Source of the DNA: a virus
Strand: one strand, 5' to 3'
IMG/VR virus record: IMGVR_UViG_3300036853_000134
Location: 2,936 to 66,935 of that record
DNA: 64,000 nt
The notes below the pieces were generated by a model that saw nothing but the letters and a program-made list of their open reading frames with translations, had not been told where the DNA came from and searched no databases. The position numbers were made by a program, and so were the translations under genes. Shown piece by piece: positions 1 to 64,000 of the stretch; positions within the stretch are counted from its first letter, which is position 1, and each line of letters opens with the position of its first letter.

Positions 1-1439
1 GGATGCGATTTTCCGCCCGTCGAAGTGCCTGCGTTATTTGACTGCTCCATTGCCGCCGCCTGTGCCCACTTCGCAGCAAGCGCTTCTTTCTGTGCGTTCA
101 ACGGCGCAACCTTCTGATTGAATTCGTCCTCGGTAATATCCCCGGCCGCCTGCTTCTTCCGCCAGACGTTAATCATCGCCTGATTTGCGCGCTGCTCGTC
201 TTCAACGGGTTTGAGCTTCAAACGCATCTGATAGTTTGCGGTCAGACCACCTGGACCTTTCGCTGGCGCGCGGAACTTTTCAGGATTCTCTGCCCGCTCT
301 TTTGCCAGTAACGCCTGAGCCTCCGCGCGCGATTCTTCGGCAACAGTTTTGTCGAGTTTCGCCTGTCGCTGCTCCTGCCATCTATCGGAAATAAAGTCGC
401 CCTTCTCAGCGTCGCTCATCGCCTCAAATGCCGGATTGCCCGCATAGCCAGCAGCAATCTGTCGCGTTTCCAGTGACGCTTTATCTTGAGCCGCCTTATT
501 CTGAAGAAACAGTTTGCCGCCAAACTGCTTGTCAATCTTATCAAGGGCAAGCTTTCCAGCCTGATCAATTTGCTGCTTCTTGTTTGCCGCTTTAACGTTC
601 TCAAGACTCGTCTGACGCTGCTGCTCCGCTTCCTGCTGCGCTTTGAACGTTTGCAGCTTTACCGGCTGATCCATCCGCAGTTGCTCAGATTGCAACTGAT
701 TCTGATAGCGGGGATCATGGGCGTCTTGTGATTGATCTGCCTGCTTCTCTGTGTCAAATCGACTCAAATCCCGCTCGTACGCAGCACGATTGCCAAATCC
801 GGGGTTAGCCAGTCCGAGTACTCCACCGATAAGAGCATTGATGGGCCCGCCCGCGATGCCTTTTTGCGCACCAGCGGAGAAACGCCCCCACGGCCCAATA
901 TGCTTTTTATTGGCATCCGTGCTGTTCTGGTAGGTAGTCTGGTCCGGCCGCAATGTCTTTTGGTACGTTGAGTTCGGGTCCGAGTGTCGCGGATTATAGT
1001 AGTCAATTTCATTCGAAGTTATCGGCTGGTTAGGCGTCAACGGCTGCGGCTGCGACTGCGGCGGCGTCAGATTCGTCGGCACTATGCCCGCGAGATTTGA
1101 GTTGTCGAGTTGCGGATATGACGGTAATTCGGGGTATTGCTGAATCTCTGACTGGCCGGGATCAACGCCCATTGCTGGATAATTGCGCCCATCAAAGGTA
1201 GTCGCTGGAAGGCTTGTCTTTGCGACTCCACCCGCAACCGGCGCGTTAGCCATCGGAGTAACCGGTACTTGATCACCCTGAATGTTATTTGACACAGCGC
1301 TGGCGAGCGGTCCATAGGTGCCGGAGCTGCCAAGCTTGGCCTCCGACATGTTGCTCGCAGCCTCAGTCGCCCGCTGGGCGTTATCCTGATCGAGTTGTTT
1401 TTTGTAATTCAGGATTCCAATGACAGTATTTGGGCTCAT
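1..1439 (-). CDS. Internal virion/ejection protein, N-terminal part (runs off the window start; absent from the ORF track)
   Basis: ATG at 1437-1439 opens MSPNTVIGILNYKKQLDQDNAQRATEAA..., which I read with no stop through position 1. Q/A/E-rich coiled coil plus a Gly-rich hydrophobic patch (GIAGGPINALIGGVLGLA), typical of podophage ejection proteins. Confidence 0.7.
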   Translation of the reverse strand, partial: MSPNTVIGILNYKKQLDQDNAQRATEAASNMSEAKLGSSGTYGPLASAVSNNIQGDQVPVTPMANAPVAGGVAKTSLPATTFDGRNYPAMGVDPGQSEIQQYPELPSYPQLDNSNLAGIVPTNLTPPQSQPQPLTPNQPITSNEIDYYNPRHSDPNSTYQKTLRPDQTTYQNSTDANKKHIGPWGRFSAGAQKGIAGGPINALIGGVLGLANPGFGNRAAYERDLSRFDTEKQADQSQDAHDPRYQNQLQSEQLRMDQPVKLQTFKAQQEAEQQRQTSLENVKAANKKQQIDQAGKLALDKIDKQFGGKLFLQNKAAQDKASLETRQIAAGYAGNPAFEAMSDAEKGDFISDRWQEQRQAKLDKTVAEESRAEAQALLAKERAENPEKFRAPAKGPGGLTANYQMRLKLKPVEDEQRANQAMINVWRKKQAAGDITEDEFNQKVAPLNAQKEALAAKWAQAAAMEQSNNAGTSTGGKSH

Positions 1440-1443
1440 CTAC

Positions 1444-2166
1444 CTACCATTTAGCGTACGACTCGGCTTTGAATTCCTCTGGCACAAAGTTCTCAATGAT
1501 TAGCTCGGCGAAAATCTCCATTTGATCGTCTGTTAATCCCATAGCTCTGCCATATCGACGACCACCAGTAACCCACCTTTCGACAGTCATGCAGTGACAG
1601 CCGCCAATTACGTGGACCTGCATCGGATCGGGATTTGGGACACATTCAATCACGTTATAATGGCAGCCAGTTAACCAGACGCGGGGACTGATAGTCCATA
1701 GTCCTTCATGGATAATCACTCCCGACCCAAGCTCGCAATCTTCAACTCTGGCGTTACCACGAATAGTAACATCCCCGTCGGCCGTAACGTTCTTCAGCGA
1801 CGCATTCTCCCTGACCCTGACCTGCCCATAGAGATAAGAATTCTCTACCCGCGCCTCATCGCAAACAAGCGGGCAGTCCCGCTTTCCACTGTCGCTAGAA
1901 AGAACCGAGCCGACGACTTCCGCCTGATCTGCAACACAAGAGAAGTCAAGTATCTTTCCGCCACGAACAACCGCCTTGCCCATCACGCGAGCGAGTCTGC
2001 CAATCTCCGCCGTGCCTTCAACGCGAGCCTTCCCGTAAACTTCAGCCCCAGGGCGAATTATTGCAGCCGGAGCGATATAGGCGTGGCGTGAGACATCGCT
2101 ATCCCGAGCGACAAGACCCTGCCCCTTGCTGTGAGATTCCCAAAGTGGCAATGCGGATGTTGTCAT
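1444..2166 (-). CDS. Left-handed beta-helix (hexapeptide repeat) protein
   Basis: Hexapeptide repeats AEVYGK/ARVEGT/AEIGRL/ARVMGK/AVVRGG. Confidence 0.75.
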   Translation of the reverse strand: MTTSALPLWESHSKGQGLVARDSDVSRHAYIAPAAIIRPGAEVYGKARVEGTAEIGRLARVMGKAVVRGGKILDFSCVADQAEVVGSVLSSDSGKRDCPLVCDEARVENSYLYGQVRVRENASLKNVTADGDVTIRGNARVEDCELGSGVIIHEGLWTISPRVWLTGCHYNVIECVPNPDPMQVHVIGGCHCMTVERWVTGGRRYGRAMGLTDDQMEIFAELIIENFVPEEFKAESYAKW

Positions 2167-2172
2167 AATCTC

Positions 2173-2547
2173 CTACGGATTCAGCGCGCTATCTACCGCC
2201 CGCTGCGCTGTCGCTGCTGTATCCGCCGCCGCCTTCGCGTTGAACTCCTGAACGGTCTGCTTAAAATCAGCTTTGTAATAAGCGACAACCGCAGGTGCAA
2301 CCTTCGTCGCGTCAACCACCGTTCGGGTTGCGTCCGTGTAGACATCCAATTGATGCGCCTTCGCAAATGACAGCAGGTTCGCGGCTTTATTCGCGTCAGC
2401 CGATGCCTGATCCACGGTCGAAATGCCGGTTGCCATCGTAATCGTTGAGTTGGATGTGAAGGTCACGGGAGCGCCTGCCCGTCCAATCACAACGCCGAAT
2501 GCAAGTCCAATCAACAAAATGGGTAACGCATACTTCATAATCTTCAT
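2173..2547 (-). CDS. Hypothetical protein with N-terminal signal peptide/TM
   Basis: MKIMKYALPILLIGLAFGVVIGRAGA; SD AGGAGG upstream. Confidence 0.7.
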   Translation of the reverse strand: MKIMKYALPILLIGLAFGVVIGRAGAPVTFTSNSTITMATGISTVDQASADANKAANLLSFAKAHQLDVYTDATRTVVDATKVAPAVVAYYKADFKQTVQEFNAKAAADTAATAQRAVDSALNP

Positions 2548-2555
2548 AGAACCTC

Positions 2556-3014
2556 CTAGTACAGCGGCTCGCCAAACAGATAGACATCCACGGTTGCCGC
2601 CGATCCGTGGGCCAGGATATTTCTGATAAATAAGGTTTGCGCAGTTACAGTGTCGGTGTTCACGGCAATCGTCATATCCACGAACTTCGTTGCGCCAGTC
2701 AATCCGGTAATTGTTGCCCCAGTTACAATGGTTGTGCCGCCACCAGAAGCCGCGGTGAACACGCCAATAGTGGCAACGGAGACTGCCAGGCTTGTTGACG
2801 CATTTGTGATGATAACCCGACGAACAATATACTTCGGGACGCCAATCGGGATTGAGTTGTCCGAGCCAGCGGAATTGATGTTCATCCCTTTGACGCGGCC
2901 GAGATAGGTGGACATCTCGCCAATTACAACCTGTTGCGCCGAGACAGATCCCAATCGGAATTCAAAACCAATTACCAGCCCGAGAATTAATAAGGCAATC
3001 AATAGATTTTTCAT
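2556..3014 (-). CDS. Beta-rich virion accessory-like protein with Sec signal peptide
   Basis: MKNLLIALLILGLVIGFEFRLGSVSA|QQ followed by a T/A/G/V-rich beta-strand domain. Confidence 0.65.
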   Translation of the reverse strand: MKNLLIALLILGLVIGFEFRLGSVSAQQVVIGEMSTYLGRVKGMNINSAGSDNSIPIGVPKYIVRRVIITNASTSLAVSVATIGVFTAASGGGTTIVTGATITGLTGATKFVDMTIAVNTDTVTAQTLFIRNILAHGSAATVDVYLFGEPLY

Positions 3015-3015
3015 C

Positions 3016-4395
3016 TTATGTCACCACCCAACTGCCCGAAATATAGATTGCTATCCAGGTCGTGGACGAGGTCGCAATCAGGGTTACGACGCCGCCAATT
3101 GTTGAATTCGTGATATTTCCCGCTGCCGCACTGACTGAGCCCGCGATTCTAATCGTCGTTGACGCACCGGCGATAACCTTAAGAACCTGCGCGGCCTCCA
3201 CGATGAAGGTGTAGCGCATCCCGGCCACGGCGGTCGGCAACGTAAAATCAACCTCACCACCAGCCCCGACGTTGGTAAAGTATGTTCCCTTGTCGGCGGT
3301 AACAACGGAATAGTTGGTGGTCTTGGCGGTAACGACGACGCCAGTCAGAAGCTTGCCCAGACCCCCGAGGGTTCCGGTGTTGACTTCAAGGACCCCGGCA
3401 GCATTGCGCCCAAGTCCGACATCCCGCGTGCCCTCAACCGCGTTTGAAGTCCACGCCAGCATCCCAGTCGAGTAGGTTTGGAGCGCCGTGCCATTAACCG
3501 ACCATCGCTCGCCATTGGCCATAAACCGAAGCACATTTGACGCGCCCCCTATTCCAGTAAGCGAGATACCGGGAAACGCCAGCCCAGGCGTATCGCTGTC
3601 TGCGCCGACAGGAACGACAACCTGACCCGTGCCCTTTGGAACGAGATTGATTGGAGCGTTCGATCCGCTCGATAACGCCGTGAGGTTGACACCTGAACCG
3701 GCCGCGAGTCCGGTTATTGATAGTCCATCAGCCTGTGACGCCGTGGAGTTTACAAGCTGAAATACCGGGTTTGTCGCGCCATTCGGGCCAGAAGAAAAAG
3801 CCGTCGCCGACGCGCTTGTTTGCGTAATCGTCCCTGAATTAGTGGTAGCGCCAAACGCCTGAGTACCGGTAAACGTCTGCCCGGCGTCCGTTCGCGCAAT
3901 AGTCGCCGCCGCGTCTGGAAATGTGTAGGTCCTCGCTGCCGTCGGTCCTGCAAACGTAATAACTTGCGACGCAATTGGGATTGTCGTATTTGAGTCAGGG
4001 AAGGTCGCGGTTCTTGTGCCAGTCGGCGTACCTGTTAGCTTGATATAGGTGGTCGCATACGTGCCGCTGCCAAATAGGTAGTAATCACGAAACGGCTTGA
4101 CTGTCGAGCCAGAATCAACACCTGCTTGCGCGAGTAACGACGTATTGATTGACACGGAGGCAAGATTGGATAGCGCGGTATTCGCGCCAGAAGAGCCGCC
4201 TGTGCCAAAATCAACCCACGTCCCGGCCGGACAAAAGAAGGCGTGTCCGGTATCGGTCGAAGTCCAGATGCTGCCAGCCGTACAGGTCGCCCCTTTGTTA
4301 GCGTCAAGCCCACGCCGGACAAGGTTCGTTGACGGCTGAGCCTGCGCAACACTGACGAACGCAAGGAAGATAAACAGTAGCAATAGTTTTTTCAT
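3016..4395 (-). CDS. Tail fibre-like protein with Sec signal peptide
   Basis: Likely start MKKLLLLFIFLAFVSVAQA|Q at 4395 (TAATG overlap with the upstream stop). Fibre-type motifs GANTALSNL, RTYTFPDAAATIA, FTGTQAF, INLVPKGTG, and a C-terminal TLPTAVAG domain. Confidence 0.75.
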   Translation of the reverse strand: MKKLLLLFIFLAFVSVAQAQPSTNLVRRGLDANKGATCTAGSIWTSTDTGHAFFCPAGTWVDFGTGGSSGANTALSNLASVSINTSLLAQAGVDSGSTVKPFRDYYLFGSGTYATTYIKLTGTPTGTRTATFPDSNTTIPIASQVITFAGPTAARTYTFPDAAATIARTDAGQTFTGTQAFGATTNSGTITQTSASATAFSSGPNGATNPVFQLVNSTASQADGLSITGLAAGSGVNLTALSSGSNAPINLVPKGTGQVVVPVGADSDTPGLAFPGISLTGIGGASNVLRFMANGERWSVNGTALQTYSTGMLAWTSNAVEGTRDVGLGRNAAGVLEVNTGTLGGLGKLLTGVVVTAKTTNYSVVTADKGTYFTNVGAGGEVDFTLPTAVAGMRYTFIVEAAQVLKVIAGASTTIRIAGSVSAAAGNITNSTIGGVVTLIATSSTTWIAIYISGSWVVT

Positions 4396-4751
4396 TATCT
4401 CACGATTGTCTCGCAGCGAAACTTCTGGTTGATCGCTAATCCCATTACCCAGTAATCGCCGCAATGCACCATATTGACATCGCGACCCCCGCCGGAGTTG
4501 TACGGCGTGCTGCTGTCGCCATCAAGCGCCCAGATGTAATTCACCGGCGGTAATCCCGCGCCAGGACTTGCCATTGACGAGTCGCCGATGTAGACGGTAC
4601 TGCCTGCAACGCCGATCAGGTTCAACTCGGCGCAATGAATCCACGCGCCAGGTTGAGCGGCAATCATCAGTGGCGATAACTGAGTTGGCGTGTCAGCGGC
4701 TGCTACTGTCAGGGTTTTAATGAACTTGCCGGGTGTCGGTACTGAAGCCAT
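4395..4751 (-). CDS. Small virion structural-like protein
   Basis: Beta-rich with TVYIGDS motif; lies in the tail module. Confidence 0.55.
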   Translation of the reverse strand: MASVPTPGKFIKTLTVAAADTPTQLSPLMIAAQPGAWIHCAELNLIGVAGSTVYIGDSSMASPGAGLPPVNYIWALDGDSSTPYNSGGGRDVNMVHCGDYWVMGLAINQKFRCETIVR

Positions 4752-4794
4752 AGTTTAACCTCGAAGGTGTGCGGGCCGGATGACCCGCTTCAGA

Positions 4795-5178
4795 CTAACG
4801 TATATCAATCACTGCCGCGTTACTGGCGTAGAGATTCGTGCCATCCCCAATGAATGTCACGCTGTCACGCTTGCTCGCGCCGGTTGAAAGAGTCGGGGCA
4901 GTTGCGGTCGCAAACTTCGCGGTAGCAGGCCAGGTGAGGGTGCGACTCCCGACGGAATCCTGAATGAACTGGATGGTTATTCGCCGACCATTAGGGATAT
5001 TTGAAAAGGTGAGCGTGCAGTTTCCCGCGCCGAACGTGCAAACAAGAAAGTCCCCGAGTGAAAAGTCGAGGTTGGTTGTGCCACCCACGGCAAGCGCAAT
5101 CGCCTGAACACCTGCGCCAGACGAGAGAGGAGAGGTTGGCGTTGCTGGATTTCCCGTACTTGTTTTAGCTAAAGGCAT
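4795..5178 (-). CDS. Stand-alone tail fibre tip domain protein
   Basis: IQDSVGSRTLTWPA...TAPTLSTGASKRD closely matches the C-terminus of the tailspike at 5592-8291. Confidence 0.7.
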   Translation of the reverse strand: MPLAKTSTGNPATPTSPLSSGAGVQAIALAVGGTTNLDFSLGDFLVCTFGAGNCTLTFSNIPNGRRITIQFIQDSVGSRTLTWPATAKFATATAPTLSTGASKRDSVTFIGDGTNLYASNAAVIDIR

Positions 5179-5189
5179 CGTGTCTCTCC

Positions 5190-5480
5190 TTACTGTCCTG
5201 AGTATTCAGTGACGCAAACTTTTGGCGCTCCGGCCGTGCCGATAACGGTCCATTGCGAAAAGCCCACGTCGTCGATGTATTGCTGGCCAGCCAGCAATGG
5301 AATGTGATCAGATGTTGCCGCCGCGCCACCGCTACAGATGTAGACCGTGATTGCGGCGTCCCTGTTGATGAATTCAGCACGGATGCGCTTATTGTTTCCG
5401 GCGAGCAGAGTCTTTGAGGTGGCCGCGGTCGTAACCGTTGTGGTTATGCCATTACCTTTATACATAATTAGATTCTCCAA
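5190..5480 (-). CDS. Small virion structural-like protein
   Basis: 96-aa beta-rich protein (LLAGNNKRIRAEFINRD...VYI). Confidence 0.6.
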   Translation of the reverse strand: MENLIMYKGNGITTTVTTAATSKTLLAGNNKRIRAEFINRDAAITVYICSGGAAATSDHIPLLAGQQYIDDVGFSQWTVIGTAGAPKVCVTEYSGQ

Positions 5481-5591
5481 ATAGCAGAGAACCCCTTGTT
5501 ACCTGAGTCAGCCGAGGCGACCCGATGCGTTGGCAATTATGCCCTACATACTTTAACAGATTTGTACCGAAACCGTCACAAAATCTCGTTT

Positions 5592-8291
5592 CTACCGAAC
5601 ATCAAGTGCTCGCGACATTTCATTGACCGTCGTACCAGTTGAATAGAAATGGAAAATATCTTTCTTTCCCGCACCTGTCGAGAGCGTTGGCGCAGTACCG
5701 CCGACCCACTTAACGGAAGCAGGCCAGGTAACGGTTCGCGAACCTGTACCGTCCTGAATCAGCGCAATCGTGTAATAACCCGGAAGCAGATTGGTGAAGG
5801 AAAGCGTCGTGTTCCCCGCTCCGAATGTACCCTCGACGATATTCCCCAGCGCAAGATTCAGGGCCGACGCTCCACCTGCTGTCAGTGAAACCGTCTGGAC
5901 CGTTAGTCCCAACGACGCGCCATTGATATTTACATCTTTGGTCATCGTCAACCCGGTGGTTGCGTCCATTGAGCCTACGAGGGTCGTGTTTGGCTTGAAA
6001 TCTATCGTTGTCGCAGCGTCTATGGTCTCAAGCAGAATCCCTTTTGCGGTGTAGATTCGGAGCTTATTCCGCAGGGCGGTCGTGGCATCAGCCGATCCGC
6101 TCACAGAGAAAATGGCGTAATTATCGAGGTCGTTATAGAGTCCGAATTGATTGCCGGGGCTTGCCGCCAGCGATGAATGGAAATATTGCTTTGGCTCCGC
6201 GCCCCTGATCACGTTCTCTTGAGTAAGCAACTCGTGATGCTGAAAGCCTGAGCTATGGCCACCAGTTACTCCAAGTTCACCTTTGGCGGCCGTGCCATTC
6301 TCGTACATTATTATTGAGCCGCTAGCTATATTGGAAGCATCGACTATCCGGTTACCGGCTGGCGTATCCCACCAAATACCAGTCCCGGTATAAAGCTCCG
6401 ATTGTCCCGTAAGTTGGATAGCGTCGCCAAAGCCAGTGCCAAACCTGTTGGTTATCAGTATTCCCGTGTGAGCTTCGTAGATTCCGACCGAGCCGGACAC
6501 GATTGCTGGGTTAGCCTCGATTTGGAGCGCAATCCAGTTTTGGGCGAGTTCAACAGATCCATAAAACCGCGCATTGTCAGACGCGACGATAGCGGTGTAA
6601 TAACCAATGACGCTCACATTCTGAAGTCCGCCGCCGTATACGTTGTTCAGTCCCGGCATCAGAATGCCTACCGCTCGAACATTTGTCGGCTGGGTCAGAA
6701 CCGTAAACCCCGCGGAATCCGTAAAAGACAGCGCCTCACCCTGATCTATCGCAACGTCCTCCAAATCCAGACCCTGCCCGTTGTTGAATTGCAAGGCTGT
6801 AAGAACCGGATTGGGTTTGCCCCTAAAGCGGATACCGTTAATTCCAACCTGAAGATAATTAAAAGTAGAATCGGCAATTATATTTGTGTCGCTGTAGGTC
6901 TTCGCGCTCAAGATAGCCGAGTAGTTAGTTGCCGTACCGTCCCAGTCCGAGGAGTCGATAATCGTTCCAGTTATGGGAATGGCAAGCGAGCCGCCGAGGA
7001 CAGTCGTACCTTCCCCGGTCAGCCCAATTCGAGTGGTCCCGGCCGACAGTCGGTTGTAGATCGGCGTGCATAGGATGGAATTGCAGTTTGATTGAAGCGC
7101 TCCGTTGGCTCTGTATATTCCAGCCTTGAAGAAGATATTTCCGCCGCCTGCCGTGCCGACGGTCGCGAGCGCGGTATTGATTGCCGCAGAGTCGTCATGC
7201 TGAACAGTCACGCCCGAAACGGTCGTGCTGGCATTCGTGCCGAGTACCAGGGACAATGTTCCGCAGCCCGATGTTATGGTCGTTACCAGATGTTTAGCGG
7301 CGGCACCGGCACCCTTTACGAGTATCCCCTGTCCGTTGGTGCAGGAAAAGGAACCACCGAGCGTCAGGGTATTCGTTCCAGTGGAGATCGATCCGGATGT
7401 CGTCGCGCCGGAACCGCTCGCGCCAAAGTCTCGTTGAATGTCGTATCTCGCCTTGCCCTGGTAGGCATTCGGGAAATTGATTGTCGTTGTTCCCGCCGAT
7501 GTAACGACATTCGGGGCTGTTCCAGACGTTCCTACGGTGATAACTTGCGCGTTTGTGGCGTCACCGTTAATCGACAGAATGCCGCCAGTTGCAGAGTTCG
7601 CATCGAGCGTCCAGTGCCCAGGCGTACCGGTAGTGTCACAACGATACAGGCCCTTGGTGACAGCGTTGCCAGTGTAGATAAACAAATCAGCTTGTGGCGG
7701 ACCAGCAACACACGATGACGGAAACGTAGAATCTGCTGGCGGCCTGACCCTTGGGGTCTGCGCAAGTACGCCGATCGTACCTGGATAGCCCACGGTGGGC
7801 GCGAACGGACTTTGAAACCGCAGAACCGTTACCAGATTCGGCGTCGATGTGGTTTGCAAAACTCCGTGCGCGCAGACTGTCTCGCCCCAGGGAATCTTCT
7901 TCTGAATGCTGGGCGTGTACTGGATAAAGACCTTTGAATTTGTCCCATTGGTCGTAACATTGTAATCACCAACTGTTACTGCTGGCGACACCGCCGGAGA
8001 GTTTGGCGCGGGTGTCAGATAGACATTCGAGTCCATGCTCGTAATAACCGCAAACTCTGGATTGATTGAAAATATATGCTGGTTCGACTCTGATTCGTTT
8101 ATTGACTGATCTGGACCGTTTGGCTGAAAGCAAAAGTTAACATCGGTCGTATCCGACGGCATAAACTCATGGGGATAGATGCCCCAGAATACCATTGACG
8201 CCTGTTGCTGCGCTTTTGAAGGCGGCAGGATGAAATCGACAAAGCCTAAAAAACAGGCAAGAACTAAAACGACGAGGACAGATTTTCTCAC
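5592..8291 (-). CDS. Tailspike with pectin-lyase-like beta helix and Sec signal peptide
   Basis: GTG start at 8291 behind SD AAGGAG gives MRKSVLVVLVLACFLGFVDFILPPSKA|QQQ. Pectate_lyase_3-type start RDFGASG...DDSAAINTAL...GGGNIFFKAGIY. Confidence 0.8.
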   Translation of the reverse strand: MRKSVLVVLVLACFLGFVDFILPPSKAQQQASMVFWGIYPHEFMPSDTTDVNFCFQPNGPDQSINESESNQHIFSINPEFAVITSMDSNVYLTPAPNSPAVSPAVTVGDYNVTTNGTNSKVFIQYTPSIQKKIPWGETVCAHGVLQTTSTPNLVTVLRFQSPFAPTVGYPGTIGVLAQTPRVRPPADSTFPSSCVAGPPQADLFIYTGNAVTKGLYRCDTTGTPGHWTLDANSATGGILSINGDATNAQVITVGTSGTAPNVVTSAGTTTINFPNAYQGKARYDIQRDFGASGSGATTSGSISTGTNTLTLGGSFSCTNGQGILVKGAGAAAKHLVTTITSGCGTLSLVLGTNASTTVSGVTVQHDDSAAINTALATVGTAGGGNIFFKAGIYRANGALQSNCNSILCTPIYNRLSAGTTRIGLTGEGTTVLGGSLAIPITGTIIDSSDWDGTATNYSAILSAKTYSDTNIIADSTFNYLQVGINGIRFRGKPNPVLTALQFNNGQGLDLEDVAIDQGEALSFTDSAGFTVLTQPTNVRAVGILMPGLNNVYGGGLQNVSVIGYYTAIVASDNARFYGSVELAQNWIALQIEANPAIVSGSVGIYEAHTGILITNRFGTGFGDAIQLTGQSELYTGTGIWWDTPAGNRIVDASNIASGSIIMYENGTAAKGELGVTGGHSSGFQHHELLTQENVIRGAEPKQYFHSSLAASPGNQFGLYNDLDNYAIFSVSGSADATTALRNKLRIYTAKGILLETIDAATTIDFKPNTTLVGSMDATTGLTMTKDVNINGASLGLTVQTVSLTAGGASALNLALGNIVEGTFGAGNTTLSFTNLLPGYYTIALIQDGTGSRTVTWPASVKWVGGTAPTLSTGAGKKDIFHFYSTGTTVNEMSRALDVR

Positions 8292-8506
8292 GCGATCTCC
8301 TTTGAAGAACTTGTACAAATTGAAATTGAGTTTCTTTGAGACTGCGTTGATAGCCATCTATTGGTGGACCTCCAAAGCCAAACGCAGCCTGAGCGATAAA
8401 TCGCGCGGTGATTTTATCCAACTGGCCGCGATATTGGCAATCGAAAATTTACTATGTGAAGTTTCGTACATATAAGCGTTTAAAGACCTTGCCGTTTCCG
8501 GCCGGC

Positions 8507-9187
8507 CTAAGAGTTCACGGAACTGAACATTAGCCTCCAATTTGCCCCCTGCTTGATATAGGCAAGCGTGTCACCCACGGAGCTTCGCGCAAGCCCAGGA
8601 AAAGTACTGAAATTATCACCGACGGTGATGAATATCCACCAGCCTTCCGGCGCGTCGTCGAATACCCCTGAATAGTTCGTCGTTGCGGTATTCGCGGTTT
8701 TCCAGTTATGAAACCCGACAACCGACGGAGTGGTATCGCCATCAAGAAAGGTCTGTTGAATGTCTAGCAGCGCAACGGTCTGTAGAATGTACGCCGTGAA
8801 ATCATAAGTTCGCATTCGCGGAACACGGTTGATTAGCGCGATCCCGCCCCAGGTCGTTTCGGTCGGATTGTAGGGCAAAAAGAAGTCAAGATAGTTTGCG
8901 AAATCAACAATCCTTTGATTAACGCTGGTTCCGTCATAGAACGTCGCTCGATAGGTTGCGTTCTGATTCTCTTCGCCATCCGTAGTGCTGTACAGGGTAA
9001 ACGATGGGATTGAAAGCGTTTTGGCTGTCGTATCCGGCGTGCAGGTTACCGATTTGTAATTGCCGGGCTGCACTGGCTGGCCGTCCGATGCCGTAAACGC
9101 CTCACTAATATCAATTCGCAATTCGACCGTCGCGTTATTGTAGTGCCAGTTTTGAAGAGTTAACGCATCAACTGTGATTAACGGCAA
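8507..9187 (-). CDS. Tail/fibre adaptor-like protein
   Basis: Beta-rich ORF in the tail module; likely TTG start at 9187 behind GGAGGG. Confidence 0.55.
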   Translation of the reverse strand: MPLITVDALTLQNWHYNNATVELRIDISEAFTASDGQPVQPGNYKSVTCTPDTTAKTLSIPSFTLYSTTDGEENQNATYRATFYDGTSVNQRIVDFANYLDFFLPYNPTETTWGGIALINRVPRMRTYDFTAYILQTVALLDIQQTFLDGDTTPSVVGFHNWKTANTATTNYSGVFDDAPEGWWIFITVGDNFSTFPGLARSSVGDTLAYIKQGANWRLMFSSVNS

Positions 9188-9960
9188 GCGCCCCTCCACG
9201 CAAAGTATTCAAACATCGGACGAATCAACGCTCTAATGAATCGGCGACCTTTCAGCCGTCGCGCAAAAGCTTCACCGTGCTTTAGGTAGAGCCGCAGGAA
9301 GAACTTCGGAGCGCGTTCATTGACATACCATCGAGCCGCCACGGTCTTTGGCATATCCCAGCCGCCAAAGAGTTCAGCCGCAACCCAGCAACCGCCCATC
9401 TTCGTACCAAATGCAGTACCCGCACCACCGGCCGCCGCGATGAGCATCCCTTTTGAAACCTCACCCAGCCACGATGGACGCCGCGAGAATTGATACATCT
9501 GATCGGCTTGGCTCGCCTGGGTGTTTGCAAGCCCAGCTTTCGCCAGATCGACGTTTTGATTCATCCCGGAAGTCGCGAATAGCCCCTGTTGCGCATTTGA
9601 AATGTCCTGCCCGACCACACCGGGCACCATTGACGCGACACTACCCATAAACGCACGCTTTCGGTCGTCGGCGAGCTGTTTGGTATACGCGTCGCCGTTT
9701 CCGCCGGCATAGCCAAGTAGCGCCTCGTCGCCGGTCGGTGTCAGGTTCATGTCGCGCATCTTCGTGCCAGTCGTTACGAGCGCTTGATATTCGGGAGCGG
9801 AGCTGTAGTCACCTTTATCATATTGATCCAATTGCTTGGAATACCGGGCTTCCTGCGCGACAATCGCAGGGTCACGAGCGACGGCCTTCAGCGCTTCCTG
9901 CTGTTGCTGTGTGGCCGTTGCCAGTCTTGCGTCGGCTTCTGATTTCTCTTTATTGTGCGT
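9178..9960 (-). CDS. Ejection-type protein with C-terminal CFI-box-CTERM-like (CWVA) domain
   Basis: Gly-rich hydrophobic segment, then GCWVAAELFG...APKFFLRLYLKHGEAFA. The frame stays open upstream to an ACG at 9958-9960 behind AAGGAGG. Confidence 0.6.
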   Translation of the reverse strand, partial: THNKEKSEADARLATATQQQQEALKAVARDPAIVAQEARYSKQLDQYDKGDYSSAPEYQALVTTGTKMRDMNLTPTGDEALLGYAGGNGDAYTKQLADDRKRAFMGSVASMVPGVVGQDISNAQQGLFATSGMNQNVDLAKAGLANTQASQADQMYQFSRRPSWLGEVSKGMLIAAAGGAGTAFGTKMGGCWVAAELFGGWDMPKTVAARWYVNERAPKFFLRLYLKHGEAFARRLKGRRFIRALIRPMFEYFAWRGACR

Positions 9961-10001
9961 ATGGATACCCTCCTTGTGTCATAATAACACATTGCTACCA
10001 A

Positions 10002-11498
10002 TTAGAAGCCCAAAAATGGACCGCCGCCATCCAGAGGATCTTCGCCCCGGCCGCCCGAACCGCCGCCTCCGCCACCGCTGCCCCCGACCGATGGGTCAGG
10101 TGCGGTGATGACCACATTGCCGCTGAATTGCAGATCCTCAAGGGCGTAATCAAATCCGCCCTTGGTCAATCCCGCTCCAATCTGATCGAGTAGCACGGTC
10201 AGATCATCCATTGTTGCCGGCGTGTCCGTGTCGTCAACTACATCAATCCGCAAATATTGCTTATCAGTTGTCGCGGAGTATTTATAGCCGCCGGGCATCA
10301 CCAGCATTCGCTTGAACACCAGCCAGTTGTCCCTGATCCCGGTGCCAAAATTCTCAACAAATACCTCTGCTCGCGGATTTACCTGTGCCGCGAACGCGAA
10401 AGGAGAGCCGGGCCGTCCGCCCTGATCGATAAAGGTCGTATCGCCGTTTGTGATTCGAATCAGTTTGTAGTAATCGGACAAACTCGTTCCGTCATCGGAG
10501 CGGTAAACTTCGTAAGCATCGGCATCTGTAAACGAAGGCCAGGACAGTCCGACAGCCCCGGCGCTTCCAGCGGGGACAACAGCGGGCAAGCTTCCAATCG
10601 ACAGCGGAGATACCACATCGGAAAGGTAATAGACGGTCGTCGGGGTAATGACCTTGACGATATAATGCCTAGTTGCCGCACCAGAGCCGGAAATTACCGA
10701 ACCGGTGACCTTAAAGGCCGCGCCCTCTATGATCTTCTGTTGCCCAACGGTATTATCCCAAATCGCCAATCGCAATCTCCATGTCGGATCAAGCGCCGTC
10801 CGTGTAATATCGCTGTTGAACTTCGCCTTTCCGACGATAAAGACTTCTTTGCCGGGGTAAAAGAGCGTTTTTGGAATCGGAGCGTAAAGAGCATCAATGC
10901 CACCCAGCCAGATGTTGCCTTGCCCCTTGTGCCAGGCGGAATGAGCCGCTGCTGCGTAGGTCGCAAAGAATCGTCCCGACACGGCCGTCGACGCCGCTGC
11001 GGTCAAGGTTACCTGAGTTGCCGATACAAACGTCGCAATCGTGGTTGAAAGGTCATCCCCAGCGGCCCCAGCCCCGGCGATGACGATCTTTGCGCCTGCG
11101 TCGCCCGCCACAAACTGACCGCTCGCAGAGTCCAGTTGATTCGGAGTCCCAAGGCTGATAATCGCGTCCGTTCCAGTTTTCAGAAGCTTGATCGACCGTG
11201 CCGATTCGGTGGCTGCAACAGTCTCGGTAATCGAAGTTGTAACGGTCGAATCCTGAGTATACCAGCCAAAAGGACGGTCAGCGTTTCCGGTATAACTCGC
11301 GCTGATATAAACAGCGTCGTTGAAATCAAATTCGCCATTGCGAACACGGTTGCCTATCGTCGGAACAACAACCGGTGCCGTGACTGTGTTCTGTAGTTGA
11401 GTATTCGCGGAACCAAGCCCACTCTCGAGCTCGCTGATACGGTCGTTCAGCGCTCTCTCGCGGCTCATCTGCGCGTAGTCAACTATGAACATGCTCAT
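10002..11498 (-). CDS. Tail protein
   Basis: Start MSMFIVDY overlaps the upstream stop (ATGA); NRVRNGEFD carbohydrate-binding-like start; FN3-like LSW...YEVYRS. Confidence 0.65.
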   Translation of the reverse strand: MSMFIVDYAQMSRERALNDRISELESGLGSANTQLQNTVTAPVVVPTIGNRVRNGEFDFNDAVYISASYTGNADRPFGWYTQDSTVTTSITETVAATESARSIKLLKTGTDAIISLGTPNQLDSASGQFVAGDAGAKIVIAGAGAAGDDLSTTIATFVSATQVTLTAAASTAVSGRFFATYAAAAHSAWHKGQGNIWLGGIDALYAPIPKTLFYPGKEVFIVGKAKFNSDITRTALDPTWRLRLAIWDNTVGQQKIIEGAAFKVTGSVISGSGAATRHYIVKVITPTTVYYLSDVVSPLSIGSLPAVVPAGSAGAVGLSWPSFTDADAYEVYRSDDGTSLSDYYKLIRITNGDTTFIDQGGRPGSPFAFAAQVNPRAEVFVENFGTGIRDNWLVFKRMLVMPGGYKYSATTDKQYLRIDVVDDTDTPATMDDLTVLLDQIGAGLTKGGFDYALEDLQFSGNVVITAPDPSVGGSGGGGGGSGGRGEDPLDGGGPFLGF

Positions 11499-13741
11499 AT
11501 GAAGATCCTCGAAACCGTTCCCTGATTCCAGAGCCCGAAAAACTTGTAACCGATGCCCGTCCCGGAAATCTTTATCGCGTAGACTTTGCAATTAGTGGCC
11601 GCCGAGGTCAGCCAGTCGGTTATCGCCTTGGCATTGACGGAAGAAAAAGTGATCGTATCGACAGCGTTTGTCGTATCAAAATCCTTGTAGACCGTGAGCG
11701 TGACGGTATTCGTATTGCCGCCCTGATAATCAAGCATCGACAAATAGATTGTCTTCAGCCATTGAGCATAGCCACCGGTTCGCCAGGCGTGCGTAAAGCT
11801 CCAGCTAATCGTAGTTGTCCCGCCGTCAAACTGCCAGAGATTGTATGCTGAGATCGTAAACGGTTGCGCAGTTACTGCTGTTATCGCGTTGGTCGCGAGT
11901 ACTACGTGAGTGGCGTCGGTAAAGGTCAGGATGGTGGTCGTAAGGATTCCGCCAGCCGTTCCAGCGCCAGTTATCGCAATGATCTTGCCAACATCAGCAG
12001 AGGTAAACGCCGCACCGCTGGTTTTGGTAAAGTTCGGACTTCCAGCGCCTACCGTCCCCGCGCCGGGGGCGGCAGCGTCCAGCGAAACAAAAGTTGCGCG
12101 ACCGTTCAGATTCACCCCCGAGGTCATCGCCTGCGGATATTGCCCAAGCGTTCCGGTAGTCGCGTTGTCGATCTTCGGGCTGAACATCTCATTTGTGCCG
12201 AGCATATACGGATAGACCGTGGCAGCGTGAGCAAAAAGGACCGTTCGACGACCTTCATCATAGGTAACAATTATGTTTGCCGGTGTCCAGCCAGCGGTAT
12301 CAGCTTCAATCTCAGCGCCGAAATCAAGGTCAACCTGTCCATCAGGTGTCGCGCGCATAAACTTGCCGGTCGGAGTTGCCCAGTAAAGGACAGTCCCGAC
12401 GACACAGGCGGACAATTGCCCGGCGCATCCGTGACGATCCCAGATAGGACGCAGTACCAGTGGCGGGCCGTCAGTCGCGCCCGTCCAGATAAGCTGATGA
12501 ATGGAGTTCTTGCATAGAATGTAAACAAATCCGTCCTGTGGGCGTCCAATGACCGCCACGGCAGGCTCTGGCAATGACTGCGCCCAGCGAGCCGGATAGC
12601 TTTCCGGAAACCCCGGACGCGAGACCGAAACCGTCATCCCGTCAAACGTTCCAATAACCGCCATCACATCGGCAATTGAGACCACGAACATTCCAGCTTC
12701 CGGCGGGTTTGCGTCGATCGGAGGGACAATCGGCAGCAATTCGCCGCCCAGCCATTCAATCTCGACCGACCGCTCGACACCATCGACAATTGATGCCCAG
12801 TGCGTCACGGCCGCGACTACCGTAGTGCTGGCGGCGTCGGCTAAAGTCGCAATCTGATTAACAACGTCAACTGACGAAATAGTGGTTGTGAGCGTCGCGG
12901 CGGCTACTCCAGCGCCAGCGACGGTAATCGTCTTTCCTTCATCATCGGCTGTCCATAAATCGCCTGACGTTCGGGTTAGTAGAAACCCTGCGCTTGAGAT
13001 CGAACCGTGCCCGTCGCCACTGGAAATCTGAGTCTCGCGATATTCAGTTGCGCCGCCTGGAAAGCTAAACAGTAGATACGGCCCGAGCGCAGCCAGCCCC
13101 GGCGGGCTTGGATACCATCGCCATCCGTCCGTCCCGTCAACAGGCTCAGGCGGAAATTCGAGTCGCATCGACTGTCCAGAAGCGGAGACAATCGGAGTCG
13201 CTTCGCTTGGGTTACTCTCAGCGCCAGTGGTTGACCTGAATTTTGTCATTACGCCAGAGTACGTTCCGGTGTTCTTGCCGATCATTCCCGGCCCGAGTTC
13301 GCTGCGCGCGGCCAGCCCCGGAGTTTCGGGAGCGGCGAGTCCGGCCTGCGCGCCCGCGTTATAATGACCGTTTGAAATCGTGAATAACTGAAGGATGCTG
13401 GAGTTCGTACCGATATTCGTCAGTGTTCCAGAGGTCGGGTCTGGAGCGTAGATCGCGCCGCTACTGCCAATAATGAAGAGGGTTCGGGCGATGTACTGAA
13501 TCGCATTTCCGCCCAACACAAAAACCATCGTCGAGCCAGCTTCTATGATGATTGGATTGCGGCGATTTGCAGACGAGGCGGTGTAGCCGGGATAGGTTTC
13601 GAGCGGACGAAAGCCCTTGCGTGAGCGTCCGTAGATCATATTGGTGGAAGGTGCGATTAGTGCATCCGAGTCTACGGCATCGGGCAGTATCTCCGGACCA
13701 ATATATCCGCCATCCAGCTTGGTTAGACCAAAATCCAGCAC
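11495..13741 (-). CDS. Tail hub/nozzle (tail tubular protein B / P22 gp10-like)
   Basis: 748 aa following the adaptors; GAESNPS, VSRPGFPESYP, GCAGQLS and C-terminal W-TG...KT motifs typical of the podoviral beta-propeller nozzle. Confidence 0.65.
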   Translation of the reverse strand: MLDFGLTKLDGGYIGPEILPDAVDSDALIAPSTNMIYGRSRKGFRPLETYPGYTASSANRRNPIIIEAGSTMVFVLGGNAIQYIARTLFIIGSSGAIYAPDPTSGTLTNIGTNSSILQLFTISNGHYNAGAQAGLAAPETPGLAARSELGPGMIGKNTGTYSGVMTKFRSTTGAESNPSEATPIVSASGQSMRLEFPPEPVDGTDGWRWYPSPPGLAALGPYLLFSFPGGATEYRETQISSGDGHGSISSAGFLLTRTSGDLWTADDEGKTITVAGAGVAAATLTTTISSVDVVNQIATLADAASTTVVAAVTHWASIVDGVERSVEIEWLGGELLPIVPPIDANPPEAGMFVVSIADVMAVIGTFDGMTVSVSRPGFPESYPARWAQSLPEPAVAVIGRPQDGFVYILCKNSIHQLIWTGATDGPPLVLRPIWDRHGCAGQLSACVVGTVLYWATPTGKFMRATPDGQVDLDFGAEIEADTAGWTPANIIVTYDEGRRTVLFAHAATVYPYMLGTNEMFSPKIDNATTGTLGQYPQAMTSGVNLNGRATFVSLDAAAPGAGTVGAGSPNFTKTSGAAFTSADVGKIIAITGAGTAGGILTTTILTFTDATHVVLATNAITAVTAQPFTISAYNLWQFDGGTTTISWSFTHAWRTGGYAQWLKTIYLSMLDYQGGNTNTVTLTVYKDFDTTNAVDTITFSSVNAKAITDWLTSAATNCKVYAIKISGTGIGYKFFGLWNQGTVSRIFI

Positions 13742-14352
13742 TATTTGACCATCCTTGCGCGCAGACCCGCCTGATGCATTGCCGCGTACTTCTGCCGGTC
13801 AGCATCTGTTGCGTGACCCAGCCGCCGCTCATCTTCAGGCGTCAATTGCGGATGAACTTTATCCTCGGAAACGTTGAGATCGCCGCACTCAGCGCATTTA
13901 CGAACGGGCATTATCTTTCCGTGCTTTTTTGACTTTATGTGAAACAAAATCCCATGTCGTGAACTGAAATTGTGGCCTCTATGCACGATGGCTTTGCAGT
14001 CGCAATGATCGCTGTCATCAGAATCAATTGCGGCTTTCAGTGCAACGGCGCGGGATTTTAACTCTTCTGTCGGCGCAATCTCGATAGCCTTGTCGAGTTC
14101 CCCCACCACGATCAAGGACTCGGCGAGTCTGCGCCGTTCAAGGATTATATGCTCTTCCGGAACAGTTGAATCATTCTGCCAGTTTGCGAGATTTGCGGAG
14201 GAAAGAGCGACCTGCCTCTGATGCCATTCAATAGAGGCTTCGGCGGACCCGATCTTACGATGAAGTCGACCGGAAACAGAGCGTAATTGGGTTTCGGACT
14301 GCGCTTTCATTGCGGCCAATCGGTCGTCTGACATTTTCTCCCAGTGGGCCAT
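13741..14352 (-). CDS. Hypothetical protein with Zn-binding motif
   Basis: Helical N-terminus; CDC...CAECG. Confidence 0.55.
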   Translation of the reverse strand: MAHWEKMSDDRLAAMKAQSETQLRSVSGRLHRKIGSAEASIEWHQRQVALSSANLANWQNDSTVPEEHIILERRRLAESLIVVGELDKAIEIAPTEELKSRAVALKAAIDSDDSDHCDCKAIVHRGHNFSSRHGILFHIKSKKHGKIMPVRKCAECGDLNVSEDKVHPQLTPEDERRLGHATDADRQKYAAMHQAGLRARMVK

Positions 14353-14358
14353 TCATCC

Positions 14359-14940
14359 TCATGCTGTCGAAATTTTAGTCGTACCGCTGTCTGCGCGAGC
14401 CTTCAAGTCAACCGCACGGCCAGCCGCGAGCTCAACAATAGAGTCCAGCAAAAGTGGCTCAAGTTCATCGGGCACATTCGCCAGACTGGGTATAAAGTTC
14501 GCGACGATAGTCAGCGTTCCAGTCACCGTCGACGGTCCGCGCAGATAAATTGTCGTTCCTTCGAGAGTGTAGTAACTCTCGCCATCATCCATCAGCAGAT
14601 CGTCAAGCGCGTTTTTATCGGCGACAAAGTGAAATTTGGTTGTTCCGACGCGAACAGTCGCGAATGCCCGGCCGCGAATAATCAGCATCGGCTCGGTGGC
14701 GTTTATCCCGACACTGGCGGCGTCAAGGTCAACTGACTGACCGGTAATCGTGAAGGCGAACGGCTTCTGGAACAGCAGGCGTTTTTCGTACAAAGACGGA
14801 TCGAGCATCAGGCGCTGAGCCATAATCTTTATCGCCGTCGGAACGTGCAGCGTAAAGTCGGACTCTTTCGGCACGCTGGCGTTACTCAGCAGCAACCGCG
14901 AAAGAACTTGTCTTGATAGTCTGTTTTCGTCTAACGCCAT
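14359..14940 (-). CDS. Head-tail adaptor/ring protein (paralog 2)
   Basis: Paralogous to 14940-15458 (VPTA, EPxL, IVAxxxPS); position in the operon. Confidence 0.6.
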   Translation of the reverse strand: MALDENRLSRQVLSRLLLSNASVPKESDFTLHVPTAIKIMAQRLMLDPSLYEKRLLFQKPFAFTITGQSVDLDAASVGINATEPMLIIRGRAFATVRVGTTKFHFVADKNALDDLLMDDGESYYTLEGTTIYLRGPSTVTGTLTIVANFIPSLANVPDELEPLLLDSIVELAAGRAVDLKARADSGTTKISTA

Positions 14941-15458
14941 TAGTTTTTACTCGTGAGTACCAGGGCCACCAGTTGATTAACCACGTTGTCCTTGAACTGA
15001 TTCGGGAAATTGGTGGGCGACGGTACGTAACTCGCCACAATGACCAGTGTTGTCGGTGGAGTAGTCGCGCGCGCAATCAGGTTTCGACCCACCAGGCAAT
15101 AGAACCTACCGTTTTCGCCGAGCGTCTGCGCGTCCAGGCTGTTCCGGTCGTCGCAAAACTTATACTCGTTGCCGGTCGCTTCCCGGACGCTGATAAACGG
15201 CGGGACGAGGATGATCGGCTCGTCAGCGGTAATTGCAGTCAGCAGCGAGCCGGACGACGTGTCGCCGGTCGCGGTCAGTGTGATGGTAAAGCTCGCCCCT
15301 AGAGCATTCCTTTCAGGTGAGCTTGCTATCTGTTGCGCCACTGTCTGCATTGCGGTCGGAACTTGTTTGACCATGTTCGGCAACCACATAGCCGAGTCAG
15401 GCACGCCGAGATGCGCGATTCGAGATTGGGCTGTACGGGCAATGTCTACTTTATCCAT
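14940..15458 (-). CDS. Head-tail adaptor/ring protein (paralog 1)
   Basis: Paralogous to 14359-14940. Confidence 0.6.
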   Translation of the reverse strand: MDKVDIARTAQSRIAHLGVPDSAMWLPNMVKQVPTAMQTVAQQIASSPERNALGASFTITLTATGDTSSGSLLTAITADEPIILVPPFISVREATGNEYKFCDDRNSLDAQTLGENGRFYCLVGRNLIARATTPPTTLVIVASYVPSPTNFPNQFKDNVVNQLVALVLTSKN

Positions 15459-16369
15459 CAGTCCGTCCTCCCTGTCTCAAACTGCATCAGCGGCGGAAAG
15501 GTCATCTTTCCTTCGCGGATCAAGCCCAGGCACATATTCGCGTAACCGGCATAATACTGGGCGGCATCCATCTTTATCGAATCCTTGGCGAACAGCGTAC
15601 CGAGCGCCATTCCCTTGATACCGTTGATACATTCCAGTGGCGACAGTAGCCCGGTTGTCGGGTTATTTGTTCCACGTGAAACCTCGCAGACGGTCAGATT
15701 GAATGTCGTGCCAAGAAAATAAACCCTGTCTTCGACTACATCCCAATGGCCTTCCGTGGCCTCAGGACCGCCATAGGTATCGTTGCCGGTCCATGTAGCG
15801 GTTGCACCCGTAACGCCGACAATCGCGGGACTGCTTACGGTAATGCTCTGCAAAAAGGTGTCGACTGTCAGGATTGTCGCCACCAGCGGGCCGCCAGTGC
15901 CAGCCCCGGCAATGCTGATCGTCTTGCCAACGTCCGACTGTGTAAATCGCCAGCCGGAATTACGCCCCGCCACACTGGTATTGATCGCGATATTGACGCT
16001 TGCCGTTCTACTCGCTTGATCGTCCGCCCACGCCCTGATCCACTCGGCCGGAGTACGAATACCCGGCCATAGCTCACCGTTCTGGTAGGTTATCTGAACA
16101 GGGCCTATGGGTCCGGTATGCGCCGGAATCAACGCCGCCTGAGCGACTGCCACCGGTGCCTGATAGAACATTATCCGGCGGGGATGCTTGTCGGTCTCAC
16201 AGATTGCACGCTGAAACTCCACGTCGGCGTCTATTATCGCATCTTCGATTTCAGTTTCCTTCCAGCGCTTTTCGTTCGCGTCAAACGTGCCATAGGTCGT
16301 ACGCGACACCCCAAGGAGCGCCATCGTCTGATTTTTGGCTACGCTGAACGGAACGACTGGGACGGCCAA
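15458..16369 (-). CDS. Head-tail adaptor-like protein with inserted GAG domain
   Basis: RWKETEIEDAIIDA N-terminal helix and AAQYYAGY C-terminal helix typical of adaptors. Confidence 0.6.
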   Translation of the reverse strand: MAVPVVPFSVAKNQTMALLGVSRTTYGTFDANEKRWKETEIEDAIIDADVEFQRAICETDKHPRRIMFYQAPVAVAQAALIPAHTGPIGPVQITYQNGELWPGIRTPAEWIRAWADDQASRTASVNIAINTSVAGRNSGWRFTQSDVGKTISIAGAGTGGPLVATILTVDTFLQSITVSSPAIVGVTGATATWTGNDTYGGPEATEGHWDVVEDRVYFLGTTFNLTVCEVSRGTNNPTTGLLSPLECINGIKGMALGTLFAKDSIKMDAAQYYAGYANMCLGLIREGKMTFPPLMQFETGRTD

Positions 16370-16376
16370 GGGTCAC

Positions 16377-17075
16377 CTACTTCTTGGGTTTTTTCTTCTC
16401 TTCGGTTGAACCAGCAACAGCCGCCGCAAGCTCCGGGGTCATAAACTCTTCGGTGGCAGCGTCAAGCTCGTTGATTTTGGCGTCAAGTTCAGCCTCAGTC
16501 AAATCAGGGTCAAGAGTCCCACCGACAGGCCACGCTTTGTGGGCGAGAATCAGCTTGCGCTTTTCATCGACTCTTTTGACGGTCGCGGCTCGCTCGCCAG
16601 CGGCAGCGGCTTTCTTTGCGTTCGCGGCCTCAGCGGGGTCGGGGTTGTCCAGCTTTTGCAACACCGCGTCCAGCTCCGGCTCTGTCATCTTTGAGGTATC
16701 GACTGAGACAACGGCATTCGGGTGACCGGCAACGCGTTTGCGCTTTTCCACAATCCGGACCTCGGAGGCGTGCTTTTCTTCAGCTTCCAGCGCCAGTTGA
16801 TCGGATTTTGCCTTCTCGGCCGCCACCTGCGCAAGATGTTCGTTGAAAGATTTTACTTCCTCGTCGGTTGCAGCTTCGAAAAACCTGTCGAATTCCGCCT
16901 TGTCCCACGGCTCGAACAGCTCAACGACCTTTTGCGCGCCCTTGTCCCATTCGACAAGCTTTTCCAGGAAAGTACCGGGTGCATACGAATGGAATCCGTC
17001 GCGTGTGCGGTACTGACGATCAAGAACCGCTGTCTCAAATTCAGCAATCGCGTTTTTTGTTTTGTAAAATGCCAT
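16377..17075 (-). CDS. Hypothetical acidic/helical late protein
   Basis: Start MAFYKTK at 17075 behind AGGAG; repeated TExELDA motif. Confidence 0.6.
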   Translation of the reverse strand: MAFYKTKNAIAEFETAVLDRQYRTRDGFHSYAPGTFLEKLVEWDKGAQKVVELFEPWDKAEFDRFFEAATDEEVKSFNEHLAQVAAEKAKSDQLALEAEEKHASEVRIVEKRKRVAGHPNAVVSVDTSKMTEPELDAVLQKLDNPDPAEAANAKKAAAAGERAATVKRVDEKRKLILAHKAWPVGGTLDPDLTEAELDAKINELDAATEEFMTPELAAAVAGSTEEKKKPKK

Positions 17076-17115
17076 CTCAAATCTCCTATTCAATTGGTAC
17101 CAGGTGGGGCTGGTT

Positions 17116-17808
17116 TTAACGTCTGTGATATGCGCTAAACGGTCGCATGTAGGTCGGCCCTTCAATTGGCGCGCGAAACATCTCTGTGTGCCAGGCGTTG
17201 CTCCATCGATCAACGAGGCCACCGTCACGCAGCAACGACCGCTCAATATCTCTCTTCACGTCGGGATTCTTAATCATCTGAGGCGCGAAGTCCACGAACG
17301 GAACGAGGTCAACCGCTGTATCGGTCGCAATCTTCCATAGGAATAAATCGCAAAACTGAATATTGGAGGCGCGGGTCTTCTCGTGCTCGCTGCCGGGCTT
17401 GTAGACTATCCGCAGCGTTGTTTGACCTGAAGGCGACCACGAAATACGATAATGAACCGGGTCTGTTCCCCGGAACGCAATCGCCTTGTGGTGACTATCG
17501 CGGTTTATCAGGTCGCCAAGGTTGACAGTTTCAATATACTCCAGCCGGTTGCCAAGATCGTCGACGGTCTCGCACCAGATAGGGCGAAAAAAGTCACTGG
17601 GTAGCCCTACGTAGTCAAGGGTGTCCTGCTGCAAGGCTCTGGTTATCTGCTCACCGGTCTGATTATTCGTTGAAGTCGTGACCTCGGCTAAACAGACGTT
17701 CAGGTTGTTGTCCCGAAAGGAAAACAAGGTTTTGGGGTCTATCTGCTCATCGCCGATATTCCCCAAAAGCAGCTTGATTCGACTGTCGAGAACAAGAATC
17801 TGTGTCAT
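17116..17808 (-). CDS. Head-tail adaptor (tail tubular protein A-like)
   Basis: YVGLPSDFFRPIW motif; lies downstream of the capsid gene. Confidence 0.6.
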   Translation of the reverse strand: MTQILVLDSRIKLLLGNIGDEQIDPKTLFSFRDNNLNVCLAEVTTSTNNQTGEQITRALQQDTLDYVGLPSDFFRPIWCETVDDLGNRLEYIETVNLGDLINRDSHHKAIAFRGTDPVHYRISWSPSGQTTLRIVYKPGSEHEKTRASNIQFCDLFLWKIATDTAVDLVPFVDFAPQMIKNPDVKRDIERSLLRDGGLVDRWSNAWHTEMFRAPIEGPTYMRPFSAYHRR

Positions 17809-18779
17809 TATGGCTTCGGTTTCGGCGCTGCCTGGGCAGGTTTTACCTCAATAGCGGACTTTGGTGCTTCGATTGATCGTGATTCAAGCTGTTCCAGTCG
17901 TTTCCGCATCTCAGCGTTATCGGACAATAAGGCAGCGAGCATGTCGTTCTGATTCTCAGGCTCGCGGCTTCGCATCGCTTCCATAATCTGCGTCAAAAAT
18001 CCCTGATTTGCGCCAGCGGCGGCCTCGGCCTGTCGGATTTCCGGTTTCTTGCGCTCCAACCACTCGTAATAGATTTCTTCATCAGCGCCATAGGCGGTAA
18101 AGCCCTTTTTACCGTTCGGTCGCAATGCCTCTGCGCGCTCGGATTCACGAGCCGCCAGCCAATAACTCTGATATTGAAAGGCTTTCTCGCGTGCCTGAAT
18201 CAGCTTGTCAAGGCATTCTCTGGCGATTGGCTGCAAGCGCGATTCAAGCTTCTTAATCGCCTCCATCCGACCTTGCAGGTACTCGCCAAGCTGTCTGTGG
18301 GTCTGGCAACGGTCATCTTTTGGCGTTCGCGGCAACATTCGATCAAAGCAAGTGATCAGAATTTGCGCCGTGTCATAACTGGATTCACCGACAAGAGGCT
18401 CAAGACTGACAACCCCGACGTTCATCCCGTTTGGACCGCTGAAATGGGTCAGGTCATAAGCGATATTGCGCGGCTCTCGGATATCGGGCTTCACTGAGTC
18501 TTCCCATCTGGTGACATTCACGTCCTCGTCTTCAGGGCCAATCATCACGTGCGTTCTGAATCGTCCAACCTGAAAGATTACAGCACGCGGAATCGAAATC
18601 GGCGAGGCGTTCGCGTCTACGATCCCGTGTTTTACCGGGTCCGGCCTAATCTCCTGTCCGGCGCTGAAGATAAATCGCGGGTGCTGGTCAGTTACTACCT
18701 TCCGCGCCACTTCCCCCGGCTTCGTTCCCGGCGGCGGGCCGTAAATCTGATCCAGTCCCAAGGGCGTCTGAGTTGACAT
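17808..18779 (-). CDS. Hypothetical late protein
   Basis: 323-aa ORF in the operon, C-terminal coiled coil. Confidence 0.6.
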   Translation of the reverse strand: MSTQTPLGLDQIYGPPPGTKPGEVARKVVTDQHPRFIFSAGQEIRPDPVKHGIVDANASPISIPRAVIFQVGRFRTHVMIGPEDEDVNVTRWEDSVKPDIREPRNIAYDLTHFSGPNGMNVGVVSLEPLVGESSYDTAQILITCFDRMLPRTPKDDRCQTHRQLGEYLQGRMEAIKKLESRLQPIARECLDKLIQAREKAFQYQSYWLAARESERAEALRPNGKKGFTAYGADEEIYYEWLERKKPEIRQAEAAAGANQGFLTQIMEAMRSREPENQNDMLAALLSDNAEMRKRLEQLESRSIEAPKSAIEVKPAQAAPKPKP

Positions 18780-19740
18780 TTTGGCTTCTCTCTTTCCACT
18801 CTTTCGAATTTTCGTAGTTATCGGGAACGGACAGCACCGACTCGTTGAGACATTGGTGCTTGAATTCTTTGCCTAATGTGTAGGCGATTTGATCACGAAG
18901 ACCGGCAATCGATTTCTCGCGGGCTTTAATGACAACGTCGCGCGAACGTCTGGCCGACTGTTCCGGCGTCTCTCGCTCGTGCTCGGCCACCTGATGGAGA
19001 TGCTGCCGAAGCTCGTCAATCACCGACTGATCGAGCGCCCGATATTTTCCGTCCCTGGTTTCAACCGGCATCAGTTCAGTATAGATTCCGTTGTCTGGAT
19101 ATGGGCCAAGCGCATCAACCAGGTCTTCAGGGTTATACCCGGCGGCAATCGCCTTTTCGCCGCTGATATACCGGTGCGTGTCCCAATCCTTTTTATCCCG
19201 GAAATTCAGGTATTCGATTATCCAGTTGTGGCGACCGACTTCAATCACGTTTTCGCGGTGGTCAAGCTCGATCCACCATTCGGACGCGGGCTGCAGTTGT
19301 TTGACAAACTGGCGATGGAATATCTTGCCGGCGTCTTTCTTACTGAGTTGCCTGACTTCGCCGGTGAACAGGTTCTTTGCTGTGCCGCCGAAGACCAATT
19401 GCTGGACCTCGCGATAGCACAGATATTTCATATGCAGACCGGTGAATACCCACTTACCGGTTGACTGGGTAAGTGGTTGACCGGTGACACTTACCAGCGC
19501 CGGGGTTTTATCGAATTCGTAGATTGCGCTAAATGCCCATTGACGCTCAGACTGACCCCAGACCGCGCGCAGCCACGGCCGACCTCCAGCATCGTCACAG
19601 TAGCCAGCCAGGTCGATCAATTGTTGATTAAACCATGTCGGGTCTTGTGGTGGCGGATCGTTGACAGGCTTTCCGTGCTCCTGCCAGTACTTGCGTCTAA
19701 CGTCTTCGGCTTTCCACTTTTGAGCGCTCATAAACTCCAA
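18688..19740 (-). CDS. Hypothetical late protein
   Basis: 350-aa ORF directly after the capsid gene. Confidence 0.6.
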   Translation of the reverse strand: MEFMSAQKWKAEDVRRKYWQEHGKPVNDPPPQDPTWFNQQLIDLAGYCDDAGGRPWLRAVWGQSERQWAFSAIYEFDKTPALVSVTGQPLTQSTGKWVFTGLHMKYLCYREVQQLVFGGTAKNLFTGEVRQLSKKDAGKIFHRQFVKQLQPASEWWIELDHRENVIEVGRHNWIIEYLNFRDKKDWDTHRYISGEKAIAAGYNPEDLVDALGPYPDNGIYTELMPVETRDGKYRALDQSVIDELRQHLHQVAEHERETPEQSARRSRDVVIKAREKSIAGLRDQIAYTLGKEFKHQCLNESVLSVPDNYENSKEWKERSQNVNSDALGTGSDLRPAAGNEAGGSGAEGSN

Positions 19741-19766
19741 AATCCGGGGTGAGCCATCCCACCCCG
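19738..19766 (-). terminator. Putative intrinsic terminator after the major capsid gene
   Basis: CGGGGTG/CACCCCG stem (19745-19766) followed by GATTTT on the minus strand. Confidence 0.5.
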
Positions 19767-19794
19767 AGGTGTTTCAGTAAGGAGCAACAGCAAA

Positions 19795-21120
19795 CTAAAT
19801 AAACGGATTAGCGAATCCCGAAGGATCGAGATCGTCAATCCGGACAAATGGACCAGGATCGCGGACAGCGATATTACCGCGGAAAGCCAGGGTGTAAACC
19901 TGCGCGTCGTACATCGCGCCGACTCCGCCGTTGGTAAAGCCGTTGACGAAGGTCATTCCGTATTCCTTGCCGGTGTAATTGACGAATCCCCACTTGTCGA
20001 ATTCGTAATAGTCGATGCCGTTCCAATCGCCGTAATACATCTGGGTATTCGGGCAATGCGGATCGAACATAAACTTATTGCCGCCGTAGGAAATCACGTC
20101 ATAGCCAAGGTCAAGGTTCTGCAATTTGCCGTCGAATCTCTTCAGCGGGTAGCTGTTTGCGCCCGCAGTCTGAGCCAGTTGCTCGTAGGCGTTTTTCATC
20201 GCCGGATTGCAGATCCACATAAATGGCGAGAACTCCGACATCACTTCTTTGCCGTTTGAACGCGGGAACATCAGAGTGTTTCGCGCCAGATCGAACAAAG
20301 CGGTCGACAGCGGCCGGGGTGTTCCGGAATTACTGAACACGATTGAGCGCAGGCGGTCATAGGTCAAGCGAGACAGCCCCTGCAATGAAACCGATGTCGA
20401 GTTGTCGAGCAACAGTTTCAATCCGGAGAGCGCCAATCCCGCTGAGTTTTCCTGCACAACCAGATCGCCAGCGGCAACCGCGCCGCCAGCGCCAGAGGTG
20501 GCAACGGCAACGTCCAGAGTTACCGAACGGTCAAGATGATCGATACCCGGCTGAACGATGTAAGTCTGACCTGTTCCACGCTGTACAAGTCCGGTGGTCA
20601 CGATGTTGTAGCGACCGTAGGGCTTCATATATTCAGCGCCGATGGGCAGTTTCAGCACCAGATTGGTTGTTGCGGTGGCGCTGTCAACGATGCCTTTGAC
20701 GCCTGTACCGTCCTGATAAACGTCCTCGTTCGCTAATTGCGCCAGGGTCGCCAGATCGGCCGAGATGTTATCCGGCATCACGTTGCCGATGACGTTCTTT
20801 CCCTGCGAAAGCAAAGTTGCCTGAGTGAGACGACCAGAAATGAAGTAGTTCTTGAAGGTCGTCTGCATTCGCTTATATTTGTTCGAGCTGGCTACCGGGT
20901 GCAAGCCGCCTTCAGCCGCCATACCGGCACCGGCGTTTTGGAACATTCGACCGGGAATAAAAGCGCCACGACCGTTAATGTCTTTGTACTCGCCTTTTTT
21001 CTTGGTCTGGATCAGATTGATGAACATCGCATAGGTTGGATACCACTGCTCAATCTGATTACTGACGTACTCGCGTTCAATATCTTGAATCGCGGATATA
21101 TCCTGTTGGTCAACTGCCAT
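19795..21120 (-). CDS. Major capsid protein (HK97 fold)
   Basis: 441 aa after the scaffold; AEGG-HP, NEDVYQDGTG, GLALSGLK, DPHCP and C-terminal RIDDL motifs. Confidence 0.8.
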   Translation of the reverse strand: MAVDQQDISAIQDIEREYVSNQIEQWYPTYAMFINLIQTKKKGEYKDINGRGAFIPGRMFQNAGAGMAAEGGLHPVASSNKYKRMQTTFKNYFISGRLTQATLLSQGKNVIGNVMPDNISADLATLAQLANEDVYQDGTGVKGIVDSATATTNLVLKLPIGAEYMKPYGRYNIVTTGLVQRGTGQTYIVQPGIDHLDRSVTLDVAVATSGAGGAVAAGDLVVQENSAGLALSGLKLLLDNSTSVSLQGLSRLTYDRLRSIVFSNSGTPRPLSTALFDLARNTLMFPRSNGKEVMSEFSPFMWICNPAMKNAYEQLAQTAGANSYPLKRFDGKLQNLDLGYDVISYGGNKFMFDPHCPNTQMYYGDWNGIDYYEFDKWGFVNYTGKEYGMTFVNGFTNGGVGAMYDAQVYTLAFRGNIAVRDPGPFVRIDDLDPSGFANPFI

Positions 21121-21141
21121 AATGATTCGCTCCTGACACCA

Positions 21142-22338
21142 CTAATCAGCGGCCTGAAGTCTCATATGGGCGAGCGCTTCCTTTGCTTTTTCCGCTTTCC
21201 CCTGCCATCTTGGATGGTTCAAAAAGAAGTGCTCGAACTCCGGGGTATCGGTTCGTCCGAGAGGTCCAATCGGTAGGGTCTGATCGGTTTTCAAAGGTTG
21301 CCCCGCCTGTTTCGAGCCTTTGGGCGCGTCGGTGGCTTTCTTGGTGACTGTCGATTTCTTTTGGAGCTCGCCAGTCCAGCTTTGGCCCACAACTTTAGCG
21401 ACCTCGTCACAGACAGTCCGGTATTTTCTGGAAAGTTTTATCTCAAGCTCGCGCGCCGGTACTTTTTCGCCGCGCTGAATATGAGCCTGAAGTTCGGCTA
21501 TCCACGCATCGCCGGTCTGTGTTCGACCGTCGATTGTCTGCTTGCCGTTCTGGAAGCGCAATCCGGCTGTCGAGTGAAAAGACTCAAGTTGATATTCTCT
21601 TACCGCTCTGGCATCCGCCGTTTCACCATCGGGAGCAACCGAGAGTCCGAGGGTTTTAGCCACGACTTTCGCGGCTTCGACAATGCGGTTGGTCGCCGCT
21701 GTCGTCTCCTGCTGCAAAGCCGTCTGTTGCTGTCCCTGTGTGTACTTCTGAAGCTTCTGCTCGAGATCGGCTATCCGGCTTGCGTCGGCCTGCCGCGCCT
21801 CCTGCACCTGCTTTGCCAGGATCATTACTGGGTCATCGTCGGCCCGGAGTACTTTCTGGCCATAGCCATCGTCGGTGTACAGAATCTCAGGCGGCAGATT
21901 CTCGAATCGGGATGCGCCTTCGCGCCACTGTCGAAACTCCCGAAGGGTATCGTTTGTGACGTTCGGCCCAAGGTATTCAGAGAGAATCTTTGCCGGGTCG
22001 ACTGGTGCGGCGGCGGCTGAGCCATACTTATTGGCTAACTTCAGTCGCGCCTGCACGTTTCGTTCAGCGATTGCGGCATCAATGCGGTCGGGATCGCCGG
22101 AACGAATCGCTTCGTCCAGATCAATCTTCAACTGCAAGGACTCAATACCGCCGAACTTATCGACGAACTCGTGGGACGACTTGTAAGTTTCAAGCAGGTC
22201 TAACTTCGATTGGATATCGGGTGAAATTTCGGATACTGGTGCGGTTTCTACGTTTTCCGTGGTCGCAACTGCTGCTTCTTCGCCCGGCGAACCGGCGTCA
22301 GTAGCGGTGTCGGCTACGGCAGTGTCTTCTAATGGCAT
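21142..22338 (-). CDS. Capsid scaffolding protein
   Basis: Acidic low-complexity N-terminus, coiled coil, between portal and capsid. Confidence 0.65.
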   Translation of the reverse strand: MPLEDTAVADTATDAGSPGEEAAVATTENVETAPVSEISPDIQSKLDLLETYKSSHEFVDKFGGIESLQLKIDLDEAIRSGDPDRIDAAIAERNVQARLKLANKYGSAAAAPVDPAKILSEYLGPNVTNDTLREFRQWREGASRFENLPPEILYTDDGYGQKVLRADDDPVMILAKQVQEARQADASRIADLEQKLQKYTQGQQQTALQQETTAATNRIVEAAKVVAKTLGLSVAPDGETADARAVREYQLESFHSTAGLRFQNGKQTIDGRTQTGDAWIAELQAHIQRGEKVPARELEIKLSRKYRTVCDEVAKVVGQSWTGELQKKSTVTKKATDAPKGSKQAGQPLKTDQTLPIGPLGRTDTPEFEHFFLNHPRWQGKAEKAKEALAHMRLQAAD

Positions 22339-22564
22339 ATTCCCTCATTGTCCAGAGCGAATCGGACAGGATTGTTCGAGGGGCCTTTCGACCCCGCAGA
22401 TCGTGAATCAGGTTGGAATGGAGACGCTAATCGTGAAAAAAGCATACAAATTTCCCAGATGATTCACGATTAGCTTTGAACAGGCAACAGCATACGCGTT
22501 TATGTATCGTTTTTGCAAACAAAATTTGAAACTGTGCTAAAATACGGGTCAAAAGGAGTCACTG

Positions 22565-22966
22565 ATGGGCATAATTTACGGTTTTCTAATCGGTGCTGCA
22601 TGTGTCGGCGTCTTCACGGTCTGGCAATACACCAAATACAGGCAGGCCATCCGCGAGGTTTCGGATAAGTGGAAGGCGATCAATGACGAGTGGGAAACAC
22701 GGTATCACAAACTTTACAATTCGTGGATGTCGGGAATTCAACCGACCGCGCAGCAGCGAATGGATTGGGATATGAGCAGAATGCTCAAAAAGATGAACCA
22801 GATGGAATACGCGCCGACTGAGGGCGATTTGAATTCGTCGGGATTACAAGAAATCGTTAAGTCATCAAGTCACTATCGCTCGTTGACACAAGCAGAACTG
22901 GACGATGTGAACAGACGAATGCAAGGTCACCGCGAAGTTATTTCAAAGTCGGACCCTTCGGCTTAG
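22565..22966 (+). CDS. Membrane-anchored protein, opposite strand within the head module
   Basis: N-terminal TM; SD AAGGAG; own TGcTAAAAT extended -10 just upstream. Confidence 0.65.
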   Translation: MGIIYGFLIGAACVGVFTVWQYTKYRQAIREVSDKWKAINDEWETRYHKLYNSWMSGIQPTAQQRMDWDMSRMLKKMNQMEYAPTEGDLNSSGLQEIVKSSSHYRSLTQAELDDVNRRMQGHREVISKSDPSA

Positions 22967-25712
22967 GATCAGGATAGCGTTTATCTATCTGCTTTTCGTG
23001 AAGATACTGACCGACGTTGATAATCGCCTCCGCGCCCTTCTCTTTGATTGTGTTTGCGCTGGCGTGATCGGCCTTTGCAATTTCAAGCTTTGCTTTATGA
23101 TCCGCTTGCAGCGCCTCAGTTTGCGCCTCTTGCTGAATCTTCGCCGCGTTGACAGCCTTTGCGTTATCAACAACCGCTTGCTGCGCTGCCTGCTGTGGCG
23201 CTGAATCGGCGTCTCGATGCTGTTTAACCCACATTGAAACCACAGCCTGCTCAACCGGGCACGCGCTGATACCCTCATCGGTCAAAGCCCATTCCTTGTA
23301 CTCTCCCATCAATAGCGCGTGTGGATCAAGCTCTGGTCTGATCGGAATCGATGACGCGATTTCACCGACGATGGTCGCGAATTCAATCGTCTCCTGACTC
23401 GGCTGCGGCTGGCCTTGCGCATCAAGCATCGGTCGGCCATCCGGACCGATCGCCGGTTTTGGCTGCTGCGTCATCGGATCGACTTCAGGCTCTGGGATCT
23501 GTAGCCACTGCGGATTAGTCGTAAACGCTTTCTTCAGACGGTCGAGACGCTGATTCGCCAGTCGCTTTGCCGGTCGCACGTCGTTTATGTCAATCGGCAG
23601 GTTGAACAGCTTCAGCCCGTACTCCTGAATCGGCGCTGGGATGATCTGGCTGTTGAAGATACCGCCGGGGATACCGCCAGCCGCCGCCGCCTGATTGAAA
23701 GCCATCAGGTCGTCTTCCTGTGAGCGCGGCATCTCCGAGCCCTGCTGATGACGAATATCTATCTCATCACGGATATTACATTGCCGGAAAGCCTCTTCTT
23801 CCTTTTTGCCATACTTGCCAAGTAATCCCTGATACCGTGAGCCATCGCCATAATGATCCTGGACTAGTTCCAGACACTGATAGATAACTTCCAGTTCCCA
23901 TTCGATACCAATCTGGAGCAACGGCCCGAGTCTGCGTCTGGCGTTCTGCGCGGCTATCTGTTGACCGCCCATTGTCCGGTTAGCCGGGTCTGTATCGCCG
24001 CCAAGCTCCTGAGTTGATGCCGATGACTGGTGGACCGCCTCTTCGTGATATTCGATAGTCTGCATTGCGCCGGATAATTCACTGCCTGGATGCTGGTACA
24101 TCGCAGCCGACGCTGGAATCTCCGGTCCAAGATTCGGCTTCATCTTCGCGACCTTCTCCGGATCGCCTTCCAATTCTGAAGCGTTCATTATGTCGGGGTT
24201 GACGATGGTTTTGGGCGTGGCGTTGACAGCCAGGTTACGCAGATTGAAGCGTGACGCGAAGTTAATCGCTATCTGATGATCGATTGTGTCGTCAAGCATT
24301 CCGTCTGGATAGCAATGGTCCGCGCCGAGATCGGCGTTACCCCACGTCCATATCTTATTCTTGTCGACGCCCTGAACCGCTAACAACTGCTGCCCCGAAG
24401 TCTTAATAACCATGCCATCGGGGAACTTGTCGATGATCTTGTCACCCGGCATAAACTCAACATCGCCGATTTTCAGGTAACGCAAGGCTGTCCGGCGGCT
24501 GTACATCGATGGATCCATATACAAATCGCGCCGTTCGACCTGATGAGTGTATGCGCCACTATCGCCGACCTGCCCGCCATCCATTCCCATATAGCCGGTC
24601 GCTGACTGCAGTCTTTTGGCGTAAAGCATCGCCTGAGACATCGCGCCGGTCGCCTTGACTTTGACGTAATCGAATTCTTCTTCGGTCTGTTCGGTTGTCG
24701 ATAGATAGCGATGGAGTAGCCAGGGTGTTGACTTAACCGTCCCCTTGAAGTACCGGGAGGTCAGATCAACCTTGATGTTGCGCGGGTGGATTACTTCGAA
24801 GCAGAAATCACCCAGCTTTTCGCGGCGGACCAGAGTTGATACCGGCTTGACTCCGGTATTACGCGAAACGAACTCCAAAGGCTTCTCTGCCTGCCCGCAG
24901 GCAGGGCAAGGCTGCATTATTCCGGGATTGGGTGCGGCTTCGGTACTCTCGGAAGTATTCAAATCAGGCTGGGGCAGCATTGCGCTTGATTGCGGGGCGG
25001 GAGATTCGCCCTCCTGAGCCTCTGCTTGTGGTGATTCCTGTTCGTCCGGAACGCTGGTGGTCGTCTGACAGTCCGGACACATATGAGTTGCTGAGCCCAA
25101 GTCGACATCCTGCTCAATTGGTTCGTAAATATCCTGCGTGCGCGTGCCCGCGTCGGGATTGTACGACCAGCGACCGAAGTAGCAACCGGGAATAACCGCC
25201 ATCTTCGCGCGTTCAAGACGGAAGCTTATGCCCAGATAGCGATCACGATGGTAATTCCACATCGTTTTAGCAAACAGCGCGGCGTCTTCGCCTTTGTCAC
25301 CACCAGACCTTCCGCGAAAGATCGGAACCGGGTTTGACAGCGCGCATTGACTAATCAGGGTGTTGCCATCACGCCGCACCTGATTGTTTGTCAAATAACG
25401 CATCCGGCCTTCATCGGTCTCCTGTGTCTCCCAGGTGTTGGCGTATATTTGATCCGCTTGCCCATTCATCCCAGGTACGCGAGTCATAAACTGTTTGTTG
25501 TGATAGAACGATTCCAGATAGAACCATTTCCACTGGATCGCGAGCTCGGCGGACTTATCGGCCCCGTCGGCTCTATCGACTTCCTGCGTGAACCACAATT
25601 CCAAGTCGGTGCGTAGCTCAATCTCTGATTGCTTCAAGTCACGCTCGTACTGTTCAAGTATCTCGTCAGGAAGTGGCACAAGCGATGCGGGAGCGGGCAT
25701 ATTATCAGCCAT
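22938..25712 (-). CDS. Portal protein (podoviral type) with Zn-ribbon insert
   Basis: 924 aa after the terminase; TNNQVRR, DHQIAIN, RTMGGQQIA motifs; CPDC...CPAC insert. Confidence 0.8.
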   Translation of the reverse strand: MADNMPAPASLVPLPDEILEQYERDLKQSEIELRTDLELWFTQEVDRADGADKSAELAIQWKWFYLESFYHNKQFMTRVPGMNGQADQIYANTWETQETDEGRMRYLTNNQVRRDGNTLISQCALSNPVPIFRGRSGGDKGEDAALFAKTMWNYHRDRYLGISFRLERAKMAVIPGCYFGRWSYNPDAGTRTQDIYEPIEQDVDLGSATHMCPDCQTTTSVPDEQESPQAEAQEGESPAPQSSAMLPQPDLNTSESTEAAPNPGIMQPCPACGQAEKPLEFVSRNTGVKPVSTLVRREKLGDFCFEVIHPRNIKVDLTSRYFKGTVKSTPWLLHRYLSTTEQTEEEFDYVKVKATGAMSQAMLYAKRLQSATGYMGMDGGQVGDSGAYTHQVERRDLYMDPSMYSRRTALRYLKIGDVEFMPGDKIIDKFPDGMVIKTSGQQLLAVQGVDKNKIWTWGNADLGADHCYPDGMLDDTIDHQIAINFASRFNLRNLAVNATPKTIVNPDIMNASELEGDPEKVAKMKPNLGPEIPASAAMYQHPGSELSGAMQTIEYHEEAVHQSSASTQELGGDTDPANRTMGGQQIAAQNARRRLGPLLQIGIEWELEVIYQCLELVQDHYGDGSRYQGLLGKYGKKEEEAFRQCNIRDEIDIRHQQGSEMPRSQEDDLMAFNQAAAAGGIPGGIFNSQIIPAPIQEYGLKLFNLPIDINDVRPAKRLANQRLDRLKKAFTTNPQWLQIPEPEVDPMTQQPKPAIGPDGRPMLDAQGQPQPSQETIEFATIVGEIASSIPIRPELDPHALLMGEYKEWALTDEGISACPVEQAVVSMWVKQHRDADSAPQQAAQQAVVDNAKAVNAAKIQQEAQTEALQADHKAKLEIAKADHASANTIKEKGAEAIINVGQYLHEKQIDKRYPDPKPKGPTLK

Positions 25713-25762
25713 TGATTAACCTCTGTGTCAGAATGGAACAGAGTATAAGCCGATGCGTCGAA

Positions 25763-25969
25763 TTAGGAAAGCATATCTATATTCGGTATCGTATTTTGGC
25801 AGGCTCGTTGAATCTGCATATACTCGGCCGCAGCCTTGATTCTGGCCTTTGCGATGATCTTATTGTCCACAGAAGAGATGCCCACGACCTCGCCGCATTT
25901 GACGCAATTGTAATACGACCACGGCACGTCGGTCTGTTGATCGTCGCAGTTTGGGCACCAGCTTGTCAT
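25763..25969 (-). CDS. Small Zn-finger protein
   Basis: CPNC...CVKCG. Confidence 0.5.
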   Translation of the reverse strand: MTSWCPNCDDQQTDVPWSYYNCVKCGEVVGISSVDNKIIAKARIKAAAEYMQIQRACQNTIPNIDMLS

Positions 25970-26202
25970 AGATCAACACCCATTTTCCAGCCAAGGCGGC
26001 GAATCGGAAAAATCACATAGTTATACCAAAGCCCAATCGGCCGAGCATACCACGGCGCGGGCTTAATCTTCAGATAGGTGCCGGCCTCTACGGAGGTGAC
26101 AATAAAGTCCGATGAGACCCCGCCAAAATTGATAGAGACTCGGTCACCCTGGCGGAAACTCGTATAATCCGTAACAGGCACGGTGTTGCTCATACTTGTC
26201 AT
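25966..26202 (-). CDS. Hypothetical protein
   Basis: Overlap-coupled small ORF. Confidence 0.45.
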   Translation of the reverse strand: MTSMSNTVPVTDYTSFRQGDRVSINFGGVSSDFIVTSVEAGTYLKIKPAPWYARPIGLWYNYVIFPIRRLGWKMGVDL

Positions 26203-26347
26203 GTGGCCTCAACTTCGAATTCGCTGTATGCGTGATGCGCAGGATCGTCTTTACAGTACTCAACGGCTTCAGCTTCGGTGAGAAACACCGCTTCAGGTGA
26301 TGAGCAGCCCTCATCACTATCGTAATCCCAATAACAGACAAAGACTT

Positions 26348-26629
26348 TCATACAATCCTCTGATACTCTTTCGGCTTGTCGATCTGGACTTCCTTCGGCT
26401 CTGGCAACTGTTCATACACCCGGCGTTGATGCGCGGCGGCCATAACCGCATCGGTGAGCTTTTCCCTATGCCGGTCGGAATTCGCCTCACGCTTATCTAT
26501 CTGGGCTTCGAGTTGACCAACGATTGCGCGCAGGGCTTCGGTTTCCCTGATACGACGCTGACGCTCGATGATTAACTGCTGAACGGCCAGCGCCAGGAGA
26601 ATCATGATTATAGCGACGAGGATATTCAT
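26348..26629 (-). CDS. TM plus coiled-coil protein
   Basis: N-terminal TM then coiled coil. Confidence 0.55.
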   Translation of the reverse strand: MNILVAIIMILLALAVQQLIIERQRRIRETEALRAIVGQLEAQIDKREANSDRHREKLTDAVMAAAHQRRVYEQLPEPKEVQIDKPKEYQRIV

Positions 26630-26643
26630 CTAATCACAGTATA

Positions 26644-28386
26644 TCACGAAAGCTTGCGCCATCCGTACTCTTTCTTGCGTTTATCGTCCTCATATTTCTG
26701 AACAGCAGCCCGGCGAGCGAGTAGCAACTGACTGCGCGTCTGATCGTCCTCGACATTGGCGATGGTTTCTATTTTGGCGTGAGTCGGCAGGGCCTGTTCC
26801 TGCTGCTCTGATTCGGTCAGTTCAGTTATCGACGGGAACGCTTTGTGAGCGCAGCAGCGAATCATGTCCATGTAGTCGTTAAAGAACGCGTACGGCTTGG
26901 GTTCCGCCGACTCTTCGCCGCTACGCAGTTTCGCATAATGATATGAGTAAAACTCCGCCTCGACTCTCGCCCAGGGGCTGTCGGGTTGACGACGTATTTC
27001 GTCCGAGTCAGGGACAATGCAGACAAATCGCGTGTGCCCCATCAGGTCCGGATTAAACGGATTTGGCTTGTCGCGATTGATAACCGTAAGGTAATTGCGC
27101 ATCTGCGCAATACCGACATTCGGCCCAGCTTTCCAGGTAACAAACGGCAAGCCAGCCTTTTGATATTCCAATCGCTCTGACCCGGCTTCGTGTGAACTGA
27201 TCCATCGATTAATCCGGCCCCGCTCACCCTTGCCAGCGTACCAGTCCGGTAGCAGGTCTTTGTTGATCGAGTCTTGCGGCTTGCGGTCACCCATTAACAC
27301 CAGCATTGCGTCGGCAACTTCAGACGGTGCCATTTGAACGAATTGAAACGGTCGATACATCGCGACTAATCCAGGTATCGGCGAATTCTCTGCAGCGGTC
27401 GCAAACCATCCTGTTGCGCCTATGTGCCCCTCAGACGTGCCTTGATCTTGTGCGATTGATAATTGCCAGTGCTCAGGAATGCGACGGACCTTGAAGACTG
27501 ATTCCCATTGCGACCAGGACACGAATACGTAGCGCGGATCGAACATCCAGTAAATATCCCCGTGCTCACTGATCGACCAGTCGCCGCGCTTTAATTGTTC
27601 GCGTGTGACCATATCCAATTCTGAAAGCGTCTCTTCGTATTCGTGCTGATCCAGATATGGATTGTCGGCAATACGTGCGGGGATGAACGCTCTATTGGCT
27701 TTGCGCCCCTCGCTGTCTTCCGTCTCTTTCCAGAATACACGGTCCTCGACGGCCATCTCTGGCTCGAAGTCATCGGGAATAAATCGCTTCCGCACCCATT
27801 GGGCACCGGCACCGCCAGGATTAGTCGCCGAGCGCATCCTAATCGGTATCTCAACCCCAGCCAGGCGGCGAAGACGCGAGAACAGATAGGTGTACTGGGT
27901 CTCTGTGAATTGGGTTAATTCGTCAAATAGTACGCACTGAAATTCAGACCCCTGGTACTGATATTTGTCGTTTTCGGATTCAAGGTAGCCAAATGTGATT
28001 GTCGCGTTAGACGGAAAGGTCCACTGCTTGCGTTGCTCATTCCAGCGCGCGGGAGTGCTCAACAGCCACTGTTTCGCACGGTCAATCAACGCACCCGGCT
28101 TGCTCAAATCGGAATAAGTACGACGCAGAATCAGCGCAGCGTATCCAGGAATATCAACGTAGCGCAACGCTTCCATTAGTAGCCAATCCGATTTGCCTCC
28201 ACCGGCCGCCCCACCGTACAGGATTTCCTTTGATTGGCATTCAATCGCTATCCGCTGTCGAATTGTCGGAGAGTGCGGAGACCAGCCTTTATTGGCAAGC
28301 TTGCGCCGTCTGCGCTCGCGCTCGGCCAGCAGCGCGGCAATGGGATTATTTACAATGTCGTCGGATAAGGGTGTCGAGTTGCTCAT
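26644..28386 (-). CDS. terL: Terminase large subunit
   Basis: Walker A YGGAAGGGKS, Walker B FDELTQF, SATNPGG, DNPYL, nuclease NDYMD. Confidence 0.95.
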   Translation of the reverse strand: MSNSTPLSDDIVNNPIAALLAERERRRRKLANKGWSPHSPTIRQRIAIECQSKEILYGGAAGGGKSDWLLMEALRYVDIPGYAALILRRTYSDLSKPGALIDRAKQWLLSTPARWNEQRKQWTFPSNATITFGYLESENDKYQYQGSEFQCVLFDELTQFTETQYTYLFSRLRRLAGVEIPIRMRSATNPGGAGAQWVRKRFIPDDFEPEMAVEDRVFWKETEDSEGRKANRAFIPARIADNPYLDQHEYEETLSELDMVTREQLKRGDWSISEHGDIYWMFDPRYVFVSWSQWESVFKVRRIPEHWQLSIAQDQGTSEGHIGATGWFATAAENSPIPGLVAMYRPFQFVQMAPSEVADAMLVLMGDRKPQDSINKDLLPDWYAGKGERGRINRWISSHEAGSERLEYQKAGLPFVTWKAGPNVGIAQMRNYLTVINRDKPNPFNPDLMGHTRFVCIVPDSDEIRRQPDSPWARVEAEFYSYHYAKLRSGEESAEPKPYAFFNDYMDMIRCCAHKAFPSITELTESEQQEQALPTHAKIETIANVEDDQTRSQLLLARRAAVQKYEDDKRKKEYGWRKLS

Positions 28387-28774
28387 CAGTCAGTTGCGAT
28401 AATTCGTCAGGGCTGAAATTCAAATTAATCGTGGTATTGCGCTCGGCATACTTTTCCTTGCGCCCGCCTTTCAGTAGGAAGATAGCCAGGGTGTCGCTGT
28501 ACTTGCGCACAACGCCACATTCCTCGCCTTTATAGAATACTGGCTCGTCTGTTCCGTGGAGCGCGCGACGCCTTGCCTCTTGCTCAAGCTCGTCTAGCCC
28601 TTTTTCAACAGCCTCTTCCCAGAGAGCGGAAAATACGGGATCCTCATTCTTCCATTTATATGCGGCGGTACGGCTTAAATTGATGGCATCACAGGCTTTA
28701 GCGACATTGCCGCCGGTCTCGCGCAAGGTGGCAATAAACTTGGCGGATGTTTTAGCTGTTCTAATCGTACGCAT
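28346..28774 (-). CDS. terS: Terminase small subunit
   Basis: GNVAKAC...SRTAAYKW HTH; LEQEARRRA; YSDTLAIFLLK; immediately upstream of terL. Confidence 0.85.
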   Translation of the reverse strand: MRTIRTAKTSAKFIATLRETGGNVAKACDAINLSRTAAYKWKNEDPVFSALWEEAVEKGLDELEQEARRRALHGTDEPVFYKGEECGVVRKYSDTLAIFLLKGGRKEKYAERNTTINLNFSPDELSQLTDEQLDTLIRRHCK

Positions 28775-28948
28775 TTATACCTATTTAGCCGGTTTCTATC
28801 GTGTTTCATTCTGACACATCGCCGGGGCGATTTCCAGTATTAAATACTTCGGGCACTTTCGGCCTCATCTCGCATTCCTGAATCTGCTGCCCAGCGGACA
28901 CGATGATCGTATGCTCGCCAGTGCCGCAGTAGATGCAAATTAGATTGT

Positions 28949-29281
28949 TCATAGTTGCCAATCTCCTAAATCGTCGGGCCATTGTGGCGACTCTAGCTGA
29001 TCGCGTGGCGTTCCGTTCTCGTCAACGTCAGCGAATCCAGGGGCGGCCTGCAAGGATCGTAATTGCGTAATACTGATTGCGCTGCCTAATTCCTTCAGCG
29101 GTATACGGCAGTACGGGCACAGCTTCCAGTCGTTGCTTATTGCGTAGAATCCACAAACGCAATACGTCATCCCCGTGCCCCTCTCATTTTCCACGTCACC
29201 CACAATATTACCACAACCCTGCGCGCAATCAGCGTCAAAAAGATAATTGAGATAGCGGTGGTGGGTCTCATATTCCCTCAA
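28949..29281 (-). CDS. Zn-ribbon protein
   Basis: CVCG...CPYC. Confidence 0.45.
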   Translation of the reverse strand: MREYETHHRYLNYLFDADCAQGCGNIVGDVENERGTGMTYCVCGFYAISNDWKLCPYCRIPLKELGSAISITQLRSLQAAPGFADVDENGTPRDQLESPQWPDDLGDWQL

Positions 29282-29978
29282 ACAGCGAAGACGTTACGAT
29301 GAAATCAGGTAACGGCTCAAAGTCGAAATATTGCACTTCTAGTCGCTTGGCCGCTATCTCGCAATACTCTTCCGTTAACTCGATTCCAACTGCCGACAAT
29401 CCAAGCATCTTCGCAGCGAGAAGAGTTGTGCCGCTTCCCATAAACGGGTCCAAAACCGATTCACCGGGAAGGCTCACGCGCTTTAAAAGTTTCGACCATT
29501 GACCGATAGGCTTCGGGCACGGATGACCGTTTCTAATTGCCGCCTCGGTGCTCACGAAGCTATCAGGCTGCGAACCGGACCCGCCAAACGGGTCTTTGCC
29601 ATAATAGAAAATCGGTTGCCAGCAAGAAAAGCCCCACGGATTACAGCCATTTGCCGCTGGATAAAAGAAACTACCGCAATGGTCTGGCTTCGGATATGAC
29701 CACATATTCTTGACGCCAGGAGTTATCACCGTTCGTGTGGATTTCTCAAAACATAAGACCAGCACTTCATTCACCAATGAGACCACGGTATCTGCTGAAT
29801 CATCAAAACCAGAATAAGGAACGCTTGCGAGCTTTTGGTTTCGCGCTTTATTACCCAAATCAACGCCGTAAGGCGGGTCGGTTAATACCAAATCCACCTT
29901 TGGCAACCCCGGCAGAATCTCACGGCAATCCGCGTTATATATTGTAATCCCGCCGTGCTGATAATACGGTTCGATCAT
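29268..29978 (-). CDS. DNA N6-adenine/N4-cytosine methyltransferase
   Basis: LTDPPY, HPCPKP, VLDPFMGSGTT. Confidence 0.9.
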   Translation of the reverse strand: MIEPYYQHGGITIYNADCREILPGLPKVDLVLTDPPYGVDLGNKARNQKLASVPYSGFDDSADTVVSLVNEVLVLCFEKSTRTVITPGVKNMWSYPKPDHCGSFFYPAANGCNPWGFSCWQPIFYYGKDPFGGSGSQPDSFVSTEAAIRNGHPCPKPIGQWSKLLKRVSLPGESVLDPFMGSGTTLLAAKMLGLSAVGIELTEEYCEIAAKRLEVQYFDFEPLPDFIVTSSLFEGI

Positions 29979-30035
29979 CGCCTCTTCCTCCCTTCCAGTC
30001 TCTTCAGTTCCTTGTTCAGCCGTTGCCTTACGTCG

Positions 30036-30413
30036 TCAGGCTGGGGCGCTGTGAGTTTCTTTATGCCTTATAAGATATTCTATCGCTTTTGCAAGAGAAG
30101 TTTGATTATCTTTGAAAAATCCCAGCCCCGAATTACACGATGAACATAAAAGAGCACGAACATTGCCGGATTCGTGGCAGTGATCGACAACTAATGGGAT
30201 TGCCGCAAATTCAGCCGCCGGACCATCGCGGAGCACATAATCAAGATCAAATTTCGTCGCGCAAATCGAACAGCACCCATCCTGGGCGAGATACATCACT
30301 TTATATTCCTTAAACGTAATTCCGTATGTTTTCTGTAGTCTCAGGTTCAGAAGTGTATGTTTCGACTTTCCCAGTGATTTAACCTTGTCCCTGTACTTAT
30401 CAACGTTTTCCAT
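30036..30413 (-). CDS. Endonuclease VII family His-Me finger nuclease
   Basis: YGIT...Q-G-CSIC...[28 protein letters not shown]. Confidence 0.9.
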   Translation of the reverse strand: [125 protein letters not shown]

Positions 30414-30858
30414 TCGCTACCTGCTTCCGATTAACCGTCCAAGATTCCGAGGGTTTGACGCACGCATAGCTACCTATTAGCTATGCAAAGTATCCGTCCT
30501 GAGTTCGTCGGGCCTATACTTCGCGCGGGTTCGTTGAGTTAGGGTTACGGCTATTCGTCTTACCGCTCGTTACCGATTTATCGTGCCACCCAACCACAGG
30601 GGAAGTTCGTCCTTAGGCTCTTTGATTCCCGTTGCTCCCAAGCGAAACGTTGCCCGTCTTACAGATGTTTGGTCTGCGGGTCGTTTCCCCTGCCACTGCC
30701 AGAATCGTTATTGTCGCCATAACCTGACTTCCTTCGTATACCGCAGGTGCTACCTTGACACGCCAGGGAATTGTTCAGCGATCCCTGAGTTTGTGAAGAC
30801 AGAACTTTCCCGACTCGTTAGTTGTGCTTAATTGAGTTGTTCGATTCTGATGGTCACG
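30414..30858 (-). ncRNA. Putative large structured ncRNA, copy A
   Basis: No credible ORF; promoter upstream; six motif blocks collinear with 56142-56586; complementary segments. Confidence 0.65.
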
Positions 30859-30864
30859 TTTGCG

Positions 30865-30892
30865 ACTATACGCCGATTTTCCTTGAAGTCAA
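30865..30892 (-). promoter_or_regulatory. Sigma70-type promoter of ncRNA A
   Basis: TTGACT-16-TATAGT. Confidence 0.65.
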
Positions 30893-30954
30893 CCCCTAAT
30901 CTGTGACACAATGCGCCTAGTAACCGTGAGCCCTTCCAGCTATGGTTTATGTTT

Positions 30955-31009
30955 TGCCCGGTACGCATCTTGGTCTGATGGTCACGCACTTTCCAAAAGC
31001 TACCGGGCA
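30955..31009. repeat. Hairpin containing a copy of the ncRNA A 5' 13-mer
   Basis: TGCCCGGTA/TACCGGGCA stem; TCTGATGGTCACG at 30974-30986 is identical to 30846-30858. Confidence 0.75.
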
Positions 31010-31192
31010 TTACTGCGTTTTGGGTCGTTTCTCGCACCTATTCTCTTCCGCGATTACCGCCGCGATCCCCAGCAATCCGTAATTCCGTTTATCCAAAGTC
31101 CAGGCGAGCACCTATCCGCAGTGACTGCATTTCAGGCTATTGGCAGGTGAAAAGTCTTTCGGCCTCGGTCCGATTATCTCAGGATGCGGCAT
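31010..31192 (-). pseudogene. Small Zn-finger gene interrupted by an amber codon
   Basis: MPHPEII...KCSHCG*VLAW...; in-frame TAG at 31112-31114. Confidence 0.4.
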
Positions 31193-31373
31193 TCTTCCCT
31201 TTCGGCCCAGGCTTCTTATTCTTCAGGTTCAACACGTCAACGACCCGCAACAGTTTTGCGGGAGTATGGGTGATCAGATTGCCGCGCTTTATATGCTGGG
31301 CAATCGACTGTCTTTTCAGCTTTATCAGCCTTGCGGCTTGCGCCTGTGTAATCAATTCGTTTTCATTAACCAT
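31179..31373 (-). CDS. Small HTH DNA-binding protein
   Basis: LITQAQAARLIKLKRQSIAQHIKRGNL; basic KPGPK tail. Confidence 0.75.
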   Translation of the reverse strand: MVNENELITQAQAARLIKLKRQSIAQHIKRGNLITHTPAKLLRVVDVLNLKNKKPGPKGKNAAS

Positions 31374-31484
31374 ATGCCTATTCTAATCTATCTTATTTAC
31401 ATATGCAATATAATTCTATAAACTTTCTTTCCCTTTACTTGCTATGATTTACAGGGAATTTACGATATTAGCTAAATAATTATG

Positions 31485-31513
31485 TTGACACTTGTTCCAA
31501 GCGGGTGTATCTT
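31485..31513 (+). promoter_or_regulatory. Early promoter
   Basis: TTGACA-17-TATCTT. Confidence 0.6.
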
Positions 31514-31547
31514 CTTGACAGTTCGAGAGAGAAAAGGGAGAAAGACG

Positions 31548-31880
31548 ATGGAGATCGACATTCAGGCAACTTTACAGAACTACCAGCACCATATGGAAAT
31601 TGCCGGCAACTATAGCGACGAGGATAAAGCTCAATATATGAGATACGCAGAGAGCGATTACGCTTTTATCCCCCTGGAATATCTCGTGTTTAAGTCTCCA
31701 AGGCCCACAATGAACGAGATTACAATCATCGGCAACTACGAAGCGGCAATAGAGATCGTCACGTTTTCATTGGCAGCGTCAACGCCTGGTTCGCTGGCTA
31801 TCCGCGCAAAGATTGAACGAATCAGCAGCTACCTCAACGAGCAAGTCCAAAAGAACTTGACGGCTATTGAGCAATCATAA
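31548..31880 (+). CDS. Hypothetical early protein
   Basis: ATG behind AGGGAG. Confidence 0.55.
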   Translation: MEIDIQATLQNYQHHMEIAGNYSDEDKAQYMRYAESDYAFIPLEYLVFKSPRPTMNEITIIGNYEAAIEIVTFSLAASTPGSLAIRAKIERISSYLNEQVQKNLTAIEQS

Positions 31881-32402
31881 AAGGAGCACCCATGCTATTC
31901 AAATCACCCGTCACCCCAGTCCGCTACTACTTGCGCTTCGACACCGGCGATTACCTGCTCACCTTCGACGGGCTACGCCGCGAGTTCGATACGCTCACTG
32001 ATTTGCTTGCGTACGCGACGGCGGAGAATCTCAGGGATTACACGTGGAAATCTATTGGTGGGAATTTATAAGGAGAATACTATGAGCACTTTAACGATCT
32101 ATCGATGGACGATTCTTGAAGCGTGGGGCATCGCCGAGATTCACTATGACAGGACCGCCAAAGAGATCGCTGAGATTGCCGCAATATGGACGGATTTCGC
32201 GGTCAAGAATACTGCGCGCATCAGAATGGAGGTATCCGCCTAATACGCAAAATGCCATAATCTACCCACGACGGCCAGCCCCTCTGGGGTGCAGGGCGCG
32301 TTAAAGCCCAAGGCTGGCCGCTCGTGTTCACTATTGAACAGCCGTCAGGTACGCCCGTTGCTATCCTGATATTGCGCCCTAATCTTTCAACGAGGTATGA
32401 CA

Positions 32403-32552
32403 ATGACGAAACACGAAACTGACAAACAACAGGCGATAAGGGATCTGGAATCGCTCCGCAACAAACGCGCGCAGGCGATTGCCGCTGGGGATCAAGCGGC
32501 CGTGACCGCGCTCGACAAGCAGATAGCCGAAGCTGAAGCTAAAGCTGGCTAA
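32403..32552 (+). CDS. Small coiled-coil protein (not in the ORF track)
   Basis: MTKHETDKQQAIRDLESLRNKRAQAIAAGDQAAVTALDKQIAEAEAKAG behind GAGGT. Confidence 0.5.
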   Translation: MTKHETDKQQAIRDLESLRNKRAQAIAAGDQAAVTALDKQIAEAEAKAG

Positions 32553-32601
32553 TCGAAGAGGCGGGACAGCAAACCGCCACAACTTATGATATAAATACGC
32601 T

Positions 32602-32874
32602 ATGTCAACAATCGATCCATACGAACTCGCCGACAGACTTTGCAAAGAACATCCATTGATTTCCACCGCAAAAGGAATTCACGGCGGCCAGCCTCATCTA
32701 GACCGTGTTCGCTTGCGAGTCACGGACATACTAGGCTTCCTGTTTCAATACAAAACCGTTGACTGGATTGTCCAGAACTACGCGCCCGATGTGAGTGAAG
32801 AGCAGGTTCTAGCCGCCATTGCGTGGGCCCAGGATTTCATCGAGGAAGCCTGCGACCCGCGTCGGCTCAAGTGA
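32602..32874 (+). CDS. DUF433 family (antitoxin-like) protein
   Basis: IHGGQP-L-R-RLRVTDIL...IVQNY-PDVSEEQVLAAIAW. Confidence 0.8.
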   Translation: MSTIDPYELADRLCKEHPLISTAKGIHGGQPHLDRVRLRVTDILGFLFQYKTVDWIVQNYAPDVSEEQVLAAIAWAQDFIEEACDPRRLK

Positions 32875-32987
32875 CAACGCCGTGTCAGTGTGCCATACTC
32901 CCTCAGAGCGACCGGCTTTGAATGCCTACTCCGTGATAAGAGTTCCATTGTTGTCCGGTCGCAATCTTAATACCCCAGGCTGGAGAC

Positions 32988-33173
32988 GTGATGCTACTTT
33001 TATCCGCTGAATCCGCACCGCTGTTGTTGATTGTGATGATTGTCCTTGCCGCTATCGCTTGCTTCGGAAGCCCTTACTTCGGGTTTGGCACTAATCGACC
33101 GTATATTTATTACGGTGGCGGCCTTGCCTTATTTTTGGTTCTGCTGCTGCTCATCCTAGGCGTCCATCCGTAA
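32988..33173 (+). CDS. Small two-TM membrane protein
   Basis: Two hydrophobic helices; SD GGAG. Confidence 0.6.
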   Translation: MMLLLSAESAPLLLIVMIVLAAIACFGSPYFGFGTNRPYIYYGGGLALFLVLLLLILGVHP

Positions 33174-33220
33174 CAGGAATTTGATTTGTTTGGCGACCCT
33201 CTCCGTGGTATAAATAGCGC

Positions 33221-33580
33221 GTGGAAATCAACATTAATGTTCACATTCACCATTACGGCGACTCTGAAATATTGACTCGCCTTGATAAAATTGAAGCTTC
33301 AATAAAGAGAGGAATTGACGATATGGCACTATCAGTACAGGAAATCAAAGCCGCGATTTTGGCGGGAAACGCAGATATTAAGCAGCACGTGACCGACGCC
33401 GGAGCGCGCGTGACATCAACGGTCAATGTGCTGACTCAGAAGATTGCAGACCTGGAGGCGAAGGTAGGCGAGACGTTGACCCAGGCTGACCTTGACGAGA
33501 TTAAGGCCGCTCAGACGGACGTTATCGCCGCAGCGGATTCAGTTGATCCGAATTCACCAAGTCCGACACCGATTGCATAA
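33221..33580 (+). CDS. Coiled-coil hypothetical protein
   Basis: Heptad pattern; possible internal start at 33322 behind GAGGA. Confidence 0.6.
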   Translation: MEININVHIHHYGDSEILTRLDKIEASIKRGIDDMALSVQEIKAAILAGNADIKQHVTDAGARVTSTVNVLTQKIADLEAKVGETLTQADLDEIKAAQTDVIAAADSVDPNSPSPTPIA

Positions 33581-33603
33581 CGATTTACCAATTGGGGGAT
33601 AAC

Positions 33604-34014
33604 TCAGGGAGTCGAAGGGCTCCCATCTTTTTTGGCCGGTTCGTGGATATTGCCGAGCACTTCAATTGTGTTGCCTTGCTGTGCCGCCGTACTGTCATAG
33701 ATGGAATCCATTCCAATTTGCCAGCAGGCATTACCGTTGTCATACTTTACATCGCCTTTGAAGGTGAATCCGTGATGATAATGGACCCAGCAAATATCGG
33801 CCTCGTAAATCTCTTTGCCGTTGCGGTCCAATAGTCCGGTGAATTGCTCGCTCTGGCCGAATGCCGTACGGACTTCGCCGCATCCACACATAGAAATAAT
33901 CGCGTTGCCCCTCACCAGTGAGCGATGCAGCCCGTGGAAAATCTCGGTTTCCATCCAGTCAAAATGTCCGTTTTTGCATTTCATCGGCGTGCGAAACTTA
34001 ATAAGTCTGTCCAT
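33604..34014 (-). CDS. YopX family protein
   Basis: IKFR...QFTGLLDRNGKEIYEADI...EVLGNIHE. Confidence 0.9.
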   Translation of the reverse strand: MDRLIKFRTPMKCKNGHFDWMETEIFHGLHRSLVRGNAIISMCGCGEVRTAFGQSEQFTGLLDRNGKEIYEADICWVHYHHGFTFKGDVKYDNGNACWQIGMDSIYDSTAAQQGNTIEVLGNIHEPAKKDGSPSTP

Positions 34015-34197
34015 ATCACCTCGTCAACATCTCGAATTCACTCGCCTCCGCCGTCCCCGCCCACGGTATTATCTGCGTGAAAAGATAGTCCGATATTCGC
34101 AGCAGCTTCGCAATCACGTCAGGATCGATCGAGGCTTTGCGCGCCTCGTGAATCGGCGTCATCGCGTTGAATATGTGCTTGTTGTGGGTTAAATTGG

Positions 34198-34581
34198 TCA
34201 TTTTGCACCGTTCCGTTTCTTTGCTCTGGCGCATCGCTGCCTAATCTTATCCGGCATCCACGGACGCAGACGATCACGAGCATTGTCCGCAATCGTCCCC
34301 GTTTCCAGGTGGTTAGGATTGCAGCACGGCGGGTTATCACATTTATGCCTCATAACTAATCTTTCACCCTTTTCATTAAATTCTGGATAGGGTCCGAATG
34401 AAAATACATACGCGCCTTGTGGTGCTGTATTCACACCGATTAGAGCGCAAGAAAAGTAGCCATAGCCCTTTTTGGTGCGGCCGCGCTGTCATTCCCAGCA
34501 TTGGCGAGGATTCCCAATCCGAATACGCTCCCAAAAGCCAGAACGGACGCGCTCCAGATATTTATGATCCGCCTTGGTCAT
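34198..34581 (-). pseudogene. HNH homing endonuclease with nonsense mutation
   Basis: FWERI...CWE*Q (TGA at 34489-34491 where W is expected)...GYG...VMRHKCDNPPCCNPNHLETGT. Confidence 0.75.
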
Positions 34582-34772
34582 TTCTTCGGCCTCCCTCTTT
34601 GTTTATTCCGCGCCAGAATAACATTCATTCCGCGCTGATTAAATATTATGATTCGCCCAAGCTTTCTATAGTGCAGCCCTTCTCGTAATTCGGCCTTTGC
34701 AATCTGGCGCACTCGCTCAGGCGTAATACCCGCATCAGTAGCGGCTCTTTGTATTGTTAGTTCAATTGCCAT
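34578..34772 (-). CDS. Small HTH DNA-binding protein
   Basis: TIQRAATDAGITPERVRQIA...RGRPKK. Confidence 0.75.
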   Translation of the reverse strand: MAIELTIQRAATDAGITPERVRQIAKAELREGLHYRKLGRIIIFNQRGMNVILARNKQRGRPKK

Positions 34773-34838
34773 ATCGTTATTATACATAGAACGATTTTCA
34801 ATGCAACTATTATTTATTGGCGAAAACAAAGAATTATG

Positions 34839-34867
34839 TTGACTCGCTCATTCTCCAATGCTACATT
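34839..34867 (+). promoter_or_regulatory. Early promoter
   Basis: TTGACT-17-TACATT with TG extension. Confidence 0.6.
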
Positions 34868-34920
34868 CCCCTTGCACTCAGCTACCGCAGCAAGCGGGCT
34901 GATTGAAGGGAGATTGATAT

Positions 34921-37281
34921 ATGGCAACCACAACGAGACCACTTGAGATGTTCAACAGGAAAACAACGTTCTCAGCGATCAGACAGGGCGAATCGTTCAT
35001 GTTTGACCGGGATGGCGCGATAACAATTTGGAAGAAATCCGGCGATGGATGCACCGACCAGGAAAGACGCTTGGTGTTCATTCCCGCCAACGCTCCGGTG
35101 CTGGCTTCTAATAGATCGCGGCGATAGATAGCCCCGCACGCGGGCAGGAGGTTGAGAGATGGTCAAAGAGCCAAACAAGCGCGAGCAGGCCGCCATAGAT
35201 GCCCTAGTCAAGCTATCAAAGACATGGCCTGATTCGTTAATGCTGTTTTCAAATAGTGGTACGCTGGAAGTACTGCGATACTCAGATTACAACAAAAACA
35301 ATGCGTGCCAAGAGCTGGCAACGATAGACATCCACAACGACGGCGGGGATAGAGACACATTTCTCGAATAGCCCCACACGGGCGAGGAGCACTATGGGAA
35401 TCGTGATGGAAGCGGATGCGCCCGAGCCTAACTATTGCATTCAATGTCTACGAATCGACACACTCACCGAGGTTGCCGATCCTGACGACCTTTGCCCTGA
35501 ATGCGAAAAGGATATGGCGCGGTTTATGAATGGATTGGGAGGTAGCAATGCCAAATAGCGAGCTTTCGCCGCTGGAACTATCAATATTCCGCGCACTCCA
35601 ACATGGTCCAGCAACAGCCGCGCTGATATGCGATGCCTATAGATCACCTTTTGCCGGTGACCGCGAGATAATGGCAGCAATCGCGTCGCTCATCAGCAAT
35701 TCGTATGTGATCGGCTCGTCCGACACGCCGATCCGCTACAGCATAACCGCCAGCCCCGCATCAGAGTTCGTGAAATATTTGGAGGAGCGGATTAAGGACT
35801 GGAACGATGAAATTGATGCGCTGAATGCGGCCGGAGTCGTCAATAAATCATACAGAGAGCATATGAACGCGTTCACAACCGCTCGTGACGAGGACGTTGA
35901 TATTCTGAGGCAATTCAAACGCCTGAACGGAATGGAGATTTAAATGGAATCAATTTTCACCGCGATATTCAGATCCGCCGAGACTGCCAAACGGATTTCC
36001 ACGCGCCTGATCGACAAGCAGATTAACGGCTGTTACATCGAATTTGATTACACGGGTAATCAATGGCTCGTTAAAAAGTGGGGCATCGTCCAGGGGCGGG
36101 CGAAGCTGTTGAAAGAGGCGTGCGAGATTGCGACGGATGGGAAGTTGAGTTTTAAGGGAAAGGTTTAAGATGCCATACGGACAGTGTAAACGATGCGGTG
36201 ATAACGGGGCGCAGCCGATTGAGCCAGACTCAAAACTGTATCTCTGTTATGCCTGCGCGGAGGCTAAGCGAAAAGAAGATAATCCTGTAACCGTCGAATC
36301 CCTCCCGCCCACGGACACGCGGGGAGATGTTGAGGCGCTGAAGAGTTTTGACGAATACCTGAATACAGAACTGGCACGGGCGCGCCACATAATGAAAACC
36401 AGTGCGCACGGACGCCATGTTGATGAGGCGTCCACCGGCGAGGATTATTTGTTGATGATACAGGCTGAATTCCGACGCCGGTTTCTGGAGGGCAAATGAG
36501 CAAACTTAAAGAAGCATTTGACGCATATCGTAACTGGCTGAAACAGACCGGACGCGGGATGGGGAGCGATGAATTCATAGCACTTGAAGAGCAGATCGCC
36601 ATTGCGACCGCGCCCACGTTGGCAAAGGACAATAACGATAAATGGATACCATTCGGGCGGATAAAGGTGGACATTGAAAATGAGACTGAAACGTTTGAGA
36701 GATATGATCCTAAAGCGGCGACCGCGGCCGCTGATGGATTGCGCGAACGGATACGGGCGGCTCTCATAGACGATGAATCACTATCAATCCACGCAGCGCC
36801 AGATGTCGAGCAGTATTGCCTGTTAATGGAGGCCGCGCTTGATCGGATTGCCGACATCGCGGCACGGGTCGCCCAGGAGCGGGCTGGCGGGGGAATTGAC
36901 AAGACGAAACTCTGTAAATGGCTTAATAGTACATCGGACCATCTCAGAGTTTACGCGCAACGGCCCGATCTAGATTCTGATTACGCATCGGATGCGGATT
37001 CTAAAAGTACTGGATACAGGTCCTTATTGCAGATGATCAGCAATGGCGACTTCGACCAGCCCGCGCCCGTGAGCGAGGATGATCGCCTGTTCAATCTTCT
37101 GATTACCAGCGTCAAGCAGGCCGTTGACGACTTTGACCTGGTGGATTCTGAAAGCATTTCACGGTCTTATCGATATGGCAGGCAGCTTTGCGAGTCAATG
37201 GTCATCGTGAAAGCTGCTTTATTAGCAATTGAAACAAGGCAAATAGCAGCCGCGATGACCAAGGAGGATCATGGAAACTGA
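34921..37281 (+). other. Operon of small hypothetical early genes (34921, 35159, ~35548, 35944, 36170, 36496)
   Basis: Tandem SD-preceded ORFs with no recognisable motifs. Confidence 0.55.
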
Positions 37282-37642
37282 ATTGAAGCCGTGTCCCTCC
37301 TGCAGGGCGAACGATGACGATAATATCTATGAGATGACGCTATATCTGAGCGTTAAGATGATCGGCTGTGCCCAGTGTGGCTTAAAAGGCCCAACGGGAG
37401 GCGCAGCGGAAGCCCGCGACAAATGGAACGCTCTCCCCAGGCGTCCGCGCTACGAGAAGAGGATTCCGACCGAACCGGGCTGGTATTGGCGTAATAAGCA
37501 AATAGTAAAGGTTTATAGATTTCAATCACGACTCTGGGCGGATTGGGCAACAGGCAAATGCACTATCGATGACGATGGAGAGAAACGGAGCGATGTGTTA
37601 TGGGCAGGTCCAATCCCCGAACCGGAGGCCGCCAATGGTTAA
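37271..37642 (+). CDS. Lar-like restriction alleviation Zn-finger protein
   Basis: ELKPCPSC...CAQCG...A...WN. Confidence 0.65.
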   Translation: METELKPCPSCRANDDDNIYEMTLYLSVKMIGCAQCGLKGPTGGAAEARDKWNALPRRPRYEKRIPTEPGWYWRNKQIVKVYRFQSRLWADWATGKCTIDDDGEKRSDVLWAGPIPEPEAANG

Positions 37643-37872
37643 ATTGACGACGGCGCAAGATCAAGTAATCAAACCGTTAGCGTCGGGCAAGTCGATTCGA
37701 TCATGTTTAGCTGGCTGGACCGTTCCGGGCGAGAACGTCTTGATTAGCCGAGACAGAGTCAGTGTATTACGACAAGAAGGATTAGTAGATGCCCGGCAGT
37801 CGGGAATGTGGTTTTGGTTGAGCCTTACCCCGGCCGGTATCGAATATGCAAAATCAAAAGGATGGTTGAAAG

Positions 37873-38076
37873 ATGGTTCAGTTTAAATCATTGGACGATG
37901 CTGGGGATCGCTGGTATAGCCGGACGGAAGCAAGCCCACCCTCGTTAGTGGATGTTCTTGTGGTCGGGAATAACGGCAGAATGGAAGTCAGGCAATTCCA
38001 CAGCCGATACCCGGACTGGTTTAACATAACCCATTGGCGTAAATTACCATCGCCACCGGAGGCCACCAATGATTGA
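37873..38076 (+). CDS. DUF551-like protein
   Basis: ITHWRKLPSPP. Confidence 0.65.
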   Translation: MVQFKSLDDAGDRWYSRTEASPPSLVDVLVVGNNGRMEVRQFHSRYPDWFNITHWRKLPSPPEATND

Positions 38077-38838
38077 CCCCATCGCCGCGCGCCTCACGGT
38101 CATAGCCCGGCAGAATCGGGAGATTGCCGCAAGGATGATCCAGCGGCGTAGCGTACAATGGACGATGACCCGGCACAACAGCGAGGAAGTGCTGGTGCAG
38201 CGGGCGAAGAAACGACGGAGGAAATGATGAGCAATTTGAAGGTTGCGCTTACAAAAGCCCAATGGCGAACGGTAAAGGCTCTCCACGATGGACAGAAATT
38301 ATTTTGGTCACGTCCTGAGAATTCATACTTTATCGGGATTCCAGGAACATCTACATGGCGACGGACGCAACAAATAACCGTATTTGAATTGAAAGCGGCG
38401 GGGATGATCGACGGCAGGCTGGCGCTGACCCTAGATGGAACCAAGCTTGCCAGGGTGAGATCTGGCCGCAGTGGGGTGGTTCCGCGATGCGACAACTGTA
38501 GCCTCTGGACTAGAGAAGGTGATTCACAGATTGGCCGTTGCGGATTTGGTTTTGCGCAGCCGATAGCTATTAGTGATAATCCACAAGTTACCGACGCTCA
38601 TTACTGCTGCAATAATTGGGCATCAAAAAAGGATCAAGAGGCCGAGTTGAGGGAACTATGAAAGCACACGAATTCTTTACCCGTCTTTTCTGTCGCCACG
38701 ATTTCAGGTTTGCGCTCGATCTGTTTCTGGCGATTGAGCCGAGATATAAGAGTCTTTGGATTTGCTATAAATGTGACGCCGCCGAGGTGAGAGACTATTT
38801 TTATTGGAGCGATGAGGGGCGGAGGATAAGGAGTAAAC

Positions 38839-39120
38839 ATGTCGGCAGCGCCCACTGATAATATTGACGAGCTTTATATCGTGTACAAGGATATGACGCC
38901 CGACGAAGTATTCGACTGCGATAAGGAGACCGTCCAGAATTTCATCAAATGGTGCGAAGCGCGAGGAATCGAACTGCGCCAAGATATTGGCGGCGGGGAT
39001 TATCGAACGTGGACGCCCGGCATGAATCTGGACGGCCTACTTGGTTTATACCGAAAGGATGCTATTAATGCCTACAGAATGGACGATGCTACCGGAAAAG
39101 AAACTAATAGCGCGGATTAA
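38839..39120 (+). CDS. Hypothetical protein
   Basis: SD AAGGAG; operon-coupled. Confidence 0.5.
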   Translation: MSAAPTDNIDELYIVYKDMTPDEVFDCDKETVQNFIKWCEARGIELRQDIGGGDYRTWTPGMNLDGLLGLYRKDAINAYRMDDATGKETNSAD

Positions 39121-39263
39121 ACAAGCGAAGCGTTACCGTGAATTGGTTATGTCCGGTAAATGCACGATCTGCGCTCACGCAGACGCGGAATCAGGCTATA
39201 AGGTTTGCGAACGCTGCCGGAAGATGCAAAATGAGCGGAAACGATTAACGCGGCTTGGTTAGG

Positions 39264-39335
39264 TCACCGCCTCAGCGCCGCATAGATAACCAGCAACGTC
39301 GCAATCAGCCCGACCGCGCCGATTTTTGCGCTCAA
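39264..39335 (-). CDS. 23-aa single-TM micropeptide (not in the ORF track)
   Basis: TTG start behind AGGAGA: MSAKIGAVGLIATLLVIYAALRR. Confidence 0.4.
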   Translation of the reverse strand: MSAKIGAVGLIATLLVIYAALRR

Positions 39336-39387
39336 TCTTTCTCCTGCGTCGTGACCCGAGAGAGCAGCAGCATAAACACGAGCCAGG

Positions 39388-39840
39388 TTACCGTCTCAAA
39401 TATTGCAGCAACAATGCCAGTCCTATACCGACGATAATACCAACCGCCCATTTAAGCCATTCCGCCGAGCTTTTACCAGACGCCTCGGCTCCGCTTATCT
39501 TGCTCAGAATCCCCATGACGGTATCAAGTTTAGCATCCAACGCTTCCATCTTTGCGTTTGCTTCCAGGCGGGGGATAAAAGTCTGTTGCTGGTAGGCGAT
39601 ATTGTCAGTCGCCATTCCGCGGAACTCGTTGACCTTTTCAAAGGAACGCGCTGTCCCGGTTTCTTCCTTGATGGCGGCTTTGTCGCGCTCCTGAAGAGAT
39701 AATGCGTTCGCTTCCTTGACGCCTTCGAGAGCCAGAGCCGATGCCGCTTTCACGTCGGCAAACATTTGGAGGTAGCGTTTTTCACGCTCGTCCATAATGG
39801 CGATGACAAATTCACGAATGCTGATTGGTCCATCGGACAT
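39388..39840 (-). CDS. Coiled-coil protein with C-terminal TM (lysis-cassette type)
   Basis: Coiled coil, then WAVGIIVGIGLALLL, then RR. Confidence 0.6.
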   Translation of the reverse strand: MSDGPISIREFVIAIMDEREKRYLQMFADVKAASALALEGVKEANALSLQERDKAAIKEETGTARSFEKVNEFRGMATDNIAYQQQTFIPRLEANAKMEALDAKLDTVMGILSKISGAEASGKSSAEWLKWAVGIIVGIGLALLLQYLRR

Positions 39841-39846
39841 TGATTC

Positions 39847-40278
39847 CTACGGTTCGAGCAACGTATACGCAGCGCCCTGAACGCATTGCGTGGCGGTTGA
39901 CAACGCGAGACATACCGCCTCTGCATTCTCCACAGCAACACCATTAGCGCCATTGCCAGCGGTCCCCACAATCGATTCAATTCCATTGAGCCACGCCAGG
40001 CACTTCTCCTGATCGTTCAGGTTGCTGTCCACGGTCGGCATCATATTACTGAGGTATGGATTCAAACCAGCGTGTAGCCCACCGCAAGCGGTCGCCAGAG
40101 CCAGCGCGAGCACGTCTAGGCCTTCAACGTTGCCAATCTCGACTAAATGTGCCCTGAGATAGCCTGTAGCTGTAATCGTGCCGCCACCGGTGAGGATTAT
40201 TAACCTGCACGCGGCATTGCAAAAGGCAAGAAATGAGAAGTTTTCGGGATCTATGAGTTCTGTATATATTCCGGGCAT
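39847..40278 (-). CDS. Hypothetical Cys/Ala-rich protein
   Basis: Operon-coupled ORF. Confidence 0.5.
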   Translation of the reverse strand: MPGIYTELIDPENFSFLAFCNAACRLIILTGGGTITATGYLRAHLVEIGNVEGLDVLALALATACGGLHAGLNPYLSNMMPTVDSNLNDQEKCLAWLNGIESIVGTAGNGANGVAVENAEAVCLALSTATQCVQGAAYTLLEP

Positions 40279-40281
40279 TGT

Positions 40282-41010
40282 CTATTTCTCCAATTCATCT
40301 GAATAGTTCGGTCGCTTTGGTATCGACGGAGGTTTCAGCCCCGACTCCCTCATCTGATCGCGTAACAAAAACACATATGCCCACGACATGTCAACGTCGT
40401 CTTTCATTATCTTAAGCAGTCGCTCTGTATGTTGCTGATCGGCTTTTAACTGACCTTGCATTTCACCCTGCCAGCGTGCGTCAGAGATTCTATTCGAGAT
40501 CGACCAGAGCGCGAGTCCCGCCAAAACGAAGATAACGATTGCTTTCAGGTAGTCATCGCCGCTCCGTGCAGCTCTTGTTACCCGCGTCCGCTCTGCCTGT
40601 CGCTCAGACTTGCGCCTAGCCAGGTGGTCCAGTTCTTCCAGGATCCCGAGTCCCGTATTCTGCGCCTTGGCGAGTACCGCGGACGCCCCAGACGTTGCGG
40701 TTAGCAGCTTGGTAAATGGGATTTGTCGATCAGTCAATATCACCCGAATGGAATCATCGTGAAAATCGCACGCCGTTATCTCTTCACTGACCTGAAACCC
40801 GTCACGGTCGCCTTTCAAACTGGCGTCGATTAACACAAACTGCGGAGCGTTATCGGACTTTACGGCTGTCTTGAACGCGGACACTCCTTGTATGCTGCCG
40901 TTGTAGGTAGTTGATTTGACGTTGACCGATTGGAATAGCGATTCCAGCGCGCCGGATAGGGCTAAATCATCCGTTATTATGTGAATTGGACCTATGACTT
41001 GGCTTTCCAT
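40282..41010 (-). CDS. Response-regulator receiver domain fused to TM plus coiled-coil membrane protein
   Basis: IITDD; PQFVLIDASLKGDRDG; VILT; GASAVLAK; then TM AIVIFVLAGLALWSI and a Pro-rich tail. Confidence 0.8.
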   Translation of the reverse strand: MESQVIGPIHIITDDLALSGALESLFQSVNVKSTTYNGSIQGVSAFKTAVKSDNAPQFVLIDASLKGDRDGFQVSEEITACDFHDDSIRVILTDRQIPFTKLLTATSGASAVLAKAQNTGLGILEELDHLARRKSERQAERTRVTRAARSGDDYLKAIVIFVLAGLALWSISNRISDARWQGEMQGQLKADQQHTERLLKIMKDDVDMSWAYVFLLRDQMRESGLKPPSIPKRPNYSDELEK

Positions 41011-41017
41011 TAAAGAC

Positions 41018-41305
41018 CTATGGGATGCGCGGAGTGTGGGCGATTATCCAGATCGCGGTTATCAGCCAGATCGTAATCTGTCCGAACCCCAAAGCACGCG
41101 TGAAGTAATGAGTTGTGATGCTCATCTCCAGATTCTTAACGGTGAGTTCCTCTTTGCGTGTCATAAGGTGAAAGATTGCCCTCGTTTCTGAAACCGCGCC
41201 CTCTACCAGGACCATTCTACGGTCGAAATCGGCCTGATCGTGCTCTATATAGGCAAGCCTTTGAAGTATCTCGCCGTACGTCTGACCCCCATTTGGTTCC
41301 GGCAT
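41018..41305 (-). CDS. XhlA/holin-like membrane protein
   Basis: Coiled coil plus C-terminal hydrophobic helix. Confidence 0.5.
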   Translation of the reverse strand: MPEPNGGQTYGEILQRLAYIEHDQADFDRRMVLVEGAVSETRAIFHLMTRKEELTVKNLEMSITTHYFTRALGFGQITIWLITAIWIIAHTPRIP

Positions 41306-41719
41306 CTAATATTCCCTCGCATAACAGATTCTCCAGATTCCTGAGCTTTCGTGTCGCCGGTACTTTGCCAGCGGTTCAATCTTAGAGCCAAGCAATATTA
41401 TTTCCCGCTTCATTTCTACGTAACTGCTGCAAATGCGGGATTTTCCGGCGCGCCAGTCGATTTCATTTCCACGGGTTTTTCCACGGCATACACCGTACTG
41501 ACCTGATCGGCGATCAGCATATGCCCGAGATGGTCGTTGCAGGCGTGCAGGAAGTTGTCATAGGTCAGATGTGGCCCGTCAAAGAATTCCCACTCAGCGT
41601 CTTTGCCGCAATCAAGGAAACAGCAGATTGGTTTATTCATATTCAACCTCAACTCTTCACAGCCGCGACTCGTCATTATTCCTTATTGAGTTATCCTATC
41701 CCGGACGCGGCTGTAAATT

Positions 41720-42250
41720 CTATTTCCCTCTCGCCGCCAACTCCGCCTTGTAATCCTTGACGTGCTGATCCAATTCCTTCTGCTGTGCCTTGTAATCCAC
41801 CGGTGCGCTACCAGCCCCGGCAGGCGCTCCATTCCCTGTAAACGCATTCCTGATCGAATTAAACAACCCCACGCCGATATTGATTGCGAGCACAAGATTG
41901 CTCCCCGCGCCGAACGTGATTGCCAGCGACGATGCCAGGGACGCCAGTGAGTTGATTTTCTGCTCAGTCGTACCGTTGAACGCGCCGTTTTGAATATCCG
42001 CGTTGATCGTCCCGGCGATGCCTAACACTTGATTGATCGCCGCCAACTCGTCGCGGAATTGGGTTTTGCCTGCGTTGACGAGCGATTGGAGCGTTGACTG
42101 GACAGCGGTTAGGGACGTGAGGACGCCGGAGCTGATGCCCTTGGCATTGAAGCCGCCGCTACCGGGGGTGTTTGGCTTTGGAGTACCGCACGCGGAGAGG
42201 GTCAGTAGGATCGCTATCAGGGAAAGGGTCAAAACTTGTTTAAGCTTCAT
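41720..42250 (-). CDS. Lipoprotein
   Basis: MKLKQVLTLSLIAILLTLSA|C lipobox (approximate start). Confidence 0.75.
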   Translation of the reverse strand: MKLKQVLTLSLIAILLTLSACGTPKPNTPGSGGFNAKGISSGVLTSLTAVQSTLQSLVNAGKTQFRDELAAINQVLGIAGTINADIQNGAFNGTTEQKINSLASLASSLAITFGAGSNLVLAINIGVGLFNSIRNAFTGNGAPAGAGSAPVDYKAQQKELDQHVKDYKAELAARGK

Positions 42251-42568
42251 AGATTCCTTTGTATCAAAAAGATGCGCGACAAGCACCGTAAGAGCCAGTT
42301 TGGCACAGGTTGCGTTTTAGTACAACAATAAATTACTACAGGTCGAACAGCGTCCCCTGCGCATGCCACTCTATCGCATGCTCCCATGTCCCGTAAAACT
42401 TATCCCGCGCGCTCTCCCGCTGGCTTTTCAGGACGCGACCGCCGCGATGCCTGTAATCGAAGATGCCCAGGCGGAATACGCGCTCCTCTACGGGAATCTT
42501 TTTCTGTGCCGCAAGCTCCAGCCGGGCAACAGCGGGTTCACGACCGTCACAAAAATGGCAGAGACATG

Positions 42569-42919
42569 TCATACGGCTAACTCGTATCCATCATCGGTCG
42601 GACGAATAAATTTGACCGGCTTCTTATATTCATCGGCGATCAATATTTCCGCGCTGATACCTTTGGATTCCCGCCAACCATCAATCATCAGTATCCAAAG
42701 TTCGTCACAGCGGGATATGAATTCCGTATCGAACTTGCGCCAGAATCCCCAATCGCCGGGCATCATGAACAAAACGGCTATTGGATGATTATGAACTATG
42801 GGCGAAAAAACGACCGTATCGTTTTGCGTATAGAACGCGACGCATTGAAGGGCGGCATGGTAGCGCGCCTCTCTTATGCCAGGGTCTTTGTGTGAGTATG
42901 GCGACGCAAGATAAATCAC
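42569..42919 (-). CDS. DUF1937 / nucleoside deoxyribosyltransferase-like protein
   Basis: MIYLASPYSH...FSPIVHNH...GWRESKGISAE. Confidence 0.85.
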   Translation of the reverse strand: MIYLASPYSHKDPGIREARYHAALQCVAFYTQNDTVVFSPIVHNHPIAVLFMMPGDWGFWRKFDTEFISRCDELWILMIDGWRESKGISAEILIADEYKKPVKFIRPTDDGYELAV

Positions 42920-45222
42920 GCGGTTTCCTCCATGTTCTCAATTCCGGCAAACAGCCCCTGAGCGCCAGACGCATAAATAGCGCGCTCCATATTCTTGCTG
43001 GCGGCTCTGAAATATTCCGGCTTTAATTCGCAGCCGATACCTTTGCGTCCAAGTAGCAGTGATTGATAAACCTCAGTGCCAATACCAAGAAAAGGGGTCA
43101 GGACTATTTCACCGGGATTTGACCACAATCGCACGCACCTTTCAACGGTCTCTAATTGAAGTGGTGCAATATGTCGCTCATCCTCTTGCCCCCGACCTTC
43201 CGCCGCGCTCAACGTTGCGGTTTCTTTTATGTCGTACCAGACGGGATGCGCCCATTTGATCCATTGTTCGTGACTCACGTCGGGATGGATTGCAACTTCG
43301 TTTTCACCGGGCTTGTGGAATATCAGAATATAATCTGCAAGCGCAGGGCGCAGCCAGCTCGAATCTTTTCGCAACTGGACGAACATCAGGCTTTTCGATT
43401 TCGTTCTAATTGCCTGTGATTGCGGGTTCTTTTGTATACAAATCTCCCCATAATATATAAAGCCTTTGTCGATAAAATGCCTGATTGTTTCCCCGCGAAA
43501 ATCCATCATTCCGATGTAACCGTCCCGACCCTTCATCATTGGGATTTGCGCGACGTGAACACACATTGAGCGGCCGGGCTTGAGCACGCGGAGCATATTT
43601 GACGAGATGAATTGAAAGTGCTCCCAGAATTCCGTCATCGTTTTACAGTTACCCAGATCCCTTTCGGTTGCCGAATAAGTGAATAGCGACCCGAATGGCG
43701 GAGAGTAAACCGAAAGATCAATGGAATTGTCAGGCAGTCCCGCAAGCACTTCGCAGGAATCACCGTGATAGATTGAATAGTCGTCGCCGTGTTTCTGGTT
43801 CATCACCTGAACATCAGCCGCTTTGGTGCCGAGCCATTTTGGTATTTGCATTGGCTGTACCGCGTCGTAATCCAGACGCGTCGTAACTTGTCCAATTTCC
43901 GCTTTCTCAAATTCGGCAACGTGTTTGATTAGCTCTTTCGTCATCGTGTCCGCCTCTCTCTCTTTTCGCAAAACGTTATCAAAAATATCCATTTCAATAT
44001 CGGTCAGCACAATATAAACATTGACCGGCCGTGTTTGACCGAATCGCCACTCGCGCCGGATACCCTGAAAATATTCCTCATAGCTGTCATTCATTCCAAG
44101 GAAGAGCATGCGCGCGGCCGATTGAAAGTTCATCCCCTGCCCGGCAATCTTAGGCTTACTTATCATCGTCTTGACTTCGCCCCGACCGAAGCCCATCAGG
44201 GTTTCCGTTTTACGCTCGATTGAATCACTGCCCTGAACGTTGACCGCATTGCCCAGTGCTTTTGCCAGCGCATCAGCTTCATCGTTCAGTCCGCACCAAA
44301 TCAGCCATTGCTCATCCGGTTCTCGCTGGATTATTTCGACGGCCGCCTTGACCCGCTCGGCGATTGTTGATTTACGGACCTTTGCGCGGTCACCTACACC
44401 ATGCAGACGGGTCGGGAATAATTGCCCATCGGGAACATAAGTTGACGGGACGACAACGGGAATGATGCTCAACTCCGGCAAATCATATCCAGTGTCATCA
44501 TGTCCAATATCCGATGGCTTGAGCAGCGACATTGCCCAGGATGCAAGCCACTTGTGGAACGCATCACGTCCATGTTTTTTCAATCGCCAGCCATCTTCGT
44601 CATGAACAAAAAACGTCGATAGCATTTCCGTTCGTGTCATCACGCCAAGGAATTCGGCATGGTTCGCAATCTCCGAGATATCATTAGGGGCAGGTGTGGC
44701 TGTACAGCAAAGACGCAGCGGAATTACAGAGCAAAGCTTTATCAGTAAAGATCGGCGTTTGCCTTCAAAATGCTTCAGGCAGCTTGATTCGTCCAGAACG
44801 ACCGCGCCGAATTTCGACATATTGAAATGCTCAATCATCTCGTAATTGATAATCGTGATACCGGATTCCGGCGACTCTTCCATCTTGCGCGCATACGTGA
44901 CCTTGATGCCCCACCTCGCGCCTTCTTCAACAGTTTGATGAGCAACCGCAAGCGGAGCGATTACAAGCGAGCGTCGCGCGGCCAGTTCGGCCCAGGACAA
45001 CTGCATAATCGTCTTGCCAAGGCCAGTGGTAGCGAAAAGCGCGGATCGTCCTTTACGCAGTGACCATCGCACTAAATCACGTTGAAACGGAAATAGATTC
45101 TTATTTAAGTCAGCGGCGTCAACCTCAAATCCGGCCGCAGATGCAACGACAGCTTTCGTTGAAAGAAACTCTTGATAAGAACTTGATATTGCGTTAGATT
45201 GCTCAACAGGCATTTGATTCAC
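42916..45222 (-). CDS. SNF2-like helicase fused to an N4C/N6A DNA methyltransferase
   Basis: TGLGKT, VLDESS, TATPAPND, GQGMNFQ, WRFGQ; then SVYSPPF and TPFLGIGTE. Confidence 0.9.
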   Translation of the reverse strand: MNQMPVEQSNAISSSYQEFLSTKAVVASAAGFEVDAADLNKNLFPFQRDLVRWSLRKGRSALFATTGLGKTIMQLSWAELAARRSLVIAPLAVAHQTVEEGARWGIKVTYARKMEESPESGITIINYEMIEHFNMSKFGAVVLDESSCLKHFEGKRRSLLIKLCSVIPLRLCCTATPAPNDISEIANHAEFLGVMTRTEMLSTFFVHDEDGWRLKKHGRDAFHKWLASWAMSLLKPSDIGHDDTGYDLPELSIIPVVVPSTYVPDGQLFPTRLHGVGDRAKVRKSTIAERVKAAVEIIQREPDEQWLIWCGLNDEADALAKALGNAVNVQGSDSIERKTETLMGFGRGEVKTMISKPKIAGQGMNFQSAARMLFLGMNDSYEEYFQGIRREWRFGQTRPVNVYIVLTDIEMDIFDNVLRKEREADTMTKELIKHVAEFEKAEIGQVTTRLDYDAVQPMQIPKWLGTKAADVQVMNQKHGDDYSIYHGDSCEVLAGLPDNSIDLSVYSPPFGSLFTYSATERDLGNCKTMTEFWEHFQFISSNMLRVLKPGRSMCVHVAQIPMMKGRDGYIGMMDFRGETIRHFIDKGFIYYGEICIQKNPQSQAIRTKSKSLMFVQLRKDSSWLRPALADYILIFHKPGENEVAIHPDVSHEQWIKWAHPVWYDIKETATLSAAEGRGQEDERHIAPLQLETVERCVRLWSNPGEIVLTPFLGIGTEVYQSLLLGRKGIGCELKPEYFRAASKNMERAIYASGAQGLFAGIENMEETA

Positions 45223-45643
45223 TCTCCTACTAGGGTGATGAAATTGATTAGGGCCGGAAAGAAGTTATCAGCGACTTTCTGGCCTGAAACATCTTAACAT
45301 AACCCCTTGCGATTACAAGCGAAATCCACCGCCCCGGCTCGTGCTCAACATCCGGCGCGTCAAATGCGTCGAAGAGGGCGGTCATTGGTAATCCCCTAGA
45401 TCATCCGGCCATTCGTTCAGATACGCAGCGATTAACGTTCGCACGGCAACCATATGATCGGATTTCCAGCAACTCGTACAGGTTTCAGCGCCAGACACCT
45501 TAAGGCATTTCGTACAGGCCCACGGGCCAGTATATTCATCCTCTAGCCGCTTGTATTCTGCGTATTCGGCGTCACGCTGAGCCTGAGTCTTACGCGCCAT
45601 CTCGCGCTCCTTTGCCGGGTGGCGGTCCCCGGCTTTGGTTATG

Positions 45644-45958
45644 CTAAAAATCGCCCGTTGCGAAAAATCCCTTCGTCTCGCCAGCGGCTATTTTTCGGTT
45701 CAATTGCTCCCGATACGTCCGGCGCTCGGACGCTTCAGGGTCAGTTAAATCATCCAGGAATTCCATCAGATCGAGCTCGGCCGGCGTTAGAGATCGCGGA
45801 ATATCATTCGGTAGCGCATCAAAAACATCGTCCTTGTCGATACCGTAGTCTTCGCAATCATACAGCGCCTCTTCGAGTGTGACACCGATACCCCAATAGC
45901 TGTCCGTGATTTCCCAAACCTTTACCACGTTGTCGGGCATGTAATCTCCTTTATTCAT
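45644..45958 (-). CDS. Acidic hypothetical protein
   Basis: Operon-coupled ORF. Confidence 0.5.
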   Translation of the reverse strand: MNKGDYMPDNVVKVWEITDSYWGIGVTLEEALYDCEDYGIDKDDVFDALPNDIPRSLTPAELDLMEFLDDLTDPEASERRTYREQLNRKIAAGETKGFFATGDF

Positions 45959-46725
45959 TTCCCCGCCAAAGCTGCGTCGGCTTCGCGGGCGGCTAACGGA
46001 GCAGCCTTGTCCAATTCGGCCGCCGCCTTTTCACCTGCTGTTATCAGTCGATATTTCGTCGCTTCAATCTGTCGACCTTCCCTGAATGCTTCCAACTGAC
46101 GCGCCCCGGATGCCGTAAGCTGCCCTGTTGATCCGCTAAACGGCAAACGCTTTTCAATCACATCGTCGCCGCTGACCAAATAGACCGGTTGCCAGTATTC
46201 AGCCATCTGAACATTCCATTTGCCGACCGATTGCCGGTTTGAGCATTCAGCCTTTCCAGGAAAGTACAAAGGCGTTGATTGATCCGCCGTCCGCTGACCG
46301 ATTTTGTAATTCGTGGCAAACGTGCGCTTCCGATTCGCAATCATCTCATCTGACAGCGTGTAAAGTTCGTTCGCGCAGTTCGTCCAAGTCGTGAAAGTCT
46401 TCTGCATAGCATAAGCCATTGCAGCATCCTGAAAACAAACGGAGTCCATCTCTCCTGCTTTGCGATAAGCTTTGTTGAGTAGATTCCATGCGTTCTGTAT
46501 CTGATCCTCTAACGAGCCCTCACACAGCTCGCGGATTTCAGCGGGTTTCGGAAAGAACTTGCCTGTACGGATAATTGCCCCGGCGGCCTTCTCAATCGCG
46601 CCAATCGGTAAATCTTCCAGCGCCGTGAAATACGCCAGCGTCAAGCTATCGGACGGTTGTTTCTCAAACACGTTCGCTATGCTGCCCAGGATTTCACCGA
46701 ATTTGTCAGCGTCTTTAGTTTCCAC
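45955..46725 (-). CDS. Replication helicase loader/inhibitor-like (DUF6475-type) protein
   Basis: GTG start; YFTALEDLP...FFPKPAEIRE...AW...SVCFQD. Confidence 0.7.
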   Translation of the reverse strand: METKDADKFGEILGSIANVFEKQPSDSLTLAYFTALEDLPIGAIEKAAGAIIRTGKFFPKPAEIRELCEGSLEDQIQNAWNLLNKAYRKAGEMDSVCFQDAAMAYAMQKTFTTWTNCANELYTLSDEMIANRKRTFATNYKIGQRTADQSTPLYFPGKAECSNRQSVGKWNVQMAEYWQPVYLVSGDDVIEKRLPFSGSTGQLTASGARQLEAFREGRQIEATKYRLITAGEKAAAELDKAAPLAAREADAALAGK

Positions 46726-47140
46726 GATTCTTGATCCTTTCGATTCCCCGCTGTATACCGTCAACCATTGTCGCTGTTTTCTGATCGGTATAGTTACCGT
46801 TCGCCACCGGGACGTTGATCGGCTTGCCGAACCTGTCACGCGGGCTACAGACAAACGCTGCGTAGTTGCAACATAGGTCAGCCAGAGTGTGCTTTCCTTG
46901 CGGGGTCAGGAAATAGTTACTTATCGCCTTGCACCAGCGCTCCATTACGATAGCGCCTTCGTGCAGCTTTAATAGTTTATTGAGATGAACAAAGTCGAAC
47001 GCCTGACGCTGATACGGTTCGCCGTCATACCGGAGTTTAAATCCATCTTCAAATGCGTCAGAATATATATTTCGGGGTCGTGGGGGTCTGGGTTTCGGTG
47101 TCTCATTAGTTACAAGCGCAAGATGTTTTTTTGCTCGCAT
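46715..47140 (-). CDS. Replication initiator C-terminal-like protein
   Basis: Short protein directly upstream of the loader gene; F-----Y, W--AI-NY pattern. Confidence 0.45.
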   Translation of the reverse strand: MRAKKHLALVTNETPKPRPPRPRNIYSDAFEDGFKLRYDGEPYQRQAFDFVHLNKLLKLHEGAIVMERWCKAISNYFLTPQGKHTLADLCCNYAAFVCSPRDRFGKPINVPVANGNYTDQKTATMVDGIQRGIERIKNRGN

Positions 47141-47257
47141 TTGGGAAGAAGCTCGACTTTCATCTCGAAACTCAATATCTTGTTAGGCTATTGACTATCT
47201 TCGCCGTAGCAGAAGACCGAAAGTCAAGTCAGACGAAAATAAATCAACAGCCTAATT

Positions 47258-47935
47258 CTATTGCGGCGAATACCTGGCCGCGAATCTTAAAACTGCGTGA
47301 AATTGTCCCTTTTCCAGCATTGCAATCTTCCGCTCTTCACGCTGTCGAAGTTTTTCATACCCGGCGTTTAGGTTGACGAATGTAATCTCTTTCGGTTTCT
47401 TCGACTTTGAGACCTGCTCTTTAAACCGGTCTAGTCGCTTTCGCTTGCCCTTGAGCACGCCAAACTTTAAGCATCTGCGAATCCGTTTCGTTTCTCTCGC
47501 CAGATACCTATCACGCATCCGCTGCCATTCGACTGGATGGATATGGGCGAACCGCTTAAATTGCCAGTCGCGTGCGTTTTGCTCATCTTCGGTTTGAAGC
47601 GTTTTTATGTAGGTCAGCAGCGTAAGAAGCTCATTCTCTCTTTCGATTTCATAAAAGAGAATGCCATGCTTTGAGCATAGATCGCGCTTCTGCTTATCAA
47701 CAGAAAGCTGGCGCTTAAACCCCTCAATATCTTTGTGGAAAAACGGATTGTATTGTGAATGCTGGACGCCTTGAACCTCTACCGCGATTCTTAAATCTTC
47801 GATATATAAGTCAAGTTCCATAGGCTTGCCTAGGTCGGATTTGAGCCAGTCAAAACGGTGATTTTCTTTGACTACCAAACCCTCGATACAATTAAGACGG
47901 CGCGTGGCTTCTTCTTGTAATTTGGAACTTCCCAA
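47258..47935 (-). CDS. PD-(D/E)XK (Vsr/DUF559-like) endonuclease
   Basis: ELDLYIEDLRIAVEVQGVQH...D--KRDLC--HGI. Confidence 0.75.
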   Translation of the reverse strand: MGSSKLQEEATRRLNCIEGLVVKENHRFDWLKSDLGKPMELDLYIEDLRIAVEVQGVQHSQYNPFFHKDIEGFKRQLSVDKQKRDLCSKHGILFYEIERENELLTLLTYIKTLQTEDEQNARDWQFKRFAHIHPVEWQRMRDRYLARETKRIRRCLKFGVLKGKRKRLDRFKEQVSKSKKPKEITFVNLNAGYEKLRQREERKIAMLEKGQFHAVLRFAARYSPQ

Positions 47936-47939
47936 ATTG

Positions 47940-48132
47940 AAAAACCTCCGAACTTTATTCAGGCGGTGCGGTGAACGTGAACAGTTGCGTGGTTAATGCA
48001 AAAGCCCGCGTCCGCCTGAATAAAATCCAGAGGTCGTCGGAGTTCACGTTCAGACTGTGCCCGACCGGAACCACCCGATCAGTATCCCTTTCAGGACTCC
48101 CCTATTATCCACAAAACCGCATTCCCGCGCAA
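47940..48132 (-). promoter_or_regulatory. Promoter and structured leader with crossing inverted repeats
   Basis: TTGCGC-17-GATAAT; 13-bp and 11-bp inverted repeats; U-tract. Confidence 0.6.
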
Positions 48133-48831
48133 CAGAAAAGTAGCGTCAGCCCAATTTATCGCGGGCGGTTAGTCGTTTTTCGGCGTTCCTTTGATTTTCC
48201 AATGCTCATCGCGAAATATTCCTACGAACGGCTTCTCGATTGGCAGTCTATTCACAACCTCTTGCAGCTTCGATCCAATGGATTCATCGCGGTATCGAAT
48301 CGCCATCCGCCGCAGATACAGCCACCTGTCGTCTTCTCTGCCTTCCACGGACAACCGCAACGCGTGGAACAGATCGGTTAGTATTTTCTGGCGGCGTGAT
48401 TCGTGGCCGTCCTCAATGAATTTACTTTCCTTTGGCATTATATTCTCCCACTTTCCAGCACCTTCAAGCACGCCTCACACGTCGCTTTGCTCGCATCACC
48501 CGTCCACGTATTCGGCGCGGTAATCGCAACAGGTACGGGGCTGTGCAACGCGGACACGCCGCCAAGGGCTACCATCGATGCGATACATACAACGGGCTTC
48601 TTGATTGATTTTGATTTAACTGGCATTTAATCCTCCATTGAATGGGCAATCGAATTCACAATATTCAGAACCGGCCCCAGTGCAATATCCATCTGGGGTT
48701 TTTCCGCAGAGGCCGACCGCTATCCCGAACTCCGTCCGTTCCTCGTCTTCGTCGCATCCTTCGCAGTCGTTGTCCGCATAGGGAAAGTAGTCGGACGGTG
48801 GATCGTCTTCAGAATCATCGTAAAAGCCCAT

Positions 48832-49275
48832 CTACGCCGCCTTTCCCTCTTGAAACTCTGTCGCCGTCATCCCCGTCAGCCGCCTAAACGTCCGGCTGAA
48901 GAAGTGGCTGTCCTCAAACCCGCACGCGTATGCAATCTGCTTAATGCTCTTATCCGTCGTGCTCATCATCAGCTTGGCCTTCTGAATCCGCCGCGTGTTA
49001 ACCAGTGTCGGCAGGCCAGCGCCGAGGTATTTGTTTATCAGTGTCGATACGCGGGGAAACGACAGGCTGAACTCCGCCGCGATGAATTCAACACACATGT
49101 TCTCGTTCGCAAACTCTTTTTCAATGAACGCCAGTATCCGCGCCGCTAATTCCTTGTCGCTCGCATCGCCTGGTATCAGCGAGATACGCTTTTGCAGGAG
49201 CATATCAATTGTTGAGTAATGCCCGCCGATCAGAGAATCAATTTCCGTTATCGCGTCTTTTGTTGCTTGATCCAT
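48832..49275 (-). CDS. AraC/XylS family HTH regulator
   Basis: IAAEFSLS...RIQKAKLMM...SIKQIAYACGFEDSHFFSRTFRRLTGMTATEF. Confidence 0.9.
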   Translation of the reverse strand: MDQATKDAITEIDSLIGGHYSTIDMLLQKRISLIPGDASDKELAARILAFIEKEFANENMCVEFIAAEFSLSFPRVSTLINKYLGAGLPTLVNTRRIQKAKLMMSTTDKSIKQIAYACGFEDSHFFSRTFRRLTGMTATEFQEGKAA

Positions 49276-49288
49276 TTGCCCTCACTTT

Positions 49289-49747
49289 CTATCCGATCAC
49301 CTGCTCAATAACCCAGTTTCCTTTTATTCTCTGCACTAGATAAACCGGCCATAATGACATCTTCGCAAACATTCGCAATTTCACCCGGCCGCCTTCGGTC
49401 ATAAAACCCTTAACCTGTCGCTCCTGTATTGATCCGTCTCGCAATTCGACCAGAAAGTCAGATCGGTAATGAACGCCTTGCGCCAGCTTGAATGATGCAA
49501 ACTCAAACCGATACGCGATAACCTCACCCGCAAGAATCTCGGCGTCAATATGCCGTGCGTATGCGGCCTCCAGTTTATTCATCTGACCCGATTTGTGACC
49601 GCCCAGTTTTGCGCGGCCGGCTGGTTCTTTTACCGGCTTGTTGTACAGCGGATCACGAGTAAGCGGGAGTGGCGTACGATTCCGGCCAGCCTTCACCCGC
49701 GCTTGATGTGCAGCGATTTCAGCTTCACTCATCTCAAATCTACTCAT
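49289..49747 (-). CDS. DUF1064-like PD-(D/E)XK nuclease
   Basis: MNKLEAAY...Y-SDF...VKGF. Confidence 0.7.
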   Translation of the reverse strand: MSRFEMSEAEIAAHQARVKAGRNRTPLPLTRDPLYNKPVKEPAGRAKLGGHKSGQMNKLEAAYARHIDAEILAGEVIAYRFEFASFKLAQGVHYRSDFLVELRDGSIQERQVKGFMTEGGRVKLRMFAKMSLWPVYLVQRIKGNWVIEQVIG

Positions 49748-50280
49748 TAAAATCCTCTTCCCAGACGCGCCCGCACTTTGAGCATTTACAGTCGTCCACG
49801 ATGATCCGGCGTCCGCAATGAAACGAATAATCAGGATGATTGCCCACTACGACGCGGCTCTTGGCGTGGAATATCACGCACCAAATTGATCTGAACATTA
49901 CCCCTCCTAATCCCTGTCGTACCTATCAAAATCCGGTTGCCCTTCCGCGCGCTCGACCCGTTCGCAACAGACAAGGCAAAGGTGGCCGCCGCAAATCATG
50001 CAATCTTCTTCGCAAAGATTTTCCCGGCCGCAATGTTCGCAAGTGTCCATACCCACCTACCTTTCCAGTTTCCTCAACTCTCGTATCTGAACCGCCTCGC
50101 TCTGATTCGCCGCCAGCCATTTACTCGCTAATTCAAGCTGTCGCGGGAAAGACGCGGGCGTGCCCTTTGCCGCAATCGGAGCGGTCACGATCTTGCGTGA
50201 GCGCCGCGGCGAGCCTTTGACGAACAGGCGACCGTCGAGCTTCGCCTGTTGACGCTCGCGCTTGGCCTGTAATAGTTGCG

Positions 50281-51052
50281 CTAACTTTCGTGCGAAAAAC
50301 ATTTAACCTCCGGGAATTCGTGATATTCAACGCCGTTCAGCAGGTGACCGAGTTCGCCGGAATATTTGCCGCCGATCTGTTTGAAGAAGTACGGAACTTT
50401 GAACGCCTCGCACTGTTCGCGCAAATGTTCAGCGCTATCAATATCCAGCGGTCTATAGTTTGCGCCGCTCTCGCCGCCGACAATTATCCAATCAACCACC
50501 CCGGCCTGCAGAAATCTTATAATGTCCATTCTTCCCAGTAATGGCTCAACGGAAAGCCACCGGAGAGTTGCGGGAACTCTGGCCAGGATCGGGATTCTAA
50601 TATTTGCGTATTCCTGATTTTCAACGGTCGCGCCAAGCCAGACGTTCGATTGTGGTTTATCAAGCCATTCTTCCGGCAGGAAGCGGCTATAATTTTCAGG
50701 GCGCTTCGTGAGCAATTGCCAGTCAAGGAACGGAGTCTTTTCAATCAACGACCACAACCGCGTGCGGGCTTCGTTCAGCGCGGGATGATCTTCGCAAATG
50801 TCAGCCATCGACGCGCAAAATACCTTTCGGCGAACCCCTTCCTTTTGGGCCTTCGCGTTCCATTTAATAGGCTCGTTCCAGTGCTTATCACCGAAGAATC
50901 GACGCTCTGTATCCGGCCCCCATATCTGAAACCCGGTCCTCTTCGCAAAAGTATCCGCATAGCAACTCGTACAGGCCGGACTGATTTTCACGCAGCCCCA
51001 CCAGGGGTTAAAACGTATGATCAGTCCAGCTAATCCCAGTAATTTCGCCCAT
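50281..51052 (-). CDS. DUF5131 (gp37/gp68 radical-SAM-like) protein with +1 frameshift
   Basis: MGEITGISWTDHTF, then the +1 frame NPWWGCVKISPACTSCYA; LLTKRP; WLSVEPLL; GGESG; FFKQ. Confidence 0.85.
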
Positions 51053-51081
51053 CCTGATCACTCCTTTCTTTGCGCAGTTTT

Positions 51082-51633
51082 TCAGCGCTCCAGTGCCTCC
51101 CTTTTTCCGTTAAACCGCCCCGTCGTCAGGTCGTTTTGCACTTTACCCGTTCTCTTTCGCTCTCTGTGATAATGGCACCTTGAGCAAACCGCTTGCACGT
51201 CCTCGTGGTGAATTGCAGCATACCCAAGGTAGTGGTCGTATTCGTGGCGACGACCACCGGGAGCGTATTGATGCCCGCAGTCCACACAAGGAAGATTATC
51301 CGGATCATCCAATATCCCCGCATGGACAAAATAATTAATACGTCCTCGTGCTTGCTTTCTATCGCCATCACGGGCCGGAACAAAAGCACGGCCTTTTTCT
51401 GGGCGATTCCTTTTTACATATCTGAGACGATGCTTGATATTTCTGCCATCCCGGCAGCCCACCGCAAGGCCATCACTGCGCGATGAGTCTCTTCCGAAAG
51501 ACTCTTTCGGGTGCCAGCGCTTGCAGGCTACACACCATTTATTACCAGCGTCCAGATTGCGCCTATATTGTTGCTCAGTGGTTCCCAGCAGCCTAGCCGC
51601 CGACTTGATCGCCCCGTCGCGTGTTTGCGCCAT
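51082..51633 (-). CDS. HNH endonuclease
   Basis: CVAC...C; CVDCG...HEYDHY...VCSRCH. Confidence 0.8.
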   Translation of the reverse strand: MAQTRDGAIKSAARLLGTTEQQYRRNLDAGNKWCVACKRWHPKESFGRDSSRSDGLAVGCRDGRNIKHRLRYVKRNRPEKGRAFVPARDGDRKQARGRINYFVHAGILDDPDNLPCVDCGHQYAPGGRRHEYDHYLGYAAIHHEDVQAVCSRCHYHRERKRTGKVQNDLTTGRFNGKREALER

Positions 51634-51636
51634 GAT

Positions 51637-51693
51637 TCAATTATACGATGGACAGCAGATGAATGTCCATGAAATTCCAGTTGTTTCACCCAT
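51637..51693 (-). pseudogene. Orphaned original N-terminus of the DUF5131 gene
   Basis: MGETTGISWT(FICCPSYN*), coupled to the ASCH stop via TAATG. Confidence 0.7.
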
Positions 51694-52034
51694 TAATCCA
51701 ACCTCTCAAATTCTATTCGATTTACTTTCGCCATTGGCGGGCATTGATTGGCCGCACAGAAGAAGTCGATAAACTCTTCCTTCGACACGTCAGGGAATCC
51801 CTCTAACGCGCATTCACCGTCAGCCATCGCGTCCAGTCGCTCATTGGTGACGCTGATGATACGAATCTGACCGAGTCGCTGAACCTTCTCGCCCTTCTTC
51901 AATCCCTGCGACTTCACGACAGCATTGACAATATCGCCTGGCTTCAGATTCGCCCAACCAAGTCGTCGCGTAACGGTTTTGGACCGATCAAGAAACTGTT
52001 TCGTTGTCAGCGCAAATGACATATTTCGTGGCAT
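51693..52034 (-). CDS. ASCH domain protein
   Basis: MPRNMSFALT...KTVTRRLGW--LKPGD...EGF...VNRIEF. Confidence 0.8.
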   Translation of the reverse strand: MPRNMSFALTTKQFLDRSKTVTRRLGWANLKPGDIVNAVVKSQGLKKGEKVQRLGQIRIISVTNERLDAMADGECALEGFPDVSKEEFIDFFCAANQCPPMAKVNRIEFERLD

Positions 52035-52255
52035 CAATCCCATTCCCTTCTATCGCAATCTGGACATGGCTCGTTTCCATCGCCGTGGATACATCCGTCA
52101 TCACTGCCGTGACAAATATCATCGATACAAACCACAATGAATCCGCGCCCATAACAGGTGTGACAGAATCCGCTACCGCGATCTTCGTCATCACCGAACG
52201 TTTCGAGATACTCGTCCTCAGTTTGTATGTCGCGCATATTAAATCCTGCCTTCAC
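52034..52255 (-). CDS. Cys-rich Zn-finger protein
   Basis: CHTCYG...CIDDIC...CPDC. Confidence 0.55.
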   Translation of the reverse strand: MKAGFNMRDIQTEDEYLETFGDDEDRGSGFCHTCYGRGFIVVCIDDICHGSDDGCIHGDGNEPCPDCDRREWD

Positions 52256-53114
52256 GGGCAGCTTTCGTCAGTCTGAATCCGTCCGTTACGAATCCAGCCC
52301 TTTGTAGAGCGCCCACATCGTCATAACCAAGATGCTCAAACTTGCCATCGCCGCAGAGAAATATATGGCCAGAACTAACTTGGTCGATCTTGCGGCCATC
52401 GCGCATTAAGCGGAGAATCCTTTGTTGATTGGGCGTTAATTCTACTTTCGCCATAAATCCTCCATTCATTCGGAGCGGTGGCCGTCCCGCTCCATCTCAG
52501 AAACCCCATAACTATTGTGAGTCACCTGTTATTATGTAGCCGCGTTTACCGTGCAACCGCGCAGGCCGTACGCTCCCGCTTCCCGGAATCAAGGCGGCGC
52601 ATAGGCATTCTCCTTTCGGGAAACTCTCAACCCCACCCGGCCGTGCTCGCCTCCTCGGTCCTAACGATTCTGCGGCGCGACCGAGTGAGATGTCTAAAGT
52701 TCGTTTATCAACTTCCGCATATACTCAGCAATCAGCGCCGTGCTGCCAATCGCGTTTAAATCCTGACCGCGTAAATCAAACATGAAATTCTCGTCGTTGA
52801 CCTGTTCGCGCATTGCCGCTTTGCAAGCCTCCCAGGCTCTCTCGCCAGCCTTGAAATCAATTGATGCGTCAGGCGTCGTAGCCCACCACATTTTATAATG
52901 CTCGCTTGCCATTTTTACCACCACCCGAATGCGCGACCTACCGCGTTCTGGAAACCGTTAATCAGCCACCGATAGATAATAAATCCGCCGATGATCGCAC
53001 CAGCCACAAACGAACCTGCCATCCATAACCAGAACATAATCTCCTCCATCCCGCCACCCGGACCCGCCGCCGCATCTCCCCAGAAATGGAACGACGGGTT
53101 GCCGGGCAGGGGAG

Positions 53115-54176
53115 CTATTTAAACCTTGCCTTTTTGTTCGCGTTCAACTTTTCCGTCAGCGCCTTTGCCAGTGCCGCTATCAACTTCTGTCCATCGCCGG
53201 CCGCCACATGCTCGATACTTCTCACGCCGGTAGCGGTTTCGATAATCGAATCAATGTCATCATTGTCCAGTCCAGCATCGGCAAGCTTGACGGTAAACTC
53301 TTCGGCTTTCATCGCGGTTTCGTCATCAATGAATTCAGCGGTCAACGGATCGGTCGTTTCCGCGTCCAGTGCGGCGGATTCATATTGCGGATCGTCCAGT
53401 TTCCGTTCGCGATCGCGCTGTAGATCGGTCTTTTTGGGACCATCAACTATTTCCGCTATCATAATTTCGCCTTGATTGACGTGCTTCGGTTCGTCGTTCG
53501 CGTGGAAATCGCGGCGTGCATCGTTGAAGTTTTCAATCTCGCCTTCGTCACCAGGAAGACCCATGCCCATAAAGTAATCGGTAAACTGATCCTTCAGCGC
53601 CTCACCTGTTACGCGATGACCGAGCATTGTGGACGGTTGCGATTTGTAATTGTGCGCGTTCTTGTCGAACCATCCGCGCTTTTTGGCGTCCTCAATGGTG
53701 ACCGTAAAGGTTCTCTGCTCGTACCCGCGTCGCTTGATCGTACAGGTTGCCTTCTGTTCGGTTTTTACGAGATTGAACATCTCAAGCTGTCCTGACCGTC
53801 GCGCGACCGCCAGCATCAGGATCGGCTTAACAAATGGACGCTCCATTATTAGGTCGATGCCGCGAATCGAAGCCATAGGCGCAAGTCCCATCTCGCGGCC
53901 TGTCAGAATTACCGTGAGCGCGGCTTCAGGTGTCTTCAGATGCTTTGCGATGCCGCTGGCAATCAGAGCCTTTCCGACTCGCATCAGCACGTCCAATTCC
54001 TTTTCGGTCGGAATCGAAAGCGCCATTGATTTGTCAACGTTCCCGAATCCATCGCCGGGGTCGTTCCATTGATCATTTCTCCATTTATCGTCGGGCATTT
54101 TTCTACCGACAGCCTTTGGTTCTTTGCCTCTCACAAAGGCAACCGCCGCGTTATTATCGTCGTTATCTGGTAACAT
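53115..54176 (-). CDS. RecT-like single-strand annealing protein
   Basis: ILTGREMGLAPMASIRGI...P...TIEDAKKRG...YKSQPSTML. Confidence 0.75.
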   Translation of the reverse strand: MLPDNDDNNAAVAFVRGKEPKAVGRKMPDDKWRNDQWNDPGDGFGNVDKSMALSIPTEKELDVLMRVGKALIASGIAKHLKTPEAALTVILTGREMGLAPMASIRGIDLIMERPFVKPILMLAVARRSGQLEMFNLVKTEQKATCTIKRRGYEQRTFTVTIEDAKKRGWFDKNAHNYKSQPSTMLGHRVTGEALKDQFTDYFMGMGLPGDEGEIENFNDARRDFHANDEPKHVNQGEIMIAEIVDGPKKTDLQRDRERKLDDPQYESAALDAETTDPLTAEFIDDETAMKAEEFTVKLADAGLDNDDIDSIIETATGVRSIEHVAAGDGQKLIAALAKALTEKLNANKKARFK

Positions 54177-54484
54177 AAAATCTCCTTAAGAATAGTTAGA
54201 TTGCGTGTATGAACTTGCCGCCATATCTCTGAATCTGTCGATCTGCGCCTGCTCCGACCGGGTTAACTCAAATTCCTTTTCAATCGGATGCGCCTTGGCA
54301 ATCTCAAACATCATCATCGCGCTTCCGTTAAGGCTCATCGTGAGACGCAGTTCGCCGCTGGCCTTTTGCCACACGCAGATGTGGTCACCAGCGGGAAGCG
54401 TTGCGCGGTCAACGTATTTGTAGCCATCGTCAATTAGCGTACCCATTACGCTCTTCGGTTTTGGATCCTCGTCCGCGAATGTAA

Positions 54485-54931
54485 TCATAATTCACCCAGG
54501 GCTTTCTCAAGGTCGGTTGCGATTGTCGCCTTCGGAACTTGCGTAACCAACACAAAGTCCAGATTGGCGGTCGGTGCGATCTTCTCGAATGCTTTCGTGT
54601 CCAGGGTCAGCGCGATCTTATGCTCAAGTGCCCAATCGAAAGCGAGCTTCTTGTCGTAGCCGATTTCCGTGAACATCTTAATCGTGACACCCGGCGCGAC
54701 TTTCTTGTTGGTGGGATCCGTATCATAGGCATTGGCTGCCAAATGTCTCAGTTTCTCTTCGGCGAGCACCAGATCGGCCGCGCCGCCCTTGACTTCTTGA
54801 ATCAGTTCCGCGTTATCCTCTTCAAACTTTTTCTTCAGTTCGGCAAGTTGAGCCGTTAGCGAAGCCTGACAGCGCCGAATAGACGCGACTTCGTGAATCA
54901 TCAATAGCAGTTCTTCACTTACCATTTTCAA
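54485..54931 (-). CDS. Gam/Gp157-like protein
   Basis: Coiled coil plus GVTIK; lies in the recombination operon. Confidence 0.5.
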   Translation of the reverse strand: MKMVSEELLLMIHEVASIRRCQASLTAQLAELKKKFEEDNAELIQEVKGGAADLVLAEEKLRHLAANAYDTDPTNKKVAPGVTIKMFTEIGYDKKLAFDWALEHKIALTLDTKAFEKIAPTANLDFVLVTQVPKATIATDLEKALGEL

Positions 54932-55092
54932 CCTCCATTGTAGCCTTGACTATCTGCTCATCGTCCTCTTCTTCAACCCACACAATCTCAGCATCCCCGG
55001 CTTTAAAGAACTCCATCGTGTCAACCGCTGATTTATGCGGCTGTAGTTTTCGGACGACAAATTCGCCATTTTCCTGCTGCCCGACTTGCGTG

Positions 55093-55299
55093 TTATTTGG
55101 CATCTGATACCTCCGTTGGAAGATACATACTCTGATAGAAGAGAGTTTGATCCCCGGTAAACACAGTCCGAAATCCTTCGGGAATGATCTTCCATCCCTT
55201 GGATAGCGCATCATTGACGCCCATCTCAAATTCAAGGACATCGCCTTCGCCTAGCACGACCTGATATTCTTTTGCCTCAACTGCCATAATCCCCTCCAT
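55093..55299 (-). CDS. DUF1737 family protein
   Basis: YQVV...VNDALSKGW...FYQSM. Confidence 0.7.
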   Translation of the reverse strand: MEGIMAVEAKEYQVVLGEGDVLEFEMGVNDALSKGWKIIPEGFRTVFTGDQTLFYQSMYLPTEVSDAK

Positions 55300-55636
55300 T
55301 CGCCCGGCAGACCGCCAGGGAAGCTATTAAGTATTTCGCCTGACCGTGACCGTAAACTTATCGCCCGATTTCGTGTCTGGAAATTCGACCGCGCCGACCT
55401 CAAGCGTATTCGATCCACAATGTTCGTTATAAACGGCGAGCCAGATTACTTCATCGCTAATAACATCGGCTTCGGCATCCATTGCTACCTCAAACGTCGC
55501 GCATTCCCTCTCCGCGCTGGCCAGGATGCGCTTGGCGGCGTCGATTGCATCCCTCATCGCTGGACCAAAAGAGCTATCCCAGTCGCGTACAAGTGCCCGC
55601 AGCGCGTCAATATCGGCTGGCGTGATGCTGATTAGC

Positions 55637-55843
55637 TTATTTGCCATTGGACGCCTTCTTTCCGTTCTTTGCGGGCTTGCCGTCAAACGGAGTCCGCTTA
55701 GTCTGTCCGGGCTTCCAAAATCCGTTACTGACCATCCATAACTGAAAACCCTTTTCGAGTATCCAATACATTTTGAGACCGGTTTTCTCAGACATCAACG
55801 ATAACTCTTGATGTGCTTCGTCTGAAATCTTTATCGTTTTCAT
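55637..55843 (-). CDS. Ribbon-helix-helix regulator
   Basis: MKTIKISDEAHQELSLMSEKTG; promoter TTGACA-17-TATTGT directly upstream. Confidence 0.7.
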   Translation of the reverse strand: MKTIKISDEAHQELSLMSEKTGLKMYWILEKGFQLWMVSNGFWKPGQTKRTPFDGKPAKNGKKASNGK

Positions 55844-56000
55844 ATTCAACACAATAAACCCGTCCAGTCTACTTGTCAACACTTATTTCTACTTTTGGAC
55901 ACTAACTGCAAAAATAAATTTATCGCAAAATTATTTCATCCCATCAGGCGCGGGGTTCGCTTGAGCAGGATTGGCGCGAGGCTGGGCGGGTAAAAATCAA

Positions 56001-56051
56001 AACCGCTCAGCTTGTGTTACAAGGACTGGTGGGTTCTTGTGCTGAGCGGTT
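56001..56051. repeat. Hairpin containing a copy of the ncRNA B 5' 11-mer
   Basis: AACCGCTCAGC/GCTGAGCGGTT stem; GTGTTACAAGG at 56014-56024 is identical to 56142-56152. Confidence 0.75.
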
Positions 56052-56105
56052 ATGAATGTCCATGCGCTGGATTAACGGTTTTCATATTAACTGAAAAGAA
56101 TATCG

Positions 56106-56135
56106 TTGACAACCGAAATCGAATCGTCGTATATT
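56106..56135 (+). promoter_or_regulatory. Sigma70-type promoter of ncRNA B
   Basis: TTGACA-18-TATATT. Confidence 0.7.
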
Positions 56136-56141
56136 GACCGC

Positions 56142-56586
56142 GTGTTACAAGGGAATCCAAACAATTCCCAATTTTGAATCCGTAATTCCTTCAACCTGTC
56201 ACTTTGTAAGTGAACGTTTTGAAGCTTTAAATACGGCGTGTCAGTAGAAGGCCACGACCGAGCTTGTCAAAGGGTAAGGCGGGGTCAAGAATCCGACCGA
56301 AGGCGATACGAAGTCGCGGGATTCATCAGCGAGGAGCAATCCAAGCAAATCAATCTTCCCCGGTGTGGAAGTGGCGCGATGAGGTTTAAGCAGTCGGGAG
56401 CGGTCGAATAGTCGCGCAATATAAATCAAAGGACACAACGGCACACCGAACAAGACCGTTGAAACGAAACGACACGCCCGGACTCTGGAAACAATTCCGT
56501 GGGGATGAAACAGAGATTTGAGCCGGGGACGGTTCTTATCTCCCAGTGTCCACGCGTAAGGATGTAATCGGATAGGAGTTGAGTAA
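56142..56586 (+). ncRNA. Putative large structured ncRNA, copy B
   Basis: Collinear motif blocks shared with 30414-30858; GNRA hairpin GAGCCG-GGGA-CGGTTC; long-range complementarity. Confidence 0.65.
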
Positions 56587-57144
56587 GTGGCAGTTTCAAA
56601 AAAAATAATAGAACAGCCGACGATCAAAGAAATGCTGGTTAAGCTATGGTCGGTTGCGGCAGCGCAGCCAGGGTACGATTCCATCGCTTGGCGTCAATTT
56701 CAAGGCGCTCTGGTAAAAGCCGGGATCAAGCCACTTGTCATCACAGACGATGATATTAAGTCTGGTGCGGCTGTTGAATTGCCGATTATCAGAAAGAAGA
56801 TTCGCGGGCTTTGCTATACACACGCAGAGATTAATTTGCCGGAAGTTCAAGCGTTGCGAGCGATGCCGTATAGACAGTATCTTACAACTGCCCACTGGAA
56901 AGCCGTTAGAGAAAGGGCGATTCGTGAGGCAAACGGCGAATGCAGAATGTGCGGCCATTCGAGAAAACTAATCGGGCACCATCAGAACTATGATTTTGTG
57001 GGATGCGAAGAAAGCAAGGATGTGATCGCAATTTGTAATGGCTGTCACGAAAAACATCACGGAAAGAGCAAGCGCAAGAGAAGGCTATTCAATCGGAAAT
57101 CACGCGGCGATTATTACGGACTTACGCGACAGTCTGATATTTGA
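56587..57144 (+). CDS. HNH endonuclease with N-terminal extension
   Basis: YRQYLTTAHWKAVR...CRMCG...HHQNY...G-E---DVIAICNGCHEKHH; SD AGGAG. Confidence 0.85.
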   Translation: MAVSKKIIEQPTIKEMLVKLWSVAAAQPGYDSIAWRQFQGALVKAGIKPLVITDDDIKSGAAVELPIIRKKIRGLCYTHAEINLPEVQALRAMPYRQYLTTAHWKAVRERAIREANGECRMCGHSRKLIGHHQNYDFVGCEESKDVIAICNGCHEKHHGKSKRKRRLFNRKSRGDYYGLTRQSDI

Positions 57145-57175
57145 TTTAACGATTAGCCGCCCACGGGAGGACGCG

Positions 57176-58491
57176 ATGGACGAGAAATCAGCAATAGACC
57201 GTGATAGATATAATATAGGAATTGCAAAAGCGCTGAAGTCTGATTTAGCACAGCAGGCCCGAGAACACTATAGCCGGCTCTCGGACAGCGCCAACGAATT
57301 CAACTCCGTCATTCCTAGCGCGATTAACGTATGGGAATGTATTGACGATGTTCTGATGGGAGAAATTAGCCCTGATATTCCAACTGCGAGCCTTCTTCAG
57401 TCTGTCAACGATGCGCGTCTCCGCTCTATCCGGTCATTGATCGACTACGCACTACGCGTCAAGGTAGCCGCCGCTGTCCAGGCGCAGCGCGAAAAAGACG
57501 CGGGGATCGTGGAAACAATGATGGCAAGCTATGAATATTGTCCTGATAACGACAAGATTACCGTAGGCGGGATGCGCTCACTGATAAAAATGGCCATCGA
57601 AAAGATAAAGGAGCAGCCGTGACTATCCGAGAATTCTTTCGCCGTATCTTTAAACCGTATCCGAGATGCTCCGTGAAAGGCTGCATTCTTCGTCATGGAC
57701 TATTCCAATCAGGCAAGAAGTATCACGTCCATTGCACGACCGACGGCACCATGTTTGTGCGCGGGATCGATATAATTCTGGAAAAGATTAAGGAGCAATC
57801 GTGATAACCCTAAAAGACATTGATTTCAAGGAATTCGACATAGCGGAGGACCGGTTGACGCTGATTAAGACCGGCATCCGCGATTTGCTGCAAGAGGCTC
57901 TGGTTACGGCGCAACGGGCAGAGCGGGAAAGGTGCGCGGGGATTGTACGTAGCTACAAGAATAACGGAATTGATCTGCCGGAAAACCCGCACGATTTCAA
58001 TCATTGCATAGAAGCAGCGGCCCGTGAAATGGAGGACGGAAAGTTATGATTACGATACCGCAAGCTGAACCGGGCGAGATCGAAGTGGGAGAACTCTACC
58101 TAATGACGTGTAAGGAATTTGGGACGCCGAGGCTTGTCACGATAGACAAAAATATAGACGGCAAATACTGGGAACTGATGACTGCGGGCCACGCAAGGCA
58201 TGTCGATATGACGCCTGGTATTAAGCTGTTCGGCCCAATCGAAATCCGGCAGGGGAAGGAAGGTGAGTGATGAGTTTATTTCCAGGCGAAGCCGAAGCGA
58301 TTGAAACTGTTAAGCGGTTAGGCGCTCAGTTTGGCTACGGCAATCTTATCCATCATTTGAAAGACGCGTGGTCAGAGTCGCTACAGAAACAAAACGCCAT
58401 CTTTGATAAACAGACAGCAGATAGAGCGGCGGGCCACGTCTGCGCGTGGTGCAAGGTTGACGGACGAACAGGTAAGAAGGTCAAAGGGTGA
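57176..58491 (+). other. Operon of small hypothetical genes (57176, 57619, 57801, 58046, 58267)
   Basis: Stop/start-overlapping ORFs with SD sequences. Confidence 0.55.
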
Positions 58492-58561
58492 CCACCTCCC
58501 CCACCGCATACCGCTCCGGCGGCTTCACCTACGCGTCATACATGCGCCATCGCTGCGGGTA

Positions 58562-61500
58562 TCAGTGAGTGCCTTGCAGTAGCTTCGTAAATCGTTGCCA
58601 CGCCTCTTTTCGTGCGGTCACAGCCCTACCGTAAGTCTCTCTCTGCGCGGGTGTGAGCGATTGCTTGAACTTCGCTTCATTCGTGGCGCTGCCGGTAAAC
58701 AGCGGTCTGAATCCGGCGTCCGCGTACTCCGCTTTTTCCGTACCCGCGTGAAATCCCGCCCATTCGTCAATGGCTTTCTTGATCTTCGTCCGAGCTTCCA
58801 GCCGGTCGTCGATCCCTGGTTTCGTCCCGCGCAATTCACCGAGCAATCGCTTAATCTCAGATTCGGCAGTCGGTAAGTCGGCGGTTTCCAGCGACCGTTT
58901 TAGCTGCGTCAACTCTGACGCGCCACCGCTGAAAGTATCCATTGGGATGCGATTCGCCTGCTTGAACTTCGTGGCGAGCGACTGCACGTCTCTAATCTCC
59001 TGTGGCGTGCGTTTGTAGGTCTGCGTACCGATACCGATGACTGTCGGCAGGGTTTTCACGAATCCCGGCGCGCCAGAGTCCTTGTAGCCTTCGTACAGGT
59101 CACGTCCTACCATTGGAGCGACCATGTTTGCCGCCGCGCCTTTCCATGTGAATTTATCCCCGACGATATTCGAGCCCATCTTATAATCGATTGCTGTACC
59201 CAGCGCTGGTGCTGTCTTTCCACGTAGATAATGAAGCGCGACGTTGCCCGGTTGCTGAGCCTGTGTATTTTCAATACCGCGAGCATTATTCGACAGTCCG
59301 CGCACAAGCTGAAACGCGACTCTCATATCCTGATTCTGTCCGCGCGTGAGATCATAGCTGGTATTTCCCGCTCTGACCTTCAGAAAATCCGGGTCGTCTG
59401 GATCTGTACTTACTTTCAGTCCAGCCGCAGCCGCGAGCCCCAGCGCCGTAACAACACCGCCATAATAGAGTCCCAATGTCCGCCCGGCGATTCGACGCAT
59501 CGCTGGATTCTTGCTTGCCAGCCCATTGAGCATCTGAAAACGCGATGCCATATATCGTGGACTAAACAGGAACAGATTGGCTACTCCGGTCGCGACTTTT
59601 GCCTCATGTGGATACCATCCCTCGCCCAGGTCGCCGCGCCCGGTCGTTCGATTGATGAACTTCGCGAGTTGCTGGAATGCTTCTGGGTTCTTCTCTGGAG
59701 TGTAACCACCTGCCTTATCAGACTTCATTAACTGCGATTCAACTTGATATGCGCGAATCCTTTGCCAGTCGAGGAACGCGGAATATGCGCGCTCGGAACC
59801 AGCGTAGAGCCTACCAATATATGGAATCTTTTCGGGTAGCTTCGATAGAAACGCCTCTTCACGTCCAGCGGATTGCAGCGGATCACCGGCAAAGTATAGT
59901 CCCGCTTTCTTGGCTTCACCAAAAAACGGCATCTTTTGAATCTCATCATAGACGCGGGTTTGCCCGACTTCCGACATCGCCTGAAATTGTTTTATGAATG
60001 CCTCTGCCGCGATCTTTGGATGCGCGAATACCTGGACCAATCCCTGGCGACCACCAGCGGATATGTCGATAGAGGTCAGTAGTGATTTCGGCGCGTTGAT
60101 TACATCGGATGCTGCGCGCAGGACCTTTGCACCGATACCCTCATTCATCCGTTTGATAATCTGCTGAACTTCGCGAGTCGCCGCCCGGTTCTCGTTTTGC
60201 AGCTTGACATTTTCAGCGGTCAGCGGCAATTTTGCTTTCGGTGTTTTTTCAAAGTTGCCCGTCCGCAACATCTCTTCGAGCTCAGCCTGACGCTTGACGA
60301 GTCGTTTACGGAGCGCCTCATTCTGGCTGGCCTGCTTCTTTGCGATCGCCGCCGGGTCAGCATCTTTGAGAGCTTGGTAGGTTTTCTTTGCGGCGTCGCG
60401 TCGCTGTTTGAGCGCTTCCAATTGCAGGTTGGTCACCGGGTCGGCCTTGGCTTTCGCGGTAAAATCCTTGTCGCTTATCCGCCGATCATATTCGGTAATC
60501 GACTTTTCAAGTGAGCGTTGCGCCATTTCGATCCGCTGGGCATCGGTCATCCTGCGCGGTCCGTTGATAGCGTCAAGGGTTGCGCGCAAAGAATCCCGTT
60601 CGGCCTGCAATGCTTTCGCCTCGGCGTCTAATGGCACAGGCGTCCGTTGTGGCGGCTTCTCGCCAGTCTTTATCTGCCGATCCAGATCCTGAATTGCATT
60701 CTTCAGCCGCGTCTTCACACCATCAAGCGCCGACTTCTGTTGCTGCTCCGGTGACCGCTCACTGCCTTCAATTTTAATACCGTGTTCTCGCTTTAGCTGA
60801 TTCAATCGCTGGGTCCGCGCGCGTTCTTCGGCTGTCGGCGGATCGGGTTGGTATCCACTTCGCGGCGGTCGTTTACCAGCAACGATATCCTCTTCAGCGG
60901 AAACGTCTCGCAATTCCCGTTTGATCTTGCGCAATTCGGTGTCAATCGCATCCTTTGATGGGCGGCTGGTTTTACCTGATCCGCTAATTGCATCCCGAAT
61001 ATCACGATAGGTGAATCCATCTGGCAGGGCATCTTTTACATCGGAGTAGATAGAATCCACTATATCGACTGCTTTAACCATCCCAGCTTCGATTCTATTG
61101 CGCGCCATTTTCGTTAACAGCGTCACGGCTTCGGCTGGCAAAGTCAAGCCGACGACCGCGCCAGCTTCAGGACCGCCCAGCCCCTTTGACGGCGGCTCTT
61201 TCGACTTGAACAGGTTTTTAAACTCGGCCTTCAGCGAATCGAAATCATTATCGAGTTTCGCCTTTGTGACCGTCCGCCTGGTCCGTCGCGCCGCAGTCTT
61301 TACTTCATCGTCGATCTTTTTAACCGCTCTATCAGCGGCTCTCTGTGCGTCAATCTCATCCTGTTTGGCTAAATCTTCGGACGTGCGCTTGATCGTCTCG
61401 GACAATTCTTTCAATCGAACGGCGGTCTTTTCCGGAACGGGCTGGCCATCGTTTGCGATCTTCGCACGGCGCATCAGATTGTCGAGCGAATAGTCCTCAC

Positions 61501-64000
61501 GGATCATCATTCGGCGAATTGCCAGCGCTCGCCCAGCGTGCGTACCCGTTCTATCGGCCGCGAAGTCGTTGTTTTCGATATGCTGTTTTACCGCGTCCAA
61601 TTGACCGTTAAGACTAATTTGCGCCTCTTCGTTACCCGATTTCTGCGCCTCGGCGATCTGCTCCTCAAGCGACGCCTGTTCATTTTGCAGACGCATCCGG
61701 TCGTATATGAGCGCAGCGCTTTCAGCATCGGTCAGTACACGCGGCTTTGTGGTCAATTCCTTGACTGACTGTCGATAAGCTTCAGGGTCATTGTCGACGA
61801 TTGCCCGTCCCTGGTCGTAGGATGTACCGAACGATTTACGCGCCAACTTCTCAATTGGCGGCGCTCCACGAGCCTCACGCTCCAAATCTACTTGGCTGTT
61901 TTTAATCCCGGTCACACGCGGCTCAGGCTCTGGTGTTTCGCCTAATTCTTCGTGTGCCTTATTGAACAATTCCCGCAGGTGTGGCTTCACCTCATCGCCA
62001 ATCTCTAAAATCATCTGCCGCGAGAAGTCGGCAAACGTCCTGACGCCGCGCTCAATATGGTAGCCAGCGACGTACAGCCAGTCCTTCAACTCTTCGGTTG
62101 TGATCGGTCCAGAACGGCGCAGATTCTTATCAGGATTCAGGATACGATCAAGCGCTTCGTCCGCACCTTCTTTGGTAAAGAGCGTGTTTTGCTCGCCAGA
62201 TGACGCCGTAGGCAACTCTATCTGCGTATCGAACATGTCGGGAGTCTTCGTGTCTTTTGGCGCAACTGTCGTCTTTTCAACGACATTCTTCCGCCCGGTC
62301 TTCATCCCGATACGCAACAATTCCTTGTCGTTCTCGATCTTCGCCTTGGCTTTATTCTTTTCGGTCTCTAATTTACCAGCGGCTTCGGCTCGGTCGATAT
62401 CTCGCTGAAAGTCTTCTGGCGTTGCCTCCGGACGATTCGCGGCATCGTGAAAATCTTTTAACGTGCCGTAGTGTTCAATCGGCGCTGGCGGTTCGTAGCC
62501 TTTGGGTAGATAAACATATTCCTGATCGCCACCCATTGAGCCTTTGACAGCAATGAAATCTTCTTTTGGAAATGAGAATTCGCGGACGGACTTACCGCCG
62601 TGTGTGTAGTTCCGCGCCTCTCCCGCTGTTCCCGCAACGAAATCACCAGGTCGGAGTTCTGCGCGGCCAGTGCCCCGATAGACCGTCATTGGTTCTTTAC
62701 CGGTCAAGCGCTTCGCGTCGCGGCCAAGTTTCCCTATTTCTTCTTCTGTCGCGTATGGGCTTCGCTGGGAAACACGCTGAAGTTTTTTAAAGATTGCGTC
62801 GGCCACGTCATCAGAGAACTTCTCGCCGGGTTTCACCGACCCGACCTGATTGGCGATAATTCGCTTTGCCGCTTCGTAGCTTTTACCTTTGATCTTGTCG
62901 GCGAGTCTTGTTAGCTCTGATGGGATTTGCTCTGGCGTTGATTCTCGCTCTTGGCTACCGCTCTCCTGAAAATCTGCTGCCTCAATGCCATTCTCTTTAA
63001 TGTCGGTAGCGCGCTGTATGAGGTTGTCGATTGTTTCTGGTGTGAGTCCGTGCCTTGCGCCTTCGCTCCTGAGTTGTTGGGCACCGTCATCGACCGCTGA
63101 GTCGAAGGCTTTGCCAAGCTCACTGTCAGGGTCTTTAAGTTCGGCTTCAACAAGCTTACTTTCGCGTTGAAAAGCTTCAGTGGCGTCTTGTGATTGTTGG
63201 TGTCGCTCATAATCTGCGTCCAATCCTTTATCGATTATATTCTGATCTCGATACTTTGAATAGGTTTTCTTTCCCGCCAGGTCGTCTTCAATTGCGCTCA
63301 TCATGTCGGAAATAGTCGCGTCTTCTTCCAGGAAGTGCGATTCTTTCATCGCCTCAAGCATTCTATCGGGCGATAATCCATTCTTAGTAAACAGCCCAGT
63401 CGTGCCCGATTCCTTTGCGCGCAGTCGATTAAGCTCGCCGCCAAGATCGGCATCAGCTTTGAACCCGCGATTGGTATCGTTCGGTCGTCGCGCAAACTCA
63501 GAGATACTTCTGTCTTCGTGCTCTGCTTTTGGCGGCCTCGGTCGCTTGGTGGTTAGCCCTTGTCGGTTCGCGTCCGATTCGATCTTCGCTCGCGCCTCCG
63601 CTTCCATCGTGCGAGCTTCCTGCAACTTGCCCTTTGCCACAGTCAGGTCCATTCGAATTGAGCCTTTATTGTCGCGTGCGGTAGCGTTGCTCAGGCGGGT
63701 TTGCAGTTTATCGACTTGCTTTTTCGCAAGTTCAATCGCTTGCTTTGCGCCCGCCAGCATTCCATGGCCGGGAGAATTGACGGATTTAGGATTGACCAGC
63801 TTTAGCGGTGCATCTGGATCGACAGGTTTTCTGCTCCTTGACGTACCGGATTCTGGCTGTTGCAATTCAGGGTGCTCTCGCAGGACTTCTGGCGGTATCT
63901 CTTTGCCTTCCTTGATTGCCTGCGTAATACCCTGCTGTGCCGCCATCTGTGCGGGGCTTAACTTTTCAGACGGCCTGCGCAGCGGTTCTGTCTTGCGCGC
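58562..64000 (-). CDS. Giant internal virion / large polyvalent protein (N-terminus beyond the window)
   Basis: Frame is open to 64000 (over 1800 aa). ART-like VYRG...PGDFV...EYVY segment, long coiled coils, and a C-terminal helical/hydrophobic domain (LFSPRY, STDPDDPDFLK). Confidence 0.8.
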   Translation of the reverse strand, partial: ARKTEPLRRPSEKLSPAQMAAQQGITQAIKEGKEIPPEVLREHPELQQPESGTSRSRKPVDPDAPLKLVNPKSVNSPGHGMLAGAKQAIELAKKQVDKLQTRLSNATARDNKGSIRMDLTVAKGKLQEARTMEAEARAKIESDANRQGLTTKRPRPPKAEHEDRSISEFARRPNDTNRGFKADADLGGELNRLRAKESGTTGLFTKNGLSPDRMLEAMKESHFLEEDATISDMMSAIEDDLAGKKTYSKYRDQNIIDKGLDADYERHQQSQDATEAFQRESKLVEAELKDPDSELGKAFDSAVDDGAQQLRSEGARHGLTPETIDNLIQRATDIKENGIEAADFQESGSQERESTPEQIPSELTRLADKIKGKSYEAAKRIIANQVGSVKPGEKFSDDVADAIFKKLQRVSQRSPYATEEEIGKLGRDAKRLTGKEPMTVYRGTGRAELRPGDFVAGTAGEARNYTHGGKSVREFSFPKEDFIAVKGSMGGDQEYVYLPKGYEPPAPIEHYGTLKDFHDAANRPEATPEDFQRDIDRAEAAGKLETEKNKAKAKIENDKELLRIGMKTGRKNVVEKTTVAPKDTKTPDMFDTQIELPTASSGEQNTLFTKEGADEALDRILNPDKNLRRSGPITTEELKDWLYVAGYHIERGVRTFADFSRQMILEIGDEVKPHLRELFNKAHEELGETPEPEPRVTGIKNSQVDLEREARGAPPIEKLARKSFGTSYDQGRAIVDNDPEAYRQSVKELTTKPRVLTDAESAALIYDRMRLQNEQASLEEQIAEAQKSGNEEAQISLNGQLDAVKQHIENNDFAADRTGTHAGRALAIRRMMIREDYSLDNLMRRAKIANDGQPVPEKTAVRLKELSETIKRTSEDLAKQDEIDAQRAADRAVKKIDDEVKTAARRTRRTVTKAKLDNDFDSLKAEFKNLFKSKEPPSKGLGGPEAGAVVGLTLPAEAVTLLTKMARNRIEAGMVKAVDIVDSIYSDVKDALPDGFTYRDIRDAISGSGKTSRPSKDAIDTELRKIKRELRDVSAEEDIVAGKRPPRSGYQPDPPTAEERARTQRLNQLKREHGIKIEGSERSPEQQQKSALDGVKTRLKNAIQDLDRQIKTGEKPPQRTPVPLDAEAKALQAERDSLRATLDAINGPRRMTDAQRIEMAQRSLEKSITEYDRRISDKDFTAKAKADPVTNLQLEALKQRRDAAKKTYQALKDADPAAIAKKQASQNEALRKRLVKRQAELEEMLRTGNFEKTPKAKLPLTAENVKLQNENRAATREVQQIIKRMNEGIGAKVLRAASDVINAPKSLLTSIDISAGGRQGLVQVFAHPKIAAEAFIKQFQAMSEVGQTRVYDEIQKMPFFGEAKKAGLYFAGDPLQSAGREEAFLSKLPEKIPYIGRLYAGSERAYSAFLDWQRIRAYQVESQLMKSDKAGGYTPEKNPEAFQQLAKFINRTTGRGDLGEGWYPHEAKVATGVANLFLFSPRYMASRFQMLNGLASKNPAMRRIAGRTLGLYYGGVVTALGLAAAAGLKVSTDPDDPDFLKVRAGNTSYDLTRGQNQDMRVAFQLVRGLSNNARGIENTQAQQPGNVALHYLRGKTAPALGTAIDYKMGSNIVGDKFTWKGAAANMVAPMVGRDLYEGYKDSGAPGFVKTLPTVIGIGTQTYKRTPQEIRDVQSLATKFKQANRIPMDTFSGGASELTQLKRSLETADLPTAESEIKRLLGELRGTKPGIDDRLEARTKIKKAIDEWAGFHAGTEKAEYADAGFRPLFTGSATNEAKFKQSLTPAQRETYGRAVTARKEAWQRFTKLLQGTH

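Follow-up and report, generated by a model that had tools for sequence, protein, structure and literature searches.

The control comparisons support two promoter-leader-nuclease modules of this uncultured soil phage, referred to here as A and B, as related copies of a single design, and the strongest signal in the region is a short word of each module's own that occurs twice at an offset of 128 nt, lying partly beyond the coordinates covered by the preliminary description. With a probability of about 40%, both modules carry diverged versions of one regulatory leader that is controlled by a divergently encoded antisense RNA, as in the par locus of pAD1 and in zorO-orzO. Judged from its sequence, the region looks more like a case of antisense-RNA gene control than like the new RNA-guided nuclease that had been considered for it.

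Two leaders of common layout

Module A lies on the minus strand, where a sigma70-like promoter (TTGACT-16-TATAGT, 30865..30892, 10/12 consensus match) precedes a predicted untranslated leader of 445 nt (30414..30858, best-conserved core 30528-30631) and the gene of a 125-aa Endonuclease VII (30036..30413). Module B is read from the plus strand and comprises the promoter TTGACA-18-TATATT (56106..56135, 11/12), a leader likewise of 445 nt (56142..56586, core 56316-56434) and the gene of a 185-aa HNH-type nuclease with a GTG start (56587..57144). The Endonuclease VII gene heads an operon of methylase, small terminase, large terminase, portal and capsid genes, while nuclease B heads an operon of five small ORFs, the downstream ones without family. 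The sigma70 promoters proposed earlier are predictions from consensus matches at both modules; sites with a match of at least 10/12 number seven in the genome, the module A promoter among them. The two nuclease promoters have spacer motifs in common, and CGTATA at -10 is shared by promoter-like sites of all three nuclease genes of the phage.

The six motif blocks that the preliminary description had listed lie where it placed them and follow in identical order in A and B on the nuclease-sense strand. The claimed spacing was reproduced as well: the first block lies 94 (A) and 93 nt (B) from the predicted +1, TAATCGGA ends 433 and 431 nt from it, and the start codon follows after 12 and 14 nt. 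Overall leader length agrees within 2 nt although internal shifts reach ~35 nt, and the blocks GTGGCRCGAT and CGAATAGYCG have no further occurrence on either strand of the 66,935-nt genome.

Both stretches had been called free of ORFs, which holds loosely: sense ORFs of 57 and 41 aa are present in B, and the antisense strands of the two modules contain ORFs of 82 and 147 aa. The codon usage of the three that were scored (82, 147 and 57 aa) is that of spurious ORFs, and no family matches were found for the two antisense ORFs. A coding sequence shared on the antisense strand was rejected, as the 82- and 147-aa ORFs are unlike in frame; short sense ORFs with ribosome sites were likewise rejected as a common feature, the sets of A and B being different.

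The two leaders are more alike than same-genome controls, with p about 1e-3. Exact words of at least 6 nt shared within +/-45 nt of register number 19 and cover 128 nt, a score matched by none of 1500 random same-genome segments with A as the query and by 2 of 1500 with B, and in strict register (+/-6) the 30 nt shared were matched by 22/3999 and 48/4000 controls. In local alignments against 886 genome windows, the best non-self match of leader A was leader B (21.5, runner-up 18.5), and for leader B another site came first (22.5) with leader A second; the top scores in 5140 windows from 83 unrelated loci were 21.0 and 22.0. Global alignment of A with B gave z = 2.9 (300 shuffles), and identity is roughly 50% (190/405 and 191/363 aligned positions). 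BLAST within the phage's own genome returned the query alone, without an A-B link. The likeness between the modules is thus above chance, though moderately, and the claim of homology is supported by the controls.

The description of the leaders as a conserved structured RNA of ~430 nt is not supported. Their minimum-energy z-scores are +0.6 and -0.7, the structure conservation index is 0.197 (MAFFT) or 0.175 (anchored) vs 0.19 +/- 0.04 for 100 column shuffles each, and the consensus fold of the conserved core reaches merely -3.9 kcal/mol. The proposed pairing of CGUGUCA with UGGCRCG can be drawn in both copies, but its ensemble probability is 0.00 in A and 0.22 in B; the nested helix can also be drawn, but has a probability of about 0.01 in both, predictions for RNAs of 450-500 nt having shifted with the sequence context supplied. 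At gathering score, Rfam returned zero families for the whole 64-kb window (the entire stretch of DNA analysed, 64,000 nt), and four sensitive scans of both regions at E <=10 gave chance-level snoRNA/sRNA rows only (E 2.9, 8.7 and 4.6), all far under their gathering scores. No described Rfam family, with HEARO, GOLLD, ROOL, group I/II introns and small ribozymes included, explains the leaders. A covariance model of the 140-column core recovered its two inputs alone in 663,800 nt, the next row standing at E 6.5.

Searches for relatives of the leaders returned no blastn match in 50,697 phage records and no match to the core motif in IMG/VR. The second motif gave 32 matches in IMG/VR, none extending past the motif (scores 12-17.5 for A, up to 21 for B), which is the number estimated for chance, and the core motif gave 4 chance-like, non-extending matches in GTDB genomes. 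For the large terminase, IMG/VR contains 3 relatives and JGI metagenomes 7, none above 56% identity; apart from one methylase match in locus L122, no other tested gene is shared with them, and in locus L119, from a 71-kb contig, the head of the terminase-side gene block has no long gap. The contigs found in a second soil run bear fragments identical to the sequence at every position and so offer no variation to use.

A word repeated at 128 nt and a possible antisense-RNA control

In module A, the 13 nt at 30846..30858 (-) are repeated exactly and directly at 30974-30986, and in module B the 11 nt at 56142..56152 (+) are repeated in the same manner at 56014-56024, the offset being 128 nt in both. 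Each downstream copy begins at the seventh base past the -10 hexamer, which is the predicted +1, and the base preceding the copies differs; each upstream copy lies in the loop of a hairpin. The words of A and B are different sequences, yet the copies within each module are identical, which is the pattern expected of base pairing, and the onset of identity at the predicted +1 fits a requirement on transcribed bases. By inspection, neither word is a clear palindrome, and no further copy of either with fewer than two mismatches is present in the window. Repeat pairs of at least 11 nt with an offset of 15-500 nt total 17 in the genome, two of them contributed by modules A and B; from that rate, about 5e-7 cases would be expected of a second repeat sharing both position and offset, or about 1e-5 if +/-2 nt is allowed in each. 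This architecture and its non-randomness are properties of the sequence itself.

The upstream hairpin of module B (56001..56051) has an 11-bp outer stem with z-scores of -6.2 (-) and -5.7 (+), none of 200 shuffles folding equally well, and is followed on the minus strand by a T-run at 55990-56000. That of module A (30956..31008) has an 8-bp outer stem and folds on both strands with z-scores of -1.3 (+) and -2.0 (-); no terminator or T-run follows it. Folding slightly favours the nuclease-sense strand owing to G-U pairs (-35.8 vs -29.8 kcal/mol in B). In module B, a candidate antisense promoter (TTGTCA-17-TAATAT, 56084..56112, -, 9/12) and the nuclease promoter are arranged back to back. The weak candidate of module A (TTGAAG-18-CACAAT with a TG extension, 30883..30912, +, 8/12) came from a relaxed scan, being under the threshold of the standard one, and its -35 overlaps the -35 of the nuclease promoter. 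In both modules the antisense candidate overlaps the nuclease-promoter -35, and transcription from it would begin 55 nt (A) or 53 nt (B) ahead of the word. We also considered a target-site duplication flanking a mobile promoter piece of 115 nt, but the hairpin arms of both modules would then lie across the junction, and the idea was rejected.

From this arrangement we infer two transcripts that would pair, with consequences for the genes behind them. Each module would be a regulatory unit and not a free-standing ncRNA, in which a strong host-type promoter produces an mRNA with an untranslated leader of ~445 nt; the unit stands ahead of an operon whose first gene encodes a small His-Me nuclease both times and which, in module A, runs on into DNA-packaging and virion genes. 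The downstream word would form the first transcribed bases of the leader, while the second promoter, back to back with the first, would read the upstream word, 128 nt away in its hairpin loop, in the opposite direction. The resulting small RNA would carry in its loop the exact complement of the leader mRNA 5' end, and pairing would alter the fate of this mRNA through stability, folding or ribosome access. In the absence of such pairing, the 5' end of the leader may bind the conserved GUGGCRCG block, for which the ensemble gives p = 0.68 in A and p = 0.54 in B. Expression of a potentially harmful nuclease, and of the genes behind it, would thereby be restrained or timed.

The direct repeats, the hairpin loops, the overlapping candidate promoters, the related leaders and the precedents point, tentatively, to this mechanism. 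Several observations argue against it. The antisense promoter of module A is weak (8/12), the terminator is absent after the A hairpin, and the hairpins fold slightly better on the nuclease-sense strand. In A, a 64-aa gene that is likely real lies upstream on the sense strand, so that the hairpin may also be transcribed sense-wise. Beyond word and promoter, the upstream halves of the modules align globally no better than controls, 593 and 438 of 3610 windows scoring equally well or better. Duplex energies between the candidate small RNAs and the leaders did not separate cognate from cross pairs. The pairing would span only 11-13 nt, and for zorO-orzO 12 nt of continuous pairing is reported as insufficient (PMC3919570).

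In par of pAD1, RNAs are described as oppositely read across DNA direct repeats whose sequences are paralogue-specific (PMC7472228), and zorO-orzO is described as combining divergent sRNA genes with a toxin mRNA that has a long 5' UTR, its loci being duplicated with differing specificity (PMC3919570). RalR-RalA provides a reported case of a DNase toxin under sRNA control (PMC4041452). The modules resemble par and zor-orz in their direct repeats, which would be oppositely read to give complementary RNAs, in a regulator that stands beside its target without overlap, in a target with a long 5' UTR, in duplicated loci with different pairing words, and in a product that may harm the cell, for which RalR is a DNase precedent. 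Short exact complementarity is present at the DNA level (13 and 11 nt), the opposite transcription being putative, and a putative small-RNA gene would have a 9/12 promoter, an 11-bp stem and a T-run in B and an 8/12 promoter with TG and no T-run in A. In place of small membrane peptides as in par and zor-orz, nucleases of 125 and 185 aa that head long phage operons would be the targets. The leader is 445 nt long, and the pairing word of only 11-13 nt lies at its extreme 5' end. Where par has convergent promoters, those of the modules diverge from a back-to-back arrangement. The locus may therefore work like par or zor-orz but is not a member, because its targets are nucleases and not small toxic peptides.

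ColE1 RNA II offers a further parallel. It is about 500 nt long with a host-type promoter, and the hairpin loops of RNA I bind its 5' end and redirect its folding. The proposed contact between a long transcript's 5' end and the loop of a small hairpin RNA would be similar, but RNA I overlaps RNA II, whereas the complementary word here is specified at a separate site; nothing points to an origin function, and the leader is followed by protein genes. If the antisense-RNA reading is true, the modules would be a phage case of par/zor-orz-type RNA control acting on nuclease-led operons and not on a toxin peptide, with two copies bearing separate address words in one genome and with packaging and virion genes in one of the controlled operons. 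It would then add a timing device to the known phage restraints on their own nucleases, and would constitute a compact, re-addressable regulatory part.

Operator, antitermination and neutral-remnant explanations

An unlikely alternative to antisense-RNA control is that the repeated word serves as a DNA operator for the module's own nuclease or another DNA-binding protein, giving autorepression as in I-TevI. One site would cover the transcription start and an auxiliary site would stand 128 bp (about 12 helical turns) upstream, and the words would differ between the modules because the two nucleases differ; different nucleases do go with different words. T4 intron endonucleases are reported to bind homing-site-like operators overlapping their own promoters (PMC2988022). 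The promoter-like sites with CGTATA at all three nuclease genes and the small HTH-like gene just upstream of module A (E 7e-4, weak) would also suit a DNA-binding regulator. Like the T4 homing endonuclease genes, which are under tight layered control, the modules are phage nuclease genes with promoters of their own; a promoter sequence is repeated elsewhere, as for the I-TevI operator, and the Shine-Dalgarno region of leader A has +109 to +116 as its predicted pairing partner (p ~0.9), reminiscent of the ribosome-site hairpins of I-TevI, segB and mobE. The T4 hairpins, however, are local and short, the T4 leaders are not 445 nt long, and the T4 operator copies a target site in another gene and not a hairpin loop 128 nt upstream. 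An operator does not account, in either module, for the start of identity exactly at the predicted +1 or for the position of the upstream copy in a hairpin loop. It has to contend with words that are not clear palindromes and with the lack of an additional copy, such as a homing site, in the window, and two new protein specificities would have had to be accommodated within a single inherited geometry.

It is rather improbable that the leaders serve processive antitermination or attenuation, in the manner of lambda PR' with Q or of an AlpA-controlled promoter. The promoter would be constitutive, and the leader would stop or remain silent until a phage factor loaded at the shared promoter element allows polymerase to proceed into the operon, with the shared blocks serving as elements for the factor, for pausing or for termination. 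Module A resembles the lambda Q/PR' 6S leader and AlpA systems in a strong constitutive-looking promoter and a leader followed by packaging and virion genes, and in a small DNA-binding-like gene just upstream. In lambda, Q precedes PR', which is the order of the HTH-like gene and module A. This gene encodes the 64-aa protein, has gene-like codon usage and lies directly upstream on the same strand. Other features that might belong to such a unit are the spacer motifs common to both promoters and, in B only, a terminator-like hairpin inside the leader at 56151-56169 (+10 to +28). AlpA itself supplies the precedent for antitermination (PMC9371919, PMC7969949). Against this, a scan of the module A region found no terminator-like site in leader A, the 64-aa protein matches neither the AlpA nor the Q families and has weak excisionase/MerR-type matches only, and the repeated word is not accounted for and is without counterpart in those systems.

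Equally improbable is the possibility that the leaders are neutral remnants of an old duplication of a promoter region, decayed almost to random sequence, the blocks being functionless at present and the nucleases selfish free-standing genes that came to lie behind two similar promoters. Overall similarity is indeed weak and below BLAST detection, fold signal is absent, and at least one more self-promoted HNH cassette exists in the phage. Among 109 Endonuclease VII relatives in IMG/VR, 80 were kept (best about 48% identical, one 64% over 44 residues), none of which has an upstream region like module A, and a gap of at least 300 nt precedes the gene in 7/76. A long upstream gap is accordingly no trait of Endonuclease VII genes, and its rarity was counted in favour of a remnant. 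Perfect 11-13-nt word pairs at equal offset and position amid roughly 50% identity, however, cannot be neutral, and total leader length is held within 2 nt despite the ~35-nt internal shifts.

The two nucleases and the RNA-guide proposal

The two enzymes had been assigned to different nuclease families, and this is borne out. Nuclease A belongs to recombination endonuclease VII (PF02945, 72.2 bits vs a cut-off of 23.6), with the Cys and His-Asp motifs in its CxxC, DHCH and CxxCN patterns and a PHROG endonuclease VII match; among solved structures, the Hpy99I catalytic motif was matched at E 8e-9 and T4 endonuclease VII chains at E 0.02. Nuclease B matches PHROG HNH families down to E 7e-10 and no Pfam family at E <=0.01, HNH itself included. 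It has the paired Cys, catalytic His and beta-beta-alpha-metal core of an HNH endonuclease, and C119, H131, H132, C150, C153, H154 and H158 are invariant in 50 sequences. The HNH core is predicted with pLDDT >90, and the N-terminus (1-80) is helical in the model at low confidence.

It is very improbable that the ~430-nt RNA is a scaffold carrying the word as a 5' guide for a His-Me nuclease, or a ribozyme, or a replication-primer RNA. Several features recall the IscB/IshB OMEGA systems: a non-coding stretch of a few hundred nt stands directly upstream of an HNH ORF of IshB-like size (about 180 aa), a variable 5' word is followed by more conserved blocks, an exact DNA match to the word lies nearby, and the best biological sequence match of nuclease B among solved structures is the IscB HNH domain (E 0.005). 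The likeness is limited to a generic HNH core whose family has 15,751 representatives at E <=1e-3 with varied N-termini. Residues 94-163 are the sole part of nuclease B that aligns to the IscB chain, and over those residues NCBIfam guided_IscB reached 16.5 bits, its cut-off being 175. Foldseek with the nuclease B model found generic HNH folds only, IscB chains having probabilities of 0.20-0.25. Four of the 150 relatives listed for nuclease B reach query residues 31-59 and none extends further upstream, and IMG/VR contained 0 relatives. Close relatives of the two proteins are encoded on short contigs, one 78% identical to nuclease B on 1382 nt and one 84% identical to nuclease A on 1662 nt.

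IshB and IscB are described as carrying a PLMP domain N-terminal to the HNH domain (PMC10734217). Nuclease B has neither a PLMP-like nor a RuvC part, and its leader gave no HEARO match, although omega RNAs vary and a distant one may escape the model; neither a relevant Rfam match at E <=10 nor a conserved fold signal was obtained. The scanned neighbours are phage genes or unknowns and give no IS200/IS605 context, and the copies are about half identical, not near-identical. The second copy bears an unrelated Endonuclease VII, so two unrelated nuclease families would need to bind one scaffold. The 'guide' has its sole match 128 bp upstream, within the genome of the phage itself, with nothing to spare that site from cleavage. 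The proposal of interchangeable nucleases on an RNA-guided scaffold is not supported: both enzymes are ordinary His-Me nucleases of small size, and the resemblance to IscB is confined to the generic HNH core of B.

In its most explicit form, which is just as improbable, the first 11-13 leader bases would direct the nuclease to nick or cut at the identical word, in the upstream hairpin or in a competing phage, amounting to a minimal RNA-directed nuclease on two unrelated His-Me folds without RuvC or a known omega RNA. A guide function, if true, would be a major finding. The main value of the comparison is one of caution, in that a long gap before an HNH gene together with a few shared motifs is no evidence of an RNA-guided enzyme.

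Nuclease modules of the soil phage

The phage record of 66,935 nt, of which the window covers bases 2936-66935, bears terminal repeats and is rated complete, and no close relative was found among 50,697 phage records. Both nuclease modules are located at points of divergent transcription. In module A, a consensus-matching promoter-like site (30892-30865, minus strand) is separated by 445 nt without a convincing gene from the minus-strand gene of a 125-aa Endonuclease VII (PF02945, 72.2 bits), downstream of which lie a DNA methylase, two small ORFs, the small terminase, the large terminase, the portal and the major head protein, placing copy A at the head of the packaging and virion operon. In module B, 445 nt likewise lie between a consensus-matching promoter-like site (56106-56135, plus strand) and the plus-strand gene of a 185-aa HNH-type nuclease (HNH-B), which matched PHROG families only and is followed by five small ORFs of unknown function. 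Four short contigs from a second soil metagenome of another study (run X2) are identical to this phage (window 55576-58021, 0 differences); the phage therefore occurs in more than one sample.

Endonuclease VII-A possesses the Cys and His-Asp motifs and matches T4 endonuclease VII, the better match, and its best among solved structures, being the catalytic motif of the restriction enzyme Hpy99I (E 8e-9). T4 gene 49, which is under translational control, is the comparison for nuclease-gene regulation. Long upstream gaps are not typical for Endonuclease VII genes, the gap among relatives having a median of 71 nt and reaching at least 300 nt in 7 of 76. The DNA methylase gene (N6/N4) is found 57 nt past the Endonuclease VII gene, the two together spanning 29268-30413 (minus strand), and a restriction-modification-like pairing of the two is conceivable.

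HNH-B has a core (about residues 84-162) from a family that counts 15,751 representatives at E <=1e-3, with many different N-termini; its own N-terminus is an orphan, predicted at low confidence to be helical. Among solved structures the best biological match was an IscB HNH domain (E 0.005); the NCBIfam IscB model scored 16.5 bits, where its cut-off is 175, and Foldseek returned generic HNH folds only. The definition of IshB combines PLMP with HNH (PMC10734217), and no PLMP-like part was seen in HNH-B. There are only two close protein relatives: a 1382-nt contig encodes one with 78% identity to HNH-B, and a 1662-nt contig one with 84% identity to Endonuclease VII-A. The terminase relatives had no other tested gene in common, except for one methylase match in one of their loci (L122).

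Related leaders with module-specific words

The six motif blocks described earlier as shared by the two leaders, and the distances between them, are all correct in both. The likeness of the leaders is weak but real and exceeds same-genome controls: exact words of at least 6 nt within +/-45 nt of register summed to 128 nt, which random same-genome segments equalled in 0/1500 and 2/1500 trials, and the strict-register sum of 30 nt was reached by controls in 22/3999 and 48/4000 trials. Whole-genome local alignment identified B as the best non-self match of A, and A as the second best of B, with an A-B score of 21.5, about the maximum over 5140 windows from unrelated loci; global alignment lay 2.9 sd above shuffles, and BLAST gave no A-B link. 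The central core is displaced by ~35 nt between the copies, with total leader length still kept within 2 nt. Modules A and B are related, and the feature is real.

A stronger signal than this likeness is that each module carries a short exact repeat, here called the word, whose downstream copy forms the leader 5' end. The 13-nt A word (30846-30858 and 30974-30986) differs from the 11-nt B word (56142-56152 and 56014-56024), and the spacing of the copies is exactly 128 in both modules. The whole genome contains only 17 repeat pairs of at least 11 nt with offsets of 15-500 nt, a rate of about 5e-7 for any given position and offset, so that chance does not explain a second repeat agreeing in both. 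In A and B alike, word identity begins at the seventh base past the -10 hexamer, which is the expected first transcribed base, the base just before the word differs between the two copies, and the upstream copy is situated within a hairpin loop (8-bp outer stem in A; 11-bp stem with z about -6 in B). The sequence around the words has diverged to noise between the modules, and two different words kept as perfect pairs in such surroundings imply selection for identity within each module, for which base pairing would be the simplest reason.

Putative antisense control and alternative readings

Judged from sequence, modules A and B may represent two regulatory leaders controlled by antisense RNA, the best of the readings but a tentative one, with a probability of roughly 0.4. 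The direct repeats in the DNA would be transcribed oppositely from back-to-back promoters to give a small hairpin RNA that, through its loop, would match the leader mRNA over its first 11-13 bases, each module using a word of its own. ColE1 RNA I/II is a comparison system for such leader control. The design would resemble par of pAD1, whose RNAs are transcribed oppositely over direct repeats in the DNA and whose repeat sequences are described as differing between paralogues without cross-talk (PMC7472228), and zorO-orzO, described as a duplicated locus with different specificity regions, in which a divergent sRNA gene lies opposite a long toxin 5' UTR (PMC3919570; PMC5397157). The controlled nuclease would resemble RalR, a DNase reported as the controlled product (PMC4041452), and phage T4 is well known for controlling its nuclease genes tightly at the RNA level (PMC2988022).

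In A and B alike, the nuclease promoter and a second, promoter-like site stand back to back, their -35 hexamers overlapping. The candidate antisense promoter of B is TTGTCA-17-TAATAT (9/12), and that of A, TTGAAG-18-CACAAT with a TG extension (8/12), appeared in a relaxed scan only; the predicted antisense starts are 53 nt (B) and 55 nt (A) ahead of the word complement. On the antisense strand, a T-run directly follows the hairpin of B in canonical terminator form, the predicted RNA being ~85 nt, and no T-run follows the hairpin of A. Counting against the choice of the antisense strand are G-U pairs, which slightly favour the nuclease-sense strand for both hairpins, and, in A, a sense-strand 64-aa ORF upstream (31179-31373, minus strand).

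The words might instead be protein operators, an unlikely reading with a precedent in I-TevI, which is described as binding a homing-site copy over its own promoter (PMC2988022). Neither word has a further near copy in the window. For antitermination, the gene order of lambda is the comparison. A reading of the leaders as sites of Q- or AlpA-like antitermination (PMC9371919, PMC7969949) is improbable. Neutral remnants, into which the divergence around the words would fit and the selection for word identity would not, are improbable too.

Leader folding and neighbouring genes

The proposal of a conserved ~430-nt structured RNA found no support in energy, conservation-index, ensemble or Rfam tests. 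Compared with dinucleotide shuffles, minimum free energies deviated by +0.59 sd in A and -0.66 sd in B, the opposite strands doing no worse; the structure conservation index (0.197 and 0.175, two alignments) was at column-shuffle level, and folding the best-conserved 140 columns as a consensus yielded -3.9 kcal/mol. In the ensemble, the helices drawn in the preliminary description reached probabilities of 0.00 (A) and 0.22 (B), with about 0.01 for the nested helix. Within 663,800 nt (window plus 90 loci), the core covariance model recovered nothing beyond the two copies. No Rfam family reached its gathering score, and nothing relevant, HEARO included, appeared at E <=10. For a sequence pair only about half identical all of these tests are weak; they yielded nothing positive, yet they do not prove that structure is absent. 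An RNA guide, ribozyme or primer is very improbable; the evidence points to gene control, which a long mRNA leader would exert through an address word specific to its module, rather than to a new RNA-guided nuclease. This type of regulation is already known, and its form here, in a single uncultured soil phage, would be new.

Pairing predictions within the leaders shift with the length folded and are therefore leads only: the 5' word would pair with the conserved GUGGCRCG block at ensemble p = 0.68 in A (459-nt context) and 0.54 in B (505-nt context), the A-B differences being one-sided changes that keep the pairing, with no double compensation between the two copies, and the Shine-Dalgarno region of A is predicted to pair with +109 to +116 (p about 0.9). 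Both leaders also contain a GGGA...AACAATTCCC hairpin (30764-30787, minus strand; 56151-56169, plus strand), positioned at +72 to +95 in A and +10 to +28 in B, where a weak T-run follows and a third AAACAATTCC copy lies 330 nt downstream (56489-56498). The first conserved block of B (56235-56242) is perfectly complementary to 56471-56478, which lies 236 nt further downstream; this pairing has an ensemble p of about 0.37 and no counterpart in A.

A third nuclease gene (183 aa; ORF 51082-51633, minus strand), adjoined by a DUF5131 gene, has a promoter-like site TGGACA-18-TATAAT (11/12; 51640-51669, minus strand) sharing a CGTATA context at -10 with promoters A and B; its mRNA would be leaderless, as the expected start falls on the ATG. 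The expected start is again at the ATG for the promoter-like site (8/12) upstream of the 64-aa ORF, which shows gene-like codon usage (score 0.158 vs a spurious-ORF mean of -0.08) and weak excisionase/MerR-type HTH matches (PHROG E 7e-4; Pfam HTH_17 E 0.09, below cut-off), and its product may regulate the late promoter. The largest ORF in the genome (1794 aa; 58562-63946, minus strand) has no PHROG or Pfam match, and a single 768-aa ORF (42916-45222, minus strand) joins helicase and DNA methyltransferase PHROG matches.

Follow-up and report, generated by a model that had tools for sequence, protein, structure and literature searches.

Two loci of a phage genome, A and B, raise the question of why the sequence at the predicted start of a transcript should recur exactly, and at the same distance, upstream of its own promoter, and why the two words repeated in this way should be unrelated to each other. 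The loci are part of a window of 64,000 nucleotides, bases 2936-66935 of a 66,935-bp IMG/VR record that is rated complete, and belong to a soil phage, an orphan known from one genome. An earlier sequence-only reading of the window had pointed out the duplicated words and had offered three explanations for them, namely a 5' guide as in IscB, an antisense hairpin RNA like those of ColE1 or P1, and paired operators.

Genome setting of the two loci

The record bears a 127-bp terminal repeat, which points to an overlap in the assembly more than to a physical terminus because it is situated inside the 5' end of a 1,794-aa ORF that runs off the end of the window. According to PHROGs and Pfam, the late module occupies the minus strand from 30413 down to 1 and comprises, in this order, genes for an EndoVII-type nuclease, an N6/N4 DNA methylase, a 110-aa ORF, TerS, TerL and the structural proteins. 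The early/replication module is located on the same strand from 55843 down to about 39400 and contains genes for a RecT-like protein, a resolvase and a helicase-methylase as well as two further HNH genes, and a short operon on the plus strand (56587-58491) begins with an HNH gene. The phage has at least four genes of the HNH/EndoVII type, which are typical mobile cargo. No match to an integrase or transposase was obtained with 50 window-encoded protein queries (49 distinct ORFs) in PHROGs or Pfam. Locus A is the largest non-coding region and heads the HNH-TerS-TerL module, 1.6 kb upstream of TerS, and locus B is situated 25 kb away from the packaging genes. GANTC methylation sites occur without bias (338 compared with 326 ± 18 expected).

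Start-site words and their upstream copies

At both loci, the word follows the near-consensus -10 box of a strong match to the sigma-70 promoter consensus, and a third promoter, P_left, carries a repeat of the same kind:

30865..30892, minus strand: promoter P_A, TTGACT-16-TATAGT, 10 of 12 consensus positions
30846..30858, minus strand: A word CGTGACCATCAGA, downstream copy, starting 7 nt past the -10 box; predicted 5' end of leader A
30974..30986, minus strand: A word, upstream copy at a distance of 128 nt, near the apex of hairpin A
56106..56135, plus strand: promoter P_B, TTGACA-18-TATATT, 11 of 12 consensus positions
56142..56152, plus strand: B word GTGTTACAAGG, downstream copy, starting 7 nt past the -10 box
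56014..56024, plus strand: B word, upstream copy, 128 nt upstream, inside hairpin B
55851..55879, minus strand: promoter P_left, TTGACA-17-TATTGT, 10 of 12 consensus positions; divergent, beside locus B
55836..55846, minus strand: third word AATATGAAAAC, at the P_left start site and including the start codon
56078..56088, minus strand: third word, upstream copy, 242 nt upstream, overlapping the -10 box of the candidate sRNA_B promoter

These positions agree with the sequence-only reading in both words, both promoters, the 7-nt offset and the identical copy spacing of 128 nt in A and B. Its picture of a constant architecture around a variable word also holds, and extends to P_left. The repeats are direct and exact (13 of 13 nt in A, 11 of 11 nt in B) and have sharp edges with unrelated flanks, and the A and B words show no relation to each other. 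Within the window, CGTGACCATCAGA is present in these two exact copies only, and GTGTTACAAGG has two copies only even if one mismatch is permitted. A reverse-complement copy of either word was not found in the window within the mismatches permitted in the search, and complementarity to the words inside the leaders is limited to runs of 7-8 bp, which is chance level. Symmetry within the words amounts to arms of 3 bp at most. Loci A and B have in common a register of 6 nt between the -10 box and the word, and their likeness near the promoter consists of AATCGnCGTATAnT over the -10 box, six bases, the variable word and then GAATC at +12..+16. The geometry of the promoters suggests that the word forms the 5' end of the RNA.

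P_A, P_B and P_left are three of the four best promoter matches noted in the window (10, 11 and 10 of 12), and the fourth, at 31485 (10 of 12), is without such a repeat. P_left stands in front of a 68-aa gene with almost no leader (ATG at 55843), which is followed by the RecT/replication operon. The product of this first gene begins with MKTIKISDEAHQELL, a start that we take to be RHH-like, and has no match in Pfam or PHROGs. The upstream copy of the third word lies outside any strong hairpin. A tandem arrangement, with the upstream copy serving as a further start site, was rejected, as no -10-like hexamer was seen before the upstream copies in A or B.

Occurrence of the repeats beyond chance

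In the window, direct repeats of at least 10 nt at a spacing of 20-400 nt number 39, compared with 22 ± 5 expected, and spacings other than 128 nt recur among them as well; therefore, the common 128-nt spacing means little by itself. A promoter-word repeat was defined as a word of at least 11 nt that starts 0-9 nt after a -10 box and recurs no more than 300 nt upstream. Such repeats accompany 3 of the 69 promoter-like sites in the 66.9-kb genome, whereas 60 simulated genomes (Markov-1) yielded a mean of 0.033 and a maximum of 1, so that the real count exceeds the simulation about 100-fold. A comparison set of 95 other phage and metagenome loci (523 kb, 745 promoter-like sites) gave three cases of at least 11 nt, of which one is low-complexity, one an iteron array and one a 12-mer. 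The combination of promoter, word and upstream copy is real and non-random.

A pattern of this kind could have been left by the insertion or exchange of a promoter/hairpin cassette, in which case the repeats would be scars, such as microhomology or recombination joints, with no present regulatory role. The phage carries at least four HNH/EndoVII-type genes, and of the 39 short direct repeats in the window, 6 fall in the regulatory regions. The order of a stem-loop and then a sigma-70-type promoter is also found in the PeSLs, composite terminator-promoter cassettes before variable genes of T4-like phages (PMC4122927). However, PeSLs are a conserved repeated sequence serving homologous recombination, whereas A and B are not alignable and lack any similarity of recombination grade, and PMC4122927 does not describe a duplicated start-site word for them. 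A register common to two loci of unrelated sequence (7 nt, 128 nt, GAATC at +12..+16) is not what scars would be expected to leave, and the roughly 100-fold excess over simulation also argues against them. Terminal inverted repeats are lacking in the stretches that separate the copies, which again speaks against scars, and on the same ground a transposon or MITE with target-site duplication was rejected. We consider it unlikely that the repeats are mere traces of insertion.

The words may also mark a site of DNA transaction, either as pac/cos boxes for terminase or nuclease or as a transcription-primed replication origin. In some phages, HNH genes located beside the terminase genes assist cos cleavage, and locus A, being the largest non-coding region at the head of the HNH-TerS-TerL module, would be suitably placed. 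Yet locus B is of like architecture at 25 kb from the packaging genes, and each word has two copies only, with no iteron-like arrays. A role in packaging or origin function is very unlikely on these grounds.

Leaders and adjacent nuclease genes

The A and B words are each followed by a long non-coding stretch that ends at a nuclease gene:

30414..30858, minus strand: leader A, 445 nt, without convincing ORF, Rfam match or unusual folding
30036..30413, minus strand: Endonuclease VII-type gene, 125 aa, first gene of the late operon
56142..56586, plus strand: leader B, 445 nt, without convincing ORF
56587..57144, plus strand: HNH endonuclease gene, 185 aa, with an orphan N-terminal stretch of 80 aa and a widespread C-terminal HNH domain

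From the start of the word to the position before the first plausible start codon, both loci measure 445 nt. The stretches are treated here as long 5' leaders of nuclease-first operons and not as stand-alone RNAs. Rfam gave no match across the whole window at gathering thresholds, and for both loci at E up to 10 only chance matches of the snoRNA type were obtained (E 0.76 and 5.7). The MFE z-scores of the whole leaders are +0.52 and -0.76, and in 100-nt windows z never falls below -2.0; a large structured RNA was rejected on these ordinary values. We likewise rejected A and B as homologous RNAs, as the best blastn match between them has an E value of 0.3 and the ungapped identity is 27.7%. Their global alignment reaches z 2.4 compared with shuffles and 0.9 compared with genomic pieces, the pairing profiles correlate at r 0.13, and the internal motifs common to both leaders, CTTCCCCnGTG..GTGGCnCGAT and AACAATTCC, are out of register. 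Neither leader contains a hydrophobic small ORF on the sense strand. Leader B has a small terminator-like hairpin at 56151-56169 (+10..+28) followed by AAUUUUGAAU, which is weak and early and is overlapped by the B word by two bases; no terminator-like site was seen in leader A.

The sequence-only reading had considered the word a possible 5' guide that matches a DNA site near its own promoter. Such a guide would bring the neighbouring HNH/EndoVII nuclease, or the transcript itself as a tether, to the complementary DNA strand of the upstream copy, as in IscB with its omega-RNA. The arrangement does resemble the IscB/omega-RNA (HEARO) systems in its 5' guide logic, as the match is at the 5' end, different words share one layout and an HNH gene is located directly behind each long non-coding leader. 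In addition, the HNH domain of the B protein weakly matches the HNH domain of an IscB structure (9k2z, E 0.005). However, IscB proteins have about 400-500 aa, with a split RuvC, an HNH and an N-terminal PLMP domain, whereas the proteins encoded here have 125 and 185 aa, lack RuvC and give no match to the IscB N-terminal family in Pfam. The 125-aa protein consists of the Endonuclease_7 domain alone (Pfam), and the 185-aa protein is assigned to HNH by PHROGs and a weak PDB match, with no match in Pfam. Its HNH domain belongs to a family with 15,751 representatives at E up to 0.001 and varied N-termini, and the weak IscB match reflects the generic HNH fold. Even at E 10, Rfam yielded no HEARO match and nothing else beyond the chance matches mentioned above, and the leaders have no structure signal and are unlike each other. 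The match between word and copy is just 11-13 nt long, its target would be the phage's own DNA, and the third word precedes a gene that does not encode a nuclease. With the 50 protein queries, no transposase (TnpA) that would suggest an IS200/IS605 context was matched, and the surrounding genes encode MTase, TerS, TerL and RecT as well as small ORFs. The IscB-like guide is unsupported, with protein size, domains, RNA family and leader folding all against it, and we regard it as hardly credible.

A programmable address unrelated to IscB/TnpB is also conceivable, in which the 5' end of the nascent leader would be matched to the hairpin-presented copy and read by the nuclease or the transcription complex, with the RNA acting on a DNA or RNA hairpin or guiding a nick or tether. 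Taken together with a milder variant, in which three RNA words would switch the early-left, early-right and late operons, this appears highly improbable.

Upstream hairpins and candidate divergent RNAs

The upstream copies of the A and B words are held in hairpins, and promoter-like sites on the opposite strand may read through them:

30955..31009, no strand assigned: hairpin A, arms 30955-30963 and 31001-31009, 9 nt, 100% complementary, 37 nt apart
55997..56055, no strand assigned: hairpin B, arms 55997-56011 and 56041-56055, 15 nt, 93% complementary, 29 nt apart
30883..30912, plus strand: candidate divergent promoter A, TTGAAG-18-(TG)a-CACAAT, 8 of 12 with an extended -10, overlapping the P_A -35 box
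56084..56112, minus strand: candidate divergent promoter B, TTGTCA-17-TAATAT, 9 of 12, with a -35 region common with P_B
30919..31025, plus strand: putative antisense sRNA_A, about 105 nt, predicted to comprise a 5' small hairpin, hairpin A carrying UCUGAUGGUCACG and a weak U-tract
55990..56077, minus strand: putative antisense sRNA_B, about 85 nt, predicted to comprise a 5' small hairpin, hairpin B carrying CCUUGUAACAC and a U-tract

The hairpins that had been described around the upstream copies were confirmed, as their arms could be located and both fold far better than shuffled sequences, with z -3.9 and -4.0 on the two strands for hairpin A, and -6.5 on the plus and -8.2 on the minus strand for hairpin B. 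In sliding windows, they are the sole segments of either locus that fold significantly better than shuffles (z -2.9 for hairpin A, -4.0 to -5.3 for hairpin B). The U-tract that had been noted on the minus strand after hairpin B is present as UUUUGAUUUUUAC and is a good one; on the plus strand, hairpin A is followed by UUACUGCGUUUU, in which the U-tract is weak and interrupted. A consensus terminator scan lists neither hairpin because their loops exceed 8 nt. The arms of the two hairpins are out of register with each other. Extrusion from duplex DNA is unlikely for a hairpin with arms of 9-15 bp and an interior of 29-37 nt; therefore, the upstream hairpins are more plausibly RNA elements and hence must be transcribed.

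For hairpin B, no sigma-70-like promoter with a normal spacer was found that would read it in the sense direction (the best being TTGGCG-15-AAAAAT), and the genes upstream of it point away. The candidate on the opposite strand is the sole one on the minus strand in 56000-56200, and its counterpart at locus A is the sole one on the plus strand in 30800-31010. Both overlap the main -35 box in back-to-back orientation, with the word complement following 60-62 nt further on, and the corresponding start points would be 62-65 bp upstream of the main start, predicting transcripts without overlap. A scan of the 5' parts of the leaders revealed no antisense promoter. The 5' small hairpins of the two putative sRNAs have the motif CCAGCnnAUGG in common. 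In predicted sRNA_A, UCUGAUGGUCACG has a mean unpaired probability of 0.74, and in predicted sRNA_B the value for CCUUGUAACAC is 0.55, with 5 nt fully open and the remainder in the inner stem. The accessibility of the words in the first 60 nt of the leaders is 0.69 (A) and 0.71 (B), and perfect word duplexes would have -22.2 kcal/mol (A) and -15.2 kcal/mol (B).

From the observed repeats, their geometry and non-randomness and the stability of the hairpins, we infer a possible arrangement in which both transcription start sites, the short RNA, its pairing and the consequence of pairing are predictions. Each locus would constitute a pair of back-to-back divergent promoters. The strong promoter would produce the 445-nt leader mRNA for the nuclease gene and, in A, for the whole late/terminase operon as well, and the weaker promoter on the opposite strand would give rise to a short RNA of about 85-105 nt ending at the hairpin. 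The upstream copy of the word would thereby be transcribed from the opposite strand, so that the hairpin of the short RNA would present, towards its top, an exact complement to the leader's first 11-13 nt, and the short RNA may pair with the free 5' end of the leader. Pairing may then control the fate of the leader, that is, its stability, early termination or downstream translation, and each word would give its own pair its specificity. At locus B, pairing could tip early termination because the word overlaps the small terminator-like hairpin by two bases.

A divergent antisense RNA that pairs with the leader 5' end is the best reading of the loci, although we advance it tentatively. Exact, sharply bounded repeats with unrelated words suit base-pairing better than protein sites, and the direct orientation of the repeats counts in its favor because a divergently transcribed complement requires direct copies. 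The presence of one promoter-like antisense site per locus, at the main -35 box, is also consistent with this reading, and so are the unusual folding of the upstream hairpins, the lack of a sense promoter for hairpin B, the U-tract on its antisense strand and the predicted accessibility of word and complement. The phage has no paralogous DNA-binding proteins that might read different words at equal positions. On the other hand, A has a weak antisense promoter (8 of 12) and an interrupted U-tract, 5-6 nt of the B complement are predicted to be buried in the inner stem, and the blocks of 11-13 nt are shorter than the 18-35 nt of known pairs. An exact spacing of 128 nt is needless for an RNA and would rather be expected from DNA geometry. 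For the third repeat (P_left, 242 nt), neither an antisense promoter nor a terminator is plausible, and a terminator-like site is missing in leader A and is weak and early in leader B.

Comparison with known antisense systems

The proposed layout resembles timR/timP, istR-1/tisB, ohsC/shoB, orz/zor and agrB/dinQ, for which an upstream complementary block on the opposite strand and non-overlapping genes are described (PMC7667032). In timP/timR and relatives, the block complementary to the 5' UTR is encoded upstream on the other strand, with an intrinsic terminator behind it (PMC7667032). With word copies of 13 and 11 nt placed 128 nt before the predicted +1, the phage loci have such an upstream opposite-strand block in common with the divergent pairs. 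Here, however, the target would be a 445-nt leader of a nuclease or late operon without a small hydrophobic toxin ORF, and the block has 11-13 nt instead of at least 18 nt. Its position also differs: on the target it would form the very first nucleotides, and on the putative sRNA it would be part of the terminal hairpin, not of the 5' end.

In the case of IS10, the pairing of RNA-OUT with RNA-IN nucleates between the hairpin loop and the 5' end, and the proposed RNAs would be similar in that the antisense partner is a small, stable stem-loop that binds its target at the very beginning of the transcript. RNA-OUT has a length of 69 nt and a complementarity of 35 nt (PMC5006887). The IS10 promoters face each other and produce overlapping RNAs (cis-antisense), whereas the transcripts predicted here are divergent and depend on a separate duplicated word. 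ColE1 (RNA I/RNA II), P1 (c4) and P4 (CI RNA) likewise use antisense RNAs with hairpins to regulate a long leader or primer RNA, and their specificity varies between relatives. ColE1 is cis-overlapping, and the antisense RNAs of P1 and P4 are processed from a transcript shared with their targets. In contrast to ColE1, no overlap is predicted here, with the candidate starts 62-65 bp upstream of the main start, and P1 c4 and P4 CI RNA differ in that they need complementary copies on the same strand, whereas the copies found here are direct repeats. Among the three explanations offered by the sequence-only reading, the antisense hairpin RNA fits best, but not in the ColE1- or P1 c4-like layout that it had named, because the candidate transcripts do not overlap and no complementary same-strand copy exists.

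Protein-binding sites as an alternative

Instead of pairing as RNA, the words may be bound by protein, one over the start point and the second upstream as a looped or auxiliary operator. In one version, the first gene product (HNH, EndoVII or the RHH-like 68-aa protein) would repress its own promoter as I-TevI does. The position over +1 is the classic one for a repressor and would fit, and the identical 128-nt spacing and -10-to-word register, together with hairpin arms that are out of register, point to DNA geometry. N-terminal HTH, winged-helix or replisome-organiser matches were found in 3 of 10 scanned relatives of the B nuclease, all below the Pfam cut-off, and a 64-aa HTH-like protein (weak matches) is encoded just upstream of A. 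The first gene of P_left, which has no Pfam or PHROGs match and which we presume to be RHH-like, would also be in line with protein binding. The homing endonuclease I-TevI represses its own promoter via an operator that resembles its homing site (PMC2988022). The likeness consists in a nuclease gene behind its own promoter and in a promoter-overlapping, nuclease-specific sequence that is also present at a second place (PMC2988022). In T4, the two I-TevI sites are similar and not identical (15 of 20) and lack a hairpin, and one of them, the homing site, belongs to another allele.

What argues against protein sites is, first of all, the form of the repeats, since typical sets of operators do not consist of perfect copies with sharp edges and hardly any palindromic symmetry. 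Furthermore, three unrelated words would need three specific proteins, and paralogous regulators are absent; the EndoVII protein, at 125 aa, is too small to accommodate a DNA-binding domain besides its nuclease domain. Protein sites would also leave without a function both the stable hairpin that encloses the upstream copy and the U-tract on one of its strands. In our view, operator binding is a strong competitor, somewhat less likely than RNA pairing.

Possible role in operon control

Most likely, the feature represents a promoter-specific addressing of the 5' start region of the main operons by antisense RNA or possibly by protein. As such, it would extend known antisense/operator control and does not point to a further class of guide RNA. 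If the short divergent RNAs are indeed made, the late/packaging and nuclease operons of this one orphan genome would be timed by promoter-specific antisense words, which would arise by duplication and not by overlapping transcription. This would provide a compact control module that could be re-addressed by altering 11-13 nt in two places. Late control in phages is usually ascribed to activators, sigma factors or antiterminators, and an RNA word at the extreme 5' end of a late leader would be an unusual solution. If the words are protein sites, the exact copies at +1 and -128 would define the recognition sequences of two uncharacterised phage nucleases.

Relatives of the loci and co-variation of the words

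Neither locus A nor locus B had a blastn match in the phage database. Relatives of the EndoVII protein were recovered at 80 loci with up to 49% identity, the best full-length match being 48%, and none of 15 of these loci, chosen by eye from about 30 with upstream gaps of at least 300 nt, had an analogous repeat. The B HNH protein had no relatives in IMG/VR and one 78% homologue among 5.8 billion proteins, which is located on a contig of 1,382 nt. TerL relatives were found at 3 IMG/VR and 7 metagenome loci and at none in genomes, all with up to 52% identity; the best of them are 45-52% identical and have a higher G+C content. A promoter-plus-repeat scan of the 3 IMG/VR and 7 metagenome TerL loci gave no positive, and none of 5 mapped TerL loci (L085, L089-L092) has a long leader before TerS/TerL. 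The RecT search led to one distant locus. When IMG/VR was scanned for CTTCCCCNGTG..GTGGCNCGAT, two matches appeared, both inside terminase-like coding sequence, and a scan for the common promoter motif AATCGNCGTATANT-N16-18-GAATCNAA had none. Two soil DNA runs, one of them possibly the source, carry the phage with identical sequence and hence no variation, and no RNA run was listed as containing it. Within the genome itself, co-variation is seen: three different words are each matched exactly by their own upstream copy.

Length and shared motifs of the leaders

At loci A and B, a word just 3' of the promoter -10 box has an exact copy 128 nt upstream inside a hairpin. Counted from the first base of this word, leader A (30414-30858, minus, before the EndoVII gene) and leader B (56142-56586, plus, before the HNH gene) both extend for exactly 445 nt until a start codon first becomes possible, yet they cannot be aligned and their ungapped identity is 27.7%. 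The motif AACAATTCC was found in five copies in the window, as compared to 0.75 expected, and three of these fall within the two leaders in sense orientation, where every copy makes up the 3' arm of a small hairpin of the GGAA/UUCC type.

30767-30775, minus, AACAATTCC in leader A
56160-56168, plus, AACAATTCC in leader B
56490-56498, plus, AACAATTCC in leader B
61965-61973, plus, AACAATTCC
62316-62324, plus, AACAATTCC

In addition, the 13-mer AATCCGTAATTCC occurs exactly twice, at 56177-56189 (plus; +36 to +48 of leader B) and at 31074-31086, upstream of the word-bearing hairpin A and antisense relative to the leader A transcript.

Both -10 boxes are spanned by AATCGnCGTATAnT, and GAATC occupies +12 to +16 in either leader (30843-30847, minus; 56153-56157, plus). 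GAATC matches GANTC, a CcrM-type site, and two N6/N4 methylases are encoded by the same phage; a genome-wide bias in GANTC was not observed (338 sites versus 326 +/- 18 expected). The phage carries two DNA methylase domains and four nuclease genes of the HNH/EndoVII type.

29268-29978, DNA methylase domain
42916-45222, DNA methylase domain in the C-terminal half
30036-30413, 47258-47935, 51082-51633 and 56587-57144, HNH/EndoVII-type nuclease genes

Features specific to each locus

Within leader A, a 35-aa ORF (MATITILAVAG...; 30613-30720, minus) is preceded by a good Shine-Dalgarno-like GAAGGAAG 7-9 nt 5' of its ATG and may encode a small leader peptide. The 10-mer GGGTCGTTTC is present at 30678-30687 (plus), corresponding to +172 to +181 of leader A on the minus strand, and again at 31022-31031 (plus), 13 nt beyond hairpin A. 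It would be a second leader-complementary block if sRNA_A, a putative short antisense RNA, extends past this hairpin, although at 10 nt a chance match is possible.

Leader B contains an early terminator-like hairpin, GGGAAUCCAAACAAUUCCC (56151-56169, plus), followed by AAUUUUGAAU (together +10 to +38), which overlaps the final two bases of the B word. Near locus B, a third promoter, P_left, is a strong match (10 of 12 positions; 55836-55879, minus, including its start-site word) and drives a near-leaderless gene of 68 aa, the product of which is RHH-like in appearance; no family match was obtained for this protein. The start-site word, AATATGAAAAC, includes the ATG and recurs 242 nt upstream (56078-56088, minus). 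This copy overlaps with the -10 box of a promoter candidate for sRNA_B, the putative antisense RNA at this locus, and opens an 11-codon ORF that stops at the foot of hairpin B. The A-rich tract preceding hairpin B pairs with this upstream copy in a second inverted repeat (55990-56005 with 56076-56091; 16 nt, 81% complementary), which competes with hairpin B at its foot and could thus represent an alternative structure.

Comparison locus and genome ends

In an unrelated IMG/VR contig (L053, 1260-1500, minus), an iteron-like (C)GGAACGGTTC repeat array surrounds a promoter-like site. This array looks like a replication origin rather than another instance of the A/B architecture.

A direct terminal repeat of 127 bp, with one copy at window 63874-64000 and the other in the first 127 bases of the record, falls on the 5' end of a 1,794-aa ORF. 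As assemblers commonly use a k-mer length of 127, the repeat is probably the sign of a circular assembly and not of real ends.

Follow-up and report, generated by a model that had tools for sequence, protein, structure and literature searches.

A small HNH nuclease gene in a 67-kb, metagenome-derived soil phage is separated from its sigma-70-type promoter by ~445 nucleotides without coding capacity. Does this stretch serve the nuclease as an RNA partner, control the genes behind it, stand as an RNA gene of its own, or act as DNA? The locus was analysed computationally in a window of 64,000 nucleotides, which comprises bases 2936–66935 of a 66,935-base IMG/VR virus record that has direct terminal repeats and is rated complete (coordinates below are those of the window). 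Late and structural genes (small and large terminase, portal) run leftward from ~30.4 kb, and replication and recombination genes (a RecT-like protein, a helicase-methylase fusion and a resolvase-like protein) run leftward from ~55.9 kb. The locus in question, termed copy B, lies at the start point of rightward transcription, opposite the leftward early operon.

Organization of the promoter-leader-nuclease module

The copy B promoter lies on the plus strand at 56106–56135, with TTGACA at 56106–56111, an 18-nucleotide spacer and TATATT at 56130–56135, and agrees with the consensus at 11 of 12 positions. The predicted transcription start (~56142) was placed from the -10 hexamer, giving a leader of ~445 nucleotides up to the GTG start codon at 56587; the Shine-Dalgarno (SD) sequence and start codon occupy 56574–56589, with AGGAG at 56574–56578. 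All of these elements had been described in an earlier, sequence-only reading of this DNA, and all are present in the sequence.

Each sense frame of the copy B leader contains six to seven stop codons (four to 10 across both copies of the leader, see below), of mixed kinds; recoded stop codons were rejected because two or all three kinds of stop occur in each sense frame. A 147-aa open reading frame on the antisense strand was ruled out as a gene: no homologue was found in a 5.8-billion-protein index, and the pattern of natural variants is not codon-like, with one of the 10 variants falling at its third codon position. None of the three terminator-like sites listed lies between 56170 and the start codon, and no T run follows a hairpin at 56513–56542. 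Tandem arrays, iterons and long internal repeats were not found in the leader, which contains only scattered repeats of 10–14 nucleotides. Two candidate motifs were set aside: a CGAA-type repeated protein-binding motif (12 seen versus five expected), which was not compelling, and AACAATTCC, which occurs five times in the window versus 0.75 expected, with three copies within leaders and two inside a giant open reading frame without hairpins.

A diverged second copy of the module

A two-copy arrangement of promoter, leader and nuclease, claimed in the sequence-only reading, was borne out when a diverged second copy was identified in this analysis. Copy A lies on the minus strand (30892–30414, followed by its gene at 30413–30036). 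Its promoter (30865–30892) consists of TTGACT, a 16-nucleotide spacer and TATAGT, and its leader (30414–30858) is 445 nucleotides long, so that both leaders measure 445 nucleotides from predicted start to start codon. The gene behind it (30036–30413) encodes a 125-aa nuclease of the Endonuclease VII (EndoVII) family, matching PF02945 in Pfam with 72.2 bits against a cut-off of 23.6, and is the first gene of a methylase-terminase-portal operon, in which it is followed by genes for a DNA methylase, the terminase subunits and the portal.

The two leaders have a series of ordered blocks in common: a hairpin ending in AACAAUUCCC, then GGCGUGUCA, AUACGAAG, a core of ~60 nucleotides, GGACGGUU, and UAAUCGGA just 5' of the SD. 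The core (CTTCCCCnGTG..GTGGCnCGAT..GAGCGGT..CGAATAGnCG) spans 56355–56414 in copy B and 30605–30548 in copy A. Local alignment of the two leaders scored 43, compared with 26.2 ± 3.9 for shuffled sequences, a score that none of 300 shuffles reached; the best unrelated piece of the window scored 37. A semi-global alignment with free end gaps was not above shuffles (267 of 300 reached its score), and the copies are therefore old. When a profile of both copies was run against the 66,935-base genome it matched these two places only, the next best match having an E-value of 3.3, and thus revealed no third copy. Copies A and B are best read, on sequence, as anciently duplicated promoter-leader modules.

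Both promoters are flanked by exact direct repeats. In copy B an 11-nucleotide repeat, GTGTTACAAGG, occurs at 56014–56024, a candidate operator in the loop of an inverted repeat (55997–56011/56041–56055), and again at 56142–56152, beginning at the predicted transcription start. In copy A a 13-nucleotide repeat, CGTGACCATCAGA, occurs on the minus strand at 30974–30986 and again from 30858, at the start of the leader. The spacing is 128 nucleotides in both modules (56014/56142, and 30986/30858 on the minus strand), and in both the downstream repeat begins ~7 nucleotides past the -10 hexamer while the upstream repeat ends 82 nucleotides before the -35 hexamer. The repeat sequences differ between the modules, and each contains a small palindrome. 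The segments between the repeats, 117 and 115 nucleotides long, are also alike (score 42 versus 21.7 ± 7.2, reached by three of 500 shuffles), and the duplicated module therefore extends over ~600 nucleotides, promoter included. We infer that the repeats may be module-specific pairs of operators. A miniature transposable element (MITE) with target-site duplication was considered as the origin of the 128-nucleotide repeats and rejected, as the segment between them has no terminal inverted repeats. Candidate small regulators adjoin each module; the product of 55637–55882 appears ribbon-helix-helix-like by eye, and 31179–31373 gives a weak excisionase-type match.

Conservation of the leader outside this genome

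A k-mer index of sequencing runs returned six matching DNA runs, and contigs of four of them (X2–X5) were compared with 55880–57200. X2 contains the same phage, represented by two contigs with 100% identity. X3 and X4 are freshwater runs from 2025, possibly of one campaign, and X5 is a soil run from 2017. Short contigs of these three runs matched 56177–56581 only, with 95–99% identity; their depth is 2–4.5, and conclusions were drawn from contig-covered stretches only. The sequence 5' of 56177 is unlike that of copy B in two contigs (over 47 and 88 nucleotides), and so is the sequence 3' of 56577 and of 56581 in two contigs (15 nucleotides each). In X3 and X5 the dissimilar downstream sequence starts just past the conserved SD, and the ATG contexts differ. 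This pattern therefore delimits a non-coding island of ~400 nucleotides (56177–56581), running from a 5' hairpin to the SD and far better kept than its flanks. In the diverged upstream sequence of X3 and X4 a hairpin is found at the place of the 5' hairpin of copy B (H1), with a stem one pair shorter and followed by an A/T-rich run; the leader thus continues there but diverges. Taken with copies A and B, at least four start contexts lie behind the leader (A, B, X3 and X5), and in these four it is adjacent to an SD. Sequence comparison supports strong constraint on the leader.

Searches elsewhere detected no further examples. Neither copy had a blastn match among 50,697 phage records, exact and degenerate leader patterns had none in IMG/VR, metagenome contigs or GTDB genome contigs, and the leader is absent from the records of three terminase relatives (27–52% identity). 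The HNH protein of copy B, used as a query, found no relatives in IMG/VR or JGI metagenome contigs. No RNA runs were among the sequencing runs listed as matching the stretch. Rfam 15 covariance models gave no match at gathering score across the whole window and, at E ≤ 10, only one snoRNA-type chance match in the region of each copy; no tRNA or tmRNA was found in the sequence. We found no description of such a leader in the literature, which is not proof that none is in print. A survey of structured RNAs in phages presents 10,006 candidates (PMC10690425).

Predicted folding of the leader

Conservation of DNA by itself cannot separate an RNA function from a DNA function, and the leader was therefore examined for signs of a folded RNA. 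Fold-energy Z-scores were ordinary (-0.84 for copy B, +0.74 for copy A, -0.82 for the island and -0.65 for its antisense strand). The comparative set consisted of two diverged copies and short, near-identical contigs. An anchored alignment of A and B allowed six helices in both copies, versus 5.35 in column shuffles, and a 7-bp helix common to the two arises in 13 of 100 column shuffles.

Several predicted features lie at the ends of the leader. The 5' hairpin H1 (56151–56169, GGGAAU/AUUCCC) has a pairing probability (P) of 0.90 in copy B and its counterpart in copy A (30788–30763) one of 0.87; it is also found in the X3 and X4 contigs, and the stems differ. A closing helix is predicted where the island begins and ends, 56178–56182/56569–56573 (P 0.78–0.87). 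In the modelled copy B transcript the 5' end pairs with the SD and start codon (P 0.79–0.94). Anti-SD pairing as a shared feature was dropped after duplex searches gave unlike partners in A and B. Just 5' of the SD, the hairpin at 56513–56542 (P 1.00) is capped by a GGGA tetraloop.

The natural variants bear on this fold. In the minimum free energy (MFE) structure eight of the 10 variant positions are unpaired, although pairs take up 53% of the bases in the range. The other two, 56521 A>G and 56522 G>A, lie at paired bases and come from one X5 contig; they convert an A-U to a G-U pair and a G-U to an A-U pair in the hairpin (56520–56535, P 1.00); such G-U pairs function on the plus strand only. 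A further variant, 56528 G>A (X3, X4 and X5), changes the loop from GGGA to GGAA, both of the GNRA type, so that pairs and GNRA loop are retained throughout. No variant among the 10 is disruptive, versus 1.9 expected (P 0.067, a weak test with contigs of depth 2–4.5). Judged from these models, the evidence for a folded RNA is suggestive but not conclusive.

Long-range pairings in the leader

Two long-range pairings had been proposed to compete with helices conserved in copy A and to let the RNA switch conformation. Both complementary pairs are where they had been placed, GGCGTGTC (56235–56242) with GACACGCC (56471–56478), and TCCCCGG (56357–56363) with CCGGGGA (56523–56529). Such matches are, however, at chance frequency: the leader contains one perfect 8-mer complement versus 1.42 in shuffles (a number equalled or exceeded in 69% of 500 shuffles) and five perfect 7-mer complements versus 5.99.

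The 8-bp pairing has an ensemble probability of 0.37, and the MFE is only 1.0 kcal/mol below that of a fold constrained to contain it. A second, 7-bp pairing, CGUGUCA:UGGCRCG, between blocks conserved in A and B, also uses GGCGTGTC and is excluded by the 8-bp one. The proposed competition thus holds in that the 8-bp pairing is energetically competitive and excludes a helix available to both copies, but that helix has a probability of 0.22 in B and 0.0 in A, and the number of shared helices is at chance level. The pairing of CCGGGGA with TCCCCGG did not survive: its probability is 0.0, it costs 7.1 kcal/mol and it crosses the 8-bp pairing, with which it cannot nest. It is also broken by 56528 G>A in three of three related runs, and 56358, which the contigs of X3 and X4 cover, has no listed change in either. 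The CCGGGGA segment belongs instead to the local GNRA hairpin. A switch of conformation is thus possible, but a chance-level match is all that supports it, and we do not adopt it.

The HNH nuclease of copy B

The gene at 56587–57144 (plus strand) encodes a protein of 185 aa with an HNH (His-Me finger) domain at residues ~85–160 and the very basic C-terminal tail KSKRKRRLFNRKSR, as had been read from the sequence. The GTG start is backed by a homologue, also of 185 aa, that is 78% identical over 100% of the length (encoded on a 1,382-nucleotide Logan contig). Pfam gave no family at E ≤ 0.1. HNH endonuclease families of PHROGs match at E 7e-10 and weaker, while the top match, phrog_8060 (E 7.4e-12), has no assigned function. 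Over residues ~85–160, 15,751 representatives match at E ≤ 1e-3, with only the protein itself below 1e-30. Residues C119, C122, H131, H132, C150, C153, H154 and H158 are invariant in 40 sequences and constitute two CxxC pairs, HH and CxxCH..H, the standard zinc-bound kind of HNH domain. The protein model has a pLDDT above 90 over residues 90–150, which form two strands and a helix; in a fold search the top matches were HNH domains, though at E 0.08–0.25 only, and IscB chains appeared at E 0.58–0.89 only.

The N-terminal part is helical and poorly modelled (pLDDT 50–60), and Atlas and fold searches with it gave no informative relatives. The extension of ~85 aa to which the sequence-only reading drew attention does precede the HNH domain but is not special: 103 of the 150 best relatives have at least 70 residues there (median 106.5), the domain being usually C-terminal, and an extension is therefore the rule in this family. 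The 78%-identical homologue retains the basic tail, which is present in seven of 150 relatives; modelled as disordered, the tail would fit DNA binding as well as RNA binding. The protein is best read as an ordinary phage HNH nuclease and not as an RNA partner.

Relation between leader and nuclease

Both leader copies in this genome precede His-Me finger nucleases, HNH in B and EndoVII in A. The phage has five homing-type nuclease genes among ~95 genes, and with ~5 such genes a nuclease behind both copies is unlikely by chance. The element is absent from the other three, an HNH_3 nuclease gene (34198–34434), a homing-type nuclease gene (47258–47935) and an EndoVII-like gene (51082–51633). The nucleases of A and B are unrelated beyond CxxC (hhalign probability 0.4%), yet their leaders are homologous.

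If the RNA served the HNH protein, the closest HNH homologues might also carry it upstream. None of 80 IMG/VR loci of HNH-domain relatives does, the relatives being distant, and the upstream gap is shorter than 100 nucleotides at 47 of the 75 loci measured and at least 300 nucleotides at seven. As HNH homologues mostly lack the element, the idea of an RNA partner is weakened. The leader was likewise absent from 83 loci fetched with the copy A EndoVII and terminase; the best nhmmer and blastn hits were matches of 25 nucleotides with E 0.16 or worse, and Smith-Waterman scans gave nothing standing out. A specific tie of the leader to this HNH protein is not supported, EndoVII following copy A and other ATG contexts following the leader in X3 and X5.

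Discussion

The reading that we favour, with somewhat less than even confidence, is that the element, which occurs in two copies, is conserved, lacks coding capacity and sits next to an SD in four contexts, is a cis-acting 5' leader RNA that controls the operon behind it and is not the RNA partner of the HNH protein; its action as RNA, its fold and its regulatory role are what we infer. A sigma-70-type promoter, flanked by identical short DNA sites at the start point and 128 nucleotides upstream of it, would direct transcription of a non-protein-coding leader of ~445 nucleotides that extends through the ribosome-binding site of the first gene in the operon. This leader would be a conserved cis-acting RNA, probably folded, and in the model consists of a 5' hairpin, a domain of ~400 nucleotides whose two ends pair to close it, and, just 5' of the SD, a hairpin with a GNRA cap. 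Most likely it would set expression of the downstream operon, through mRNA stability, access to the SD and start codon, or transcription read-through.

It is also possible, though unlikely, that the island is a stand-alone phage RNA gene of ~400 nucleotides acting in trans, for example in host takeover, in anti-defence or as part of the particle. Nuclease genes, of which the phage has five of the homing type, would then have settled beside it, conserved sequences being good homing sites, and would merely be co-transcribed. The island has sharp ends, closed by pairing in the model, and different genes behind it in A, B, X3 and X5, all of which would suit such a gene, as would 95–99% identity over ~400 nucleotides, which exceeds that of most cis-acting leaders. 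However, no terminator separates the island from the gene, the hairpin at 56513–56542 being without a T run, and conservation extends into the SD in every context; the absence of an Rfam match and the ordinary fold energy also argue against it. We rate as rather improbable, and rank below the stand-alone gene, a DNA-level element for which the RNA would be incidental. Such an element might mark a boundary at which phage modules recombine, serve as an origin- or packaging-type site, or provide a platform for regulation or for a nucleoprotein complex. Shared near-identical segments next to unrelated sequence are common among mosaic phages. The conservation is at the level of DNA and the fold energies are ordinary on both strands, and exact direct repeats 128 nucleotides apart surround both promoters, so that DNA-binding proteins would act here. 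On the other hand, a DNA function offers no rationale for an island that ends exactly at the SD in three outside contexts, nor for variants that, on the sense strand alone, preserve G-U pairs and a GNRA loop; the island is devoid of iterons and long internal repeats, and both copies have the same orientation to the downstream gene.

That the small nuclease uses the RNA as its cofactor, scaffold or guide, with the RNA switching between two pairings and bound by the basic tail or N-terminal domain, is very unlikely; a small remainder of our confidence is assigned to none of the four readings. Such a role could account for a His-Me finger nuclease behind both copies, a coincidence improbable by chance, for a basic tail that is uncommon in the family (7/150) and kept in the 78%-identical homologue, and for a leader whose first ~35 bases diverge among relatives while its body is conserved; the 8-bp pairing, at 0.37, is not negligible either. 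It is difficult to reconcile with homologous RNAs in front of unrelated nucleases (hhalign probability 0.4%), with the absence of the element from all 80 loci of HNH-domain relatives and all 83 EndoVII/terminase loci, or with pairings at chance frequency, the 7-bp one broken by natural variants, and no match to HEARO or omega-RNA was obtained. A bolder form of the idea, which we regard as a long shot, is that the 400-nucleotide RNA represents a new kind of partner or scaffold for miniature His-Me finger nucleases, possibly with a variable, DNA-matching 5' end (the first 11–13 bases are repeated exactly 128 nucleotides upstream in both modules). Moving from phage to phage and combining with different small nucleases, such an RNA could form a DNA cutter, RNA-directed or RNA-gated, of much smaller size than IscB.

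A conserved cis-acting leader, the reading preferred here, can be compared with several known systems. Homing endonuclease genes of T4-type phages, free-standing and intron-encoded, have leaders that sequester the ribosome-binding site in short local hairpins. Similarly, a phage nuclease gene here lies behind an RNA structure that would be able to mask the translation start, as in the modelled pairing of the copy B 5' end with the SD and start codon; in contrast to those hairpins, the domain is 400 nucleotides long, conserved more than the nuclease, and present in two paralogous copies with promoters of their own. The antitermination RNAs of lambda (nut) and HK022 (put) are cis-acting elements of 30–70 nucleotides, of which each phage genome has two related ones. 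The present elements are also two and related, each just 3' of an operon-heading promoter and with a hairpin near its 5' end, but nothing resembling boxA or put was found, no gene was identified as N- or Q-like, and the 400-nucleotide body is without counterpart in nut and put. In P4-type immunity systems, a long leader offers two complementary sites with which the CI RNA pairs. One segment of our leader, GGCGUGUC, likewise has two alternative complementary partners; unlike the P4 case, these are at chance level, there is no C4- or CI-type Rfam match, and terminators are absent inside the leader.

Other systems resemble the locus in its layout or size. IscB systems (HEARO, OMEGA) have a long structured omega-RNA directly upstream of an HNH-domain gene, and a long, probably folded leader directly upstream of such a gene is what is found here; the same kind of RNA, however, also precedes EndoVII. 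Identity with IscB/omega-RNA was rejected, as there is no HEARO match even at E 10 and the protein, of 185 aa, has an HNH domain only, RuvC not being reported by Pfam or PHROGs. GOLLD and ROOL, phage and prophage RNAs of several hundred nucleotides that are represented in Rfam, are highly conserved and encoded by stand-alone genes, often near tRNAs. The present element shares their size, their conservation and a phage genome, but it has no Rfam match and is a leader abutting an SD. A group I intron with an endonuclease gene was excluded, as nothing matched Intron_gpI at E ≤ 10 and a promoter, instead of an exon, forms the upstream flank; so was a type III toxin-antitoxin system (no tandem repeats in the leader and no terminator before the gene).

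If the leader functions as RNA, the few large phage non-coding RNAs known would be joined by a new element that is unusually long (~400 nucleotides), has no Rfam family and is more conserved than the adjoining genes across soil and freshwater samples. It would also provide a handle on how nuclease genes are kept in check. As the leader heads both the packaging/late operon and a second operon, a functional leader would be a handle on the timing of two operons in an uncultured phage, and the paired sites, spaced 128 nucleotides apart at both promoters, point to a tidy and testable regulatory circuit.

Sequence elements flanking the promoters of modules A and B

In both modules the promoter is bracketed by an exact direct repeat. 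The copies in module A are 13 nucleotides long and lie on the minus strand at 30974–30986 and 30846–30858; those in module B are 11 nucleotides long and lie on the plus strand at 56014–56024 and 56142–56152. Repeat spacing is identical in the two modules (128 nucleotides), and in each the predicted transcription start coincides with the downstream copy. The repeat sequence itself differs by module, one being specific to A and another to B. The repeats flanking each promoter may be paired operators that act through DNA looping.

The upstream copy of the module B repeat is contained within the loop of an inverted repeat at 55997–56055 (15-nucleotide arms, 93% complementary; 29-nucleotide loop). 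Read on the minus strand, the inverted repeat precedes a T-rich run and resembles a terminator pointed at the leftward early promoter (55879–55851). At its 5' edge, the conserved island within the copy B leader carries a 13-nucleotide sequence, AATCCGTAATTCC (56177–56189, plus strand), that is perfectly complementary, in the copy A sense orientation, to 31074–31086, which lies upstream of copy A's promoter. Because the BLAST E-value for this match is only 0.15–1.1, the complementarity may be due to chance.

Gene context and relatives of the modules

Past the HNH gene of copy B, the longest open reading frame (57038–57622, plus strand) overlaps the final 107 nucleotides of that gene; the more likely start is the ATG at 57176, 32 nucleotides past the HNH stop codon, and the resulting 148-amino-acid product had no match in Pfam or PHROG. 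Convergent with the small-gene operon behind HNH is a 1,794-amino-acid open reading frame (58562–63946, minus strand), for which no PHROG family match was found. The early region of the phage encodes, both on the minus strand, a 768-amino-acid helicase–DNA methyltransferase fusion (42916–45222) and an AraC-type HTH regulator (PF12833, 48832–49275).

Five homing- or HNH-type nuclease genes are present in the phage: the copy A EndoVII (30036–30413), an HNH_3 protein (34198–34434), a homing-endonuclease-like protein (47258–47935) whose gene lies behind ~235 non-coding nucleotides, an EndoVII-like HNH (51082–51633) and the copy B HNH (56587–57144). Only two of the five are preceded by the long leader. 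Among 78 IMG/VR loci carrying relatives of the copy A EndoVII, 14 have more than 300 nucleotides upstream of the gene without an open reading frame of at least 70 amino acids, and none of these 14 regions resembles the phage's leader. Loci noted for the region upstream of their EndoVII match were L002, L014, L015, L028, L080 and L021. There may be other long leaders ahead of EndoVII-type genes.
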